Below, in pieces: positions 1 to 64,000 of a stretch of DNA of 64,000 nucleotides. This DNA comes from a virus. Taxonomy: Duplodnaviria; Caudoviricetes. The stretch covers positions 1 through 64,000 of the IMG/VR virus record IMGVR_UViG_2786546475_000032; one strand, 5' to 3'. The notes beneath the pieces are model-generated. The model was not told where the DNA came from, made no database searches, and saw only the letters and a list, made by a program, of their open reading frames with translations. Position 1 is the first letter of the stretch. Every line of letters starts with the position of its first letter. Both the position numbers and the translations under genes were made by a program.

Positions 1-11
1 ATACAGTTGTT

Positions 12-1478
12 TTGTTTAAACCTGACAATTCGGCTAATGGAGTTACTGAATTACAAGGTGTTTACGGTTCGGGTGATTTTGCTTCAACAGGTGATGGTAA
101 GCAAGTTTTAGATGATAAATACTGGCTTGTAAACACAACTCATCAAACGAATATTGTCGCTGGTGGAATTATCATTGGAGACTTGACAATTGATGCGCTT
201 TGCATGTATAATCTGAGCACGACTTACATACTCTCTTCAAGATCGTCGGGCGAGAGTGCCGCAACAGATTACAACTTCGAGGTTAGAGTAAGCAATTCAA
301 CAGATTTTACAGTCTTCTTTGAGGCTGATACCAGTAACTACACTTTTGTTTACGAACTTCCTGATGAAAATGGGTTAAAAAGAAATGAACCTTTTTGGGT
401 AAAGTTTATTAGAGAGGACAATGGAGATGGTACGGCGAATCATTATCTACTGGTAAAACGTATTGGAGATGATGATTACAAGTTTCTTAGAGTTGGTAGT
501 ATTTCAGATAATACAGATACAGCGGAACTATCACCATCTGGAACCTATGTTACATCTGATTTTTCAACAGATTCCTCATCTAACTACTTATACTTCGCTC
601 AGGGAACGTCGCCTATTAGAATGATCTCGATGAAGGATTCGGCAATTGTTCCAGATCATGAAAATGCTTCAGCGACTTATTATTCAACCGTCGCTGCTGC
701 TGTAGCTGCTGCAAATAGCGTTGCTCATGAAGAAGGTGATTTAGTTGGTGTAAGTTGGGAAGCTGATGATTACACAGACGCTTGGTCTACATATGGTACA
801 GTTCAAGCTGATGGAAGTATCTCTCCAGATCTTTTATCATTTGATGGTGGGATTCCTTTCAAAGCTCTAGGATTTACCTTCTCGACCTATGATGGTGACG
901 CTATTCCACTAAATGGAGATGGCTACCCCGAATTCGATACTACAGTTTTAACTCAGTATTCAGCTTTACAAGTAGAAGGGTTGACAATCAATGGTATCTT
1001 GGATTGTGAAGTACATGTAGAAACGGATTTAGATTCTATCCCTAATGACGCTGCAAATTCTATTATTGGATTTGGTGTTATTCAACAAGCTCCTGATAGT
1101 GGAGATTCTTATGTAGGGATAAGGAAAGTTTCGGGAATCATTTACAGGTTCTTTGAACAGGATGATGGTGAAACACAACAGGCTTCATTGGGTATCACGA
1201 GTTTGAAAGGTGGTTTAAGGTTTAACACCTTTATTAGAAATAACTCGCCTCTAGGGACTGCGGAGCCTAATATTTACTTGGGTGTTCAAGAGAGATCTCC
1301 AGACTATACCACATCGCAAGCTTCGGCAGATTGGGAAACAAGGCATGGCGATTGGACAAGTGGGGATGGCCCCGAATCTATCATTGTTCTTTATGGTTAC
1401 GACTCCAGTGTTGCAGGGACGGGTACAGGAACCTTCACGAGACTTCGTTTAACCGCGAATAGTATTACTTATGATTAA
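12..1478 (+). CDS. C-terminal part of a large virion/tail-associated protein (5' end outside window)
   Basis: Frame is open to the window edge; S/T/G/D-rich, beta-strand-like composition typical of phage structural proteins; no catalytic motif recognised. Confidence 0.5.
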   Translation: MFKPDNSANGVTELQGVYGSGDFASTGDGKQVLDDKYWLVNTTHQTNIVAGGIIIGDLTIDALCMYNLSTTYILSSRSSGESAATDYNFEVRVSNSTDFTVFFEADTSNYTFVYELPDENGLKRNEPFWVKFIREDNGDGTANHYLLVKRIGDDDYKFLRVGSISDNTDTAELSPSGTYVTSDFSTDSSSNYLYFAQGTSPIRMISMKDSAIVPDHENASATYYSTVAAAVAAANSVAHEEGDLVGVSWEADDYTDAWSTYGTVQADGSISPDLLSFDGGIPFKALGFTFSTYDGDAIPLNGDGYPEFDTTVLTQYSALQVEGLTINGILDCEVHVETDLDSIPNDAANSIIGFGVIQQAPDSGDSYVGIRKVSGIIYRFFEQDDGETQQASLGITSLKGGLRFNTFIRNNSPLGTAEPNIYLGVQERSPDYTTSQASADWETRHGDWTSGDGPESIIVLYGYDSSVAGTGTGTFTRLRLTANSITYD

Positions 1479-2070
1479 ATCACCAAGAGTTTGTACAAAT
1501 GCTTTGGAGATGACTGAACCAAATATTCCTTATTTGAATCAACTCCTCTCCAAGTATAAGTTTATCCTCGCAATGGGAACACACGCATCTGGGAAAACAA
1601 CCTTGATGTCTAGGTATAAAGGAAAACCAAATGGTACATTAAGTTATTGGAGAAGAGAACCTATTTTAAAGATGTTGGAATTTCATGGTCAACCAGATCC
1701 TAGATTCTTTAACAGTATTAAAAAGTTTGAAGACGATATCATTCCTGAATTGATAGATAAGACATTTAATACAGTTGTTGTAGAGAGTTGGGCAACGGTA
1801 AGATCTACTAGAAATCACTTTTTAAAGTTTGCGGATAATCTAAAGACATGTTGTCTGGTCTTCGATGGACCTACAGATCTTATCGTGCAAAGAGCTATAA
1901 AAGATAATAAACTAGGTTATGGAGATAGAGAAATGCAGGTATTTATTGAAGATCAACAATATAAAACAATTTGGCCAACCTTTGAAGAAGGTTGGAATGA
2001 TATCTATTATGTAAACACTTTCGGAAAGGCTGGTCAGGATTATCTAGCCAGTATATGCCGAATTGTATAG
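1471..2070 (+). CDS. P-loop kinase (AAA_33/polynucleotide-kinase-like)
   Basis: Walker A GTHASGKT, VVVES Walker-B-like strand, R-x3-R lid, C-terminal PTFEEGW resembling PNK-like kinases. Confidence 0.65.
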   Translation: MIKSPRVCTNALEMTEPNIPYLNQLLSKYKFILAMGTHASGKTTLMSRYKGKPNGTLSYWRREPILKMLEFHGQPDPRFFNSIKKFEDDIIPELIDKTFNTVVVESWATVRSTRNHFLKFADNLKTCCLVFDGPTDLIVQRAIKDNKLGYGDREMQVFIEDQQYKTIWPTFEEGWNDIYYVNTFGKAGQDYLASICRIV

Positions 2071-2078
2071 GGAGAATT

Positions 2079-3599
2079 ATGGCTTGTATTAATTGGACTG
2101 AAGAACTCATTGAAGAGGCTATTAAACTATTGCAAAGTGGTGAATATAAAACCGTATCCGAGGTTGCTAAAAATCTGTCGGTGAGGTGTTCGCCTAGTGC
2201 TCTAAGACACGCTTTTGAAAGATTTTCTAGGAAATCACCTTCATATTACCTTTATGTAACCGATGCCGAACCAGATCTAGATAAGACTCATGTTTATGAG
2301 GATAAGGTTATCTATAAAGATGGTGAATACATCATCGACTGTAATGGTCGAACATATTCACTAACTACAGAAGATGCTGAGTATTTGGTATTCTTATACT
2401 CTTCCAAAGTCGGTGAGGGATTAACTGGTGAAGAAACAGCTTCTCAACTCGCGCTCACCGAAGGCTTATACATTCCTGAGAACGTGGTTAGATTCTTTTT
2501 GAGGGATCAGGGTGTAAGCAAAAACAATACTTTCTGCTTGAAGCATCAAGAGGGGATGAATCCACTTGACATCGAGCATGAAATGGTGTATAAAGGGAGG
2601 GTGTTTCGAGAGAAGTTCGCCCGAGATTACAAGGTAGATTTGGCGCAAGCTGAATTGAAATATCTTCGGAAGAAATTCAACGGTTTAACGAGTTTGTTAA
2701 CACAACTCGAAGATACCTTAGAAATCCCTGTTGAAGAAGATTTTCCAGCGGCACCTACTGACGTAAAGAGTGATAAGGTCAGGATCATTCCTATTGCAGA
2801 TTTTCACGCTGGTGTTAAAATTGATCCTTCCTCGGTGAACTTTTGGAACGACTACAATAAGGAAGTCCTCAAGATGAGGATTTCAAAAATCTGTTCTATT
2901 ATTGAAGAGGCTGACTATGAAGATGTAACAAGGATTCATGTAGCGTTTTTGGGTGACTTGTTCGAGGCTCTCCTTGGCAATATGAGAGCGGGGCAGTATT
3001 TAACAATGGATGCTTTCGGAGTAGAGCAATACCTCTTGGTAAGAGATTCGATGTGTCAAATTCTTAAATCTGTAAGGAGGGTTCAAGTACGAAATAACAT
3101 TCCTACAGTAACTTGTATTGGTCAAGGTGGGAATCACGATCGTCTTCTTCAAGAGAAGAGCTACAATTCTGAAGATATTGTTAATTTCATGTTGATGGAT
3201 CGTGTCGCAGCAGAGTTTAAAACCTGTGATAACTTCCATATCGGTGCTGGAGGTGTCGTACACGGTATTAACTTCGCGACGGGTATGTCATTACTTTCAA
3301 GACACGGGCATAAGTCTGGTTTGAAGTCAAATGGTGAGGTAGATAGCTTTATTAACCTGTGGAAGCCAAAGGATCAATACTTTACACCTAACCGTACCCT
3401 TGTTGTAAAAGGACACCTTCACAACTTTAATATGAAGACTGGTCCTAATTGGAGGGTTATTACAGTACCTTCGATCATCGGTGATACTGAATTTGGTACA
3501 CAAAAACTGAATAAGGGTGCTCCACCCGAGTTTATCATGATCGATTCTGATACAAATGGTGAAAAAATTGTTGGTCCATTCTCGCTCAATATTAAATAA
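2079..3599 (+). CDS. Calcineurin-like metallophosphoesterase with N-terminal HTH-like region
   Basis: Motifs ADFH, GDLFE, GNHD, HGH and GHLH; start moved to ATG 2079 behind GGAG RBS. Confidence 0.8.
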   Translation: MACINWTEELIEEAIKLLQSGEYKTVSEVAKNLSVRCSPSALRHAFERFSRKSPSYYLYVTDAEPDLDKTHVYEDKVIYKDGEYIIDCNGRTYSLTTEDAEYLVFLYSSKVGEGLTGEETASQLALTEGLYIPENVVRFFLRDQGVSKNNTFCLKHQEGMNPLDIEHEMVYKGRVFREKFARDYKVDLAQAELKYLRKKFNGLTSLLTQLEDTLEIPVEEDFPAAPTDVKSDKVRIIPIADFHAGVKIDPSSVNFWNDYNKEVLKMRISKICSIIEEADYEDVTRIHVAFLGDLFEALLGNMRAGQYLTMDAFGVEQYLLVRDSMCQILKSVRRVQVRNNIPTVTCIGQGGNHDRLLQEKSYNSEDIVNFMLMDRVAAEFKTCDNFHIGAGGVVHGINFATGMSLLSRHGHKSGLKSNGEVDSFINLWKPKDQYFTPNRTLVVKGHLHNFNMKTGPNWRVITVPSIIGDTEFGTQKLNKGAPPEFIMIDSDTNGEKIVGPFSLNIK

Positions 3600-4093
3600 C
3601 ACGGAGAGTAAGAGGCTGTTGAAGGATATTGTTATTATTATGCAATCATTTTCCTTCAAGACATTCTTCAACAGTGCTTACATACACACACTTGTACCTA
3701 AGTTAAAGAGGATACCTAAATGGAATAGTTACGATGATAAAGATTTAAGTATTGCTATTGAACAGTTAGATGGTTTAAAGTTTGGATTCTACAAGGTAGA
3801 AATCGAAAAAGGTATTTTGGTGTTAAAATGAATAATAAGGTAGTAAAAATGAATAATGAAAAGACTTTTGTAAAGATTATTGACGTGAAGGATCTCAAGC
3901 CAACCGATAAGATTGTTTCTTACGGTTTTGTAAATGGTGAGAGCGTCGCTATTGATTGGGATATTAAAGATTTGTTCCAGATGAATGGTATCAATCGCTG
4001 GACACAAAGCTATAAGAATCCTGATATGAAGAAAGCAGTTGTGTGTGAACGAATTAAACTAGATGGCGTAAAAGTCGGGGTAAGGGTTACTGA

Positions 4094-4822
4094 ATGATTC
4101 TAGAAAAGATCAAGTTCTACAGCAAGTTTGGTCCAAAGTTCCATCCCGTTCGCGCAAACGATGCAGCAGCGGGTTGGGATCTTATTACCCCGGTGGATAT
4201 CTTTTTACCACCGGGGACTAAGATGAAGGTTGATACAGGGATTGTTATCGACCTTTCCGAAGCCTATCCTAAAAACCAGTTGTACACAAAACTCCAACTC
4301 CGCTCATCTGGAGGAGATAAGAAGAATTTAGAACTTCATAGAGATGATGGATTGGGTTTAACAACAACTGAAGGAATTATTGATCAAGACTATTGTGGAG
4401 GACAGGATACTTTAAAGGCTAATATTTTTGCCAGACCAGATATGGATGAGTATTTGGGGTTTATTGATTTCAACACTGGTGAAAAAACTCCCGGTATTGG
4501 AGATATCCTTAGAGAAGATGGAGAATATTATTCAAGAGTTTATCCACCGGGTAGAACACACTATTTTAAAAAGTGCTTTACTTGTGTTTCAGACTGGCTT
4601 CGTTATGAAAAGGGTGAAAGATTCGCTCAAATCATCATACAGGAACATCATTCGAATAATCAAGTCGAGTATGGAAACTGGTATTCCATTAAAGATCGGG
4701 AAGGGCGAGGTGGAATTGGATCAACAGGTAATGGCGTTGAAGGATCAACAAGACCTGATGTTAATGTACAAAGACCTAAGAATCAATTTCGAAAAGACTC
4801 TCAAGGAATTAGCAATAAATGA
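4094..4822 (+). CDS. dut: Trimeric dUTPase
   Basis: Five dUTPase motifs in order: AAGWDL, LRSSG, GIIDQDYCG, RFAQII, RGGIGSTG; long insertion between motifs III and IV. Confidence 0.88.
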   Translation: MILEKIKFYSKFGPKFHPVRANDAAAGWDLITPVDIFLPPGTKMKVDTGIVIDLSEAYPKNQLYTKLQLRSSGGDKKNLELHRDDGLGLTTTEGIIDQDYCGGQDTLKANIFARPDMDEYLGFIDFNTGEKTPGIGDILREDGEYYSRVYPPGRTHYFKKCFTCVSDWLRYEKGERFAQIIIQEHHSNNQVEYGNWYSIKDREGRGGIGSTGNGVEGSTRPDVNVQRPKNQFRKDSQGISNK

Positions 4823-6324
4823 TTAATATTTTAGTAGATAAAGCTTTAAAGAAGTTTGTAAAACATTTAGCAGCGAGCGCTGCTACAGTTATGGTATTGA
4901 AAGTTGCTGACGTTGCTGGTGATGCTATTAGTGATTATTTATTTCCCCAAGAGCCTCCACCTTTTATTCCTTCACCACCACCACCGGAGGAAACAACTGG
5001 AGTCAAACATGAAGTAAACATCAATATCAATTCAAATAATTGTAAATGTTGTATGGAGGAAGAATGAGTAGAATGGTGACGCTCGATGGTTATGTAAGCA
5101 TCGGTTTGGTAGGTTGTAAAAAGAAAATCGAATACGAAGTAGATTTGGATTGGATTTTTGATGAAGATTACAACCCGACTGTACAAGAGATCGAAGAGGC
5201 GTGTGAAGAAGGTTTTTGGGAAGCTGCTATGGAAGAGATTGAAGTGTGGTTTAAGGTAGAGGGTTATGAAGAACCTTAATTCATTCCTGACCTCACCAGC
5301 TCGGCTGGCAAGGGTTGGTGCGTTTGATGTAGAAACTAAAATCACTATTGTAGATGGTAATGAGGAAGCTTTCTTCGATCCTTCGGAAAGCTTGGTAACT
5401 CATCCCCACTATTTTCAATATATTACTGAAAAAGTAGAAGAAAGAATTGAACAATTAGAAGATATTGATGAAATTTCAAAAGTCGTCACAGAACTTTTCA
5501 GGTATTGTCTAAGAAACGGTGTCTTATTCTTCGCGGATGAGATGGAAAGTTTCGACTTGGATTATGAAGGTGATATTCTTTATGCGTTCGATCAAACATT
5601 AGCAAAGTTAAAAGAGGCACCGAATTAGGAGATAAGATGGAAGCACAAGAATATGTAGAGAGTATCATCAATGGCATTCTAGATGACAGTATGACAATCG
5701 CGCAAGGTAAATCAAACGCTTTCGAGCTATTTTCAGGAAGTGTTATCAATCAAAAACAATTTGATGAAATCATGACTTGTATCCGCGAGGTTCAAACTGT
5801 TCAACAGGATATGGCAAATTCCGAAGATGGTGATGGATATTGGAATTACGACTCATCACCTTATGATTGGGATGAGTTTCGTGAGAACTATTTAGAAGCT
5901 CTTCGAGAGGGTGGTAATCCATACGCCTTCGCAGAATTCTCTTCTGAAGATTATGATGAACGTGACGATGATTATGAAATGTTTTCTATTGGTGAGGTGA
6001 AATACGAAGTTGATACTACTCCCGTGCTTGACTTGAGTGTTAGCGCAACCAATAGACTTCCTCACAATCAGGATTGATATGAGCGAGTGGGATAGTGACA
6101 GCGAAGAATCGCCAGTCTTGAATTTTCAAGAATTTCACAATAATCACCAATACACTCCCGATCTCATCTTTTATGATGATGCTGAGTTTTATCATCTCTT
6201 GGATGATTTACCCAAAGATACTCGGAAGGATTTGAAGAAAAGATTCGTAAGAATCAAATCAACACCTTACCAAGATCTGATCGACGAAAACAATAACAAA
6301 CTTTTAGAGGATAGCACAATTTAA
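4819..6324 (+). CDS. Run of five small acidic hypothetical proteins (4819, 5046, 5266, 5637, 6037)
   Basis: Abutting/overlapping ORFs with RBSs; no recognisable motifs. Confidence 0.6.
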
Positions 6325-6332
6325 AGAGTTAT

Positions 6333-6386
6333 AAGGCCACTATATAAGAATCCTAATAGGGAGTTATGTAGTGGCCTTTCTTTTTA
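6333..6386 (+). terminator. Intrinsic terminator
   Basis: aggccactatataa...ttatgtagtggcct stem followed by a T tract. Confidence 0.7.
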
Positions 6387-6414
6387 TCTACCGCTTTAAT
6401 ATAGGTTAAAAACA

Positions 6415-7068
6415 ATGATTTCAAAGTATGTAGAACAATTCCTGGCGCTAAACATTAAAGAATTCCAAAAAGGCAATTATGTCATCACATACAAACGTTG
6501 GGATAACGAAGATTTAGGTTTGGATGAACCTAGAACACTCCGGGTTTACTCAGAAGATAACGTATGTATCTACAAGCATAACAAATACTACTGTATCAAC
6601 GACTTCACCATCATGAAAAATGGTGTCTTGAAATTGGATATGGCGGAATACAAGCTAAGACAGCCTGATAAATTCGAGGGTAAGAGATTCAACCTGATTT
6701 CTCCAACGATGGATAGAGATATTGATGAGGTTTGGAAGAACCAATCATATCTATCTGAACTCTATGAGGAATACGATAAGAAAGATGTTTACAACCCCGT
6801 ATTCAAAGCTATCAGGGAACATTACGGATTCTTTGGAAGATTGGGTAGGAAGAAAGGTGAATCCATTGGCTATAGACCTAAAGAAGAACACCTTATGATT
6901 TATGATGTAGGTGTATTCTCGAAAGAATTTGTTGTTTACGGGGATTTCAAAATAAAAAATAATACAAAAGAAGATCCTTGGTGGGTCCACATCGCAAAAG
7001 GCACCAAAGATTTGGCGGGGGCCTTGACCGAGGTTGAAAAAGGTGGCGGGATCACTATTTCCGATTGA
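6415..7068 (+). CDS. Hypothetical protein
   Basis: 217-aa ORF after the terminator; no motif recognised. Confidence 0.6.
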   Translation: MISKYVEQFLALNIKEFQKGNYVITYKRWDNEDLGLDEPRTLRVYSEDNVCIYKHNKYYCINDFTIMKNGVLKLDMAEYKLRQPDKFEGKRFNLISPTMDRDIDEVWKNQSYLSELYEEYDKKDVYNPVFKAIREHYGFFGRLGRKKGESIGYRPKEEHLMIYDVGVFSKEFVVYGDFKIKNNTKEDPWWVHIAKGTKDLAGALTEVEKGGGITISD

Positions 7069-7083
7069 CGGGAGGTTGATTTT

Positions 7084-7419
7084 ATGATATGGTGTTTGAC
7101 AGGATCGAGGGATTTGACTGATAGGGATTTTATCTATCAAGCTCTCGATAAAAGAAAAGAAAGAATTTCTAAAATCATCGTGGGTGATGCAGATGGTGTA
7201 GATGCTTTAGTAATCGCTTGGTGTGTAAAGAATGATATCCCTTTTGAGGTGTATTATAGGCGATATGAGAGTAAGTCAGCTTACAAAAGAAATGGAAGAT
7301 TGGCTAAGGATTGTGATATAACACTAGCGTTATATTCTGGAAACACAAGGGGGACAAACAATACGGTTTACCAAGTGGCTTATCTGAATAAAATTGTAGA
7401 GTATGAATATTATGAATGA
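7084..7419 (+). CDS. SLOG/YspA-like (DUF2493) protein
   Basis: TGSRD...GDADGVD...RN...TRGT pattern of YspA-like SLOG proteins. Confidence 0.75.
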   Translation: MIWCLTGSRDLTDRDFIYQALDKRKERISKIIVGDADGVDALVIAWCVKNDIPFEVYYRRYESKSAYKRNGRLAKDCDITLALYSGNTRGTNNTVYQVAYLNKIVEYEYYE

Positions 7420-8083
7420 TGAAGAAATTGAAGAGGTTGAGGAGATTGAAGATAAACCTTCTTTCGAAGAGCTTAAAGCGGAGATGGTTACGTTCTTTTG
7501 TCTCCTAATGATTAGATCTGGTGTAGCAGCGCTCCTTGTATACTATATCTATTTTATGTCGAAATATCAATTAGATTTCGCATCCTGCTTATTCCTATTT
7601 GATGTTTGGCTATTTGTCTTACTCGCTGGAATCCATTACGAACAAGAGGTTAAAAAACATGCTAAGTGATGTCATCGCTAAAGAAAAGAAGTTGAACGTT
7701 AAATTCATGGAGTTTGTTCAAAATGAGATTCAGCAAGATGGATCTCTAGGAGATCTCTTTAAGTCTCTACTACAAAAGGATAGTGAAAGGGATCTCAAAA
7801 CTCTTAACTTCCTCATTAATAGTTTTGAAAGAGAGATTGAACTATTCGAGATCTCACCTCTTTGGTATTGCCAGTCAGGTAGGTGGAATGAAGCGATTCT
7901 TTGCGCTAGTGAGATTTGTAAACGCCAATATCGACGTATGGCGGATCGTTTAGAAGTGGGTGTTTCAACAATTGTATTATGGGGTTCATACAAGATCCCT
8001 CATAAAGTTGTTGCCGGACACGCTTTAAAAGAATGTCTAGAAGTTTTAAAAGAAGATAGAGAGGAAGTCTTGGAGGGTATGAA

Positions 8084-8254
8084 ATGAAATATGTAACACT
8101 TGCTTTATCAACGCTCTCAGCTATGACAGCTATGATTGTTTCTACAAGCATTGTTGATATAGAACCTATCATTAAGGTTATTATTCTAACAGCTTTAATC
8201 CTGACAACTACCGTTACAGCCTCTTTAGCAGGTAGTCTTTTCGAGGAGGATTGA
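8084..8254 (+). CDS. Small membrane protein (56 aa, not in ORF track)
   Basis: ATG overlaps the previous stop (atga); two hydrophobic segments MKYVTLALSTL...IILTALILTTTV. Confidence 0.6.
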   Translation: MKYVTLALSTLSAMTAMIVSTSIVDIEPIIKVIILTALILTTTVTASLAGSLFEED

Positions 8255-8682
8255 TATGGGTACAACTATTGTAAACCTTAAAGAATCTTGGTTCGAATAC
8301 AGCTCCATATCTGACACATTTGTATCCTGCGCGATGAGTCGTGAAGAAATGATCGGCTATCTCCTTTGGAATGATCATGCAGACTCCTGGGAAAGCTGGA
8401 TCAAAGATGGTCGGATGTTTAAAGAAGATATTGATTACAAGTTGTTGGATATTTCTAGAAGGATCGAGAGGGTAGATAAAAAAGGTTCTTCTTCAAGACT
8501 TCATGAAGATGCTGAAACAGCACTTTGTGTTAATCGTGCCGGACTTAATGAAACGTACCTTGAGCCCGATCTCTTTTATAAAAGGATTTGGGCGGCTAGA
8601 GTAGAATGGTATGAAGAATATAATTGGGAGCTTTTTGAAGAGTTGCGTTTGAAATACCTTCCAGATCTTTGAGAGATAAATT

Positions 8683-9123
8683 ATGGAGTATGTGTCGAGT
8701 ATCGAAAAAAGCCCCCGTAACAAACATCTTTCCATCGCGAGGAATTTGCTTGAAAAACATCCCGATCCAGAACATCGCTACAGGCTTATTGCTGTAGGTT
8801 TTAAAGGTTCCAGGGTTATAGACTTCGGGTTTAATTCTGCCAAAACACATCCTGAAATGTTGAATCTCGCTGAGAAATTCAATATTGAAAAAATGTATCC
8901 TGATTCGACGATAAATTTTGTCTCTCAAGCCAAGCACGCTGAAATTTCCTGCTTGACGAATTGCGACGAGTGTGATACCCTGTTGGTCCTTCGATTGACG
9001 AGGGATGGTGCCTTGGCGAACGCGAAGCCTTGCAATATTTGCTTCGCCAAGATTTTAGAGAGTGGGGTAAAAAGAGTTTATTATTCCACAAAAAACGGTT
9101 TCGAGATGATGAGGTTAAATTGA
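8683..9123 (+). CDS. Zn-dependent cytidine/dCMP-deaminase-fold protein
   Basis: HAE and PCNIC zinc motifs; GVKRVYYS tail. Confidence 0.8.
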   Translation: MEYVSSIEKSPRNKHLSIARNLLEKHPDPEHRYRLIAVGFKGSRVIDFGFNSAKTHPEMLNLAEKFNIEKMYPDSTINFVSQAKHAEISCLTNCDECDTLLVLRLTRDGALANAKPCNICFAKILESGVKRVYYSTKNGFEMMRLN

Positions 9124-12100
9124 TGCTACAACAAACAAGTATTGAAACAAAGACCACCAAGAGGTATAAGATGGCGGATCATTTTGGTACACGAGATGTA
9201 GAAATTATCGACTACACACCTGAAAGGATCTCTTCAGAACAGCTTTATGAAGCTCACTCAGATCATTCAAGGCATTCAGTTATCTTTAAGATTCATGAAT
9301 TGCATTCTTTAGTTGGTGATGAAGAGTTGCTCTTGAGGCTCAACTCTATGGAACGAGTTGTTCATCGTTTCAAAGACGCTTTTATGCTAAAGAGGCTGGA
9401 TAAGGCGGAACAACAAGAGTACTTGAGCAAGTTTAAAAAGGTCTTGCGACATATTAATGTCTTGAGGGGTTATCTTCATGGTCGGATGTATCATGAGATC
9501 GAGAATAGTTCTTATGAAGTCCTTGATCCTCGTTTTTTGGAGAATATCTACCTGAGTCTTTTCTTTGGTATCGATATGAATTGGGTGGTAGAGAATACAG
9601 TTATCAGTAAAACAGGACGCCTCAACATCTTTCTGAGGAAAGCAACCTATCATACAGAAGGTTCGTATAGGCATGTATACGCACCTCTTGAAGTAGATGT
9701 CAAAAGGATGAAAGAACTCTTCAAGAAGTATGGTTTCCTTCATTATATGAATCATAAATGGGTTGGTTCGCACTTTAAACATCTTCAACACTGGATTAAA
9801 ATCAATGGAGTTGATCAAAATGCAATCTACAAATCATCGGACAATTTCGACGAGTTTCTTCGACACCTTATCATCGGAAATGCAAAATCTTTTTACTCAA
9901 ACCCGGACAACTTTCGAGCCAACCACATCCTATGTCTCAAAGAAGACGAGGATTGAGGATTACTCTCTACTAAGCTCCCTCATCGAAGACTATCAATCAC
10001 GCAAGGGTGGGGAGGTATATTACTACAGCGTGCTAGGATTTGATTATATCGAGTATACTAATGGCGATTTGAAAGCTGTTCGTAAGTTTCAAGATGGTAA
10101 GCTAAAGCACACAAGGATTGGTAAGGTATGAGTTCAAAAATTAAAGAAGTAGTCTTGTATAAGTGGGAGGAACAAGATCTTCCTATCGAAGAGCGTGAAG
10201 TTGTTTATAGCTTAAAAGCTGACTCAGGTTGGTTGAGAGAATCAACCGTTACTGGGTTCCTCATGAGGATGGATGACAGTCGATTTTTTGCACACTTTAA
10301 TTATCTTGAAGAGGATGAATTATGAGCATGAGGTATGAAATCGAGATAGGAGATCTTTTCGAGCTTAAAGAAGAACATCTCACATTGCTTTCAAAAACCT
10401 ATGTTACCTGGGATAATTGTGAGTTCGGCGCTCCATCAATCAATCCCAAAAGACCATATGGGAATAGCGATGTCATGGATGATATGAAAGATATTTTGGG
10501 TGATTATTACAGCGAAAGAGAGCTTCGAAGCTTTCATAAAGAGTTAGAGATTGCTCTTCAAATCGTTCTTCGAAATAAAACATTCGAGCCTGGAATTTTT
10601 AAACACACTTGTTATTACGAATGGGAGAGGGTTGATGCAAATTACTAATGAACAACTAGAAGATTACATGAACGCTTTGGAAAACAAGATCGATCTTTGG
10701 CATGATGGTCAATATGGTGATCTAAGTCTTCCAGAAGCGTTGGAGATGAGTGATAGTGAATACGCTCTTTACTGCAAATCTCAAAAGGCTTACGAACAAT
10801 ACTACTATATTCTGAAGCAACACCTTTACAAGCCGATTGACAAGGGTTTGAAACATATGAGGATCGGACTCTTATCACCAGCTAAAGAAAATATTGATGA
10901 GTTGGTGAAATTGTATCGAGAGAAAGGCTTCGATTGTGTGACTTATTACCGCACAACACTTCAATTCAATTCAATCCTGTAGGTTAAGCTATGAAAGTTA
11001 TTGAAAAAGGACGTGAGCAGAACGGTTGGAGCACAACATCTGAATGTTCTGGTTCAGGAAATGGTGGCGGTGGTTGTGGTACTATTCTTCTAGTCGAACA
11101 GGATGATCTCTTTGAAACCCGTTCTCACGCGAGAGATGAAACATCATGTTACGTCACCTTTGAATGTTCTGAGTGTGGCGTATGGACCGATATTGATAGA
11201 AGTAGTGTTCCATCCTGGCTTAGATCTAATTTGAAATATCGTTCACGAAACTCCAAACCATTCGATAGGTGATAACTATGAAAGAAGTAAACATTAAAGA
11301 ACTTGTAAAAGGCACGACTGCAACATTCCAAAGGTACACTGATGGTAAACTTTGGTATAAGGTAAATGATTTTGAATTCCCTATCCCGATTGAAGATACG
11401 AAAGGCGCTGTTTTCAATGCTGAGGAAAAGGGTATGACCTTGATGCGTTGGATGCGTAAACACATCGAACTTATGAAAAGTGAGGGTGAGGATGAGTGAA
11501 AGCGTACTAAAAGCCTTGAAACCTTACAAACTCCTGGCATTTGGAGTCAAGCTTACCGATTCAGGACATACAATCACGAAAGAAGAGTTCTCTCATCTTA
11601 TCAAGACCTACCTAGAAGTATCTGGGATAGAGCTTAAAGAGTTTGCTTACTCGCTTGATGTATCACCACCTACAGCACAAAGGTGGTTTGATGGTAAGAA
11701 TATGCCTTATCAAGCGTGTGCGGAAACTGTTGTGAAAACGATTGTTAAAGACTTGGCGGAGTATTATTGTGAGTGAAGATAGTAAAATCATTCTTCCAGA
11801 TAAGGAGGAGGAATATGTCGGTTTCGAGACTTATCAAACTGTAGGGGTTAGGGCTGTAATGGTCATCCACATCAATTCTTTAGGTGATGAGGAAGGGATT
11901 AGTTATCACGCTTTTAATGAAGATACGAAAAAGGAATATAGACATTCTCCAGTAGATAGTATCTTTACATTAAAGAATGAAGAACGTTGGAAAAAGAAAC
12001 CTTCTCTACAAGTTTACGCTATGTGTGATGGTAAATGTTTGGGTATTGCTTGGTTAGATGGACCAGCGCGAATCTACCCTAGTGTTCAGTGGTTTGGAAA

Positions 12101-13974
12101 GACTCTTGAAGAAATCAAAGAGATGGAAGGTTACAAGTGACTGAACAATATGATTTTGAAGGGCGTCATGCAAGTGATAAACTTGTAGAAGAGTTATTAA
12201 AGCAAGTTGAAGAAGGTGCTCCTAAACCACCATGGCTTACAATGGATATTATGAGGGCGTTTTATGAAACTCAAGAGCGAGTCTCCAATATGTCTTTTGA
12301 AGAGTATATAAAAATGGTGAGTGAAAGTTATGAAGATAGATGAAGATGAATATTATCGGAATATAATTATCAAAGGACAACAAATCTTTCAGGGCACCGT
12401 CGTAGAATATCTGCAACATAGGAAAGTTATGAATGATACCAAGATGAAAGCTCGTAAGTACGCAGCTATTTTTGAACTTTATGATCAAATCGGTACATCA
12501 AAGGTGATGTGTAAGCGAGAAAATATCCAAGAGATCATGGACTTCATCAATGAGCAATATGGCGAAGAGGTCTTGACAATGGATATCCTTAAAGAGCTTT
12601 ATAGAGTTCGTAATTGGGATGATGAAGATTTATTCGATATCTTGAGTGATTTGGAAGTTGATAATGATTTTTACACCTCTTATGATAATAGATCTTCTAT
12701 CAAAGAAGAACTTGAGGATATTTACAATGGCAGCTTCTAAAGAAGAACGAAAAGCCTCTAGTTTTAGAGGCTATGATATAGAGCGGGTTGGTGATCGGTT
12801 TAAGTTTAAAGACACCGATGAATGGGTGGATGAAACCTGGAAACAAAGACCTTGTGGATTTTGTGGTTTGAAAAATACCAAAGAAGGTCATGATGGATGT
12901 TTAGGTACTATACCCGATGCCTTAAATGCTTGTTGTGGCCACGGTGAGAAAGAATTAGCTTATATCCAATTCCCTGATAGAGATGTAAGAGGAGAAGCTG
13001 TTTTTCAATATTTGGAGAGTTTAAAATGATGAAATTCATTACAGGATTTATCCTAACAATTATCGTAACACTTTTCCTCACATTTTTGTCAGGATGTGGC
13101 CCGGAGCCTGGGGAAGTTGTTAAAGAGGATGTCAACGGTTATGACATTACTTACTTGGGAGAAACAAGACAGGGTACAAAAATCTATTGCCACCCGAATT
13201 GTCCACCGCTGGATAAGATCAGCGACCGAATTGATAAAATTAATATTCTCTTTAACGGGCACGGGGACGAAAAAGTAAAAAAGAGGCTTGCAAAAAACGC
13301 CGTTGTGTTGTATAGTGATGTCGAAATGTGGTTGGGAGACAGACAGATTTTCGGACTGACTTACTCAAGCTCCCAAAGGACGCAAATTTATTACCCTTAC
13401 CCGTGCGAGCCGAAGGGGCTTTGTAATGGGATTTTTGTTTATGAATTTGGTCACTTCTATATGTACCACATCGATCCAACCGGGACTGAACCAGAATGGT
13501 TGGAGTACAGGCAAAAACATAACTTACTGGAGGTTGACTGATGGTTGAAGAAATTCAAGACATTCAAGATGTTTACAATGCACAAGTTAAAAGATTCGCT
13601 CTTAACTGCGTAGAGGCTCATTTAACCTTTGAAGAAATCAAAAAGGGTTACGAATACATCAACGAGGCTTACCCAGATCTTATCAAGAAGGTCGATCCTA
13701 AGCTACGCGCCAAAACTCTAACTCTTGGAGGTAAAAAATGAACACTGATCAAATCAATTATACGAGAGATGTTTTCAAGGTTGTTGATGAATACATCGAG
13801 TGGAATCAATATGATATCACTGATAAAAAGAGATTCAAAAAAACTATCAAAAACATCACAGATACCTATAACGGAATTGACGAATTCGATATCAACGAAC
13901 TTTGGAATTTCATTTGTAATGAATGTGTGAGTTTTAGCTCGGATGATTATTGTTCTTACGAATACTCATACTAA
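9121..13974 (+). CDS. Cluster of small hypothetical proteins incl. Cys-rich Zn-ribbon ORFs (10991, ~12727)
   Basis: Contiguous same-strand ORFs with overlapping start/stop codons; CxxC pairs in 10991..11272 and 12646..13029. Confidence 0.55.
11480..11776 (+). CDS. XRE-family HTH protein
   Basis: ELKEFAYSLDVSPPTAQRWFDGKNMP matches the Cro/CI HTH pattern. Confidence 0.7.
   Translation: MRVRMSESVLKALKPYKLLAFGVKLTDSGHTITKEEFSHLIKTYLEVSGIELKEFAYSLDVSPPTAQRWFDGKNMPYQACAETVVKTIVKDLAEYYCE
13026..13541 (+). CDS. Putative lipoprotein
   Basis: Signal peptide ending in lipobox LSGC; degenerate zincin-like YEFGH. Confidence 0.55.
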   Translation: MMKFITGFILTIIVTLFLTFLSGCGPEPGEVVKEDVNGYDITYLGETRQGTKIYCHPNCPPLDKISDRIDKINILFNGHGDEKVKKRLAKNAVVLYSDVEMWLGDRQIFGLTYSSSQRTQIYYPYPCEPKGLCNGIFVYEFGHFYMYHIDPTGTEPEWLEYRQKHNLLEVD

Positions 13975-14008
13975 AATTCACAATTAAACCCTAGCAAAAG
14001 GTAGCAAC

Positions 14009-15058
14009 ATGTTACTCATCGGTTCGAAAGCGCTCGCTCATAATATCCACTACATCACGCGAGATTGCTTCAAAAAGAAAAGTAGTGCCCTCAATTCGTT
14101 TTCACAAGACTACGTGAAAGAACGTTCAGCAGAAGGTTCCGATTATGATATCCTTATCAGTAAACAAGGTCTCGCTGAGTTATTCGAGAAGATCTTGGTT
14201 GTCAAAAACAAGGATATCATTTCGGAAGTTGAAGAAAAACCTTATGGTGTATCCTGTCTTATGGATAGCCCTTACTACCATGGTAAGAAAGAACGTTATG
14301 AATTCTATTACACGGATGAAAACGAATCCGACAAGCAAATCTATGAAAAGTACGCCAAAGGGAGCTATGAACTTTGGGTGCCGAATTTAGGATTTTGTTA
14401 CGTCGCCCCTCTAGAAGTCTTATACTCAATCAAATTGTCACATATTTACTATCATGATAACTACCCACACCGCTTTATCAAACATGCAAAAGATATCGCG
14501 TTCATGAGGGATTATCTGGAGAAAGATCGTCTCTTCAACCTCACAAAGCTTCGCCGCAAGGATATGGAGAAGTATCGTGGGCTGCTTAAAGCTCCAACCT
14601 TGAATGGTCGTTCAAAAGAGGATTTCTTTAATGATAATGTTGTCAAATACTTTGTTCATGATGAAATCCATGAGGTTGTCGCGCACGAGGAAAAACCGAT
14701 GTACACCCGAATCCAAAAGGAGGGTGCCGAGGTCGAATGCACAAAAGAGCTTTGGGAGAAACTTTCTGATAGACAAAAGGCTCAATGTGTGCTAGAAGAA
14801 AGCTATGTTATCGCGTGTGAGCGCCTCCTCATCCCGATGATTATGGGAGCCTCCAAAAAGTTTGTAACGCCTCAGAATGCTTGGGAGTGGGCTTACATGA
14901 GGATCGGAACAACGCTTTGCAAGGGCTGGTTTCGGGCTTGGGCCGCGCGGAACTATGACAGTATTATTGCTGAATATAACCCCGAATACTGGAAGATCGT
15001 TTTTGAAGCGATTATGGAAGGTAAACTCGTACCAATCGAGGAAAAAGATGCTGCATAA
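14009..15058 (+). CDS. Phage nucleotidyltransferase-like protein
   Basis: N-terminal LIGSKAL and DYDI (GS...DxD) Pol-beta NTase signature; HDEIHE and TTLCKGWFR motifs seen in large-phage proteins. Confidence 0.65.
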   Translation: MLLIGSKALAHNIHYITRDCFKKKSSALNSFSQDYVKERSAEGSDYDILISKQGLAELFEKILVVKNKDIISEVEEKPYGVSCLMDSPYYHGKKERYEFYYTDENESDKQIYEKYAKGSYELWVPNLGFCYVAPLEVLYSIKLSHIYYHDNYPHRFIKHAKDIAFMRDYLEKDRLFNLTKLRRKDMEKYRGLLKAPTLNGRSKEDFFNDNVVKYFVHDEIHEVVAHEEKPMYTRIQKEGAEVECTKELWEKLSDRQKAQCVLEESYVIACERLLIPMIMGASKKFVTPQNAWEWAYMRIGTTLCKGWFRAWAARNYDSIIAEYNPEYWKIVFEAIMEGKLVPIEEKDAA

Positions 15059-15363
15059 AGTCTATGTAAACCCTACGAAACCAGTCGAGAACACTGATAT
15101 CACTTACATGAGTAATATCCAAATCTCGACTGTCGAAGGGAATGCTTACGAAGTCCTTGTCCGTTTGGCAACTGAGATTGAATTCTCTTACCATGAAGAA
15201 AATGATATTCAAATCCACTTTACCAAAGAGGATTCTCTTCATGTTCACGAAGACTTCATGAGGACACTATTGAATCATTGTAAAGCTAGTTGTAGATATT
15301 ATCAATCGAATATGCAAATCTTTGTTGGTCAAGATTTGATCTTTTCATTCAGCAAAATCACTC

Positions 15364-18300
15364 GTGAATATAAGGAATTTTGAGATGAAAAAACTAGAAG
15401 TAAATGAAAGAAAAATCATCAATGTTCAAGTCGAACTCGATGTTTTGATGGATGGTAAAACACCTGTTGAATTCATGCAGTATATGATGGAACATGGGTT
15501 GGCTGATGAAAGGATGTATATAGGAGATAAATACAATGGTTGGGGCTCCTATGAAACATCTCCATGCGTAAGAGTTGATGAGGAAGAGTCAGCGATTGAT
15601 TATTTTAGAGGTTGTAAAACTTCCCTCACTGAACTTTTGAAAGATGAGATCGAGAGGTGTGATAAGAATTTGATGCGTTGGGTGGAGAGTCTCAAAAAGG
15701 CTGATCCTACAGATACCAAAGCAGTAGAGAAGTGTCAAAGTTATATTGGCAAGTGGAACTTCGAAAAGCTTATGTGGGAGGATACTAAAAAGACACTCTC
15801 CAAAGCTCGCAGCACTGAAAAAATCATCAAGGTTATCGAAGAGTGTGAATATGTAGAGCTTAATGAAGATTGGCATCAAGCTGTGAGGGAATATAATGGT
15901 TAACATCAAGATTCCGAAGATGAAACTTCCTAATAACAATGGATTCACCAATGCTTATGTAGATATTACAGATCTACTTGAGGAATCTACAACCCTCGAA
16001 GAGTTTTATTCAAAGGTTGTAGAGTTGGGTTTACATAAGGATGAGTACGAGTGTGAACTCGGTAGTCGTTACGAAGGTCCGGTCGGTCACTATCCTTGTG
16101 TATCAGATTACAAACCCTGTATGACGATTATCAAGATTGGTGACATCCCTACGCCTAGTTATATTCACCAATGTAAAGAGCAAATCATCGATCATTTGGA
16201 AGATCTTATCGAAAACTTGAATAAGAAAGTTCAAACCCTCACTGATAAGATGATCGCTAACTTGATGGATGATAAACTACCTAAAGATTTAAAATTGATT
16301 AAAGAGTATAAGAATAAGATTAAAGAGATCGATGGGATGACATACGATCTTTATGACGCCGATCATATAGAGCTTGTCAAGATTATTTCGGAATTTGATT
16401 TTGTAGTCTTATCCAATGATTTTAAAGAGATTGTTAAAGACTACCGAAAGAGAGGTTTGTTGTGAATAAAGATACAATGGATTATATGGGCTATGTCTTC
16501 ACTGAGTTAGCTCAAGTTAAAAACTGCAATAAATACAACAAATTTTTAAAGTGGCTGTATGAAAATGTAGAAATGGCTAAAGAAGATATCTATAAGATTT
16601 GCGTAGACTGGTCTGAGGATTATCACATCTATCGTTTGAAAGAAGATTACACAAACTTCTACTTCTACTATGACCACATCCCGGCTTATTTAGATGGGGT
16701 TGTAAAAGAACTTAATAAGAAGTATCCATCTTCAACTATCAAACTAAAAAATGGTAAAGAGATGTTTGATTTTATGAAGAATGAATATGTTTGGCATCAA
16801 CTGGATTCATGGGATTAAAAATGGAAATTATATCAACACTATTTTTAGGCGTAATCTTTGGCTTCTGTCTGAGCGTTGTCTTGGTCATGTTTGCCATCAT
16901 TGTTCTCGGTGGGATTTTTGGAGGGCAACTAACAACACACGATCCTGAGCCCGCACCTGTACCACGCTACACTAGTCGTGTGATGACTCCAGAAGAGGTT
17001 GACGAGGTTATTTCGGAGGTGGATGAAGAGTTGAAAAATCTGGACGAACTAACTGAAGGGACTTCTAGAGAAGAGAACTTTTTTAACCCACAAAACTTTA
17101 CCAATTTTGAAGTAGAGTATTACAAAAAGAAGGTCGATGATGACATTGAATAGAAAAGAGTTTATTAAAGGTTAAAAACGGAGGAATGAAAATGAAAATG
17201 GAAGTTAAAAACGTCATGAGTCTTATGCGTGCTTACGCCGAACTAACAAACGATTACAAAAATGGTGATAGCTTTATTGACTATTCAGCCGACACCATCA
17301 AACTATGTCTGGATGTAGCTAGCGAAAGAGTTCGTAAAGATCTTCGCGATGAGATGATCGAATGTCTATTACAAAGGCTTGATGATGAGGATATCAAAGG
17401 ATTGGAAGTAGAACTTGATAAGGTTTGGGATGATTGGACCTATGAAGATCTTTACAAGCTTGCTGATGAAAAAGATGTCAGGGACGCATTACTTTATGAA
17501 TCATTCTTTAACAATTGGGATTTTAAAGATACGATTTTCGAACATGAAGCTGTAAAACTCTTGGAGTCATATGGTTTCGAGAACGTTTCGATCGATGATG
17601 TAAGCAACCCTCTTTACGGCTACCTTCAATCTTATAATTGGTGAATGATATGGATACAGTATTCAGTCATAATGGTGAAGACTTTGATTACGACAATATC
17701 GAAGAGGCGCTCTATGATGCTGTTGATAATTATGATTTTCCAGAAGATGTGGTAGATGGTGATTTTTTTAGAGTCTATGTATCTCAAGGATTAGTAAATA
17801 CGAATGAGGAATTAGCCGATTCTATTCTGGCGGATTACTTCTACGGATATAACGAAAGCGACCTTATGCAAATGTATCTTGATCTTATCAAGTTACTAGA
17901 TGAACACGAACCTTCTCGTGAGGTAACTGAGGTTAGACATCTTTATGCTAATGTTATGATCGCCAAGGTTTACGATGATGGTACTTACAAATTCATGACC
18001 GATCTTAAATTTTACCCAGCGGAGGAATGAAATGAAAGAAACAATCGAATATTTAAAAAGTCTTGTTGTATTAGCGTCAAAACTTAAAAACGTTAATGTT
18101 GACGGCGCTATCCTCGAATGGGTTTATAAAAATACGAATAAAAGCAATATTGTAATTCCTTATGAATGGAGAGGTCGCCAAAGGTATAAAATAGATTATG
18201 ATGTCGGATACCACTTACCCGAAGAAGACATCAAACCTTATTTTGAAGCCGAACTTGAAAAACTCAATAAGAAATACCCAAAATCAAACTTCCACCTCGA

Positions 18301-19579
18301 TTATGAAGGTCTAAAGGATTTTGAAGGCGGCATTGGTTATGAATTCCTTAAATCATGGGATTAAGAATGAATATTCAAGAAGATATCAAAAACCTTGTAG
18401 GAGTTCATGACGCTCTTACAAGGTGTCTTCCAGAAGAGGGCTATGAGTATGCTAAAGAAATCGCCCTAGACACCCTTCTGGAAGTTATCGAAAGTTTGAA
18501 AGAAAAGCAAGAGAAGTTTGATAGAGATTTAGAACTTGAATACGGAGTTGTGTGATGAAAGTATGGGAATTGAAAGAGATGCTAGAAGAAATGGATGATG
18601 ATCGTGAGGTTATTATCGCCAAGGATCGAGAAGGGAATATGCATTCGCCCCTCGATGAAGTTTGGCCCGGTACATACTACCCTATTAAAAAATGGTATGG
18701 AAATTTTGAAGTCTTTAAGAAGGATGAAGAAGGCCAATTGGCTATTGTGCTACTCCCTATCAATTGAGGTTGAAAAATGGATAAAGAAAAAGTAGAACAC
18801 TTCTCAAAAATCGTCAAGTTATTGACAGTTTATAAGAATTGCTGGGATAATGGAGAGGTTTTGAAATGGGTATTCGAACACAATAACAAAGATGGCGCAG
18901 TTGAGAAAAGAGATAATGGCATCAATGTCTCATATCGTATCGGCTATTGTACAAGGGATAAAATCAGAACTCTTGGAAAGGGTTACTTTAATATGAAATT
19001 GGCTGAGTTGAATGAAAAGTATGATTTCTCATTTGGGCTTACTATTGATGATTTTGTCGGTATCTCACAAGAGTGTGACTATCAAATCAAATCATGGGAT
19101 TAAAAATGGATGTTAAATTTAATTACAATTTTGAAGGATTGAGTGAAGAAGAACTCAAAGCTCTAAATCAACAAATCGAGGCTCATATTCAAGCAAAAAA
19201 GAAAGCACCCGTTACGCGCGAAGAAGCCTTCCTGAAAGAGCTTTCAGAAGTGATGGGTGTTAAGTTTTATAAAATCGAGAAGAATCAGTGGGGTGCTGTT
19301 CATTTTAGGTGTAAGATCGGTGAGGTATACTATAGAAACATTCTAAGGTTTGGTGAAGATACTATTCGAGTCATCTTCGATTGTACTTCACATCCTGAAT
19401 CTGTTGAAGTTGAAATAGATTGTGATGAAGGAATTCCTGAAAAAGAGTTTATCTTGGAAGATCTTAAACAATCTCTCTTAAAACTTTATGAGGATAACGA
19501 GGATTACATCTTTTTACTCGAACAAGAGAATGAGGAGATTCAAGACTCTATCGAAGACTTGGAGGATATTTTATGTTAG
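15364..19579 (+). CDS. Cluster of acidic hypothetical proteins, several paralogous (incl. three SWD-ending paralogs)
   Basis: Tandem ORFs; 16462, 18032 and 18777 share LxWxY/F-x-N, LNxKY and terminal SWD. Confidence 0.6.
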
Positions 19580-20136
19580 AACACGCACCAAATGTACCAT
19601 TCAAGCTCCCTAAAGATTGTTATGTTGTAGGAAGTTGTGTAGATCCTTTTCAAAGGATGTCTGAGGTGGGAGACATAGATCTTCTACCTACCACACCAAA
19701 AGCCCGTAAGAAGATCTTCAAGATCTTGAAAAAGAATGGGTATAAGAATAATAAATATAGAAATAATGATTGGAGAGATGTTTACGAAAAGGAAGATAGT
19801 CTTGATGTAGAAGTTATCAAGACAATGCCTTTGCAAGATTGGTTCGATACCTGTATCCTTCATGCAAGAAAGATCGCTGTAGATTATAAAGGAAAGCTAC
19901 ACTATCATAGTTTTTCTGTTTTAGAGGATCTTGAATACAAGATTATCCGTATTAACGGAGATCTTCAAGATGTGGTGAGAGGTTTATTATTGATTGATAA
20001 ATATCGTCAAAGAGGTTGGGCTATGAGTGTTAAAGATATTGAGGGTCTAGCTAAAATTATTAAAGATAGGGTTTTGGCAGACTATTTTGGTGACAGTTCA
20101 GCTTTATCAAAGATCTACAAAGGAAGTTATTCATGA
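19573..20136 (+). CDS. Nucleotidyltransferase (CCA-adding/poly(A)-polymerase head-like)
   Basis: YVVGSCV...DIDLL signature; KYRQRGW C-terminal motif. Confidence 0.6.
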   Translation: MLEHAPNVPFKLPKDCYVVGSCVDPFQRMSEVGDIDLLPTTPKARKKIFKILKKNGYKNNKYRNNDWRDVYEKEDSLDVEVIKTMPLQDWFDTCILHARKIAVDYKGKLHYHSFSVLEDLEYKIIRINGDLQDVVRGLLLIDKYRQRGWAMSVKDIEGLAKIIKDRVLADYFGDSSALSKIYKGSYS

Positions 20137-20596
20137 TTATCGTAACAGCGGTAGATCCGAGTTATCTCGGTATTGAAGATTTAGAAACCCTGGATAAAGC
20201 GTTTTTAAGGCATCAACGCCTCACTTTTAGCAGGCTGGACTACCTACCTCAAATTGAGCGTAGTATTGAAGAGCTTACTTATTATGAGCTTGAGGATGGT
20301 AAACCAGTCGAGAGAAAGCTCACCAAGCTTAATGTAAAAGAGGAGCCACCGAGGGAACTCCCCAAAGACGTAGATAAGTATAAGAAGGGTCCAAGATATG
20401 CTTACTGGACAACTGATAAACCCTTGGATGAAGTGTTGGAGGTTGTCTTTAAGGTCTTCTCACAAGTTATTGTAGAGGATGGTATTAGTCTTAATATCAA
20501 TGATTGGGTCGATCCTGACTATATAGATATCGAATATGACCCTATGAATACTTATCTAGTAAAAATTTACAACGGTTATAACGAATAGGAGGAAGA

Positions 20597-21361
20597 ATGA
20601 ACGATTACAAACATCAATTCGAAACATATTCAGGCAAAATGATTACAGTCGGTTTTCAAGACGGTGATTCTTTTCAACCTGAAGACTTTGTTCTGGCAGA
20701 TATCGCGAGAGGGTTAGCTGCTCAAACTCGTTACAATGGTCAGCAAGAGAAGCTCATTCCCGTAGCAGCGCATACGCTACTTTGTGTAGCACTTGCTGAA
20801 GAGCTTTACCCAAATATCAGTATCGAACAGCTTTACGAGATCCTTCATCACGATGATGCTGAAGCTTATATTGGAGATATGCCAAAAGACTTCAAGCTTC
20901 TTTGTCCACAGTTTGAAGCTTTGGAAAAGAGGATTTTGAAAGAAGGGATTTGTCCAGGTTTGGGATTCAGTCACCAATTTTCGAGCATCACGAAGGAAGT
21001 CGATAATCTTGCGATTCTTTATGAAAAGATTTTTGTTCATGGAGCCAAGAGTAAGCATAGTGATCGCAGGGTTGAAGGTATGATTAAGTTGCTGAATGAT
21101 GTCAATGATAGATACTATACAACTGTTGAAAGTTGGTTGCAAAATCTTGATGTCGAATGGGGCTGTTTTCCAAATAACTGGAGGCAGTATATAGAAACAC
21201 ACACCAAAATTGGTTTGAGTGAAGATCTAACAAAGATCCTTACTGAAATGGAAGAAGAGATCTCATGGAAGAGATGGGAGAGGAAGTGGTTAAATAAACA
21301 TCACCAACTCGAATGGAAGCTTGATAAATCCAAAGCACTTCGTAATGATTTGAGAGATTAA
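20597..21361 (+). CDS. HD-domain phosphohydrolase (YfdR/5'-deoxynucleotidase-like)
   Basis: DIARGLAAQTRYNG, VAAH, HDDAEAYIGD, D...E motifs. Confidence 0.8.
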   Translation: MNDYKHQFETYSGKMITVGFQDGDSFQPEDFVLADIARGLAAQTRYNGQQEKLIPVAAHTLLCVALAEELYPNISIEQLYEILHHDDAEAYIGDMPKDFKLLCPQFEALEKRILKEGICPGLGFSHQFSSITKEVDNLAILYEKIFVHGAKSKHSDRRVEGMIKLLNDVNDRYYTTVESWLQNLDVEWGCFPNNWRQYIETHTKIGLSEDLTKILTEMEEEISWKRWERKWLNKHHQLEWKLDKSKALRNDLRD

Positions 21362-22535
21362 TTTATGATAAAGTCCAAAAAGTTGTTTGAAATTATGGAA
21401 GAGATTTGTAAGGAGTGTTCGGAAGTCGATTCACTCCTACAAAGACTTAGTGTAAAAGAAATCAATAACTATCTGAAGATATTGCTTGAGGATGAGAAGT
21501 TTCAAGAGCATTTTATAGAGTGTATGAATGATGAGGTTTATTGGTTTAAGCAGTCGGATGATTCAGATGTGTATACGAGCGAGGTCTACTATTGGGAACA
21601 ATTCTTGATTGAAAAGGATTTCTCGAATTTTGATTTAGACAAGATTTATTCATTGATCCATGATGGAGACTTCTTGTATGAAGCTGAGGTCAACTGGTGG
21701 ATCAATCATATGAAAGTTAAGGATGTTTTGAAGTCTTACAATATTGAAATCGAAGAGGGTTTCGAAAGCCCACCTTCGAGTGTTTACACAATGGTTTCCA
21801 GTTATTGAGGTGAGTTATGATTTTAGAAATTGAAGACACGATGGCGGGGTTGCGAAAGGCGCGCGATAAGATTAATAGTCTCATGAGAGAAAAAGGTGAG
21901 GAGGCTTTAAATAACCTTCACCAGTTTATGCTTGAATTAGGTTTTGAACACCTCGATAATGAAACTGCGAGGGCTGTGTTGAACTATAGGTACGGCCTTT
22001 ATAAGTTCGAGTTGGAATTGACAGGGGATAACCTCAACATCCTGGTTTATTTGGGTGATCCCACTGATATAGGCCCATGGGGTGATAACTGTGTCGGAAA
22101 CTACAATTTAAAATTCGATAAACAAACGACTTTAGAAGAACTTCTTGAGAATTGGTGGGAAGCTATCGTAGATGGTATCTCTAAAACTGAAGAACGTGTA
22201 AAGTCCTTCCAAAGAATGGAAGCTATGGAGAGAGATTTCCTCGATAATTTCACCATGTTAATGCCTGATTTGGAGGAAGAATAATGCAAAGAACAAGGCT
22301 TTGTAAAGAAAGCTGGCACACCGGGATAATGGTTGCCAGCTTTTATACGGATTGGGCTAATGGATGGGATAAGAATGCTTTAGAGCTTTATCACTTCTTA
22401 TTCAACGAGGTGAGACCTATTGAAGCAGACTTGAGAATTGATACTAAAGACTGCACCATCTGGATTTATGGAAAGAGAGCTATTAAAAACATTGATAACG
22501 ATATACTAATCTTTTATAAGAACGTGGAGGGATGA

Positions 22536-23282
22536 ATGAGAGTAAATATTTTTCTAGAAGGAATTGATGGCGTTGGTAAGACGAGCTTGATGAACGCTTT
22601 AAAAGTAGCTTTGGATATGGATATCCAACAAAATCGGGAAGTGTTAAAGGATGGAGAATGGATTAAAGAAGGTGATAGGTTCTTGATGTGTGAGGGGTAT
22701 AGCTTCCCCACAAAACCACCAACGAGGTTCATCAAGGATAGTAAAACAACCTTCCAGATGTTATTCTATCACGCACAATTTTTGGAAGTATTGAATGAGT
22801 TGAGTGAGTATGCTTCACCCCCCGAGATTCTCATCTGGGATAGGTCGCCCTTGACAACCGCTGTTTATAACGGTGGTCAATTAACTCGTGGCCTTACCGA
22901 AGATACTCAACATATGTTCGATATGTTTACCCCCAACGATGCAGAGCCTTGTATTAATATGTTGTACTACCTCTCTTGTCCAGTAGAGGTTTGCGCCAAA
23001 AGATTGATGGAAGAAGAGCCAGACGATGATGTCGCCAAGCTCCCTGAAAAAGAGATGCTTTCGAAGTTAAACTCTTTAAAAGGGAGGTATAACAACTTAC
23101 TACACGGTTTAAAATTCAATGGACTAAATTCTATCGAGGAATTAGATTCGAACTTGCTGAATACTTACGAACTTTGCAAGATTATCGTATCTCGGGTGAG
23201 ATCTAAACTATCAGTCATCCACTTCACGAAGACTTTAAACTTAGATCCTTTAGTAGAGCAGCCAATTAAATACACCACCTGA
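22536..23282 (+). CDS. Thymidylate/dNMP kinase-like protein
   Basis: LEGIDGVGKTS P-loop, WDRSPLT motif, CAKRL lid. Confidence 0.78.
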   Translation: MRVNIFLEGIDGVGKTSLMNALKVALDMDIQQNREVLKDGEWIKEGDRFLMCEGYSFPTKPPTRFIKDSKTTFQMLFYHAQFLEVLNELSEYASPPEILIWDRSPLTTAVYNGGQLTRGLTEDTQHMFDMFTPNDAEPCINMLYYLSCPVEVCAKRLMEEEPDDDVAKLPEKEMLSKLNSLKGRYNNLLHGLKFNGLNSIEELDSNLLNTYELCKIIVSRVRSKLSVIHFTKTLNLDPLVEQPIKYTT

Positions 23283-23286
23283 TTTC

Positions 23287-23320
23287 AAACCCGGTTAGGA
23301 AATTCCTAACCGGGTTTTTT
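23287..23320 (+). terminator. Intrinsic terminator ending the + arm
   Basis: aaacccggttagg-aaatt-cctaaccgggtttttt immediately after the 23282 stop. Confidence 0.9.
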
Positions 23321-23610
23321 AATACCTTCTACAAAGGCGTCTAAGCGATTAGATTTTGAAAGGTAGGCGAGGGTATAGGAGAGGTGTTTAGAAGGGCTGA
23401 GAGAGGATTGTGTGAGGTCGTATGAGGAAGGTTTGGCGATTATGTGCGAGCGCTGAAGCAAAATGGCGGATTTTACAGAAGGTGCACGAGTGGATATTGA
23501 GGAAACCCGATGTGTATCTATTAGATTTACATCTACCAAAAAAGTCGATATGCCTCTCTTTATGATATAGCTTTTAGAGGGTATCTTTTAGATAGTGTAA
23601 AAAAGATAAT

Positions 23611-23642
23611 AAAAAAGCCCTATCCGAAGATAGGGCAATTTT
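23611..23642 (-). terminator. Intrinsic terminator ending the - arm
   Basis: aaaaaa-gccctatc-cgaa-gatagggc; UUCG-loop hairpin plus U tract on the - strand. Confidence 0.88.
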
Positions 23643-23652
23643 GAAGATGGGA

Positions 23653-26600
23653 TTAAGAATCCCTTCCCAAGATACTTGACTTACAACCTGTGATATCCAC
23701 TAACCATTTATCTGAACCAACCTGCTCTACAAAATCATCCCTGATTCTTTCCGCAAGAGATAGGCGATATGTTAGAAGGTTACTCATATCCTTTGTCGCA
23801 CCGAGGAGATCCATAACATATGTTAGACCACCATCTTTAATAGAGTCAACCTCTTCCAAACATTTAATGATCGCACCGTTTAAATCATTATCAGTTGTCG
23901 CCATAGTGATATGGTATTTACCTTCAAGATCTTGAATGGGGTGAAAGAAGGTTTCATCTTCATCAACATTTACCTCCATCCTCTTTTTAAAATCTTCCAA
24001 GCAACACTCACTCACCAACTCTTCCAATTCTTTTTCAAACTCATCAATATCTTGCGCGATGAAGAAAGCTTCGTTACCCCATTCCAAACACTGATCCATA
24101 AAGATATCGTAATCTTCCTCTTCACTATCTGGATCACAAGTATTTGCGATATCATGATAATATTCTTCGTTCGCTACAGCTTCATGATACTGTTCACGAA
24201 GATCGAGCAACATATTCTCTAGATGTTTAATCATCTCTAGACGTTCTTTATCAATAGTGGACACCTTTCACCCCTCTTGATTCTAGAATGATATTAATTG
24301 TTGTCAAGCGATCCAATTCTTTTCTAAGGAAGCTCTCAAGATCTTCAATATCCTCTTCGGTCTCTACAATATCTCCAATAGTATTTTGAGCCTCTCTATA
24401 AAGTTGTTCGCTTGTTTTATCCTCTAGCTTTTGAAATACTTCAGGATGTTTCCTCTTATACTCTTTTAAAAATTCTTTCGCTCTATCATTCATTTAAAAC
24501 CTCACAATCGACATGTTTGAGTTCCAGTCTATAACCTCTCGTCGTTGTTTCCATAGACTTACCGGGTTTACCATGCCATTGAGTAGGGATGCTAAAGATA
24601 CCCTTGACCTCATAGATCTTACCATCATTCTTAATGATATGATCCCCGCGCTTTAAAAGTCTTGCAAAATTTCCTTCAGTCATCTTGTCATGAATCATAA
24701 TCTCATAATCCATCTGAGCAAGACCTAATTCCAAAGCTTCTCTAAGAACGAGGTCTAGAGTTACACGAGGATCATCCTCTTTATAACAAGAGGCGTATTT
24801 ATGCATTTGTTTTCTAATAGCTTTTGCATTATCGATAAGCCATTCTCTATTTCTCATTTCGATTTCTAACTTCATATCTATCCCAAGAAGGTTTCCAACC
24901 AGTAAGCATCACCACGAAGCTCGTCTTTAAGATCTTCAATATTATTAGGGAACTTATTCACTCCCATAAACTCTACAATAAAACCACCAGCACTACCTTT
25001 TTTAATTAAGATATCACCATCATAGTTCCCGATCCTCAAAGCCTTCACTTCTTTATCATCTCGAATAATCTCGAACTCTTCTTCATTATGTTCGGAAATC
25101 ATGCAAAGGAATTGCAGGAGATCGCATGAATACAAATCATGAAGATCGTTACAAAACCTCTCCCAAGTCAGGAACAAATCATCCCCGTAACTTACAAACT
25201 CGTCTTCCCACAAGATTTTAACAGCGTCTCCATCAACTTGGGGATTTGTAGCAATGAGATAAACCTCGACCTCATCTGGGGCAGGATCTTTTAGTAACCT
25301 GACATTATTTTCATAGTCTCTTTTGAGAGTTCTATTATAGACCTCATTGTAGATAACTTTAGGAGTAAGAGCTTGATTGAGCCAATGTTTCCATTCTACC
25401 CAAACTTCAAAATCATTATGCCTGAAGGGAACTGTACTGTTTTCAAAACGATTTTTCATATTAAAAGAATATTCACTCATAAATCACCATTCGTGTATCA
25501 TTTGACTAAGTTTTTGTTCGAGAGTATAGATACCAGTTGAAAGCTCGTAAATCTTCTCCTTCTCTAAACCAGCGAGATCATCATAATGTTCATAATCAAT
25601 ATGAGCTTGTTCAATTCTTTCTTTACTCATTTTTAAACCCCTTGCGATCTTTTTAGCTTATGTTTAAGACTTGAGATTTGAAACTCCAATTTAGTATCTT
25701 GGCTAATCAACCTATTCATCCTGAGTTCGTACTCTCCAACCTTGGTTCGAAGACTCTCGATAAGCTCAATATCAGGTTCTTCCGAATCCTCTTCTTCAAA
25801 AATATCATCCCAAATCTCACAACTTCTATTATCAAGATGTTCAATCTCTTTAATAAGAACCTGTCTTTGCTCATCCAATTTTTTAATTTGTTTTAAAATA
25901 TTCTCTTCACTCATTTAAAATACTCCTCATACATCGCTCTAGCGATATCCTCACGTTCTTGCATATTTGTTTCCCAAGCCTCAAAGGGGATTACAGCATC
26001 AATACCACAATAGGGGCAACAGGCTGTATCCTCGGTGTCTAATTCTAGAACGAAGTCATTCACCATATAGTCATCAAATTCCATCAAACAAAAGAAACAA
26101 ATACAAATATCAGAATCAATTACCGCTGTTTTATTTCCTCGACTCATCTCGTGATAACGAGCTAAATCATCGAAACTCAAGTCGCTCATTGTTAAACTCC
26201 TCTTGTTTAAACCAGTAGTAGGTTCTTCCCTGTCTGGTCTTCTTCCAAACCTTTGTATAAATATCGAGGTCAAAAGATCGTCTTGTCAAGATAATGTCCA
26301 AAGCTGTATGAAGTTCTTCAAGATACTTCATACACTCGCTATTTTTCAAACTATGCTGATTCAACAACCTTCTAACATCTTCACAAATAGATCCACCCAT
26401 ACTATTACCATAAGGTCTCTTGGTATCTACTTTTGGAAGATCGTAAAAGTCTTTATCCTTATCAATTTCAAGATAACGAAGAAGTGTGAGGTGTTCTTCT
26501 TTCAATTCAAAACGCATACCTATAACCCTCGTCAAAGAAGTAGAGTTCGTCCGAGAGATAATCTTTTAAACTCTCCAAGACATCGATCTCCCTTTCAATC

Positions 26601-29600
26601 TCGATAATATCTCTATTGAGCATATAGAATTCATCACCCATATCATCATCGAGGATATACATACGAGATAGATTATCCAAAGCTCGAAGCTTTTGTTTCA
26701 AATCATCTAATTCTCTATTTGTGTGATAAAGTTCATTTTCCATAGCGTAGTATTCATCATCATAAAACATATCAATCTCTCAAAATTTGAATGTATCTAT
26801 CAGGAAACATCTTATTTACCGCTTTAAAAGCATCTTCTTCGTTATAAGCTTCAATCATATACTTTTGACAATTCATCACGTTATTCTCCCACTTGTGGTA
26901 AACAAATGATGTATCGCTAATGAGGAATAGGAAGTTATCTTTCTCCCTGATATAAGAGGGGTCAGGTAGATTATCCTTATCGAACATTACCACAGGAATA
27001 GTCTCTCTACGCTCTAGAAAAGCTTTGGAGAGCCTATGCATCCCATCCATAATGTAGCCTTCAGGATCTAGAATGATAGGATAATCGAAGTTAGCATGAG
27101 TTAACTTATACAGATGAGCGATGAGGTCTAGTCCGTTCATCTCTCCCCAAACTGATTCTTCAAGCTGGTCGATAAATGATTTTGTATCAGCTTCAAACAC
27201 CTCCAAGTCTTTAGCAGCTTCCCAAAGATCTTCAACGATCCATTCCCTCTTACCATCTGAATAAGTATGCAAAATCACCCTCCTCTATAGCGTCCAAACA
27301 AAAATCAAGCACAAGAGTTGGAAGAAAATAGTCGCGCCGATATGACTTGTAAGTAGTGAAATCAACGCTGAAAATCGTTCATCCATTCTCATAAACATTT
27401 CGGTAAACTGCAACACGCCTTCATCTGTCGCGACGAGATTTAAGAAAGAATCTCGATTATCCAAGATAGCTTTCAAACCCTCGCCATCCTTATTCCAAGC
27501 GGTAGATGTATAGACCGAAGTTTTTAAGAATACGTTGATGAATACGAATAGGATAATAGTTTGAAACAATGTTATTTGAGGAGTGTTGAAAAGCTCAGTC
27601 ACTACATTGTTTAAAAAGAACCACAAAACCCCTACAGGAACAACTAGCGCAACAACTGCCAAGATAGAGACGGTTAATCCTTTATTCTTTGCATGTTTCA
27701 CCGCTTCATTATAGATATCGATCTTATCAGCTTCGCTAACAACACCTTTTTGTAAACATTTATCTAGAATCTTTCCAATATTCTTCTTTGACATTATACC
27801 ATCTCCAGTGTTCCAGATTTCATTAGTGTCAATCTGCCGTCATCCTTCGATTCGGAAAGAGTCAGGCCGCCTTTCTTTTTCAAGCTGTTGATATACTCTT
27901 CATGAGAAATATAATACTTTTGCCAATACTCACCGATCCAGTCGCTCGATGTTAAACAGATCTTTGTATCTTTGACCTCGAAGATATCGACATAATCCTT
28001 TTTCTTAACCCTTTGATAAGTTTCTCTCGAAAAGAATTTCTTCTTCGTTTCCAACTCGAAAGGTTGGTGAGGGAATCTTTCTCTATCTTCTTCAATCTCT
28101 TTATAAGTTCTTTCGAACCAATCTCTACTACAATCGGAATACATAAAATGCTTCCAGTAAGTATTGGCAGTTACCTTGTTACCGATAAGAGAAATTCGTT
28201 CGCCGTCTAATGATGCAGAAGTAATCTTGATAATTTTACCGTATGTACTCCCTGGACAAAAACCCGTCAAAAAGATCTGTAGAATTTTCTTATCATCGAG
28301 ATATCTAGCGAAACAAAATCCATACTCTTCTATAAAGTCATTCACCTCGTTTAGAAAGAGTTCTTTAGCGCTCATCTCATTCCTCATCAATATGAAGCTT
28401 TTGAACAGTGCTCAATCGAATAACTTTTAAAGAAGGTTTTTGTCCAAGCTTGAGGCTATCGGAGATTTTCAAATCCTCTTTATTGAAGTTAGAAGGGAGC
28501 CAGATCATTTGATACAGATCAAACTCACCAACCTTTTCTTCAACAAAGAGAACAAGCAGTCTATGATCAGTGTCTTTAATCAAATAGTTTTCGACGCCGT
28601 GAAACTCTCTACCAGTTTCAGGATCGAATTTAATAATGGTTACTAAACAGTTATTCATTATTCTTCACCCTTGAAGTTCTTTTCAAGTTCGTCAACGAAG
28701 TTTTGCATATCAAATCACCTTCGCGCTAATCTTTTCTTCGTACACATCTTTTTCAGTCTTACTAGGTCTTACCCAACTTGGCAAGAGACTTTTATCAGAA
28801 CAGTGATAGATGATATAAAAGACGTGGTAAAGTTCTCCAGTCTCTTCGTTTACCCTATTCACTCTTCTTTGTGCGTGCCAACGGATAACACTTCTTCTGA
28901 CACTATCGACACATTGTTTAAGCGTTCTCTTACTCGTTTTCTTACGTTCTCGCCAACGACCGTAGGATGCGCCATGGCGAGTTACATAAATGTTTCTTTG
29001 ATCTTCGTCTTGGATCGACATGTCACACTCCATATCTTTTAAAATTTTGGCGTAAACTTTATCTAACTCAGGCTCGGTATAAGGCTTTTCTTTTAAACCT
29101 TTTCTTTCAGCGTAATTCTTTTCGAGTTGTTCACTGAGTTTAGAAGGTGGTCGTTTATATTTATCGAGATCTTGAGGAAGAATCAATTTATACCTCTTCA
29201 CCCTTCCTCCTCAAGTATGCTTTAAGGTTGATAGGGTAAAGGGGATCTTCTTTTTTAATCCCCTTAATATTGTTCTTAACAGGATATTTATCTAACCAAA
29301 CAATCAAATCCTTTACAAATTCTTCTTTAAGCTCATCATTCTCATCAAATCGCTTATCCAACTTATCCCAAGTCTGATCTAAACATCTAGATTCCACCGT
29401 TGGATAACTAAGATATAGGTTGATATTCTTTGTTCGCAAAAGATCTACAAAATCAATATACAAATCTCTATTTAAATAGCGATACTTTATCAAGTAATTT
29501 GGCGAACCACTATTTTTATAATTTTTGTACTCGAAGAGAAAAAGCTCTTTCTTATCACCCTCTTTAACCGAAGTTACTATATTATCATTTGTTAGTAAGC

Positions 29601-29745
29601 GATCGAGACGATCAAGTTTGGCGGCTTGTCCAAACCTGTTAAATCCTTCATACAACCATAGCTTAAATCTACTAAACCACGATACCTTCCCGGTTTCTTT
29701 TCGTAGTAATGCCATTTCTTCTCTCCAAACTCTTTTACACGCCAT
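23653..29745 (-). CDS. Cluster of hypothetical proteins (acidic/coiled-coil, Zn-finger 25911, membrane protein 27285)
   Basis: Contiguous - strand ORFs; CICFFC/CPYCGID in 25911; hydrophobic helices in 27285. Confidence 0.55.
26772..27278 (-). CDS. ParB/Srx-like nuclease-domain protein
   Basis: YPIIL...IMDGMHRLSKA...IPV motif. Confidence 0.7.
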   Translation of the reverse strand: MILHTYSDGKREWIVEDLWEAAKDLEVFEADTKSFIDQLEESVWGEMNGLDLIAHLYKLTHANFDYPIILDPEGYIMDGMHRLSKAFLERRETIPVVMFDKDNLPDPSYIREKDNFLFLISDTSFVYHKWENNVMNCQKYMIEAYNEEDAFKAVNKMFPDRYIQILRD

Positions 29746-30104
29746 CTAGAAGTCTTTCTAGAGTAGTGCATCCTATGAACCCTCCCATGCTTATCTGTAT
29801 AAGCACCGTAAGGCCCTCTATCAGTAGCTTGGCACCAGATGTGTTTTCCTTTGAATTCGTCATCATCATATTTAGCACCCCTTACATCAACGATAGTCAC
29901 TTTTACCCAAGTCCCGAACGGAATAGTTCGGGAAGCAAGGGTGTGAGCATTCATATCAAAAGGTTCACCATTAGCCATTGTCTTACCGTGATGATATTCA
30001 CCGTAGTAAGTCGCTAGACCAACATCTCGAATCTTTGGCTCATACTGGTCGAGATAACTCATCGGTTGAGCACACAGGCTTAATAGAAGCAAAAATTTAA
30101 TCAT
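29592..30104 (-). CDS. rlpA: RlpA-like (DPBB) lytic transglycosylase with signal peptide
   Basis: GLATYYG, TMANGEPFDMNAHTLASRTIPFGTWVKVT, DRGPY, DLSYG. Confidence 0.85.
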   Translation of the reverse strand: MIKFLLLLSLCAQPMSYLDQYEPKIRDVGLATYYGEYHHGKTMANGEPFDMNAHTLASRTIPFGTWVKVTIVDVRGAKYDDDEFKGKHIWCQATDRGPYGAYTDKHGRVHRMHYSRKTSRWRVKEFGEKKWHYYEKKPGRYRGLVDLSYGCMKDLTGLDKPPNLIVSIAY

Positions 30105-30111
30105 TTATTCC

Positions 30112-30513
30112 TCACTGAGCTAAAACCAAAAGTGCAACCGCGAAAGATATCAGTAGATGAAAAGTGTTATCTACAATAATAATCGACCACGGTCCCATAT
30201 GTTCTTTAAAACCCTTTTGTCCTGAATAATTCATCCACACACTTGCCAACCTATAACGATCGATAAAGTAATGCGTGATAGCGATAATTACCCAAGCCCA
30301 AATAGGCCACATCTCATTACCCAATGCGTGATTTACCAATTCAACACACCCGAAACAAGCTAGAGTGTATAAGAATACATGTAAGAGGCACGCGATTGGT
30401 GAGAAAGTTTTTGGGTCATCCCTGTCAAAGACCTTCTTTTGCGCTATCCAATCATTCTGCCAAAGATAATCACCAAGCAAGTGGGCAACGAGTAGTGCGA
30501 ATCCAATCATCAT
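30112..30513 (-). CDS. DUF3307-like membrane protein
   Basis: AHLLGDYLWQ, H...Y, THYFID, DNTFH conserved His/Asp pattern. Confidence 0.75.
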   Translation of the reverse strand: MMIGFALLVAHLLGDYLWQNDWIAQKKVFDRDDPKTFSPIACLLHVFLYTLACFGCVELVNHALGNEMWPIWAWVIIAITHYFIDRYRLASVWMNYSGQKGFKEHMGPWSIIIVDNTFHLLISFAVALLVLAQ

Positions 30514-31556
30514 ATCTCCTCAACAATACTTAACAAATGTGTCGTAACTCGTTGCTTTAAAACCTAGTTCTTTTAATCTCTTCAAATCTTCACTACTAAC
30601 ATCTTCAGGATCAACATATACGAATAGTTCGTCATGTTCACACCCGAAACAATACTTATCTTCAGTATACTTTGCAAAAATTTCAAACGCTTCGATAAGA
30701 TCCTTCATATTTTACCTCTCTTGTAATCTTCTCTTTTAATGTAATAGAATCATTTCCATGATGATGGTAGTCAGGTGGTGAAGAGATATCCCAACCTTCC
30801 TTTGAGTAAGCACTCATCAACATTTTAAATACCGAGGTATACATACCCCCACCAGACATATCCTTGTGGAGTCTCTCATGATCTTCTTTCGTAATTGGAA
30901 CCCTTATTACTAAAGGTTGTTTAGCTTTCTCGGGGTCGAACGTATTCAACTCTTCTGTAAGAACCTCTTGGATATGAGCGTCCACTTCTTCAAAGAACTT
31001 ATTAGCTTCTTTTTGAAGACTCTCCCAATGAAGTTTCATCTTATCTTTAAAATCTTGTGCTTTAATTCTAGTCATATTCACTTCCTAAAAATAATTTTGT
31101 ATTTCTTTAAGAGTTCATCTGTTGGTTTGATTCGCAAGAACCTTAAAGTATTCCCCATGGGACCATCTTTTCTCGATGTTACAAAGAGTTCCCAGCCTTT
31201 CTCTTCCCACTTACGCTCTACTTCATCTTGACAGCTTTTGAACGTATCATAAAGCTTATCTGACAAAGAGATCTCTAAACTATAATCCCCACCATGTTGG
31301 ATCTCTTTATAAGCTCTAAGAATTCTAGCCTCGATCCTATCATTCAACTCTTTGTAAGATTGAGATTTTAGTTCTTTCAACTTCTTTAGAAACTCTTCAG
31401 CATCTAAAGCTTTAGCTCTTCTTTCTTCATCCAAAAGGGTTAAGTTTTCTTCATAATTATTCATATCACACTCCATATGAACATAATTAGTTTTGTGAAT
31501 AGTGCAATGATCAATGATATACATAAAACCTTATGTAAAAACCATTCAATATCCAA

Positions 31557-32330
31557 TCACTTACTCTTATTTTTATTCTTCTTTTTAGCTTTCTTAGCTT
31601 CCTTCTTACGACGCTTCCTGATATAGTATTTCAACCTGTTCGATTGTAGTTGAACCTGTCTATCCATCAACCCATCGAGATCGATAGGCATAAAAGCTTC
31701 TTTACCCATCTCCCAAAGAAGTTCAGAACAAACCTTCACGTCAACTTCAGCATTATGAAGAGAGCCTTTACCATATGCAACATCTGCCATAGCTCCAACA
31801 CCATAGCGTCTAGCTGCTGCCTCTTGGTTTTTATACCTAGATGATGAATACTTCCAGAACCATGGGTATAAGTCGATATGAGGTCTCTTCTCAAGATCTA
31901 TACCAACTCTTTCCATCTCAGCTTTCATCATGAGATAGTCAAAGTTCTCGCCGTTGTAGAAACTCCAAGCATCACCCTGATGTAAGAATGCATAGATAAC
32001 TTCAGCAACAGTTAATCCATCTTCATATTCCTCATCAAAAGCTGGTAGATGATCTACCATATCATTTGTGATACCGTTTGCATCGCTCGCGCCTTTAGGG
32101 ATCTCTCGTTTAGGATTTACATAAAGAGACAGCTTCGAGATAACCCTCATCTCACCAGCTATACATCTATGTAGGAAACCACAAAACTGAATGATCTTAT
32201 CTTCTTCAGGGTTCACACCAGTAGATTCTAAATCCCATGTAACAAAATCCAAATCACGCCAGTTTACCCACGCGATATGATCGGGGATATAAGGCTTTTC
32301 GATAAAGCTTAAAACCTTTAAATCATCCAT
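31557..32330 (-). CDS. DEDDh 3'-5' exonuclease (DNA pol III epsilon-like)
   Basis: DLESTG, GITNDMV, YNGENFD, HNAEVD. Confidence 0.88.
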   Translation of the reverse strand: MDDLKVLSFIEKPYIPDHIAWVNWRDLDFVTWDLESTGVNPEEDKIIQFCGFLHRCIAGEMRVISKLSLYVNPKREIPKGASDANGITNDMVDHLPAFDEEYEDGLTVAEVIYAFLHQGDAWSFYNGENFDYLMMKAEMERVGIDLEKRPHIDLYPWFWKYSSSRYKNQEAAARRYGVGAMADVAYGKGSLHNAEVDVKVCSELLWEMGKEAFMPIDLDGLMDRQVQLQSNRLKYYIRKRRKKEAKKAKKKNKNKSK

Positions 32331-32862
32331 TAATCAAAGACTCCTCGACCCCTTCCTTGATGAGATAGAAGTCTCTATTATTCGTTTCCAGAACAGACTT
32401 CATATCTTCTACCTTCAAGCCATCCATACTCATCTTGATAAAGACTTTATCATTGGTATCCATATTGACTAGAAAGTCAACTGTTTCAAGTTTAGAAGTC
32501 AACTCAGTATATTCTGGTTTAGCTTTGGAATAACTCTTTTCCCTTTCCAAACGGGATTTTGTAGATCTCGAATGATCTAAGTAAACACTCTTGATCACTT
32601 CTTTAAAATATGAGCAGAAGACGGCTTGGTTGGAGAGCTTCAAGAGATCCATACCTTGATCAGTCATGATCTTTGTAAGGAATCTAATGTAAGCCTCGTG
32701 CAAGTAGTCTTTCGCTGACATCTCGTATTTGTAATCGAGACTGTTGAAGTATTGTTTTTGAATGTGTTTGATGAACATCTTATAATTGGATGCGAAAAGC
32801 TCGGAGAATTTATTTTCCAAGCCTTTTCCATCCTCGTTTGTCTTCAAAGTGTATGTTTTCAA
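32323..32862 (-). CDS. ECF-type sigma-factor-like protein
   Basis: DYLHEAYIRFL and YLDHSRS resemble ECF region 2; C-terminal region-4-like helix pattern; 179 aa. Confidence 0.55.
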   Translation of the reverse strand: MKTYTLKTNEDGKGLENKFSELFASNYKMFIKHIQKQYFNSLDYKYEMSAKDYLHEAYIRFLTKIMTDQGMDLLKLSNQAVFCSYFKEVIKSVYLDHSRSTKSRLEREKSYSKAKPEYTELTSKLETVDFLVNMDTNDKVFIKMSMDGLKVEDMKSVLETNNRDFYLIKEGVEESLING

Positions 32863-33456
32863 AGTTTGTACCTTTTGGGTGATTTAGTCTTCTCAAGAAT
32901 TCACGAAAGAGAATGGTGTCACTATTAGCCCCCGAATCACAACTGTCAAAGTTAATTTGATCAATGACATCATCGACTACTAAACTATAAAGATAGGGTG
33001 CGGCTTCAGCGCGGTCTTCATAACTCCACTCGCTAAAGGTTGCTAACGCATCTTCGAGAGTTTTGATAGCAGCGTCCCTAAATTGCAGCATCCTACTATG
33101 TTTGCCACTCAACAGGGTTACAGCAAAATGTTTGAAATCATGAGCGGTCATATCGACTTCCAAAGGTTCGGTTGAGAACTCTTTCTCATTAAAGTAAAGC
33201 GTTCGACCATCTGGCATAATACCTTTGATTCTCTTGATTTTCATAGGATTATTGATCGCATCATGTACTTCGAAAGCCACATCCCAAGAACCATTAACCA
33301 TCACTGGTTTGGTATCTAGGTTAAACTCTAAATGTAAATCTTCCAAGTAATCGGACAACCCCATCCCTGGATAAGCACCGATCGACCCAACAAAATAATT
33401 CGTACCCAGCTTGATCCATTCCTTTTCTCTATCGGTAAAAACTCTTGAGTAAGACA

Positions 33457-33888
33457 TCACTTTCTCTTTATAGTAATTTGTTGTTTCGCACTATTTAGTT
33501 CAACTCGTATACTCTGACCGATATCAAAACCACACTCTTTCAAAACATTCCCATCAATATAAATTCGAGGGTGTTCACTTTGATATCCTTCAGAATTCTT
33601 AACGTGTCTTGAGACTCGACCATCTTTGTAGGTAACGGGTTTCTCAAGTTCTAGTAACTGTAAAAAGAGTTCTTGCTTACCCTGGTTCTTTTCTACATAA
33701 ATAATGGATAACTCTACACAATCACTTGTTTGATGCTTGGATAGAATAAAGTATCCAAACGTTAAAGAGTTTCCAACAAGTAGATCTTCATTCGAAAATC
33801 TACCGACAGTCTTCAATACATGTTTTGGTAATGAACTCTCCCAATCTTCTTCATCAATTAAAAAATCTTTTAATTTACTCATATCCAA
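33457..33888 (-). CDS. Hypothetical protein with C-terminal AbrB/SymE-like domain
   Basis: PRIYIDGNVLKECGFDIGQSIRVE...ITIK. Confidence 0.55.
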   Translation of the reverse strand: MDMSKLKDFLIDEEDWESSLPKHVLKTVGRFSNEDLLVGNSLTFGYFILSKHQTSDCVELSIIYVEKNQGKQELFLQLLELEKPVTYKDGRVSRHVKNSEGYQSEHPRIYIDGNVLKECGFDIGQSIRVELNSAKQQITIKRK

Positions 33889-33894
33889 CCTAAA

Positions 33895-33925
33895 ATAGCC
33901 CCTTTGGAAGTACCAAAGGGGCTAT
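33895..33925. terminator. Hairpin/terminator
   Basis: atagcccctttgg-aagta-ccaaaggggctat after the 33937 stop. Confidence 0.7.
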
Positions 33926-33936
33926 GTGACAGTCGA

Positions 33937-35424
33937 TTAGACAAGTAGCGCCGATCCCATGATACCGAGAGCAATCATACGACTGATCAACTCGGTGTAT
34001 TCAGGATCACCATTTAGAATTTTGATAGCTACCGCATCTTGCCAACCATCGACAACATCAACGTTGCCACCTTTAAGCTCGTTACAGAATGTTTCCATAT
34101 CCGAGATAAACATCTCTTCAACATCCTTATCCTTGACAAAGCGTGGAACACCGCGCGAGTTAGTAAGGTTTTTGTTAGAGGTTTTGTTATTCTTTTTAGC
34201 TTTCTCTTTCGCACGCTCGGCTGCTGCCATGAGCTTGTTAGGGACGCTCTCAGGCTCTCCAACCTCTTGATCCGGGGTTGACCCTTGCTCTTCTTTCTCG
34301 GGTACTTCTACGAGGTTTGTAGAGGCTTGAGCGACCTCTTTAGCCTCTTTTACACTGAGCTTTGAAGTCGATTCAGGGAGTAGACCCGAGTTTTGAATCG
34401 CGATAACTCCAAATGATTTAAAGTTATCAGCACTCATCCCGATCAACATCTCGATGAATTCATCTTGACAGCAGTAGGTTCCAAGACGTTCACAAAGATC
34501 TTGCCATTCCTCGTAAGCCTCTTCGTAACCACCATCTTTGTAAGCAGTCTTGAAAGGTGGCTTGGGGAACATATCAGCAAGAGCGATAGCATTTGTTTGT
34601 GTCACACCTTTAATCACTGGATTACCATTCTTATCCAGATGAAATGGGACGCCTGCTTGATCCAATGCGCGAGGAGTTTTCCTAGAAAGAAAATCCTTAC
34701 GGTATTCATAGTGAACAAGATCAAGGATACGCTTTGGCAAACGATCTAGCTTGAGCAACTGACCAATAGTTGCAGGGCTAACTTGACGCTCTTTAGCAAT
34801 AGCTGATTGAGAAAGTCCCATCTCCAAACGCCGCTTGATCATATCCAACTGATCAATAGGGCTGAAGTCTAGAGCGGCGTCATTATCACCCTCGATCTCG
34901 CTAAGGATTTGAGCCATCACTGAACGATGTGTTCCTGTATAATGGCGAACATCAACAGTCAGTTTGTACTCTTCAACCTTCATTTGCCAAACATTCTCGA
35001 CAACCTCTTTGAGATTGGCGATAGAACGGTTGCCTGCAATCGCGTAGTAACGATGTGTAGGGTTTTCATCAATGAGTGTAGCATCGACTACGCTAATTGA
35101 TTTTGTAAGCCCGTTCGCCTTTTGAATGCGATTCATCAAGAGGGGGTCGAGATAGTCAAGATCTCGTCGAGGATTCAAAGGACAGATGCCAACATCGGAA
35201 AGACTAATTTCTTCAGTTGTTGTATCGATCCCAACAAACGCCTCCCAAACTTCTGTTGATTCGAGAGACTGATCTTCGAGTAGAAGACTGATCAAATCAT
35301 CCTTACGAACCTTTGAAGCGAAACTAATTGCTTCCACACCACGAATCGAGTTGCGAGACTCCGCAAGCTCTTTAAGTTGTGCGACAGTGTTTTGCTCCAA
35401 TTCTTCTTTACTGAACATTTCCAT
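33937..35424 (-). CDS. ParB-like protein with N-terminal Rho-N/HeH-like motif and HTH
   Basis: TVAQLKELAE...RKDDLISLL; NPRR and AIAGNRS (ParB arginine-patch-like); LSQSAIAKERQVSPATIGQLL HTH; start set behind GGAG. Confidence 0.6.
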   Translation of the reverse strand: MEMFSKEELEQNTVAQLKELAESRNSIRGVEAISFASKVRKDDLISLLLEDQSLESTEVWEAFVGIDTTTEEISLSDVGICPLNPRRDLDYLDPLLMNRIQKANGLTKSISVVDATLIDENPTHRYYAIAGNRSIANLKEVVENVWQMKVEEYKLTVDVRHYTGTHRSVMAQILSEIEGDNDAALDFSPIDQLDMIKRRLEMGLSQSAIAKERQVSPATIGQLLKLDRLPKRILDLVHYEYRKDFLSRKTPRALDQAGVPFHLDKNGNPVIKGVTQTNAIALADMFPKPPFKTAYKDGGYEEAYEEWQDLCERLGTYCCQDEFIEMLIGMSADNFKSFGVIAIQNSGLLPESTSKLSVKEAKEVAQASTNLVEVPEKEEQGSTPDQEVGEPESVPNKLMAAAERAKEKAKKNNKTSNKNLTNSRGVPRFVKDKDVEEMFISDMETFCNELKGGNVDVVDGWQDAVAIKILNGDPEYTELISRMIALGIMGSALLV

Positions 35425-36166
35425 AGTTTCTCCATTTTGGAAAAAGAGTTTTTTGATTTGTGGACCACCCACAAATTCAACTTACGTTACCATACTTACA
35501 CCCGCTCGTCAAGCGGGAAAGGAATCTAAAAGATCTCATCTAGAATATTTAAAACTACATAACCCACTAATGCAAACATCGTGCTTACTGAAAGCGTCAA
35601 CACAGCAAGAGCCATTTTTCATATCCCTCTTTAAGAGAATCTATAACATCTTTTGGATTGATTTGGTTGATCACATTTGACCAGATTGGCGAAAAGTCTA
35701 CATATTCTAATTGATGAGGACTCAGATGATATCCGGCCTGTTTTTCTGTATCTCTTTCAAGAGAAATCATCCCCTGAAAGATTTGTGATAGATACCATTC
35801 CAAACCTTTCTCATCTACTGTTCTTTTAGAAGCTAAAGCAAGATCATTCCACCTCTGTGCGAAGGAACTATGAGGTTGAATAATTTCGATAACATTTCTA
35901 AAGAGAGGAGACTCTAACCAGTTCAAATCCTCAATAAACCTATTTTGAAAAACAACCTCTCGATGAAGTCTCTCTTGAATGAGATAGATCACTCCTAATC
36001 TTTCATAACAATAAAAGTAGAAATGACTACCTCGCGCGAAGAAAAACAAAAGGCCATTATTAAAATCTTTATACCCTTCGGCGTGTGAAATCCACGAAGG
36101 GTGACGTTGACACCAAAGTGCTAGAAAATTCATTTTGAACCTCTAAACTAGATAAGAGTTAATTAG

Positions 36167-36239
36167 TGGGTCATACAGGACTCGAACCTGTAACTAACCA
36201 GTTATGAGCTGGTGGTTCTACCAATTGAACTAATGACCC
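36167..36239 (-). tRNA. tRNA with CAT anticodon (Ile2 or Met); CCA not encoded
   Basis: Cloverleaf GGGTCAT/ATGACCC, ACCAG-CTCATAA-CTGGT, ACAGG-TTCGAGT-CCTGT. Confidence 0.92.
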
Positions 36240-37619
36240 TTACCCGCTTTCGCGGGGTTATTCAAGATGTACTCAGCGAAGCGCCAAGACATTTTCTTTA
36301 AAGTCTTCATTGTGGAAGATCCAGAAGATATTAAGTCTGCCCTTGCCAAAGGTTTCATTGATGCTCGTTTTAAAGTTGTATACATGATCTCTCACATTCT
36401 CGATATGATCGAGATTCGAGAAATAACCATCCCCTAAGATAGCATCGGCCTTCCTCACAAACTTGTTAAGCTCTGTGGTAGGAATATAGATACCAACTTC
36501 ACCACCAGTTTCAGTGACTTCCAATTCAAAAGATTCACTCAGAACCTTCAAAAAGTTAACAACATCCTCTTGAATGAGTTGTCGAGTGTTATCCCATTCC
36601 CAATAGATATCCAAGTCGTCACTATACCGACCCTCCACAGTCTTGAAGTCATTCAAATAGTTGATAACTTGAACAAATTCGGAATCGGTAAATTGTTCAT
36701 AGTTGCAAAAGTCTAGGGCAAGCTTACGCAAGTTACCTTTAATCGTATTGATTGTTGCTAAATCGGTATGACAAACCAAACGCCCACTTTTTTGGCACCA
36801 ATTACAACATCTCATTTCATGCTTTCTCAAGAATGAATGAAAATCACACAAAATCTTTCCTTTTCTTTCTTCTTTCATTAGTTACCTCATGTAAGGTGGT
36901 AGACCGTTATCTAAATGCCACATAGCCTTTCCCAAACTATCTTCGGGAATAGGCTCATACTCTTCAACGATGATAAAGTTATGTCGATATCTCTCACCGA
37001 TTTTATCTAGAATACTTTCGATGTATTCATCGTCTTCATCTTCTATAAAGGCTTCAACCCAAGGATTGATTTTCCTTTTATTAAAGCAATTTCTTAATGC
37101 TCTATGCGCATCCTCTCTAGTTAACTGGATTGTTGAAAACGCGCTCATTTTAAATCCTATCGTTTGAGAACATGATACCTTTCGCTATCACATAAATCTT
37201 GAAGTAAACCTTGGCTTCTTTTGGTAAGTCCTTCGGTGTTAGACAGATGAGTACAAGTTCGTCGTTCTTCATGTAAACATTACGCCTAGTTTCATTACCG
37301 TTTTTATTGAGATAGGTATAAGACTCTTCGATAAGCATCGCCTTGAAGATATTCTTATCAACCTTTCCACTGTGAACATCCTCTTTTACACCGAGCGCGT
37401 CAGCAAGATGTTGATAAGTGAGGTTCTTCACCTTCAACAACTCTCTAAGATCTTTAACTGTGATAAAGTGCTTTTCCAAATCAACCGGGAGAAACTCTTC
37501 TTTGGCGAAGAGATGGATTTTATTTTGTTTAAGAAGTTTATCCTTCTTATCTTGCATAACCTGTTCTTCGAGATTCATACTATCTCCTATGTTGAGGGTT
37601 AAAGGTTAAAGTTAATGAA

Positions 37620-37694
37620 AACCCCTGACAGGACTCGAACCTGCACTATCAAGAGATTAGAAGTCTCCTGCTTATCCATTTAAGCTTCAGGGGT
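37620..37694 (-). tRNA. tRNA-Arg(TCT); CCA not encoded
   Basis: ACCCCTG/CAGGGGT acceptor, GGAGA-CTTCTAA-TCTCT anticodon arm, GCAGG-TTCGAGT-CCTGT. Confidence 0.92.
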
Positions 37695-37715
37695 AAAGGG
37701 GAGTAGCCCCAAACG

Positions 37716-38285
37716 TTAGCGAAGAAATTTGATAGCTTCCATCATCTTTTGGTAAGTAAATCCACCATCAAAATCGCTTGTTTGTACAAAATTCATAGAC
37801 TCGAATCCCTGGAAAGGAATATCATCTAGAATAACGTACTTGTCTACTGAAAGGTCAAGATGTTCTTCGATCCAGTCAGCAACAAACTTACCACGATCTT
37901 CAGGAGCGGATGTAGGGATAAAGATTCTATCCACAACCTTATTCTTAAAGGGTGGGAAGGCTGATTGAAGAATCTCTTGCATCTCTTCAACACTGCGCCA
38001 TCTTCGCCATGATGAAGAAATAACAATCTCGAAAGAACCTCTCAGTTCCTTATCCAGCACGCGAAGATCCTTATCCATCATGTAAAGATTGAATACATTC
38101 GATGGACTTACAGAACGTTTATCGAACTCGAAACTATCGAACTTCGTATTCTCATCTTCTGGCAAAGCGATCTCACCAACTTCTATTGAACACTCGTTAT
38201 CGTAAATTAGCGACGCTTGAGAGCGCCATGAAACATCATTCATGACGCCATCCATATCTAGGAAAACAATTTTTCTACCTGACAT
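37716..38285 (-). CDS. HAD-family phosphatase (HAD_SAK_2, RNA-repair-associated type)
   Basis: FLDMDGVMN, IVISSSWR, RG..V..W, YVILDD. Confidence 0.82.
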   Translation of the reverse strand: MSGRKIVFLDMDGVMNDVSWRSQASLIYDNECSIEVGEIALPEDENTKFDSFEFDKRSVSPSNVFNLYMMDKDLRVLDKELRGSFEIVISSSWRRWRSVEEMQEILQSAFPPFKNKVVDRIFIPTSAPEDRGKFVADWIEEHLDLSVDKYVILDDIPFQGFESMNFVQTSDFDGGFTYQKMMEAIKFLR

Positions 38286-38835
38286 AATACCTATTACCTG
38301 TTTTACTTTTAAACTTGAATGAAGGGTTAACTACATCATAGATAACCCATTGAATCGTGGAGACCTTGAAGATCTTCTCGATGTCTTTAAACTCCAATCC
38401 TCCAAGACCGCAACCAATCTTTGGCGCGTGGATAATAAGTGGTGAGAAATAAGTCTTGTACTTCTGTTCGAGGTTTGTCACACACTCTTCTATCCAATCT
38501 CGTTTAGCGCCACCTAGTGAACCATAGTGACGTTGTGTGAAGAGGTTATGAACGATCAAGCCGTATTCATCATTGTTCACATCAGGCTTTACAATCTCGC
38601 TCGAAGTAATCAAACCCGGCTCAGGCCGATCCAGTTTGCAAAGCTCACGATACTCATCATAAACAACTGGAAACTTATCACGAACCTGTTTCGCAAACCC
38701 TTTACCCATAACACCCTGACAGTTTACGCCATGAGCGATATGAATATGTTGTGAAAGTTTCCATTCAGGATCAAGCTCACGTTGTTTATCCCACATAAGC
38801 TCGAAAAGATTCCCTCTAACCATTTGTAGACTCAT
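38275..38835 (-). CDS. Macrodomain protein (Poa1p-like ADP-ribose hydrolase)
   Basis: GNLF, HGVNCQGVMGKGFA, NLFTQ, PKIGCGLGGL. Confidence 0.88.
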   Translation of the reverse strand: MSLQMVRGNLFELMWDKQRELDPEWKLSQHIHIAHGVNCQGVMGKGFAKQVRDKFPVVYDEYRELCKLDRPEPGLITSSEIVKPDVNNDEYGLIVHNLFTQRHYGSLGGAKRDWIEECVTNLEQKYKTYFSPLIIHAPKIGCGLGGLEFKDIEKIFKVSTIQWVIYDVVNPSFKFKSKTGNRYYVR

Positions 38836-39731
38836 TAAGAGACTCCCAATTTGTTTTAATTTTGGCCAGCTTTTGTTTAAATTCGTCAGTCATCTCGGAG
38901 ATTTGAACAACGAGATTCACGACTGGCAAACCATATCGCTCATAATGAACAAGCGTTGATTGCCAAAGCACCCAAAGATGATAGTCACGGTGTGTTTTCA
39001 GAGTGTCCAAGTTATTCTTATGTTTACGAAACTGTTCTTGATACTCTCCATAATCAAATCCAAAATGGTTCGCGAGGAATACCGAAATCTTTACAAGATC
39101 CTCATCTGCAAAACCAGTTAATGAAACTGCTGAAGAATAGTAATCCAACGCGATGTTATAACCTTCACTTTGAAAATGATAAGTTATTGATTGAATATCT
39201 TCTTGTAAAAGATGTAGGTAGTAGTATTCCTTGAGGTAATAATCTACCTCATCTTTTGTAACGACTTGAAAATCATCTGGTATCGGGCGACCAACAACAT
39301 CATACACCGGATCAACCATTAGAGCGCTGGTGTATCTTTTGATGATCTCATCAAACTCATTCGTCTTTTTAATAGACGCTTCAGCGTCAGCTTTAGCCCT
39401 ATCCCTGATAGTCTTTAGCAGACCTTGTGCGAAAGCATTTCCATCCATTTTATCTCCTCTTATTTTTATGATTCCTATAAAGGACCAAACAGTAAGTGTG
39501 AAAAGTATCAATAGCATTCACAACAAACACCATCATACAAACAACTTCCAAAGAAACGAAGTTGCAAATCAAAAGCGGCATTGCTAACAAAAAGATTCCA
39601 ATAGTAACAATAAGAATCTCGTGTACGATACCACGTCGTCCATTTTGGATGTAGTTTAAGAAAGCTAACATATCAAACCTCTTTGTTTGTTAGTGAATAA
39701 CATCATGTTCCATATTTCAGAATATGGAACA

Positions 39732-39882
39732 TTGCTCGGGTAGGATTTGAACCTACATTAAGTCAAGCGAATTAATATTGTTGGAAGATGTAGAAAACAA
39801 CGATATTAGATCCGGTTAAAATAACCGCATATTCTTTATCCATAGAAGAACTATGATAGCAAAATAAAGATGTTCCCGAGCA
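39732..39882 (-). ncRNA. 151-nt elongated tRNA-like RNA (acceptor stem + T-arm, three internal hairpins, no canonical anticodon arm)
   Basis: TGCTCGG/CCGAGCA 7-bp stem and GTAGG-TTCAAAT-CCTAC; starts 2 nt after tRNA-Leu. Confidence 0.65.
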
Positions 39883-39922
39883 ATAGCCTAGATGGGACTC
39901 GAACCCATACTGAGTAGATTTT

Positions 39923-40626
39923 CTTACCACTATAACTTTCGTTACCGCTATATGCGTTTGTGGTCTGGACTATATCATCACCCTCGACTATACGTTAGGG
40001 TGCCGGAAGCTCTAGCCTGTATTCAGGTAGTCTCTACACCTTCCCCATCCTTGGGGCTTGGATCGGGATCGCCATCGTCTTTAACCGTTAAGGTTTCCCC
40101 GAATTCATCCGGTTCAATATTGAAGTTTCCCTCAATACGCTCAATTTTGAGAGTTGTGTAATCACGCTCGAAAATTTCTTTAGCCGGAGGCAACCTCTCC
40201 ATACCGTTCTGAACTTTAGCACCGTAAAGACCTGCGCACTTTCGTGAACAAAACGGGCCAGCCTTATCTTGGGTTAAGTTCTTACTAAATGTGCGAAGTC
40301 TATCTCCCTCCAAAGAAAAAGAGGTTGAACACATAGGGCATTCAAACTCAACAGGTTTCAACCTTTTCACATCTTCTCTCGAATGTTGTGAACGATCCAT
40401 AACTCGTAAATTTGAAATTGCATTATTCGTGAAGTCACAATCTATATGATCCACAGTTTCATCGTCTGTCAGGAATCTCCTAAGATGATTCTCCATCAGA
40501 TATTTGGGATACGAAACTGTTTTTCTTTTACCAGTTTCTTTATGGACTAAACAAACATGTTTACGACCATCTTTCCTAGTGTAAGGACCATATAATTTGT
40601 AATCTTCATACATAACTCTCTCCTAA
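39923..40626 (-). mobile_element. Group I intron (IC3-like) in the tRNA-Leu(UAA) anticodon
   Basis: 5' exon ends in U and intron ends in G; P GAATTCGGGGAA, Q GATCCCGATCCAAGC, R GTAGAGACTAC, S GATGATATAGTCC; AATTGAG P1 strand as in canonical Leu(UAA) introns. Confidence 0.88.
40023..40613 (-). CDS. Intron-encoded HNH homing endonuclease with C-terminal Zn finger
   Basis: TVDHIDCDFTNNAISNL HNH motif; CPMC...FCSRKC; AGGAG RBS inside the intron. Confidence 0.88.
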   Translation of the reverse strand: MYEDYKLYGPYTRKDGRKHVCLVHKETGKRKTVSYPKYLMENHLRRFLTDDETVDHIDCDFTNNAISNLRVMDRSQHSREDVKRLKPVEFECPMCSTSFSLEGDRLRTFSKNLTQDKAGPFCSRKCAGLYGAKVQNGMERLPPAKEIFERDYTTLKIERIEGNFNIEPDEFGETLTVKDDGDPDPSPKDGEGVETT

Positions 40627-40697
40627 AAGTCTACTGCCTCTGCCGTTGGGCTACTAGGCCAAAGAACAGTTTTAAATCATGTTCAGGATTGTTTTGG

Positions 40698-41348
40698 TTA
40701 GCGTGGAAGATGAATCTTGTAATTGAATTCATCATCCTTCATATCACGATCGTACAAAGCGACTCGATTCGTCATGTTATCAATCGTGAAGGTTTGATCC
40801 TTGTCCGTTCGGATAAGACCAGATGGTGTGACACGTTGAACGTGAGCAACGTACTTGTTAACTCGTGTGGAACCATTGAACACGTTGATGTGCAATTCGT
40901 CACCTTCACGAACTTGAATCTTGGGATGGTTTGGAACGTTCTTGACGCTCTTGTAAACCTTACCCTTTTTGTTCTCGAACTTACTAAGCTGACGTTTAGT
41001 AGGATGTTCGAAAGATTCGACACCTTTCACCTTGTGACGAACATCATGTTGAATGGTCAGGCGATCTTTATGATCATCTGACAAATCAACGTCTTCACAC
41101 TTACGCTGAAAGTCGGTTGACGACGAACGCACACGAAGTGTTTCATCATCTTGTCGGTTATACTTATCTTCAAGGTCTGGATGAAGACCATTGAGTGGTG
41201 GTGTAAAGAAGTCGCTAGACAAGCGACCATCTTTAACAGCAGCACTAACCCACTTTTGAGCACGCTTTTGACGAGTAGCGAGAAGTTGTTCAGGAGTCAT
41301 TTTACCCATTTTGTTTTCCTTTTGTTTGTTAAGAACCACTAGCACCAT
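40698..41348 (-). CDS. Basic hypothetical protein
   Basis: 216-aa ORF (likely start 41309); no motif recognised. Confidence 0.55.
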   Translation of the reverse strand: MVLVVLNKQKENKMGKMTPEQLLATRQKRAQKWVSAAVKDGRLSSDFFTPPLNGLHPDLEDKYNRQDDETLRVRSSSTDFQRKCEDVDLSDDHKDRLTIQHDVRHKVKGVESFEHPTKRQLSKFENKKGKVYKSVKNVPNHPKIQVREGDELHINVFNGSTRVNKYVAHVQRVTPSGLIRTDKDQTFTIDNMTNRVALYDRDMKDDEFNYKIHLPR

Positions 41349-41388
41349 GCCAGTATGTTAAGGTTTGTAGCACACTTTTAAGAAGCTG

Positions 41389-42525
41389 TCAAGCCGAGGC
41401 AGCTTCTTGAAGCTTTTCAGTCAAGATTTCTTCAATCTCTTCAAAAGCGTCTTCGATAGAGAATGAAATGAGAAGCTCACGGTTTTTGTATTCCTCCACT
41501 TTCTTTTTGATAGCGTCGAATTGTGAAGTCCTATCGATCCAGGTATTCAAACGAACACCTCGCGCTTTATCATCTGCCTGAGCCTCTTTATCTTTCTCGA
41601 CAAACTTATAAAGATCATCGAGGAGACTTTGAGTATCTTGCAGAATAGAATCACCGAGCATCGTTTGTACGTTACCAAGTGATTGATTCAAGACTTGCTG
41701 TTGTTGAACAGGAACGTTCTCAAACTTCACGATTGGTGTAATGAAGATGCTAATACCAGGGTGAACACTCTTCAACACATTCGCCAGTGTGTAAACATCA
41801 TTGAGACGTTCGACTGGAACGAAGTATGTACCACGGTGAATGTTATCAGCTTTCAGCTTGTTATTCACAATGTCAGCGAGCCAGCTTCTAACTTGTTTGG
41901 ATGTAAAGGTTCCTTCCAACTTCTCGTTATACACTCGTTCAAGAGTACGGATGAAAGGTTGGAACACATCGAGATCAACAGGTTCGTTATCCTCGTTACG
42001 AGCGACACAAGTAATCTCGAATTCGGAATCACCCGAATCATCATCCGCTGAAGTACCTTTAACCCTTTCGAGGATAAAGAGTACTGAGTTATCGAAACTC
42101 ACATCTGCAAGATCATCATGCATCTTACCGTTGTCATCTTGAACACCAGCGTTATTCACCTTACGCTTATGGTGTACACGATGTTTAGCAGGTTCCTGTT
42201 CATGCTTGGCACCAAACACCTTGGTAACGGTGTATGTATCATGCTCTTCAACATTGAAGTTGTCAGAAGGTTCGATATCGAACTTCTTGATAGTGGTGTT
42301 GCCAAGCTCTCGAATCGTCGAGAGGTAAAGGCTATAACCATTCTTCAAGGTTGGTGCCCAGTGATCGGGTAGAGTCGAAGAGATAATTGCATCTCTAAGG
42401 TCTTTAACCTTGACCTCATTCCCGAGAGGAATGTTAACCGAGAGTTGGAAGGTAACACCCAACAACTTCGCACTGTTTTGTTTCCATGCTTCAACCCACT
42501 GATTGCTATTCTGTTGAACAGACAT
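41389..42525 (-). CDS. Hypothetical protein next to the MoxR/VWA pair
   Basis: GTYFVP motif and helical C-terminus; start reassigned to ATG 42525 (GGAG RBS). Confidence 0.55.
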   Translation of the reverse strand: MSVQQNSNQWVEAWKQNSAKLLGVTFQLSVNIPLGNEVKVKDLRDAIISSTLPDHWAPTLKNGYSLYLSTIRELGNTTIKKFDIEPSDNFNVEEHDTYTVTKVFGAKHEQEPAKHRVHHKRKVNNAGVQDDNGKMHDDLADVSFDNSVLFILERVKGTSADDDSGDSEFEITCVARNEDNEPVDLDVFQPFIRTLERVYNEKLEGTFTSKQVRSWLADIVNNKLKADNIHRGTYFVPVERLNDVYTLANVLKSVHPGISIFITPIVKFENVPVQQQQVLNQSLGNVQTMLGDSILQDTQSLLDDLYKFVEKDKEAQADDKARGVRLNTWIDRTSQFDAIKKKVEEYKNRELLISFSIEDAFEEIEEILTEKLQEAASA

Positions 42526-42636
42526 AACTTTTTCACTCCATTGTGAAAGGTGAAATAGACTCGGGAACCATCCCGACACTATTAATTTTAATCGCCAAAA
42601 GTACGAAACAAGGCGATTGAACTAATTTTTCGTACA

Positions 42637-42668
42637 TAGCAATCCAGGGAATCGAACCCTGAATCACT
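42637..42668 (-). ncRNA. tRNA minihelix (12-bp stem + T-loop)
   Basis: AGTGATTCAGGG-TTCGATT-CCCTGGATTGCT-A. Confidence 0.7.
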
Positions 42669-42845
42669 TGGTTAGTTAGTTTGAAATCAGGTGTATAACA
42701 AGATCTCCTAGAGACCACCCGATACTAATAAAGAAAACATCAAAGATAGCATCCTCATAGTCTTTATCATGTCTATTGGACGCGATAAACATGAAGCATA
42801 TCAAAGCTACCATAAACCCGAATGCTGGAAAAACTTCAAAGAAAA

Positions 42846-44078
42846 TCATACCACCTCTTCCATAAACTTGAAGAATCCATCGTCGTTAGCTAGCATGTAA
42901 GCATCGGAGATAGGTTCGACAAACTCTTTAGTCTTGAGATAGCTGGTGATATGACACGTACAAATACGCTTATCACCTTTCTTCTTATTGACCAAATCAT
43001 GACGAACCATATCTTCAGCGTCAGTAACCAACATCAAATCAGCATCGCTTTTACTAACCTCGATGTTTTCGAGGGTATATATCAACGCTGTTTCAAGATG
43101 TGTGCCACCACCAGCGGTCAGCTTCAACAACTTATTCATCAATTGAGGGAAAGAATCTTTGTTCGTCCCGAATAATCTAGTGACTGAAGAGAAGACAAAG
43201 AGATTAAACCCTCTATTATCGTTAGAGAGAGACTTCATCATAGCCAGGGTTGCACCGATAGCTACACAAAACCTCTTGTGCTGTTTGTTGTTAAATGACA
43301 TGTAAGCATCCATCGACCCAGACATATCCAGAAGAATATCGACGGAACCTTTACCAACAGGTTGCACACGCTCACGCTTGTATTGTGTGATTTGTTTACT
43401 GGCTAACCTGTAATAGAAGAGATCTTCCATTTCAGGAACGGCCATATTCACAACCTCGCCAAAAGTCATACTCTTCAAATCATTACCAAACGTTATCTCA
43501 GAACGGTTAGTAGGATCTGGAAGGACTTGGCTACGTTTGATAGCGTTGATGTGTGCGTAAAGAGCGCCGAAACAATCCATAATAGATTTAACATCTGGAC
43601 TATCCATCTTACGCATCAACTCTCGACGCGCTTCAAAATCCTCATCGCTAAAGTTTTGAGCAGGATCGTTTTCGGCATACTTTCCTGCTGCGGTTGTCAT
43701 GAGCAAGTCATCCACATTGTCTTGTTTAGACTTGAGATTCTCCTCATCGGCCTTGTATGAATCCTCCTCATACAATGCTTGGATAACCTGTTTTGCCTTG
43801 TAGTCATCACCGCTATCAAAAGAATCATCGGTATCAACATCCTTTTTATCAGCGTGATTGATCATCATATCAGCCTGTTCAATACACTTGATGATGTTAT
43901 TCGAGATAGCATCACGAGTCATTTGAACGCTGGAGATTTCATCAATTGTTTCTGTGAAGTCATTCACTTTCTCACCAGTGTAGAAGTAGTGAACAACAGG
44001 CTTCAACTTATCAGGAGATGATTTGGTATCACACTTATCAATGTAATAATCATAAATCATCTCTTGGTATTTATTCAT
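42846..44078 (-). CDS. von Willebrand factor A domain protein (ViaA/CoxE-like)
   Basis: MIDAS motif LLDMSGSM, GGGT, LVTDA. Confidence 0.85.
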   Translation of the reverse strand: MNKYQEMIYDYYIDKCDTKSSPDKLKPVVHYFYTGEKVNDFTETIDEISSVQMTRDAISNNIIKCIEQADMMINHADKKDVDTDDSFDSGDDYKAKQVIQALYEEDSYKADEENLKSKQDNVDDLLMTTAAGKYAENDPAQNFSDEDFEARRELMRKMDSPDVKSIMDCFGALYAHINAIKRSQVLPDPTNRSEITFGNDLKSMTFGEVVNMAVPEMEDLFYYRLASKQITQYKRERVQPVGKGSVDILLDMSGSMDAYMSFNNKQHKRFCVAIGATLAMMKSLSNDNRGFNLFVFSSVTRLFGTNKDSFPQLMNKLLKLTAGGGTHLETALIYTLENIEVSKSDADLMLVTDAEDMVRHDLVNKKKGDKRICTCHITSYLKTKEFVEPISDAYMLANDDGFFKFMEEVV

Positions 44079-44294
44079 CCTCGATTACCTCCAAGTCTTC
44101 ATCTGTTGGATAGATGAAACCGTAGTGGTGTCCATCTTTAGGATTGTATTTAGGATCGTCAGGTACGAAGATCCAGTATCTATTATGCTTTGGATTGCGA
44201 TAGAGTTTACCAACTGTACCAACGGGTGGTGTACCAGCAATCCAAACATCTTCTCTAAGAAGGCGAACCTTGCAACCGTGTTTAAATTCAGGCA

Positions 44295-45431
44295 TTACAT
44301 ACTCCTGTAGCGACGGGAGATTTGACGAAAACCAGCCTTGAATTCCGCCATAATATCTTTCAAGTGATGAGCTTTATCAGGATTGTTTTTAATCTTTGAT
44401 TCAAGCTCATCCTTACGCTCTTTAAGTTGGACAAACAGTTTGCCCAACTCTTTCTTATCATCCATCTTGTTAGCAATAGCGATAAGAGCAACCGACTCGT
44501 TATAGAGTGTTTGGAACCTATCGACTGTAGCGCTAACAAACTCGCTATGAGTAAGCAACTGTGCGATAGCTTCACGATCATCAGGATTATCCCAAAGACA
44601 ATCAGTAAGGTATCGAACATGATCCTTATCCAGTTTGTCAACGCCTTGCATCCACGCGATAGCTTGAAGAAACTTCACACACGCTTTCCAACGCCTATCA
44701 GACACATAGACCTTATCATGTAAGCCAAACTCAGGAACCTTCAACATGGTTCGCAAAAGAGTAAGCGGCTCGATAATATCTGTAATATCCACGTTAGCAG
44801 CTTGTTTACCAGCATCTTCGAGATCTTTGATAGACAGCTTGTCGCCATCATCGAGATCATCAACCTTGCTAGCTGTCAGCATAGCAGCGAATGAAGAATC
44901 AGCCTTCAAAGGTTGAACATGCATTCGACAGATGAAGCGGTCATACAATGCGCCGAGTGATTCATCTTGCGGCAATTCGTTAGAAGCGCCGAACAAGCTA
45001 ATCAATGGAGCTTGAATGTTTTGATTGCCATTCGCAAACTTGCGCTCCTGCATGATGGTGAGGAGCGCGTTCAAGACTTGAGAGTTAGACTTCCAAATCT
45101 CATCGAGAAACGCAACGTGAACATCTGCAAGGAATCCTTCAGTGTTGTACTCCAGTTTATCATCATCGCGCAACGCTTTGATAGAGACTGGACCGAACAC
45201 TTCACTAACATCTGTGTGAGCAGTCATGAGCTTGTCAAAGTATTTCACTGTATCGAAACACTTGAGATACTCAGTGATGAGATAGCTCTTACCAATTCCT
45301 GGCAAACCTAGCATAAAAGCGTGTTGCCCACTAACTGTACAAGCCAGCATGTTGCGAATTTCTGTATCACGTTCCAAGACAATCGTGTTAAGACGATCTT
45401 GAACCTTTGCAAACTTTGCTTGTGTACTCAT
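44295..45431 (-). CDS. MoxR-family AAA+ ATPase (RavA-like)
   Basis: GLPGIGKS, EVFGP, FLDEIWK, NALLT, ASNELP, ALYDRF, SDRRW; start reassigned to ATG 45431. Confidence 0.9.
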   Translation of the reverse strand: MSTQAKFAKVQDRLNTIVLERDTEIRNMLACTVSGQHAFMLGLPGIGKSYLITEYLKCFDTVKYFDKLMTAHTDVSEVFGPVSIKALRDDDKLEYNTEGFLADVHVAFLDEIWKSNSQVLNALLTIMQERKFANGNQNIQAPLISLFGASNELPQDESLGALYDRFICRMHVQPLKADSSFAAMLTASKVDDLDDGDKLSIKDLEDAGKQAANVDITDIIEPLTLLRTMLKVPEFGLHDKVYVSDRRWKACVKFLQAIAWMQGVDKLDKDHVRYLTDCLWDNPDDREAIAQLLTHSEFVSATVDRFQTLYNESVALIAIANKMDDKKELGKLFVQLKERKDELESKIKNNPDKAHHLKDIMAEFKAGFRQISRRYRSM

Positions 45432-45529
45432 TTTATCCTCTCGTGTGATAGATACGGGAACCATCCCGACACTATTAATTTTAATCGCCAAAAGTATGAA
45501 TCAAGGCGATTGAACTAATTTTTCGTACA

Positions 45530-45561
45530 TACCTACCAAGGGAATCGAACCCTTGATAAGT
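45530..45561 (-). ncRNA. tRNA minihelix (12-bp stem + T-loop)
   Basis: ACTTATCAAGGG-TTCGATT-CCCTTGGTAGGT-A, just after the 45570 stop. Confidence 0.7.
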
Positions 45562-45569
45562 TTTATAGA

Positions 45570-48500
45570 TTACTCGCTCAAGTTGTAGTAAATCGCGACA
45601 TAGTAATGAATATCGTCATTATCCATAGCTTCGACGATCTCATCTTCATCATAACCATTACTTCTCAAGTAATCGTCATAATAAATTTCGGTAAACTCTT
45701 CAAAGTCTTCTTTGATAGATTCGTCGATAGCCGTCGTGTCATACATACACGAGAGATGATCAATCGCGGTGTTAAGCGCTTCACCCTCATGCGAACCACA
45801 ACCGAGCACAAAGTGCTGATATGCAGATTTAGCATAACACTGAATCATTTGTGATGAATACCAACCTTTCGAGACGATCTCGAAGTCAGTAATCTTTTGT
45901 TCAGATTTACGTTCCAAAGAACGCATCAAACTTACCATACTCATTATTAACCTCCTACAAGGCTTGAAATCTCTAAGGTAGACGCTGGTATAGGTCGATA
46001 CCTTAGAGCGTCTACACGTTGTTAATACGGTTTAACACGGGGTATTCAGGACTCTAACCAATCATTGAAATCAGACAGGTTAGCGGAGATAGCTTGGGCC
46101 ATCCTTTTGTTCAACTCTTCAACATCATCCGGGGTAGGGATGTCATTGAAACGCTGATCCGTCCAATGCTCATCGATTCGCTCGACACAATTCGCCAAAC
46201 GATAAACAAGGTTCCCATATTCCTTAACATCGTCAAGGTTGGTGATGTAAACACCTTGTGGTTTCGTTTGAAGAATCGTTCCTGAAAGATTGGTAATCAA
46301 CCAGTACACTTTGTTATCTGCTGCTACGGTTTTGCGAAAGATGAGATTGATAGCTGCCTTCTCATCCTCAAAGATAACATTCAGATGAATATCATCCTCA
46401 TCAAAACCATCCCAATAAACATCGTACCTACATTTACTTCTAGTAATATTCACTCGACTTTGACAATCGAGATCAACCATCATGAGAGAAAGAACCCTGA
46501 CAAAATCCTTCATTTACTTACCTCCTAGAACTTTTTTCACTTTTTCCCAACTTTTTGGGAAAATTCTTCGATCGTCTCCGTTTATATGTATAAGAAAGCT
46601 TTGAAAGGCTTTAGTTATATATTGGGAGATTTTTGTTGGATTACCTTTAGAGAGGGATAGAGTTACTTATTCGATGATATTGTCAAACCCTTTTGCGAGG
46701 CAGCTTTTCAGCTTGCTTATTCAGAAACCAGTGAGCGAGGTATTCATCACCTTCTAGATGTTTTGGTGTGAAGCTGTAGACCTCGGCGTCATAGTATTTA
46801 AACCTCGTGTGTCGAGATCCGTTAGACAACACCTTTGTTTCCAGAACGGAAACATTGCTAAAGTCACGCTGGTAAACTCTTTCACTGTTGTTGAAGTGGA
46901 AATTCATGAGGTCATGAAAGATGCGTTCATCAGTCGTGAACCAATCTTTATCACGTTCCTCATAGACAACCTCGACAACATCATCTGGAGTCACTTGAAC
47001 AACTTTCGTTTGCGAGTAGATGAATGATGCGAACATCACACAACAGATGAAGAATGTTGCGCTAACCATGATGGGTGCAACAGTTTTAATAGCGATGACA
47101 GAAGAGAGGATGATGATCAATGCTTCCATTGTGGAACCTCGTTTTTTGTGCGTTTTGCGATTGCGTTATAGCGAATTTTACAGTGTACACCGAAGTCGGT
47201 GACGAATAGCCTATTCAGGATTCGAACCTGAATAACTCTACCATAGTTTTAGAGATAGGCTTGTGGGAGTCTCATACCATCGTTAGAGTATGAGATGAGG
47301 ATTTTGTTGAATGTTGTCTTCTCGAAGAAACCTTTTGACCTTAGAAAGCTATAAACCTTGTAAGGAAAACAGTGTCTTGAAAGATAACTACGATTGGTTT
47401 TAGTAGCTATGTCATCTCGCCATTTACAGCTTAATGCAGGTTCGTTATCTTCAAACAACTCTTCATAACTCCACATGATGTCAACAACCTCATCGAAGTC
47501 ATTATTACCAAACATATGATGATCGTTGTGAAGTTGGATAACAACCGTTCGTCCAACTGTAAAGATTTTACTCTTCATCTTGCGATAAGGCATCATTTAA
47601 CCTCGATGTGATACAAGAGTCTATCTCGAATAAACTCCATTTCATACTGGTCAACCAATGCAACTTGGTCATATTCAAAATACTTATCGAGATCTTGATC
47701 TCCAAAGTATCCATCACTTACATCGACCACGTTATATTTAGCGTTCAGAAAGGCTATCTCGAAAAGATTACCTTTCATCAAACAACTCATATAACGATCG
47801 AGACCAGCTTTTTGGTTCTTTCGTCTAAAGAGAAGTCTCATGACATATTCCTACCTTTTGCTTTGTAGTTTTATTAGCACGTCCCTTCCTTCACTATTAA
47901 TTTTAACCACCAAAAGTAAGAAACAAGGTGGCTAAATTAATTTTTCGTACATACCTACCCAGGGAATCGAACCCTGGATAACTACCATAGTAGGTTATTG
48001 ACTGGACATATATGCATCATATGCATTTTTCATGTAAGACCAACAACCATCGAGATAACACTCGATATATTTAATCTCATCATCATTTAAAGATGTATTA
48101 TTGAGAATCCATTCACCTTCATGAATACATTCTCTAAGTAACGTCTCAACCTCTTTCGCGTCAGTCTTTTCAACTGACTTTCTAACCTTGTTGCCAAAGT
48201 CTTTGATAGCAGTCGAGACGTTTTCAGGGTTGAAACAAAGGCCATCATCTTCTGGATACATGATTTAGCTCCATTGTTTATAGTTTAGGTTATTCGTGAT
48301 TTAAGGTGTTAGAGCGTGACTAATCGACTACCCTAGCACGGGGTTACATCGACGCTAAAAGTCTTAACCACCGTCTTAATATGGATTAACACGGGGTAAT
48401 TATAGGCTTAGAACGCTCCAGCAATTGAGGTCACACACCAAACAATTGCCCAGATACACAATGCAATCATAGCTGCAATTGGAGTAGCAACTATTACGAA

Positions 48501-51500
48501 CACAATTGAATACCCGACAAGGTAAACAAGGAATGCTCCAATAGCTTGTAATCCATTGGAGATAAAGTTTGCGATTTTACTTGCATAACTATACTTTTCC
48601 ATAGCTTTCTCTTATACAGGATTGATCATCGCCATGATAGCGAAGAATGAAAGGACTCCCAAGATAGTCAAGGAAAATCCGAGAATAAATTCAGCTAATT
48701 CTTTCATAGCTACTCCTAGATAGGTTGGAACATTGCCATCATTGAGAACAACGAAAGCAATGTGATCATGATGAGTGTGACACCGAAGATCATGGTTGTG
48801 AGTGGATTCACTTTTTACCTCTTAGTAAATCAAACTTGGAACGAATTTGCGAACGATACTCACATAGACATTTATCATACGGATAGGATCGACCTTACCG
48901 TTTGTGTATGTCATGAGTGATTCGCGAGCGTTTTGCAAACAGGCTTGAAAGACAAGCGATTGCTTATAAATGTCAACCGTTTTACCATCAACATAGATCT
49001 CATTGATAGTCATGTTGTTGAAGATCATTACATCAATTCGTTTTCCCATCTATCTTTCTCCTTAGTTAGAGATTATTAAAAAGAGGATAGCAAGGAATCG
49101 AACCTTGTTAGAGCTAGAACCTTTTGCAAGGCATCCACTAGCCTATCCTTAATGTTCAGATAAAACCAAGTTGGCGCAATTCCTTACGCAAGGCGCGAGT
49201 TTCGAGAAGATCCTTTTCAGTAAACTTCTCTTCTTCTCTCACTTGACCTCTACCTAAACAAACCGTGCAAGGTTTGCCGAAGTTGGTAACAAGGTTGCCA
49301 TCACAAACCGGACACAGAACGTATCCATCATCGCAAGGCTTGAGAAACTCGACACGACCATAACCAAGACTCATAGCTTTCTCCATTGTTAGCTATGTTA
49401 TTGTTTCGTACCCAATGCTACAAGTAGCTATCAAAAGAAGAATGAATACATGTAAGCATCCATTTCATCCATTTGTTGCATCTTGTAGCTTTCGAGATCT
49501 TGACGCCATAACTCTATTTCGCAACAGAGTTGTTGTTCGAGATCTCTTATCTCACTCAAAACCTCATCGACAAGACTTTCAGCCTCATCTTGAGAATCTG
49601 CACAAGAGGTGTTGTCACACCACCATTGCAGATTTGAACGAGCATCCTCTAGACGCCTGTTAGCATCTTCTAGCGCAAGCTCTAACCTAAGCAATTCACA
49701 CATATTTACTCCTATGTGCTAAAGGTTTAAAGAGAACAGTAGGGAATTGAACCCTATAAAACCTGAAACCTTACAGGCTGTTCTAAGTAGTTTTCAGTAA
49801 CCGCAACCACATCCACAAGAGAAGTCAACAGGATCATCTGGATAGAGATGGTTCCATTTCTCGTAAACTGACATACCATGCCATTCGTCATGCCATGTCG
49901 ATTCCAATTCTTGGATGAGACTCCACGCATCATCCAAAGTGTCCTTGTCGATACCAGGGACACGAGAGAGTTTCTCATAGTCAACCCTTGCTTTTTCAGC
50001 AAGGGTTTCTATCTCATCCAATGAGAGATCTTCAGCGTTGAAGGTTTCAACTTGCATTTGTTTTCCTTTAAGGAAAGGGTTAAATCAACGATCGAGAGCG
50101 TACGAACATTCCCACTGCCAAGCATCCTGTAGACGTTTGACGAGAAAGGGATACATGTTTTCCAACAATGTATACATCTCACTATCATCACGCTCACAGA
50201 AATGGAGCCAGATGTTATAGATCAATTGTTGTTGCTTAGTCATAAAATACCTCATGACTTGGAGCGTTTTGCGCTCGCGTTTATAGGATTGTGAATTTTT
50301 TCATGACGTACCGAAGTCTATACATCGAAAAAGAACAGTAGGGAATCGAACCCTATATACCTAGAACCTTCTAGGCTGTTCTAAGAGGATCACTCCTCTT
50401 CAGTCACCGTATTGTCCAGATCTTCGCTATCATCCTGTTGGATAGGTGCGAAAACATAGATGCTACGGTTTTCGAGAGTTTCGCCGGAATCAGCGATCCA
50501 GTTCTTGATCGCTTGAAACGCGCTACCAGGGCTCGCGTATTCCACACCATTCTCACAAAGGAAGGTGTGAATATCGTCCTTTGTCATCGGATTGTCGGCA
50601 CATTGCTTGCGCAACTTATCGACAACCTCTTGTGTCAAGCGTGACCGAGATCCCGATCCGCTGCTATTGCTCTCGCAGACAGCTTCGAGAGAGAAGTTGG
50701 AGGCGACATACTCGCCAACTACCTTGTTGAACAAGGATTGCGAGAACACTTGCTCACCAGCATCATCCATCACATCGAGAGGGTTAGAACCTTCCTTCAG
50801 AAGAGCGAGGATCTCAAGCCTATTCGATGCGTATGCACCAACCTTGCCTTGAAGCTCACGGATCTCTTCAGAAGACTGCTGAATCATGTTACCAATCATG
50901 GTATTCCCTTTTTGTACTGTGGACTTTTATTAGTCCGTTTGTTGAAACGTTCAAGAGACCATCCCTTGAACACTACTAAATGTAGGCTCGAAAAGTATGA
51001 AACAAGTCGAAAAATCAACTTGCTCGATTTTACTCACTCGCCTATCCCGCACCATAAACTTAAGCTCCAAAAGTATGAAACAAGTTTATTTTCCGATTCA
51101 TGAATTGAATCAGATATAGAACAGTAGGGAATCGAACCCTATAGAACCTGAAACCTTCAGGCTGTTCTAGTTTTCAGTATCAGTAATAGTAACCAGCCTG
51201 ACGAGCAAGCTGACGTTGACGATGATAATAGGCGTTCTCTCTTTCTTGGCGAGGAAGGTTTGAAGCAACCTCGAAACTAGGAGAACACCTAAAAGTATGC
51301 TTATCATTCTTCAACACTGTCAGTTGCGAAAGCGTTACATCGACCTTGACAAGCATCATCCCTCGATAATCCATCAGGACACCTTGTAATGAAGCAAGGT
51401 GAGGATCAGTCGTCCACACATATCTTGTCAACTTTACAGTATCCTCCAGAGAGTCACATGTGACATCGAACCCATGCCGATGTCGCAACTTTCTAAGGCA

Positions 51501-51629
51501 TGTGCGAGCCTTTTGTGCATTCCCATTTTCCATATGGTCAACAAAGGATTGCAACAGAACTTTGGCAGATGAAGTAGTCATTTTAGACTCCTTATTTTTA
51601 GTGCGTTCGACACCCACTGTATCGAACAT
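45570..51629 (-). CDS. Early-gene-like block of small hypothetical proteins separated by repeated regulatory cassettes
   Basis: Short ORFs with strong RBSs and long structured intergenic spacers; 49156 has CPVCDG/CTVCLGRG DnaJ-type Zn motifs. Confidence 0.55.
47207..47246 (-). ncRNA. tRNA-minihelix-like element
   Basis: CTATGGTAG mini-hairpin, then AGTTATTCAGG-TTCGAAT-CCTGAATAGGCT-A. Confidence 0.6.
47952..47995 (-). ncRNA. Anticodon-less tRNA mimic
   Basis: ACCTAC-tatggtagttat-CCAGGG-TTCGATT-CCCTGG-GTAGGT-A. Confidence 0.65.
49083..49149 (-). ncRNA. Anticodon-less tRNA mimic
   Basis: AGGATAG/CTATCCT acceptor, GCTAG...CTAGC arm, CAAGG-TTCGATT-CCTTG. Confidence 0.7.
49732..49784 (-). ncRNA. 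Anticodon-less tRNA mimic
   Basis: AGAACAG-CCTG(taaggttt)CAGG-tttta-TAGGG-TTCAATT-CCCTA-CTGTTCT. Confidence 0.72.
50331..50382 (-). ncRNA. Anticodon-less tRNA mimic
   Basis: AGAACAG-CCTAG(aaggtt)CTAGG-tata-TAGGG-TTCGATT-CCCTA-CTGTTCT. Confidence 0.72.
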
Positions 51630-52083
51630 TGTTTAATTTAAACGCCGAAAGTATGAAACAAGGCGTTTTTTCTAGAGTTAGCGTCAACCCGGTTTCCCGA
51701 GCCGACACTATAAAGTTAAGCGCCAAAAGTATGAAACAAGGCGATTTTTCAACCGCTCAATCTCACCCGCTCGCCTATCCCGCACCATAAACTTAAGCTC
51801 CAAAAGTATGAAACAAGCGCTAAATCAATTTCTCAATTTTTACGCCGTTTCCTTACCCCGTACCTTAAATGTAGGGGCGGAAAGTATGAAACAAGGATTT
51901 TTTCTCAATCCCTGTAACCACCCGATCCCCTTTCCCGTACTCTAAAGTTAACCGCGAAAAGTATGAAACAAGGCCGATTTTCAACCGCCCTTTTCCGTCC
52001 CTTCCCTTTTCCCGTACTCTAAATGTAGGCTCCAAAAGTATGAAACAAGTTTTTCCTCCTAAGCACAAAAAGTATGAAACAAG
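50991..52083 (-). repeat. Array of 16-bp motif CTTGTTTCATACTTTT at 77-78 bp period (two copies 50991/51069; seven copies 51647-52083)
   Basis: Copies at 50991, 51069, 51647, 51725, 51802, 51880, 51957, 52034, 52068; dispersed copies at 42597, 45490, 47912, 54861 and inverted at 56035. Confidence 0.9.
51117..51168 (-). ncRNA. Anticodon-less tRNA mimic
   Basis: AGAACAG-CCTG(aaggttt)CAGG-ttcta-TAGGG-TTCGATT-CCCTA-CTGTTCT-A. Confidence 0.72.
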
Positions 52084-52756
52084 TTTTTTCTTCATCTTTT
52101 TAAAATAATTATATTCCTTTTAGAAATAAATTCATGATATATATTTATATATATCACTCAAAAAACCCCACCCAAAAAGAAAAACAAAAAGAAACCCTAC
52201 TCAGATAGATAAAGAGAATCCAGATATAGAGAAGGAAGATATAGTATTAATAGATATGTCTAAAACAAATACACACTAAGACAATACCTAAATAAAGGAT
52301 ACCGACACACATATAACACACAAACCTAGCTCATATTGATACACCTTTGAAAACCTCTATGTTTTAGATTGTTGTAAATCACCCATATTCAGAAGATTGT
52401 TGTAAATTTTGGCTACCGAAAAACGATATCTCAAACTTATACATAGCTTATAAAGGGGTTTTACACTAATAGGGGTCATATTGATACCCTTAGTTAGATA
52501 TAGGGGCCATATCGTGTTAATATGGGTTAAAAAGAGGTGTTTAAGGTTGACTTAGGTCTAAAAGAGGCATGTTTAAGGGGTAGGTCAGAATGATATGGGT
52601 TTGTTAGACATATGATAAATGAAGTTTACATAATGCCATCCCCGCATATCATCTGGCGACAGGTTTAAAAGATATGGGTCAGGGTTGGTTGTATTTAAAA
52701 GATCTGATATAGATTTGATATATCTTACAGCAGGTTCTCAAGCGGCTTTAGCCGCG

Positions 52757-52870
52757 TTTTGACCCCTATTTAAAAGATATATGTAGAACGATGATAAAGG
52801 CAGTTTACATAATGCCTTCTGAACTTATTCTATATCTCTTAGACATATATCTTTTAAATAGGGGTCAAAA
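52757..52870. repeat. Perfect 28-bp inverted repeat enclosing a lone XerD-like arm
   Basis: ttttgacccctatttaaaagatatatgt (52757-52784) and its reverse complement (52843-52870). Confidence 0.85.
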
Positions 52871-53209
52871 AGCTGTCTTACCCTAGGGCCAAAAAAAACG
52901 AACAACTATATCTCACCCGCATATATAGCTATCTTTAGGCAATCGTCTAAATGTACCATTTTTTGATATAGGTCTAAAAAAGTGTAACAAGTTTGGAGTT
53001 TTTCCTAGATGCGGATCATAAAATGGCAATTTTTACAGCAGGTTCACAAGCGGCTTTAGCCGCGATATGTAGGAAATAGATATAGGCTATATCAAAAAGA
53101 TAATGGTCGAGTCCGATAAGTGATATTATGTAAACCAGGCCCCCAGGGGGTAGAAGGTCCGATAAGTGATATTATGTAAACTCGTTTCACAAGGGGGTCG
53201 CAAGCGATT

Positions 53210-53326
53210 TTTTAGATAGGGGTAAAAATGATATACTTCCTTCTCTATATCTGTATTCTATATCTTCCTTCTCTATATCTGTATTCTATATCTTCCTTCT
53301 CTATATCTTTTTACCCCTATCTAAAA
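53210..53326. repeat. 19-bp inverted repeat enclosing a 28-bp tandem repeat (~2.6 units)
   Basis: ttttagataggggtaaaaa / tttttacccctatctaaaa around (cttccttctctatatctgtattctatat)n. Confidence 0.85.
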
Positions 53327-53366
53327 CAAGGTCCGATAAGACCGCATTATGTAAACTTGGTTTAGA

Positions 53367-53648
53367 TGCAAAATATGTGCCAAAAAATTAGGCATGACTT
53401 TTGCATATGGAAAAGCTGATAAACCAAGTTTACATAATGCGCGGCTTGCAACCCCCGTGCCAACTATTCAAAAAATGGTAAAATAATTCAAGGTCCGATA
53501 AGTCGTGTTATGTAAACTAGCTGAGTTTACATAATACCCGCAAGCCGATCCACAAGCTGGCGGAAATGTCAAGAGAAATTTGTAATTATTTTTATGCAGG
53601 AGCCTTTCAAAATCCGTGCCAACTTTCGGTATGCAATCCCTATGCCAA
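53367..53648. promoter_or_regulatory. Five sigma-54 -24/-12 motifs
   Basis: YWGGCAY-N5-TTGCA at 53367(-), 53389(+), 53447(-), 53606(-, TTGAA variant), 53632(-). Confidence 0.78.
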
Positions 53649-53677
53649 CTTTTTACACAAATTTCGACTTGCACCTA

Positions 53678-53813
53678 ATTATACCATACTCCGAATATGA
53701 ATTACAAGATCTTTTTTCAACTTTTTTCAGCGTCCGATAAGTTGTGTTATGTAAACTTCGGGTTCACAGAATTCGAGCAAGCGATTTTACCATATTGATT
53801 TATGGTTTGTCAA
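53678..53813 (-). promoter_or_regulatory. Two extended -10 sigma-70-type promoters
   Basis: TTGTAA-N18-TATAAT (53678-53707) and TTGACA-N18-TAAAAT (53784-53813), both with TATGG before the -10; third copy TTTACA-N18-TATAAT at 55022-55051. Confidence 0.65.
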
Positions 53814-53881
53814 AGGGTTTTTTCAACTTTTTTAGCGTCCGGTAAGAGGCATTATGTCAACTTGTCGGGTAGGTCAAAAAG

Positions 53882-53904
53882 AAAGCCCTCAAAAAGAGGG
53901 CTTA
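53882..53904 (-). terminator. Intrinsic terminator after the 53934 ORF
   Basis: aagccctc-aaaaa-gagggctt with an adjacent A tract (U tract on -). Confidence 0.65.
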
Positions 53905-53933
53905 TTTAAGATGGGTTGATTTGATATAGATTT

Positions 53934-54269
53934 TTAGATGAGTGCGCACTTGATGCGCTCTGGGCGAACCCTCTCTCTTATATCATTGTAAACCATATAC
54001 ATCTCAAAAATGGTCTCTGGAGGGTTAGGGGGATTATTATTACTCTCATATTGATACAGGTCGAAACGATACCTATTTCCATTGTTGATCACAGTGATAG
54101 TATCACCAGTAATATAAACTTTATTATCCCCCTTGACATAATCATAGTTCAAGGTGAGCACCTTTCTACCATGCGTAGTTTTGTGACGCTTGCTAAGGGT
54201 GTAACCTTCAGCTTTGATCCAATTGTGAATGTCGTAGAGAGCGCTAGCGATAAGATTAGCCATTTTCAA
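53934..54269 (-). CDS. Hypothetical protein
   Basis: ORF with AAGGA RBS followed by a terminator. Confidence 0.55.
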   Translation of the reverse strand: MKMANLIASALYDIHNWIKAEGYTLSKRHKTTHGRKVLTLNYDYVKGDNKVYITGDTITVINNGNRYRFDLYQYESNNNPPNPPETIFEMYMVYNDIRERVRPERIKCALI

Positions 54270-54329
54270 AATCCTTTTTTGGATTAGGGTTAAAACAAGA
54301 TAGGTCGGAATGACCTATCTCTATGTGCA

Positions 54330-54369
54330 ATACCCCTTGAGGAATCGAACCTCGTAACCGGTAGGGGTA
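54330..54369 (-). ncRNA. Anticodon-less tRNA mimic
   Basis: TACCCCT-accggttac-GAGG-TTCGATT-CCTC-a-AGGGGTA. Confidence 0.6.
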
Positions 54370-54385
54370 AAAGATATATCTCTAT

Positions 54386-54772
54386 TCAGTAGGGTTTGGG
54401 ATAGTGGTGCTTATTGGTGCCAGTCAGATAGTGTTTAATCTGGCCTTCCTCATCTACCATCCAATTCCAGGGATGGAAAAACTCGCTACCTGGCTTGTCG
54501 CACTGGTAGACCATCATGAGGAATGATTTACTCTGTTTCTTCTCGCCATCAAACTTCCACGCGAGGGTATCAGCGTAAGTAACGTAGGCGCTAGGATTGG
54601 AGCAGTATTCCTCACGGTTAGCAGCGCTAGGACTACTAACCATCGCGGTGTACCGCGCGAATGCTTTCTGAGTGTCACTGACCCCTAAGTCAGCGATAGC
54701 TTGGGTGGCATACCAGAAGGTGGCGCACGCGAGAAGAATTCCAGCCACGATCGTCAAGTCAGCTTTCGTCAT
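54386..54772 (-). CDS. Hypothetical exported/membrane-anchored protein
   Basis: Start reassigned to ATG 54772 (GAGG RBS); N-terminal hydrophobic helix; upstream TTGTTT-N17-TACACT promoter. Confidence 0.6.
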   Translation of the reverse strand: MTKADLTIVAGILLACATFWYATQAIADLGVSDTQKAFARYTAMVSSPSAANREEYCSNPSAYVTYADTLAWKFDGEKKQSKSFLMMVYQCDKPGSEFFHPWNWMVDEEGQIKHYLTGTNKHHYPKPY

Positions 54773-55103
54773 GTTCGTAACCTCATGTTCATGTTTCAGT
54801 GTGTCGCTCTCGTTCAGTACACCCTGAGTGTACATGACGATTGATGAAAAAACAATACCCCAAAGTAAGAAACAAGGACTTTTTTGCATAGAAAATCCCG
54901 AACACCAGCTATGCATCATTCGCATATTTCAAAGGTTGGAGAATGGTCGTTCGCCAGGGGCATAGGTCAATTTGAGGTATATCTTTTTGAAGGGGGTCGA
55001 TTACACGGGGGTGCCAAGCCGATTATACCATACCTCAAATATGGTTGTAAAGCATTATTTCAAACTATTTTCGCACCGATTATGTCAACCCGCGTTATCA
55101 CTC

Positions 55104-55893
55104 AGTTGACATAATACCGCTTATCAGACTTTCTAAAAGATAGGGTAAGGGTGATATAGCTCTTAAAGAGGTAGGTCGATTCAGCTATATCATTTAGGGG
55201 TAGGTCAGAATAGTAGGTGGGAGATTGCTGTATCTCTTTAATAGGGTTAACGAGAGTGTTCTTACAAGAGGTAGTGTAGAATGATGTGGGTTTAAAAGAG
55301 GTATGCTGAAAAGGTGGGTCAAACAAACCCACCTCATCTGATACCCTCTTTTGGATATGTTGAATCATCTTGTTCAATCCAAGTGTTCAAAACGCTTTTG
55401 TATATAAGCTTTCAACACTTCATTTCAACATAAGCTAAAATCCTTATATGCAATTCAAGTGTTGAAAGGCTTATGTTTAGTTGTAAAAATAACCGTAAAA
55501 ATAATTCTGTTAGTATTAAGTGCAAAACTTGCGAGAAGGGCTCTAGAAGGCTCGTGAGAGGACGCTATTTCGCTACCCTTGTCAGTGTATTGACCTATCC
55601 TTTCAAATGGATTCTGAGCCAATCTGTGGACCCCGTTTCACCCGCATAGAATGCGGACTTCCGGCATTATCTAATAGATTTCATGCCTGGATCACAGTTT
55701 CAAGAGTTTGTCAAGCGATCGGCCAAAATAGCTTAATTTTCCTGGCACACACCTTGCATACACTACCTCATCATTACCTATATCTATTTAACCTATCCCT
55801 TTTTACACCCATAGCGACTTGGATGCAAAACCTGTGCCAAGCCTGTTTGTCAACAAAAATCCTGAAGTTGACATAACGCACCTTATCGGACCT
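55104..55893 (-). other. Two dif-like XerC/XerD sites in the opposite orientation
   Basis: AAGTCTGATAA-GCGGTA-TTATGTCAACT (55104-55131) and AGGTCCGATAA-GGTGCG-TTATGTCAACT (55866-55893). Confidence 0.8.
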
Positions 55894-55912
55894 TTTGCAA
55901 GATCAGTGCCAA
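55742..55912. promoter_or_regulatory. Three sigma-54 -24/-12 motifs
   Basis: CTGGCACACACCTTGCA 55742(+), TTGGCACAGGTTTTGCA 55824(-), TTGGCACTGATCTTGCA 55896(-). Confidence 0.8.

Positions 55913-64000: not shown

Follow-up and report, generated by a model that had tools for sequence, protein, structure and literature searches.

Directly downstream of the tRNA-Leu gene of a large, uncultured marine phage we have found a 151-nt RNA element (39732-39882, minus strand) framed by the acceptor stem and the T arm of a tRNA. The element is real; it is an orphan that lacks annotation, and it belongs to the same type of tRNA-framed RNA as RNA C of phage T4 (species 1, rnaC), a type that is known but unexplained, and the kinship between the two is one of architecture and not of sequence. 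The stretch of DNA analysed (the window) corresponds to the initial 64 kb of an IMG/VR virus record of 103 kb, which is estimated to be ca. 73% complete and has a G+C content of about 38%. Relatives of its terminase, at 40-71% identity, came from metagenomes only (the top one, at 71%, on a 96-kb Logan contig), and no cultured relative of the phage was found. A long leftward operon, with a control region near 52-56 kb at one end, reaches down to about 24 kb. It contains three tRNA genes along with early genes, a MoxR-vWA pair and genes with HAD_SAK_2 and Macro domains. ARAGORN called only tRNA-Met and tRNA-Arg directly, the intron-bearing tRNA-Leu being recognised after splicing in silico.

The two ends of the element, from U1 to the discriminator A, pair as an acceptor stem, with the 5' strand TGCTCGG (39876-39882) matching the 3' strand CCGAGCA (39733-39739) in seven of seven Watson-Crick pairs. 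The discriminator A39732 follows, and CCA is not encoded. The T arm (39740-39756, GTAGG-TTCAAAT-CCTAC) directly precedes the acceptor 3' strand. The 7-bp acceptor stem, the T arm with its TTCRANY loop and the discriminator base are the features of a canonical tRNA that are present. Between the acceptor 5' strand and the T arm there is an insert of 119 nt that folds into three hairpins: H1 (39833-39870), with an outer stem TCTTTAT/ATAAAGA and an inner stem CATAG/CTATG; H2 (39813-39827), CGGTTA-TTT-TAACCG; and H3 (39769-39812), TAATAT...ATATTA, with a 14-nt pyrimidine-rich loop. The acceptor stem, T arm and discriminator on the minus strand, as well as the three hairpins instead of D and anticodon arms, had all been claimed in a preliminary description and were found as described. 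The same description had the element begin 2 nt after the tRNA-Leu; the position directly behind this gene holds, but the gap is a single base, T39883, after the tRNA discriminator A39884, and this base would be U(-1) of the predicted RNase P cut. A 23-codon open reading frame inside the element (element positions 40-111) was discarded as a coding candidate, as no Shine-Dalgarno sequence precedes it and the spurious reading frame around it overlaps the tRNA-Leu.

The gene upstream is a tRNA-Leu(UAA) (39884-40660, minus strand) interrupted by a group I intron, detected by Rfam (RF00028) at 39953-40161 with 64.8 bits. When the 5' exon (40660-40627) and the 3' exon (39922-39884) were joined in silico, the resulting 73-nt RNA was called Leu(taa) by ARAGORN, so that the intron measures 704 nt and sits at U34^A35; the identity assigned earlier to this tRNA was therefore correct. 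An HNH reading frame (HNH_3, 40023-40613) lies within the intron and extends into the ribozyme core. The spliced tRNA has a 3-bp D stem and a variable loop of only 5 nt (TCAGT), whereas bacterial tRNA-Leu typically carries a long variable arm.

On the other side, a hairpin of 12 pairs with a 4-nt loop (39705-39732, minus strand), also anticipated in the preliminary description, begins at the discriminator of the element. It has a poor U tract and could serve either to terminate transcription weakly, as is presumed to happen behind T4 species 1, or to stabilise the 5' end of the downstream mRNA, since 5' stem-loops protect mRNA against RNase E. The next open reading frame (39450-39671, minus strand) codes for 73 aa and is preceded by AAAGAGG. 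Neither a promoter nor a clear terminator that would bound the element as a separate gene was found at the locus. CCA is encoded in none of the three tRNAs of the phage, in the 151-nt element or in the smaller minihelices described below, and hence all of these must depend on 3' trimming and CCA addition by the host.

The fold of the element constrained to the tRNA frame is identical to the unconstrained minimum (-37.6 kcal/mol). Compared with 200 dinucleotide shuffles, the whole element has a z score of -3.96, and the insert alone one of -2.08, only moderately above shuffled stability. With 60 or 150 nt of flanking sequence on each side, the pair probabilities were 0.8-1.0 for the acceptor stem and mostly 0.7-0.99 for H1-H3 (the lowest, a terminal pair, at 0.62), and those of the T arm were 0.15-0.45, low values that may be due in part to the omission of T-loop tertiary contacts from the energy model. 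In the genome as a whole, strict T arms (a 5-bp stem, G53:C61 and a TTCRANY loop) are enriched about 40-fold, with 13 observed versus 0.31 expected from dinucleotide shuffles. The T arm of the element has no nearer acceptor partner (at least six of seven pairs, within 45 nt), and its perfect partner is located 119 nt upstream, starting one base after the discriminator of a verified tRNA.

Several known classes of RNA were considered and rejected. A canonical tRNA (RF00005) would have a D arm and an anticodon arm with a 7-nt loop; both are absent, and there was no ARAGORN call and no RF00005 match at E<=10. More generally, Rfam 15 gave no match to the element either at gathering thresholds or at E<=10; a hit to a known family, which would have spoken against the earlier reading, was not obtained. 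A tmRNA, for which the element had been judged too short, received no call from ARAGORN or Rfam; besides the length of 151 nt, pair 3:70 is C:G, and the G3:U70 mark of alanine and tmRNA identity is therefore absent. As to Y RNA or YrlA, there was no Rfam match, no TROVE (Ro60) gene anywhere in the 103-kb record (the same search was positive in a Deinococcus control) and no GNCGAAG Ro-binding motif in the locus, and the topology is different. An intron-interrupted tRNA does not fit either: RF00028 matches only the intron of the upstream tRNA-Leu, an insert of 119 nt is too short and the putative exon parts lack D and anticodon stems. The absence of intron core motifs noted before held for the insert in Rfam at E<=10, and no copies of the insert, as a repeat or as a mobile element, were found elsewhere in the genome. 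A role in antisense pairing was rejected as well, there being no repeat or complement of more than 12 exact bases elsewhere in the genome.

The searches for homologues of the element were equally negative. No homologue was found by blastn of the element and its flanks against GenBank phages, and exact patterns of 17-24 nt (T arm/acceptor, tRNA-Leu 3' exon, hairpin H2) had no match in IMG/VR. A degenerate T-arm/acceptor pattern retrieved 26 loci from JGI metagenomes, with an oversized homologue in none of those classified, which turned out to be ordinary tRNA-Asn or tRNA-Met genes, tRNA 3' halves and others without a 5' acceptor strand. The five largest IMG/VR records of terminase relatives had no match to the covariance model built for the element (R1), and only one of the five contained tRNAs. 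Two other oddities appeared in the metagenomic material. Eight contigs (L004, L005, L014, L017, L021, L022, L024 and L025) carry only a tRNA-Met-like 3' half (CTCATAA...GGTTCAAATCC..CCCGAGCA) without the 5' half, as would be expected where an integration site has been duplicated. Within a large cluster of tRNAs on a 93-kb metagenome contig, ARAGORN called a 93-nt 'tRNA-???' with a two-base anticodon (cc) (L007:1416-1508, L015:4624-4716 and L016:1072-1164).

For the 233-aa protein encoded downstream of the element there was no homologue in IMG/VR or JGI metagenomes, and in a set of 5.8 billion proteins only its own 90% cluster appeared. Pfam at E<=10 and the ESM Atlas returned nothing usable for this protein or for the neighbouring one of 216 aa, and the Macro-domain neighbour has distant relatives only (43% identity or less). 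Genes with HAD_SAK_2 (the RNA-repair 'Swiss Army Knife' HAD), Macro, vWA and bpMoxR domains interleave with the tRNA genes (37716-38835 and 42846-45491, minus strand), giving this neighbourhood the flavour of an RNA-repair or conflict system. No functional tie between them and the 151-nt RNA was found.

The genome also contains ten minihelices of 40-66 nt made of an acceptor stem and a T arm, located between 42638 and 57352, mostly on the minus strand and in most cases just after genes of the same leftward operon. Their bodies vary in length, up to 35 nt among unambiguous pairings, and the T loop is TTCGATT or TTCAATT in nine of them and TTCGAAT in the tenth. Those at 42638, 45531 and 47953 are each followed by a shared ATGTACGAAAAATTA motif. 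The preliminary description had considered the element a member of this family. The architecture agrees with this view, but the T loop (TTCAAAT) does not, and neither does the search for a paralogue: the sole significant match of covariance model R1 in the genome was the element itself (195 bits), accompanied by one weak match of 15.7 bits built on G-U-rich pairings, and no paralogue of the 151-nt element was found. The element is more than twice as long overall, its insert is more than three times the longest of the family (119 vs 35 nt), and it follows a tRNA whereas the minihelices follow protein genes. A related precedent is provided by the t-elements of plant mitochondria, non-canonical structures that RNase P and RNase Z cleave at their two ends and to which C/A are added (PMC1920247). 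Like the element, t-elements and the phage minihelices have a non-canonical body in addition to their acceptor stem and T arm, lack the anticodon arm and are situated at gene boundaries; they differ in being only 40-75 nt long, with a body that holds at most one small hairpin, compared to 119 nt in three hairpins.

The closest known analogue of the element, not named in the preliminary description and matched in both architecture and position, is T4 RNA C. In the T4 genome (NC_000866) the order is tRNA-Arg, 1 nt, rnaD (119 nt), 6 nt and rnaC (139 nt), adjoining the gene of the homing endonuclease SegB. At the 3' end of rnaC the T arm CCGGG-TTCGAAT-CCCGG precedes the heptamer CGTTTCG. Five of the seven positions of this heptamer pair with CGATTCG, close to the 5' end, and the middle of the molecule forms two long hairpins; rnaD has no such T arm. 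Homologues of rnaC were found in 740 phage records, most of the inspected ones leaving them unannotated, and there is no Rfam family for rnaC. We have aligned the sequences of T4, one Karamvirus and two of Kanagawavirus. Pair 3 of the acceptor-like stem changes from A:U to G:C, and pair 3 of the T stem is G:C, A:U or U:A, while two U-U mismatches in the acceptor stem are conserved throughout the alignment. As a control, sliding the 3' partners abolished all the double changes. These compensatory changes in two pairs across Tequatrovirus, Karamvirus and Kanagawavirus show, at the level of the alignment, that T4 rnaC is framed by a predicted acceptor-like stem and T arm.

The position is similar in two relatives of rnaC. 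They lie 6 and 9 nt after a tRNA, one with a further tRNA 5 nt downstream; the homologue in Enterobacter phage Entb_45 is 6 nt after tRNA-Met and that in Enterobacter phage CW742 is placed between tRNA-Trp and tRNA-Gly, both of them unannotated (L067:151-289, L068:151-289). The Entb_45 homologue has TGCATGC in place of the T loop with the stem kept, and in Kosakonia phage 305 a hypothetical CDS has been annotated over part of the homologue (L069: about 174-322). T4 RNA C is co-transcribed with the tRNAs, and termination is presumed to fall after it (PMC2330249). It has been detected by Northern blot as a stable RNA (PMC9697503), and no role has been assigned to RNAs C and D, although knowledge of both dates back to the 1970s (PMC3014915, PMC9697503).

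The traits shared by RNA C and the element are numerous. Both are found in a tRNA cluster, only a few bases away from the tRNA or tRNA-like gene that precedes them and with a homing-endonuclease gene adjacent; in both, the 5' and 3' ends pair as an acceptor-like stem with a canonical T arm, hairpins replace the D and anticodon arms, a further hairpin follows and there is no Rfam family. The differences lie in the length (139 nt in T4 vs 151 nt here), the number of hairpins in the insert (two vs three) and the acceptor stem, which has two conserved U-U mismatches in RNA C and is perfect, 7/7, in the element. Furthermore, RNA C accumulates during infection, whereas the element is known from its sequence alone. 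Homology between them was detected neither by model R1 applied to the T4 tRNA region nor by the blastn comparison with GenBank phages.

Two other systems deserve comparison. The engineered tRNA scaffold of Ponchon and Dardel (PMC3401473) likewise has a structured cargo RNA framed by parts of a tRNA; such chimeras are recognised by the bacterial tRNA machinery, and in E. coli they undergo processing and gain protection (PMC3401473). The scaffold keeps the D arm and swaps only the anticodon stem-loop, while the element has lost the D arm too. The YrlA and Y RNAs share with the element the association of an ncRNA with a tRNA-like module. [quoted passage not shown] However, YrlA has mimics of the D and T arms, an internal acceptor-like stem, a Ro-binding module and a TROVE neighbour, whereas in the element it is the termini that form the acceptor stem.

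A different oversized tRNA was observed in a distant relative of the phage. IMG/VR record 3300044627_004527 (L065, 176.7 kb), with a terminase 40% identical, has a cluster of 28 tRNAs that includes a 155-nt tRNA-like gene (2830-2985, plus strand) with no ARAGORN or Rfam call. Its acceptor, D and T arms are intact, but an irregular hairpin of about 100 nt takes the place of the anticodon arm; imposing the tRNA structure on the fold costs no energy relative to the minimum (-55.6 kcal/mol). Judging from this modelled fold, the 155-nt RNA looks like a natural tRNA scaffold and would be closer to the engineered design than the 151-nt element. The same cluster contains a 62-nt minihelix-like element (6275-6337) and an odd 76-nt tRNA-like element (4956-5032), both on the plus strand and without an ARAGORN call.

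Taking these observations together, we consider it probable that the element is a tRNA-framed ncRNA gene, co-transcribed with the tRNA-Leu and released by tRNA processing, with the hairpins as cargo, and that it is a counterpart of T4 RNA C. The intron-bearing tRNA-Leu(UAA) and the element would share a transcript, in which RNase P, RNase Z and the CCA-adding enzyme would need to recognise no more than the 12-bp coaxial helix of acceptor stem and T arm, as the precedents of t-elements (PMC1920247), Y RNA (PMC4201824) and tRNA-framed chimeras (PMC3401473) suggest. The host RNase P is predicted to cut between U(-1) and U1, leaving the tRNA-Leu with a 1-nt trailer; a comparable release is known for the dimeric tRNA precursors of T4 (PMC11143913). 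RNase Z or exonucleases would then trim at or after A73 and the CCA-adding enzyme would tail the product, giving an RNA of about 154 nt that the tRNA frame may protect from decay. The 3' cut of the element would also set the 5' end of the downstream mRNA, that of the 73-aa ORF, which would begin with the 12-bp hairpin. As for the cargo, the three hairpins would most likely be a protein-binding platform. Excision and stabilisation by the tRNA-processing machinery, as proposed in the preliminary description, would fit the anatomy of the element and, by analogy, the precedents of T4 RNA C, t-elements and the tRNA scaffold. Since there is no D arm, the elbow used by bacterial RNase P and RNase Z is missing and processing may be inefficient. 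Aminoacylation appears unlikely, given the lack of G3:U70, of G-1 and of a D arm.

The main rival to this reading is that the element acts only in cis, as a punctuation signal comparable to an oversized t-element: the frame would recruit RNase P and RNase Z, the excised piece would be a by-product and the insert would have no function. The t-elements (PMC1920247) are a precedent for such a signal, and the ten or so minihelices of 40-66 nt after genes of the same operon speak for it within this genome; as their inserts vary in length, the length of an insert would be flexible. The location exactly at the junction between tRNA and mRNA, where the hairpin would cap the downstream mRNA, agrees with it too. 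However, cutting does not need an insert of 119 nt with three hairpins, more than threefold the 35 nt of the longest in the family, and T4 RNA C, which has the same build, accumulates as a stable RNA (PMC9697503). We regard a purely cis-acting role as rather unlikely, and the other alternatives as less likely than this one. Among them, a decayed or disrupted tRNA, left without function after an insertion or the decay of an intron had removed its D and anticodon arms, would be in keeping with a tRNA region next to an intron that bears a homing endonuclease, and with an orphan for which no conservation was detected. Nevertheless, decay would have had to spare all seven pairs of the acceptor stem and a perfect T arm without leaving a trace of the D arm or of the 7-nt anticodon loop, and the insert has no match to intron cores, no repeat or mobile-element copy in the genome and is itself well folded. 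This makes decay improbable.

The domains encoded nearby (HAD_SAK_2, Macro, vWA and bpMoxR) and the occurrence of tRNA-mimicking YrlA in phages (PMC4201824) bring to mind a component of a ribonucleoprotein, either Y RNA/YrlA-like or a mini tmRNA, working together with the MoxR, vWA, HAD_SAK_2 and Macro proteins. The lack of any Rfam match (E<=10), ARAGORN tmRNA call, G3:U70, TROVE gene or GNCGAAG motif, and a topology unlike that of YrlA, largely refute a Y RNA- or tmRNA-like particle, and we consider it very improbable. Even less credible is a chance pairing of a T-arm-like hairpin with a distant complementary heptamer. Once a T arm is given, it is not unusual for a 7-bp partner to occur within 60-200 nt, and at least one such match was present in four of 100 shuffled genomes. 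Against this, a shuffled genome has only 0.31 strict T arms to begin with, every pair with the partner is Watson-Crick, a single base separates this partner from the discriminator of a tRNA, and the unit as a whole is the minimum-energy fold (z -3.96).

The co-transcribed and processed ncRNA preferred here would have implications beyond this phage. It is possible, although we propose it tentatively, that unrelated phages (the T4-like coliphages, this marine phage and the distant relative with the 155-nt tRNA) have repeatedly evolved natural tRNA scaffolds, stable cargo RNAs that would act in trans after maturation by the tRNA-processing and CCA machinery of the host, their hairpins binding or sequestering a host or phage factor. 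If true, this would offer a comparative handle on the 50-year-old puzzle of T4 RNA C. The element would also be a natural example of the tRNA-scaffold idea that is used for stabilising recombinant RNA. Since Rfam includes neither of the two RNAs and the homologues of rnaC are mostly unannotated, a descriptor of the class as a whole (a large insert enclosed by an acceptor stem and a T arm, next to tRNAs) could uncover many more and would allow comparative functional work. That a marine phage unrelated to T4, and still uncultured, has an RNA of the same architecture in a position of the same kind, directly behind a tRNA and beside a homing endonuclease, suggests that RNAs framed in this way recur among phages as a device and are no peculiarity of T4.

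What the first reader, a model, noticed from the sequence alone, without database searches (positions are those of the whole stretch)
53109..55893. Eight complete dif-like sites with mostly different central spacers
Seen: arm GTCYGRTAA, spacer, arm TTATGTMAAC(T). Spacers are GTGATA, GTGATA, GACCGCA (7 nt), GTCGTG, GTTGTG, GAGGCA (+) and GCGGTA, GGTGCG (-). Established: dif is 11-6-11 with a conserved TTATGT XerD arm, chromosomes have one, Xer-exploiting phages carry one attP, and strand exchange needs spacer compatibility. Inference: conserved arms with divergent spacers (the only identical pair is just 46 bp apart) point to selection for XerCD binding without self-recombination, e.g. blocking host dimer resolution and division. 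An alternative is a panel of attP sites for different hosts. The arm sequence should help identify the host.
Basis: partly seen in the sequence, partly recalled or inferred. Interest (0 to 1): 0.85.

Follow-up and report, generated by a model that had tools for sequence, protein, structure and literature searches.

The report
Xer binding-site array in marine phage
A large marine phage packs eight complete copies and six half copies of its host lineage's chromosome-resolution (dif) site into 3.3 kb of mostly non-coding DNA, interleaved with promoters, which suggests it uses the host XerC/XerD proteins as DNA-binding factors rather than as recombinases.

Summary
Window 53109-55893 holds eight sites with arms GTCYGRTAA and TTATGTMAAC, seven with 6-nt spacers and one with 7 nt (0.6 expected by chance). 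Six more lone XerD-type arms lie within 52624-55956. None occurs in about 136 kb of the rest of the roughly 140-kb genome.

The arms match the single-copy chromosomal dif of Acidobacteriota, Desulfobacterota, Nitrospirota and Myxococcota. One assembly of this phage is binned in an "Acidobacteria" MAG. The spacers are GC-rich (59% against 25% in chromosomal dif), and none recurs in 240 comparison sites.

The array is identical and colinear in independent Tara Oceans assemblies and in runs from 2014 to 2020, with no joints at the sites. No integrase, XafT-like gene or ParB gene was found.

New here: the sites sit in a promoter hub. Eight of 14 Xer elements lie 45-110 bp upstream of predicted leftward start sites (three strong sigma-70 promoters and six sigma-54 boxes; random mean 1.15).

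My best reading (about 0.37) is non-recombining XerC/XerD binding sites used as promoter-architecture elements. Rivals are addressed recombination joints, SMC unloading, a decoy, an attP panel and a non-Xer binder.

This scan has noted dif-like arrays in other large phages. Those sit between genes and do not carry true host dif arms.

The parts
53109..53136 (+). Site A, complete dif-like site (XerC-type arm, spacer GTGATA, XerD-type arm)
53155..53182 (+). Site B, complete dif-like site with spacer GTGATA; exact duplicate of the A core, 46 bp away
53329..53357 (+). Site C, complete dif-like site with 7-nt spacer GACCGCA; the predicted start of sigma-54 box 53368-53382 falls on the outer end of its XerD arm
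53491..53518 (+). Site D, spacer GTCGTG; centre about -69 from the predicted start of sigma-54 box 53448-53462
53730..53757 (+). Site E, spacer GTTGTG; centre about -73 from the start of the minus-strand sigma-70 promoter 53678-53707, directly upstream of an A-tract (UP-like) element
53835..53862 (+). Site F, spacer GAGGCA; centre about -72 from the start of the minus-strand sigma-70 promoter 53784-53813; left border of the two-gene cassette
55103..55131 (-). Site G, spacer GCGGTA; right border of the cassette, inverted relative to F with XerD arms facing inward; centre about -102 from the start of promoter 55022-55051
   Evidence: (I5)
55865..55893 (-). Site H, spacer GGTGCG; centre about -66 from the start of sigma-54 box 55825-55839; sigma-54 box 55897-55911 lies 5 nt from its XerC arm
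52624..52633 (-). Lone XerD-type arm with an outer TGATAA partner
   Evidence: D5
52803..52812 (-). Lone XerD-type arm with an outer TGATAA partner, inside a 31-nt inverted repeat
   Evidence: D5, I3
53428..53437 (-). Lone XerD-type arm c'; forms a perfect 22-nt inverted repeat with the arm of site C; the predicted start of sigma-54 box 53448-53462 falls on it
   Evidence: (I15)
53525..53534 (-). Lone XerD-type arm d', palindromic partner of site D's arm, 7 nt away
55080..55089 (+). Lone XerD-type arm g'; paralogue of the E/F promoter unit that lacks the XerC arm; centre about -69.5 from the start of promoter 55022-55051
   Evidence: (D3)
55947..55956 (-). Lone XerD-type arm h'; centre about -66.5 from the predicted start of sigma-54 box 55897-55911
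53368..53382 (-). Sigma-54 box, perfect TGGCAC-N5-TTGCA
53448..53462 (-). Sigma-54 box, perfect
53607..53647 (-). Two tandem sigma-54 boxes, each with one mismatch
55743..55757 (+). Sigma-54 box, perfect; the only plus-strand one; convergent with 55825-55839
55825..55839 (-). Sigma-54 box, perfect
55897..55911 (-). Sigma-54 box, perfect; 5 nt from site H's XerC arm
53678..53707 (-). Sigma-70-type promoter: TTGTAA, 18-nt gap, TGgTATAAT (extended -10)
53784..53813 (-). Sigma-70-type promoter: TTGACA, 18-nt gap, TGgTAAAAT (extended -10)
55022..55051 (-). Sigma-70-type promoter: TTTACA, 18-nt gap, TGgTATAAT; drives the two-gene cassette
53883..54925 (-). The only coding cassette inside the array: ORF 54386-54925 (an orphan), ORF 53934-54269, and terminator 53883-53903

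Best explanation
The array is a set of binding sites for the host's XerC and XerD proteins, built into a phage promoter hub. The arms are kept exactly as in the host lineage's chromosomal dif, so the host proteins should bind. The spacers are left free and have become GC-rich and mutually different, so the sites are poor partners for each other and for the host dif. Several sites have lost the XerC arm altogether.

Most elements lie about 55-110 bp upstream of leftward promoters, either strong sigma-70 promoters with A-tracts or sigma-54 boxes. Three sigma-54 boxes would start transcription right on a Xer arm.

I infer that bound XerC/XerD, which bend DNA, act in cis as architectural or regulatory factors for these promoters. 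Because Xer proteins are scarce, their occupancy would fall as phage DNA copies accumulate, which could time early transcription.

- **Shown:** the sites, their match to host dif, the spacer statistics, the stability of the array, and the geometry relative to consensus promoters.
- **Inferred:** binding by XerC/XerD, absence of recombination, activity of the promoters, and any effect on transcription.
For: 1. **Arms are host dif arms.** A scan of one genome per species gave one exact match per record, mainly in Desulfobacterota and 'delta proteobacteria', Nitrospirota, Acidobacteriota and Myxococcota, with some Bacillota. In Acidobacteriota, 27 of 151 genomes had an exact match and the reversed control had none.
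2. **Selection pattern.** Arms carry 2 bits per position. Spacer positions 2-6 and the flanks carry 0.1-0.7 bits at most positions (up to 1.5 bits at a few flank positions).
3. **Spacers are unlike working recombination sites.** Mean GC is 0.59, against 0.255 in 119 chromosomal sites and 0.346 in 121 single viral sites (p = 7e-5 and 4e-4). None of the 7 distinct spacers occurs in either set.
4. **Six lone XerD arms** cannot recombine. Three have the XerC-like TGATAA on the wrong, outer side.
5. **Promoter geometry.** Eight of 14 elements lie wholly within -45..-110 of a predicted minus-strand start (random mean 1.15, P < 5e-5). Without the paralogues F and g' the count is 6 of 12 (P = 2.5e-4). 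XerD-arm spacings of 80-81 bp occur three times, each with a sigma-54 box between the arms.
6. **Stability.** No joints, indels or base changes in contigs of four runs from 2014, 2018 and 2020 in two studies. The region is 100% identical in two further assemblies.
7. **No phage recombinase or Xer activator**.
8. **Precedent.** The model in which XerCD close to the Pcer promoter represses it within the ColE1 cer site (PMC4393325).
Against: - There are no binding data, no expression data and no identified host.
- The promoters are consensus predictions only, and the distance window was chosen after looking at the data.
- E, F and g' are paralogous units, so their shared geometry may be inherited rather than selected.
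- Five elements (A, B, C and the two at 52.6-52.8 kb) have no predicted promoter downstream.
- No sigma-54 activator was found in the phage.
- The leftward promoters at 53.3-53.8 kb lie more than 1.2 kb from the next gene.
- XerC/XerD acting as transcription factors is not an established function.
- Contigs drop rare variants, so low-frequency recombination is not excluded.
- The array could not be compared in a close relative, and a more distant relative lacks it at the syntenic place.
Confidence: 0.37

Rival explanations
1. Addressed recombination joints, working like pdif sites. Each site recombines, through host XerCD, only with the same-spacer site on another copy or on a related co-infecting phage. 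The segments between sites (promoter cassettes and the two-gene cassette) can then be swapped, or concatemers resolved, without deleting the array.
For: - The spacers are unique, as this model needs.
- The one coding cassette is bounded by inverted sites F and G with XerD arms inward, the layout of a D-type dif module (I5; PMC13141974).
- Plasmid and phage Xer sites often have spacers unlike dif.
- Earlier notes of this scan read arrays with unique centres in other large phages this way.
- Two small contigs carry two direct sites with different spacers (L075; L270).
Against: - Six consecutive sites are in direct orientation, whereas dif modules need alternating C/D and D/C sites.
- Six of the seven intervals between sites are non-coding and only 21-736 bp long.
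- The lone arms and the promoter geometry are left unexplained.
- No variant arrangement appears in any assembly or run.
- The cassette's larger ORF has no homologue anywhere, so no module sharing can be shown.
Confidence: 0.2
2. A cis-acting array that unloads or blocks host SMC complexes. Clustered XerD-bound sites would remove or stall loop-extruding SMC complexes (Smc-ScpAB or Wadjet-type) on phage DNA, as XerD does at XDS sites in the Bacillus subtilis terminus.
For: - There are 14 XerD arms, six of them without a XerC arm, in a dense cluster with no sign of recombination.
- XerD bound at dif-like XDS sites unloads Smc-ScpAB, and an artificial XDS array blocks its movement (Karaboja 2021, as cited in PMC11840125).
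- Several sites are thought to be needed for efficient capture, as proposed for XDS and shown for matS sites and MukBEF (PMC10945525).
- Phages are known to counter SMC complexes: the title of PMC7617805 reports a viral DNA mimic that inhibits MukBEF.
Against: - XerD-dependent unloading is shown only in B. subtilis and on a chromosome.
- The idea does not explain the full XerC arms kept in eight sites, nor the fixed geometry with promoters.
- No ParB or parS loading system was found in the phage.
- It is not known that SMC complexes harm this phage.
Confidence: 0.12
3. The motif is read by a protein other than host XerC/XerD. Candidates are a phage regulator, or a Xer-like integrase of a satellite or integrative element. 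The likeness to dif would then reflect shared ancestry or mimicry.
For: - The sites lie in operator-like positions.
- Most phage genes near the array have no known function.
- In one Acidobacteriota genome (G022), a second dif-type site with spacer GTGATG lies 1 nt from a perfect sigma-54 box. It sits between an integrase gene and an HTH_17 gene, next to a D5-type primase gene, so it lies inside a mobile element's control region.
Against: - Both arms match the chromosomal dif consensus at every specified position in seven sites. This is hard to explain unless the same proteins bind.
- No tyrosine recombinase is encoded in about 136 of about 140 kb.
- The dif-plus-sigma-54 composite was found in only 1 of 201 genomes.
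Confidence: 0.13
4. A decoy. Replicating phage DNA soaks up XerC/XerD, and perhaps sigma-54 holoenzyme, and so blocks host chromosome dimer resolution and division.
For: - Many binding sites per genome, multiplied by phage copy number.
- The spacers do not suit recombination.
- Sigma-54 boxes mostly lack a gene to drive, and two of them face each other.
Against: - Only a minority of cells form chromosome dimers in a generation (established knowledge), so a lytic phage gains little.
- A decoy needs no fixed geometry with promoters.
- A decoy needs no clustering in one 3.3-kb stretch.
Confidence: 0.08
5. A panel of attP sites for Xer-mediated integration into the dif of different hosts.
For: - Phage-borne dif-like sites are the attP of Xer-exploiting phages.
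- At least 120 IMG/VR contigs carry one such site with these arms, often near a contig end.
- No integrase of its own was found.
Against: - The spacers match none of 119 chromosomal sites and depart from the [T/G]ATATA consensus.
- At roughly 140 kb it is far larger than the Xer-exploiting phages met in the literature searched here (filamentous phages, gokushoviruses and double jelly-roll phages), and no lysogeny genes were seen.
- No host junction appears in any run or assembly.
- Half-sites and promoter geometry are left unexplained.
Confidence: 0.06

Closest known systems
Chromosomal dif with XerC/XerD dimer resolution, in the form found in Acidobacteriota, Desulfobacterota and Nitrospirota
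   Same: The same two arms at every specified position, a 6-nt spacer in seven of eight sites, and the inner ATAA/TTAT symmetry.
   Different: Eight full copies plus six half copies on a phage, rather than one per chromosome. The spacers are GC-rich and all differ from the [T/G]ATATA centre. The sites sit among promoters.
attP sites of Xer-exploiting elements (IMEX): CTXphi, VGJphi, TLCphi and gokushovirus prophages
   Same: A dif-like site carried by a phage that has no integrase of its own (PMC4246890 and PMC7062461, listed).
   Different: Those elements are small, carry one site (or two that fold together) and integrate at dif. Here the phage is a roughly 140-kb tailed phage with 14 elements, and no sign of integration was found.
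pdif sites and dif modules of Acinetobacter Rep_3 plasmids
   Same: Many Xer sites with different spacers on one replicon. One cassette (F to G) is bounded by inverted sites with XerD arms inward.
   Different: dif modules alternate in orientation, carry genes and rearrange where spacers match. Here six sites are direct, most intervals are non-coding and under 250 bp, and no rearrangement is seen.
XDS sites: XerD-bound, dif-like sites that unload Smc-ScpAB in the Bacillus subtilis terminus
   Same: Clustered XerD-binding sites that act by binding, not by recombination. That XDS sites keep mainly the XerD half is my own recollection and was not checked in a paper here.
   Different: XDS sites are chromosomal and lie in the terminus region. 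The function is shown only in B. subtilis, and no link to promoters is known.
ColE1 cer with its internal promoter Pcer (Rcd RNA)
   Same: A promoter placed at a Xer site and thought to be controlled by the closeness of bound XerCD.
   Different: cer is a single, recombination-active site with accessory sequences. Here there are many sites, and sigma-54 as well as sigma-70 promoters.
Phage phi29 Spo0A boxes and parS-like Spo0J sites (from my own knowledge, not checked here)
   Same: A lytic phage carries arrays of binding sites for host chromosome-associated proteins at its early promoters.
   Different: Different host proteins, a different host phylum, and a purpose tied to sporulation.

Membership tests
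dif-type XerC/XerD core site | XerC-side arm matching the lineage's chromosomal dif | tested here: met
   GTCYGRTAA is exact in all 8 sites. The same arm is found once per genome in many bacteria.
dif-type XerC/XerD core site | XerD-side arm TTATGTMAAC(T) | tested here: met
   Exact in all 8 sites and in 6 lone copies.
dif-type XerC/XerD core site | Central spacer of 6 nt (6-8 nt tolerated in plasmid sites) | tested here: met
   Seven sites have 6 nt and one has 7 nt.
dif-type XerC/XerD core site | Conserved AT-rich centre, as in chromosomal dif | tested here: not met
   Array spacers average 59% GC against 25.5% in chromosomal sites, and none is shared with them.
dif-type XerC/XerD core site | Binding and cleavage by XerC and XerD | not testable with these tools
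   This needs purified proteins or an in vivo assay.
IMEX attP | Phage-host junctions at the host dif, or prophage copies flanked by hybrid sites | tested here: not met
   No joints or host-like loose ends at the sites in 4 runs. Other assemblies are colinear. Contigs can miss rare forms.
IMEX attP | Spacer compatible with the host dif on the exchanging side | tested here: inconclusive
   Position 1 is G, as in 42% of chromosomal sites. The rest differs, and the true host dif is unknown.
pdif sites / dif modules | Several Xer sites on one replicon | tested here: met
   Eight complete sites.
pdif sites / dif modules | Sites alternate C/D and D/C, so that C and D modules alternate | tested here: not met
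   The order is + + + + + + - -. Only the F/G pair is inverted.
pdif sites / dif modules | Modules carry genes and are found in other contexts | tested here: not met
   Only one of seven intervals codes for protein, and its larger ORF has no homologue among 1.84 billion representatives.
pdif sites / dif modules | Inversions or deletions between sites with identical or near-identical spacers | tested here: not met
   None is seen at A/B (identical spacers) or D/E (one mismatch) in any contig. Raw reads were not available.
XDS (XerD-dependent SMC unloading sites) | Clustered dif-like sites in which the XerD half is the conserved part | tested here: met
   14 XerD arms, 6 of them without a XerC arm.
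XDS (XerD-dependent SMC unloading sites) | Location in the chromosomal replication terminus | tested here: not met
   The sites are on a phage, in the middle of a leftward gene block and not at the skew switch near 23 kb.
XDS (XerD-dependent SMC unloading sites) | Unloading of Smc-ScpAB | not testable with these tools
   This needs ChIP or Hi-C.
Sigma-54 promoters (interleaved elements) | -24/-12 consensus TGGCAC-N5-TTGCW | tested here: met
   5 perfect and 2 one-mismatch matches, all within 53367-55911. No other zero-mismatch match in the 64-kb window.
Sigma-54 promoters (interleaved elements) | An enhancer-binding AAA+ activator | tested here: not met
   No Sigma54_activat match above cut-off. 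The nearest AAA+ protein is a MoxR. A host activator remains possible.

The most novel reading that the evidence does not exclude
A virulent-type phage has turned the host's chromosome-resolution proteins XerC/XerD into cis-acting chromatin or transcription factors. A dense array of catalytically disabled dif sites and XerD half-sites, interleaved with sigma-54 and sigma-70 promoters, would then do one of two things. It could time early transcription by titrating scarce Xer proteins as phage DNA copies rise. Or it could strip or stall host SMC loop extruders on phage DNA.
Probability: 0.3. Interest if true: 0.85.

Novelty: new variant of a known kind. Interest (0 to 1): 0.72.

Why it matters
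Xer sites are known as recombination sites: chromosomal dif, plasmid cer, psi and pdif, and phage attP. More recently, in one bacterium, they were shown to be XerD landing pads that unload SMC complexes.

An array of 14 Xer elements with perfect arms but scrambled centres, set at fixed distances from promoters in a large marine phage, would be a first case of two things. It would be the first phage shown to recruit XerC/XerD for a purpose other than integration. It would also be a natural example of promoters built around Xer sites.

It gives directly testable predictions: binding without exchange, and promoter activity that depends on the Xer arms and on xerC/xerD. The arm sequence, together with the sigma-54 boxes, also narrows the host of an uncultured mesopelagic phage lineage.

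Tried and rejected
- **Close relatives of the array region:**
  - The search for related loci with the two ORFs next to or inside the array, and with the MoxR gene, found nothing in IMG/VR.
  - An alignment of large terminase (TerL) proteins found only contigs that begin at the TerL gene and run away from the array.
  - The nearest relative (TerL 71% and MoxR 62% identical) sits on a 96.5-kb contig that ends on both sides of the missing MoxR-TerL interval.
  - A more distant relative has no dif arms or sigma-54 boxes in the 10 kb upstream of MoxR.
  - The 337-aa neighbour ORF has only three distant homologues.
- **Similar arrays elsewhere:**
  - A full site followed by an inverted XerD arm occurs only in two small viral contigs.
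  - Direct pairs of full sites 10-40 or 60-90 bp apart occur nowhere in IMG/VR and in one 1.5-kb JGI contig.
  - None of the 120 viral contigs holding a single site is related to this phage.
- **Phage database:** no DNA match.
- **Expression:** no RNA holder is listed among the runs.
- **RNA reading:** Rfam gave nothing significant in the region.
- **Phage activator:** the weak Sigma54_activat hit is a MoxR ATPase paired with a VWA protein.
- **My first promoter reading was wrong:** I first read plus-strand TTCACA-N17-TATACC promoters. The scan shows this repeat is the reverse complement of strong minus-strand extended -10 promoters.
- **dif-plus-sigma-54 composite in the host lineage:** found in 1 of 201 Acidobacteriota genomes only.
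- **The MAG that holds the phage contig** could not be searched for its own dif, and no paper names it.
- **Module test:** the cassette's larger ORF is an orphan, so its context elsewhere could not be examined.

Full report
**What is there.** The window is the first 64 kb of a 103-kb IMG/VR virus record. The record belongs to a phage of about 140.5 kb, because its large terminase is also found on a 140,523-bp contig.

The pattern GTCYGRTAA-N6-TTATGT matches seven times, against 0.6 expected, and an eighth site has a 7-nt spacer.

The XerD-type 10-mer TTATGTMAAC occurs 16 times in the window, against 0.45 expected. Fourteen of these lie within 52624-55956. So there are six further lone XerD-type arms beyond the eight complete sites.

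No copy lies in the rest of the record. None lies in a further 33 kb or so of the genome, which I reached through other assemblies.

Whole bacterial genomes of 1.6-7.5 Mb hold only 2-12 copies of the 10-mer.

**The arms are real dif arms.** I scanned one genome per prokaryote species with the full pattern. The records were mostly Desulfobacterota and 'delta proteobacteria', Nitrospirota, Acidobacteriota and Myxococcota, with some Bacillota. Their spacers were TATATA, GATATA or TGTATA.

In a sample of the phylum of one Acidobacteriota hit, 27 of 151 genomes had an exact match, mostly one each, and the reversed control gave none. One of the 27, G150, is unpublished; the claim does not depend on it. 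In that sample the commonest form was GTCCGATAA followed by G, which is also the form that dominates in the phage.

IMG/VR holds at least 120 contigs with a single such site, many near a contig end, as expected for Xer-exploiting elements. None of them is related to this phage.

**Which phage, and which host.**
- It is a tailed phage with a Mu-type portal, an HK97-type capsid protein and a 2,892-residue tape measure.
- It also carries PhoH, ThyX, a MoxR-VWA pair, tRNAs and a group I intron. In the part outside the record it carries a helicase, a DnaC-like protein, a Pol III alpha subunit, SbcCD-like proteins, an MT-A70 methylase and a ribonucleotide reductase.
- It has no close cultured relative.
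- It comes from Tara Oceans marine samples.
- One assembly of it sits in NCBI MAG GCA_002715285.1, labelled 'Acidobacteria bacterium'. Binning is weak evidence, but it agrees with the arm type.
- The canonical TTGACA/TATAAT promoters and the sigma-54 boxes also argue against a cyanobacterial, SAR11 or Bacteroidota host. This last point rests on established knowledge, not on a test here.

**Selection pattern.** Across the eight sites the arms carry 2 bits per position. Most flank positions and spacer positions 2-6 carry 0.1-0.7 bits, and a few flank positions reach 1.5 bits. Spacer position 1 is always G.

The spacers average 59% GC in a region of 39% GC. This compares with 25.5% in 119 chromosomal sites and 34.6% in 121 single viral sites (p = 7e-5 and 4e-4). 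None of the seven distinct spacers occurs in either set.

A and B are an exact duplicate. D and E differ at one spacer position. The other pairs I compared differ at 2-4 positions.

E and F belong to a duplicated promoter unit. The 20 nt or so upstream of each site are the same apart from a 1-nt indel, yet only 2 of 6 spacer positions agree.

The nine leftmost arms are all TTATGTAAAC and the five rightmost all TTATGTCAAC. This points to local duplication, followed by free drift of everything except the arms.

**Stability.** Contigs from four runs (2014, 2018 and 2020; two studies) are colinear with the window across every site. They show no joint, indel or base change.

A Tara scaffold from another sample and a Logan contig are 100% identical across the array. 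The scaffold differs only by about 140 extra bases at 52366-52407, outside the sites. Contigs cannot show rare forms.

**No phage-encoded partner.**
- No Phage_integrase match in the 103 kb.
- None among the precomputed Pfam hits of the genes called in the further 33 kb.
- No DUF3653 (XafT-like) or ParB_N match.

**The surroundings change the picture.** The 52.1-56.1 kb stretch is gene-poor and full of repeat families.

It holds five perfect and two one-mismatch sigma-54 boxes. These five are the only zero-mismatch matches in the 64-kb window. Six of the seven boxes are on the minus strand.

The repeated 'ATTATACCATAC' unit is the reverse complement of strong minus-strand promoters with extended -10 elements (TGGTATAAT or TGGTAAAAT) and upstream A-tracts, at 53678-53707, 53784-53813 and 55022-55051.

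The promoter at 55022-55051 drives the only coding cassette (ORFs 54386-54925 and 53934-54269), which ends at a terminator at 53883-53903.

I estimated start sites from these consensus elements. Eight of the 14 Xer elements lie wholly within -45 to -110 of a leftward start, against a random mean of 1.15 (P < 5e-5). Without the paralogues F and g' the count is 6 of 12 (P = 2.5e-4).

| Element | Centre relative to the nearest leftward start |
|---|---|
| D | -69 |
| E | -73 |
| F | -72 |
| H | -66 |
| G | -102 |
| c' | -76.5 |
| d' | -93.5 |
| g' | -69.5 |
| h' | -66.5 |

XerD arms are spaced 80-81 bp apart three times (53347, 53428, 53508; and 55867, 55947), with a sigma-54 box between each pair.

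Three sigma-54 boxes would start transcription on a Xer arm: at 53356, at 53436 and at 55885.

Bases 53343-53441 form a palindromic module of XerD arm, sigma-54 box, sigma-54-like box and XerD arm (I15).

The window for the test was chosen after seeing the data, and there are no RNA data, so this is a strong hint and not proof.

**Interpretation.** The combination is best explained by selection for binding by host XerC/XerD without exchange. That combination is perfect arms, unconstrained and GC-rich centres, half-sites, three arms paired with a wrongly placed TGATAA, no rearrangements and no phage recombinase.

The promoter geometry suggests what the binding is for: architectural or regulatory control of a leftward promoter hub. 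There is a precedent in the model that XerCD close to Pcer represses it within ColE1 cer (PMC4393325).

Because Xer proteins are scarce, occupancy would fall as phage DNA accumulates, which could act as a timer. That step is my inference.

**Rivals.**
- **Addressed joints, pdif-like.** These would explain the unique spacers and the inverted F/G pair. However, dif modules need alternating orientation, genes inside the modules, and rearrangements at matching spacers (PMC13141974), and none of these is met here.
- **SMC unloading.** XerD bound at dif-like XDS sites unloads Smc-ScpAB, and arrays block it. This fits the half-sites and the density of the array, but not the retained XerC arms or the promoter spacing.
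- **Decoy.** It needs neither clustering nor fixed geometry.
- **attP panel.** It is contradicted by the spacers and by the absence of junctions.
- **A non-Xer binder.** This cannot be excluded. In one Acidobacteriota genome a second dif-type site (spacer GTGATG) lies 1 nt from a perfect sigma-54 box, between an integrase gene and an HTH_17 gene of a mobile element. That composite was found in only 1 of 201 genomes.

**Comparison with earlier notes of this scan.** Other first-stage notes on this same stretch pointed to the sigma-54 boxes and the lone arms. I tested both and they hold.

Notes on other genomes describe arrays of dif-like palindromes with unique centres between the genes of large phages, read there as gene-swap joints. 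The present array differs in three ways. Its arms are true host dif arms, its intervals are mostly non-coding, and it is tied to promoters.

**Verdict.** The feature is real, stable and very unusual, and its mechanism is open.

Noticed in passing
window 53367-55911: Seven sigma-54 consensus boxes (five perfect) cluster only here. Most have no gene downstream, and two (55743 on the plus strand, 55825 on the minus strand) face each other about 45 bp apart. No enhancer-binding activator was found in the phage.
   Followed up: partly
window 52469-55211 and 54344-54372: A further repeat family, (A)TAGGGGTMAAAA, occurs about 9 times in both orientations. It often forms long inverted repeats around other elements, for example 52754-52784 with 52843-52873, and 53210-53228 with 53308-53326.
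   Followed up: no
window 53231-53308 and 52207-52256: A 28-bp unit is repeated 2.8 times in tandem (98% matches). A related copy in inverted orientation lies about 1 kb to the left (42 nt, 86% complementary).
   Followed up: no
window 52366-52407: A Tara scaffold from another sample carries about 140 extra bases here, which looks like a repeat copy-number difference. It is the only difference from the record in 7.5 kb, and Logan contigs also break at this place.
   Followed up: partly
L273:9897-9937 (G022:C2, about 2,696,896): An Acidobacteriota chromosome has, besides its canonical dif, a second dif-type site (spacer GTGATG) lying 1 nt from a perfect sigma-54 box. It sits in an AT-rich gap between a tyrosine integrase gene and an HTH_17 gene, next to LuxR-type and D5-type primase genes, so it is inside a mobile element. 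It was the only such composite in 201 genomes.
   Followed up: partly
L270:427-541 and L075:2283-2478: Two small contigs (one from JGI metagenomes, one from IMG/VR) each carry two direct dif-type sites with different spacers, 114 and 171 bp apart, in what look like phage early regions.
   Followed up: no
L161 and L116: One low-GC bacterial MAG contig and one viral contig each carry four direct dif-like sites with variant XerC arms spread over 1.3-5 kb. This looks like tandem Xer-exploiting elements stacked at dif.
   Followed up: no
window 42846-45491: The phage encodes a MoxR-type AAA+ ATPase next to a VWA-domain protein. The pair is conserved in related phages.
   Followed up: partly
L268/L269 (NCBI PAYU01000075.1): A 37-kb piece of this phage is binned in MAG GCA_002715285.1, labelled 'Acidobacteria bacterium'. 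The phage is about 38% GC.
   Followed up: partly
window 39953-40161: A group I intron was found by Rfam. First-stage notes place it inside a phage tRNA-Leu gene.
   Followed up: no
contigs of related phages (L255, L256, L260): Several relatives' contigs begin within 2 kb upstream of the large terminase gene. The nearest relative's 96.5-kb contig ends just upstream of MoxR, so the interval that holds the array in this phage is missing from it. Repeats there may break assemblies.
   Followed up: no
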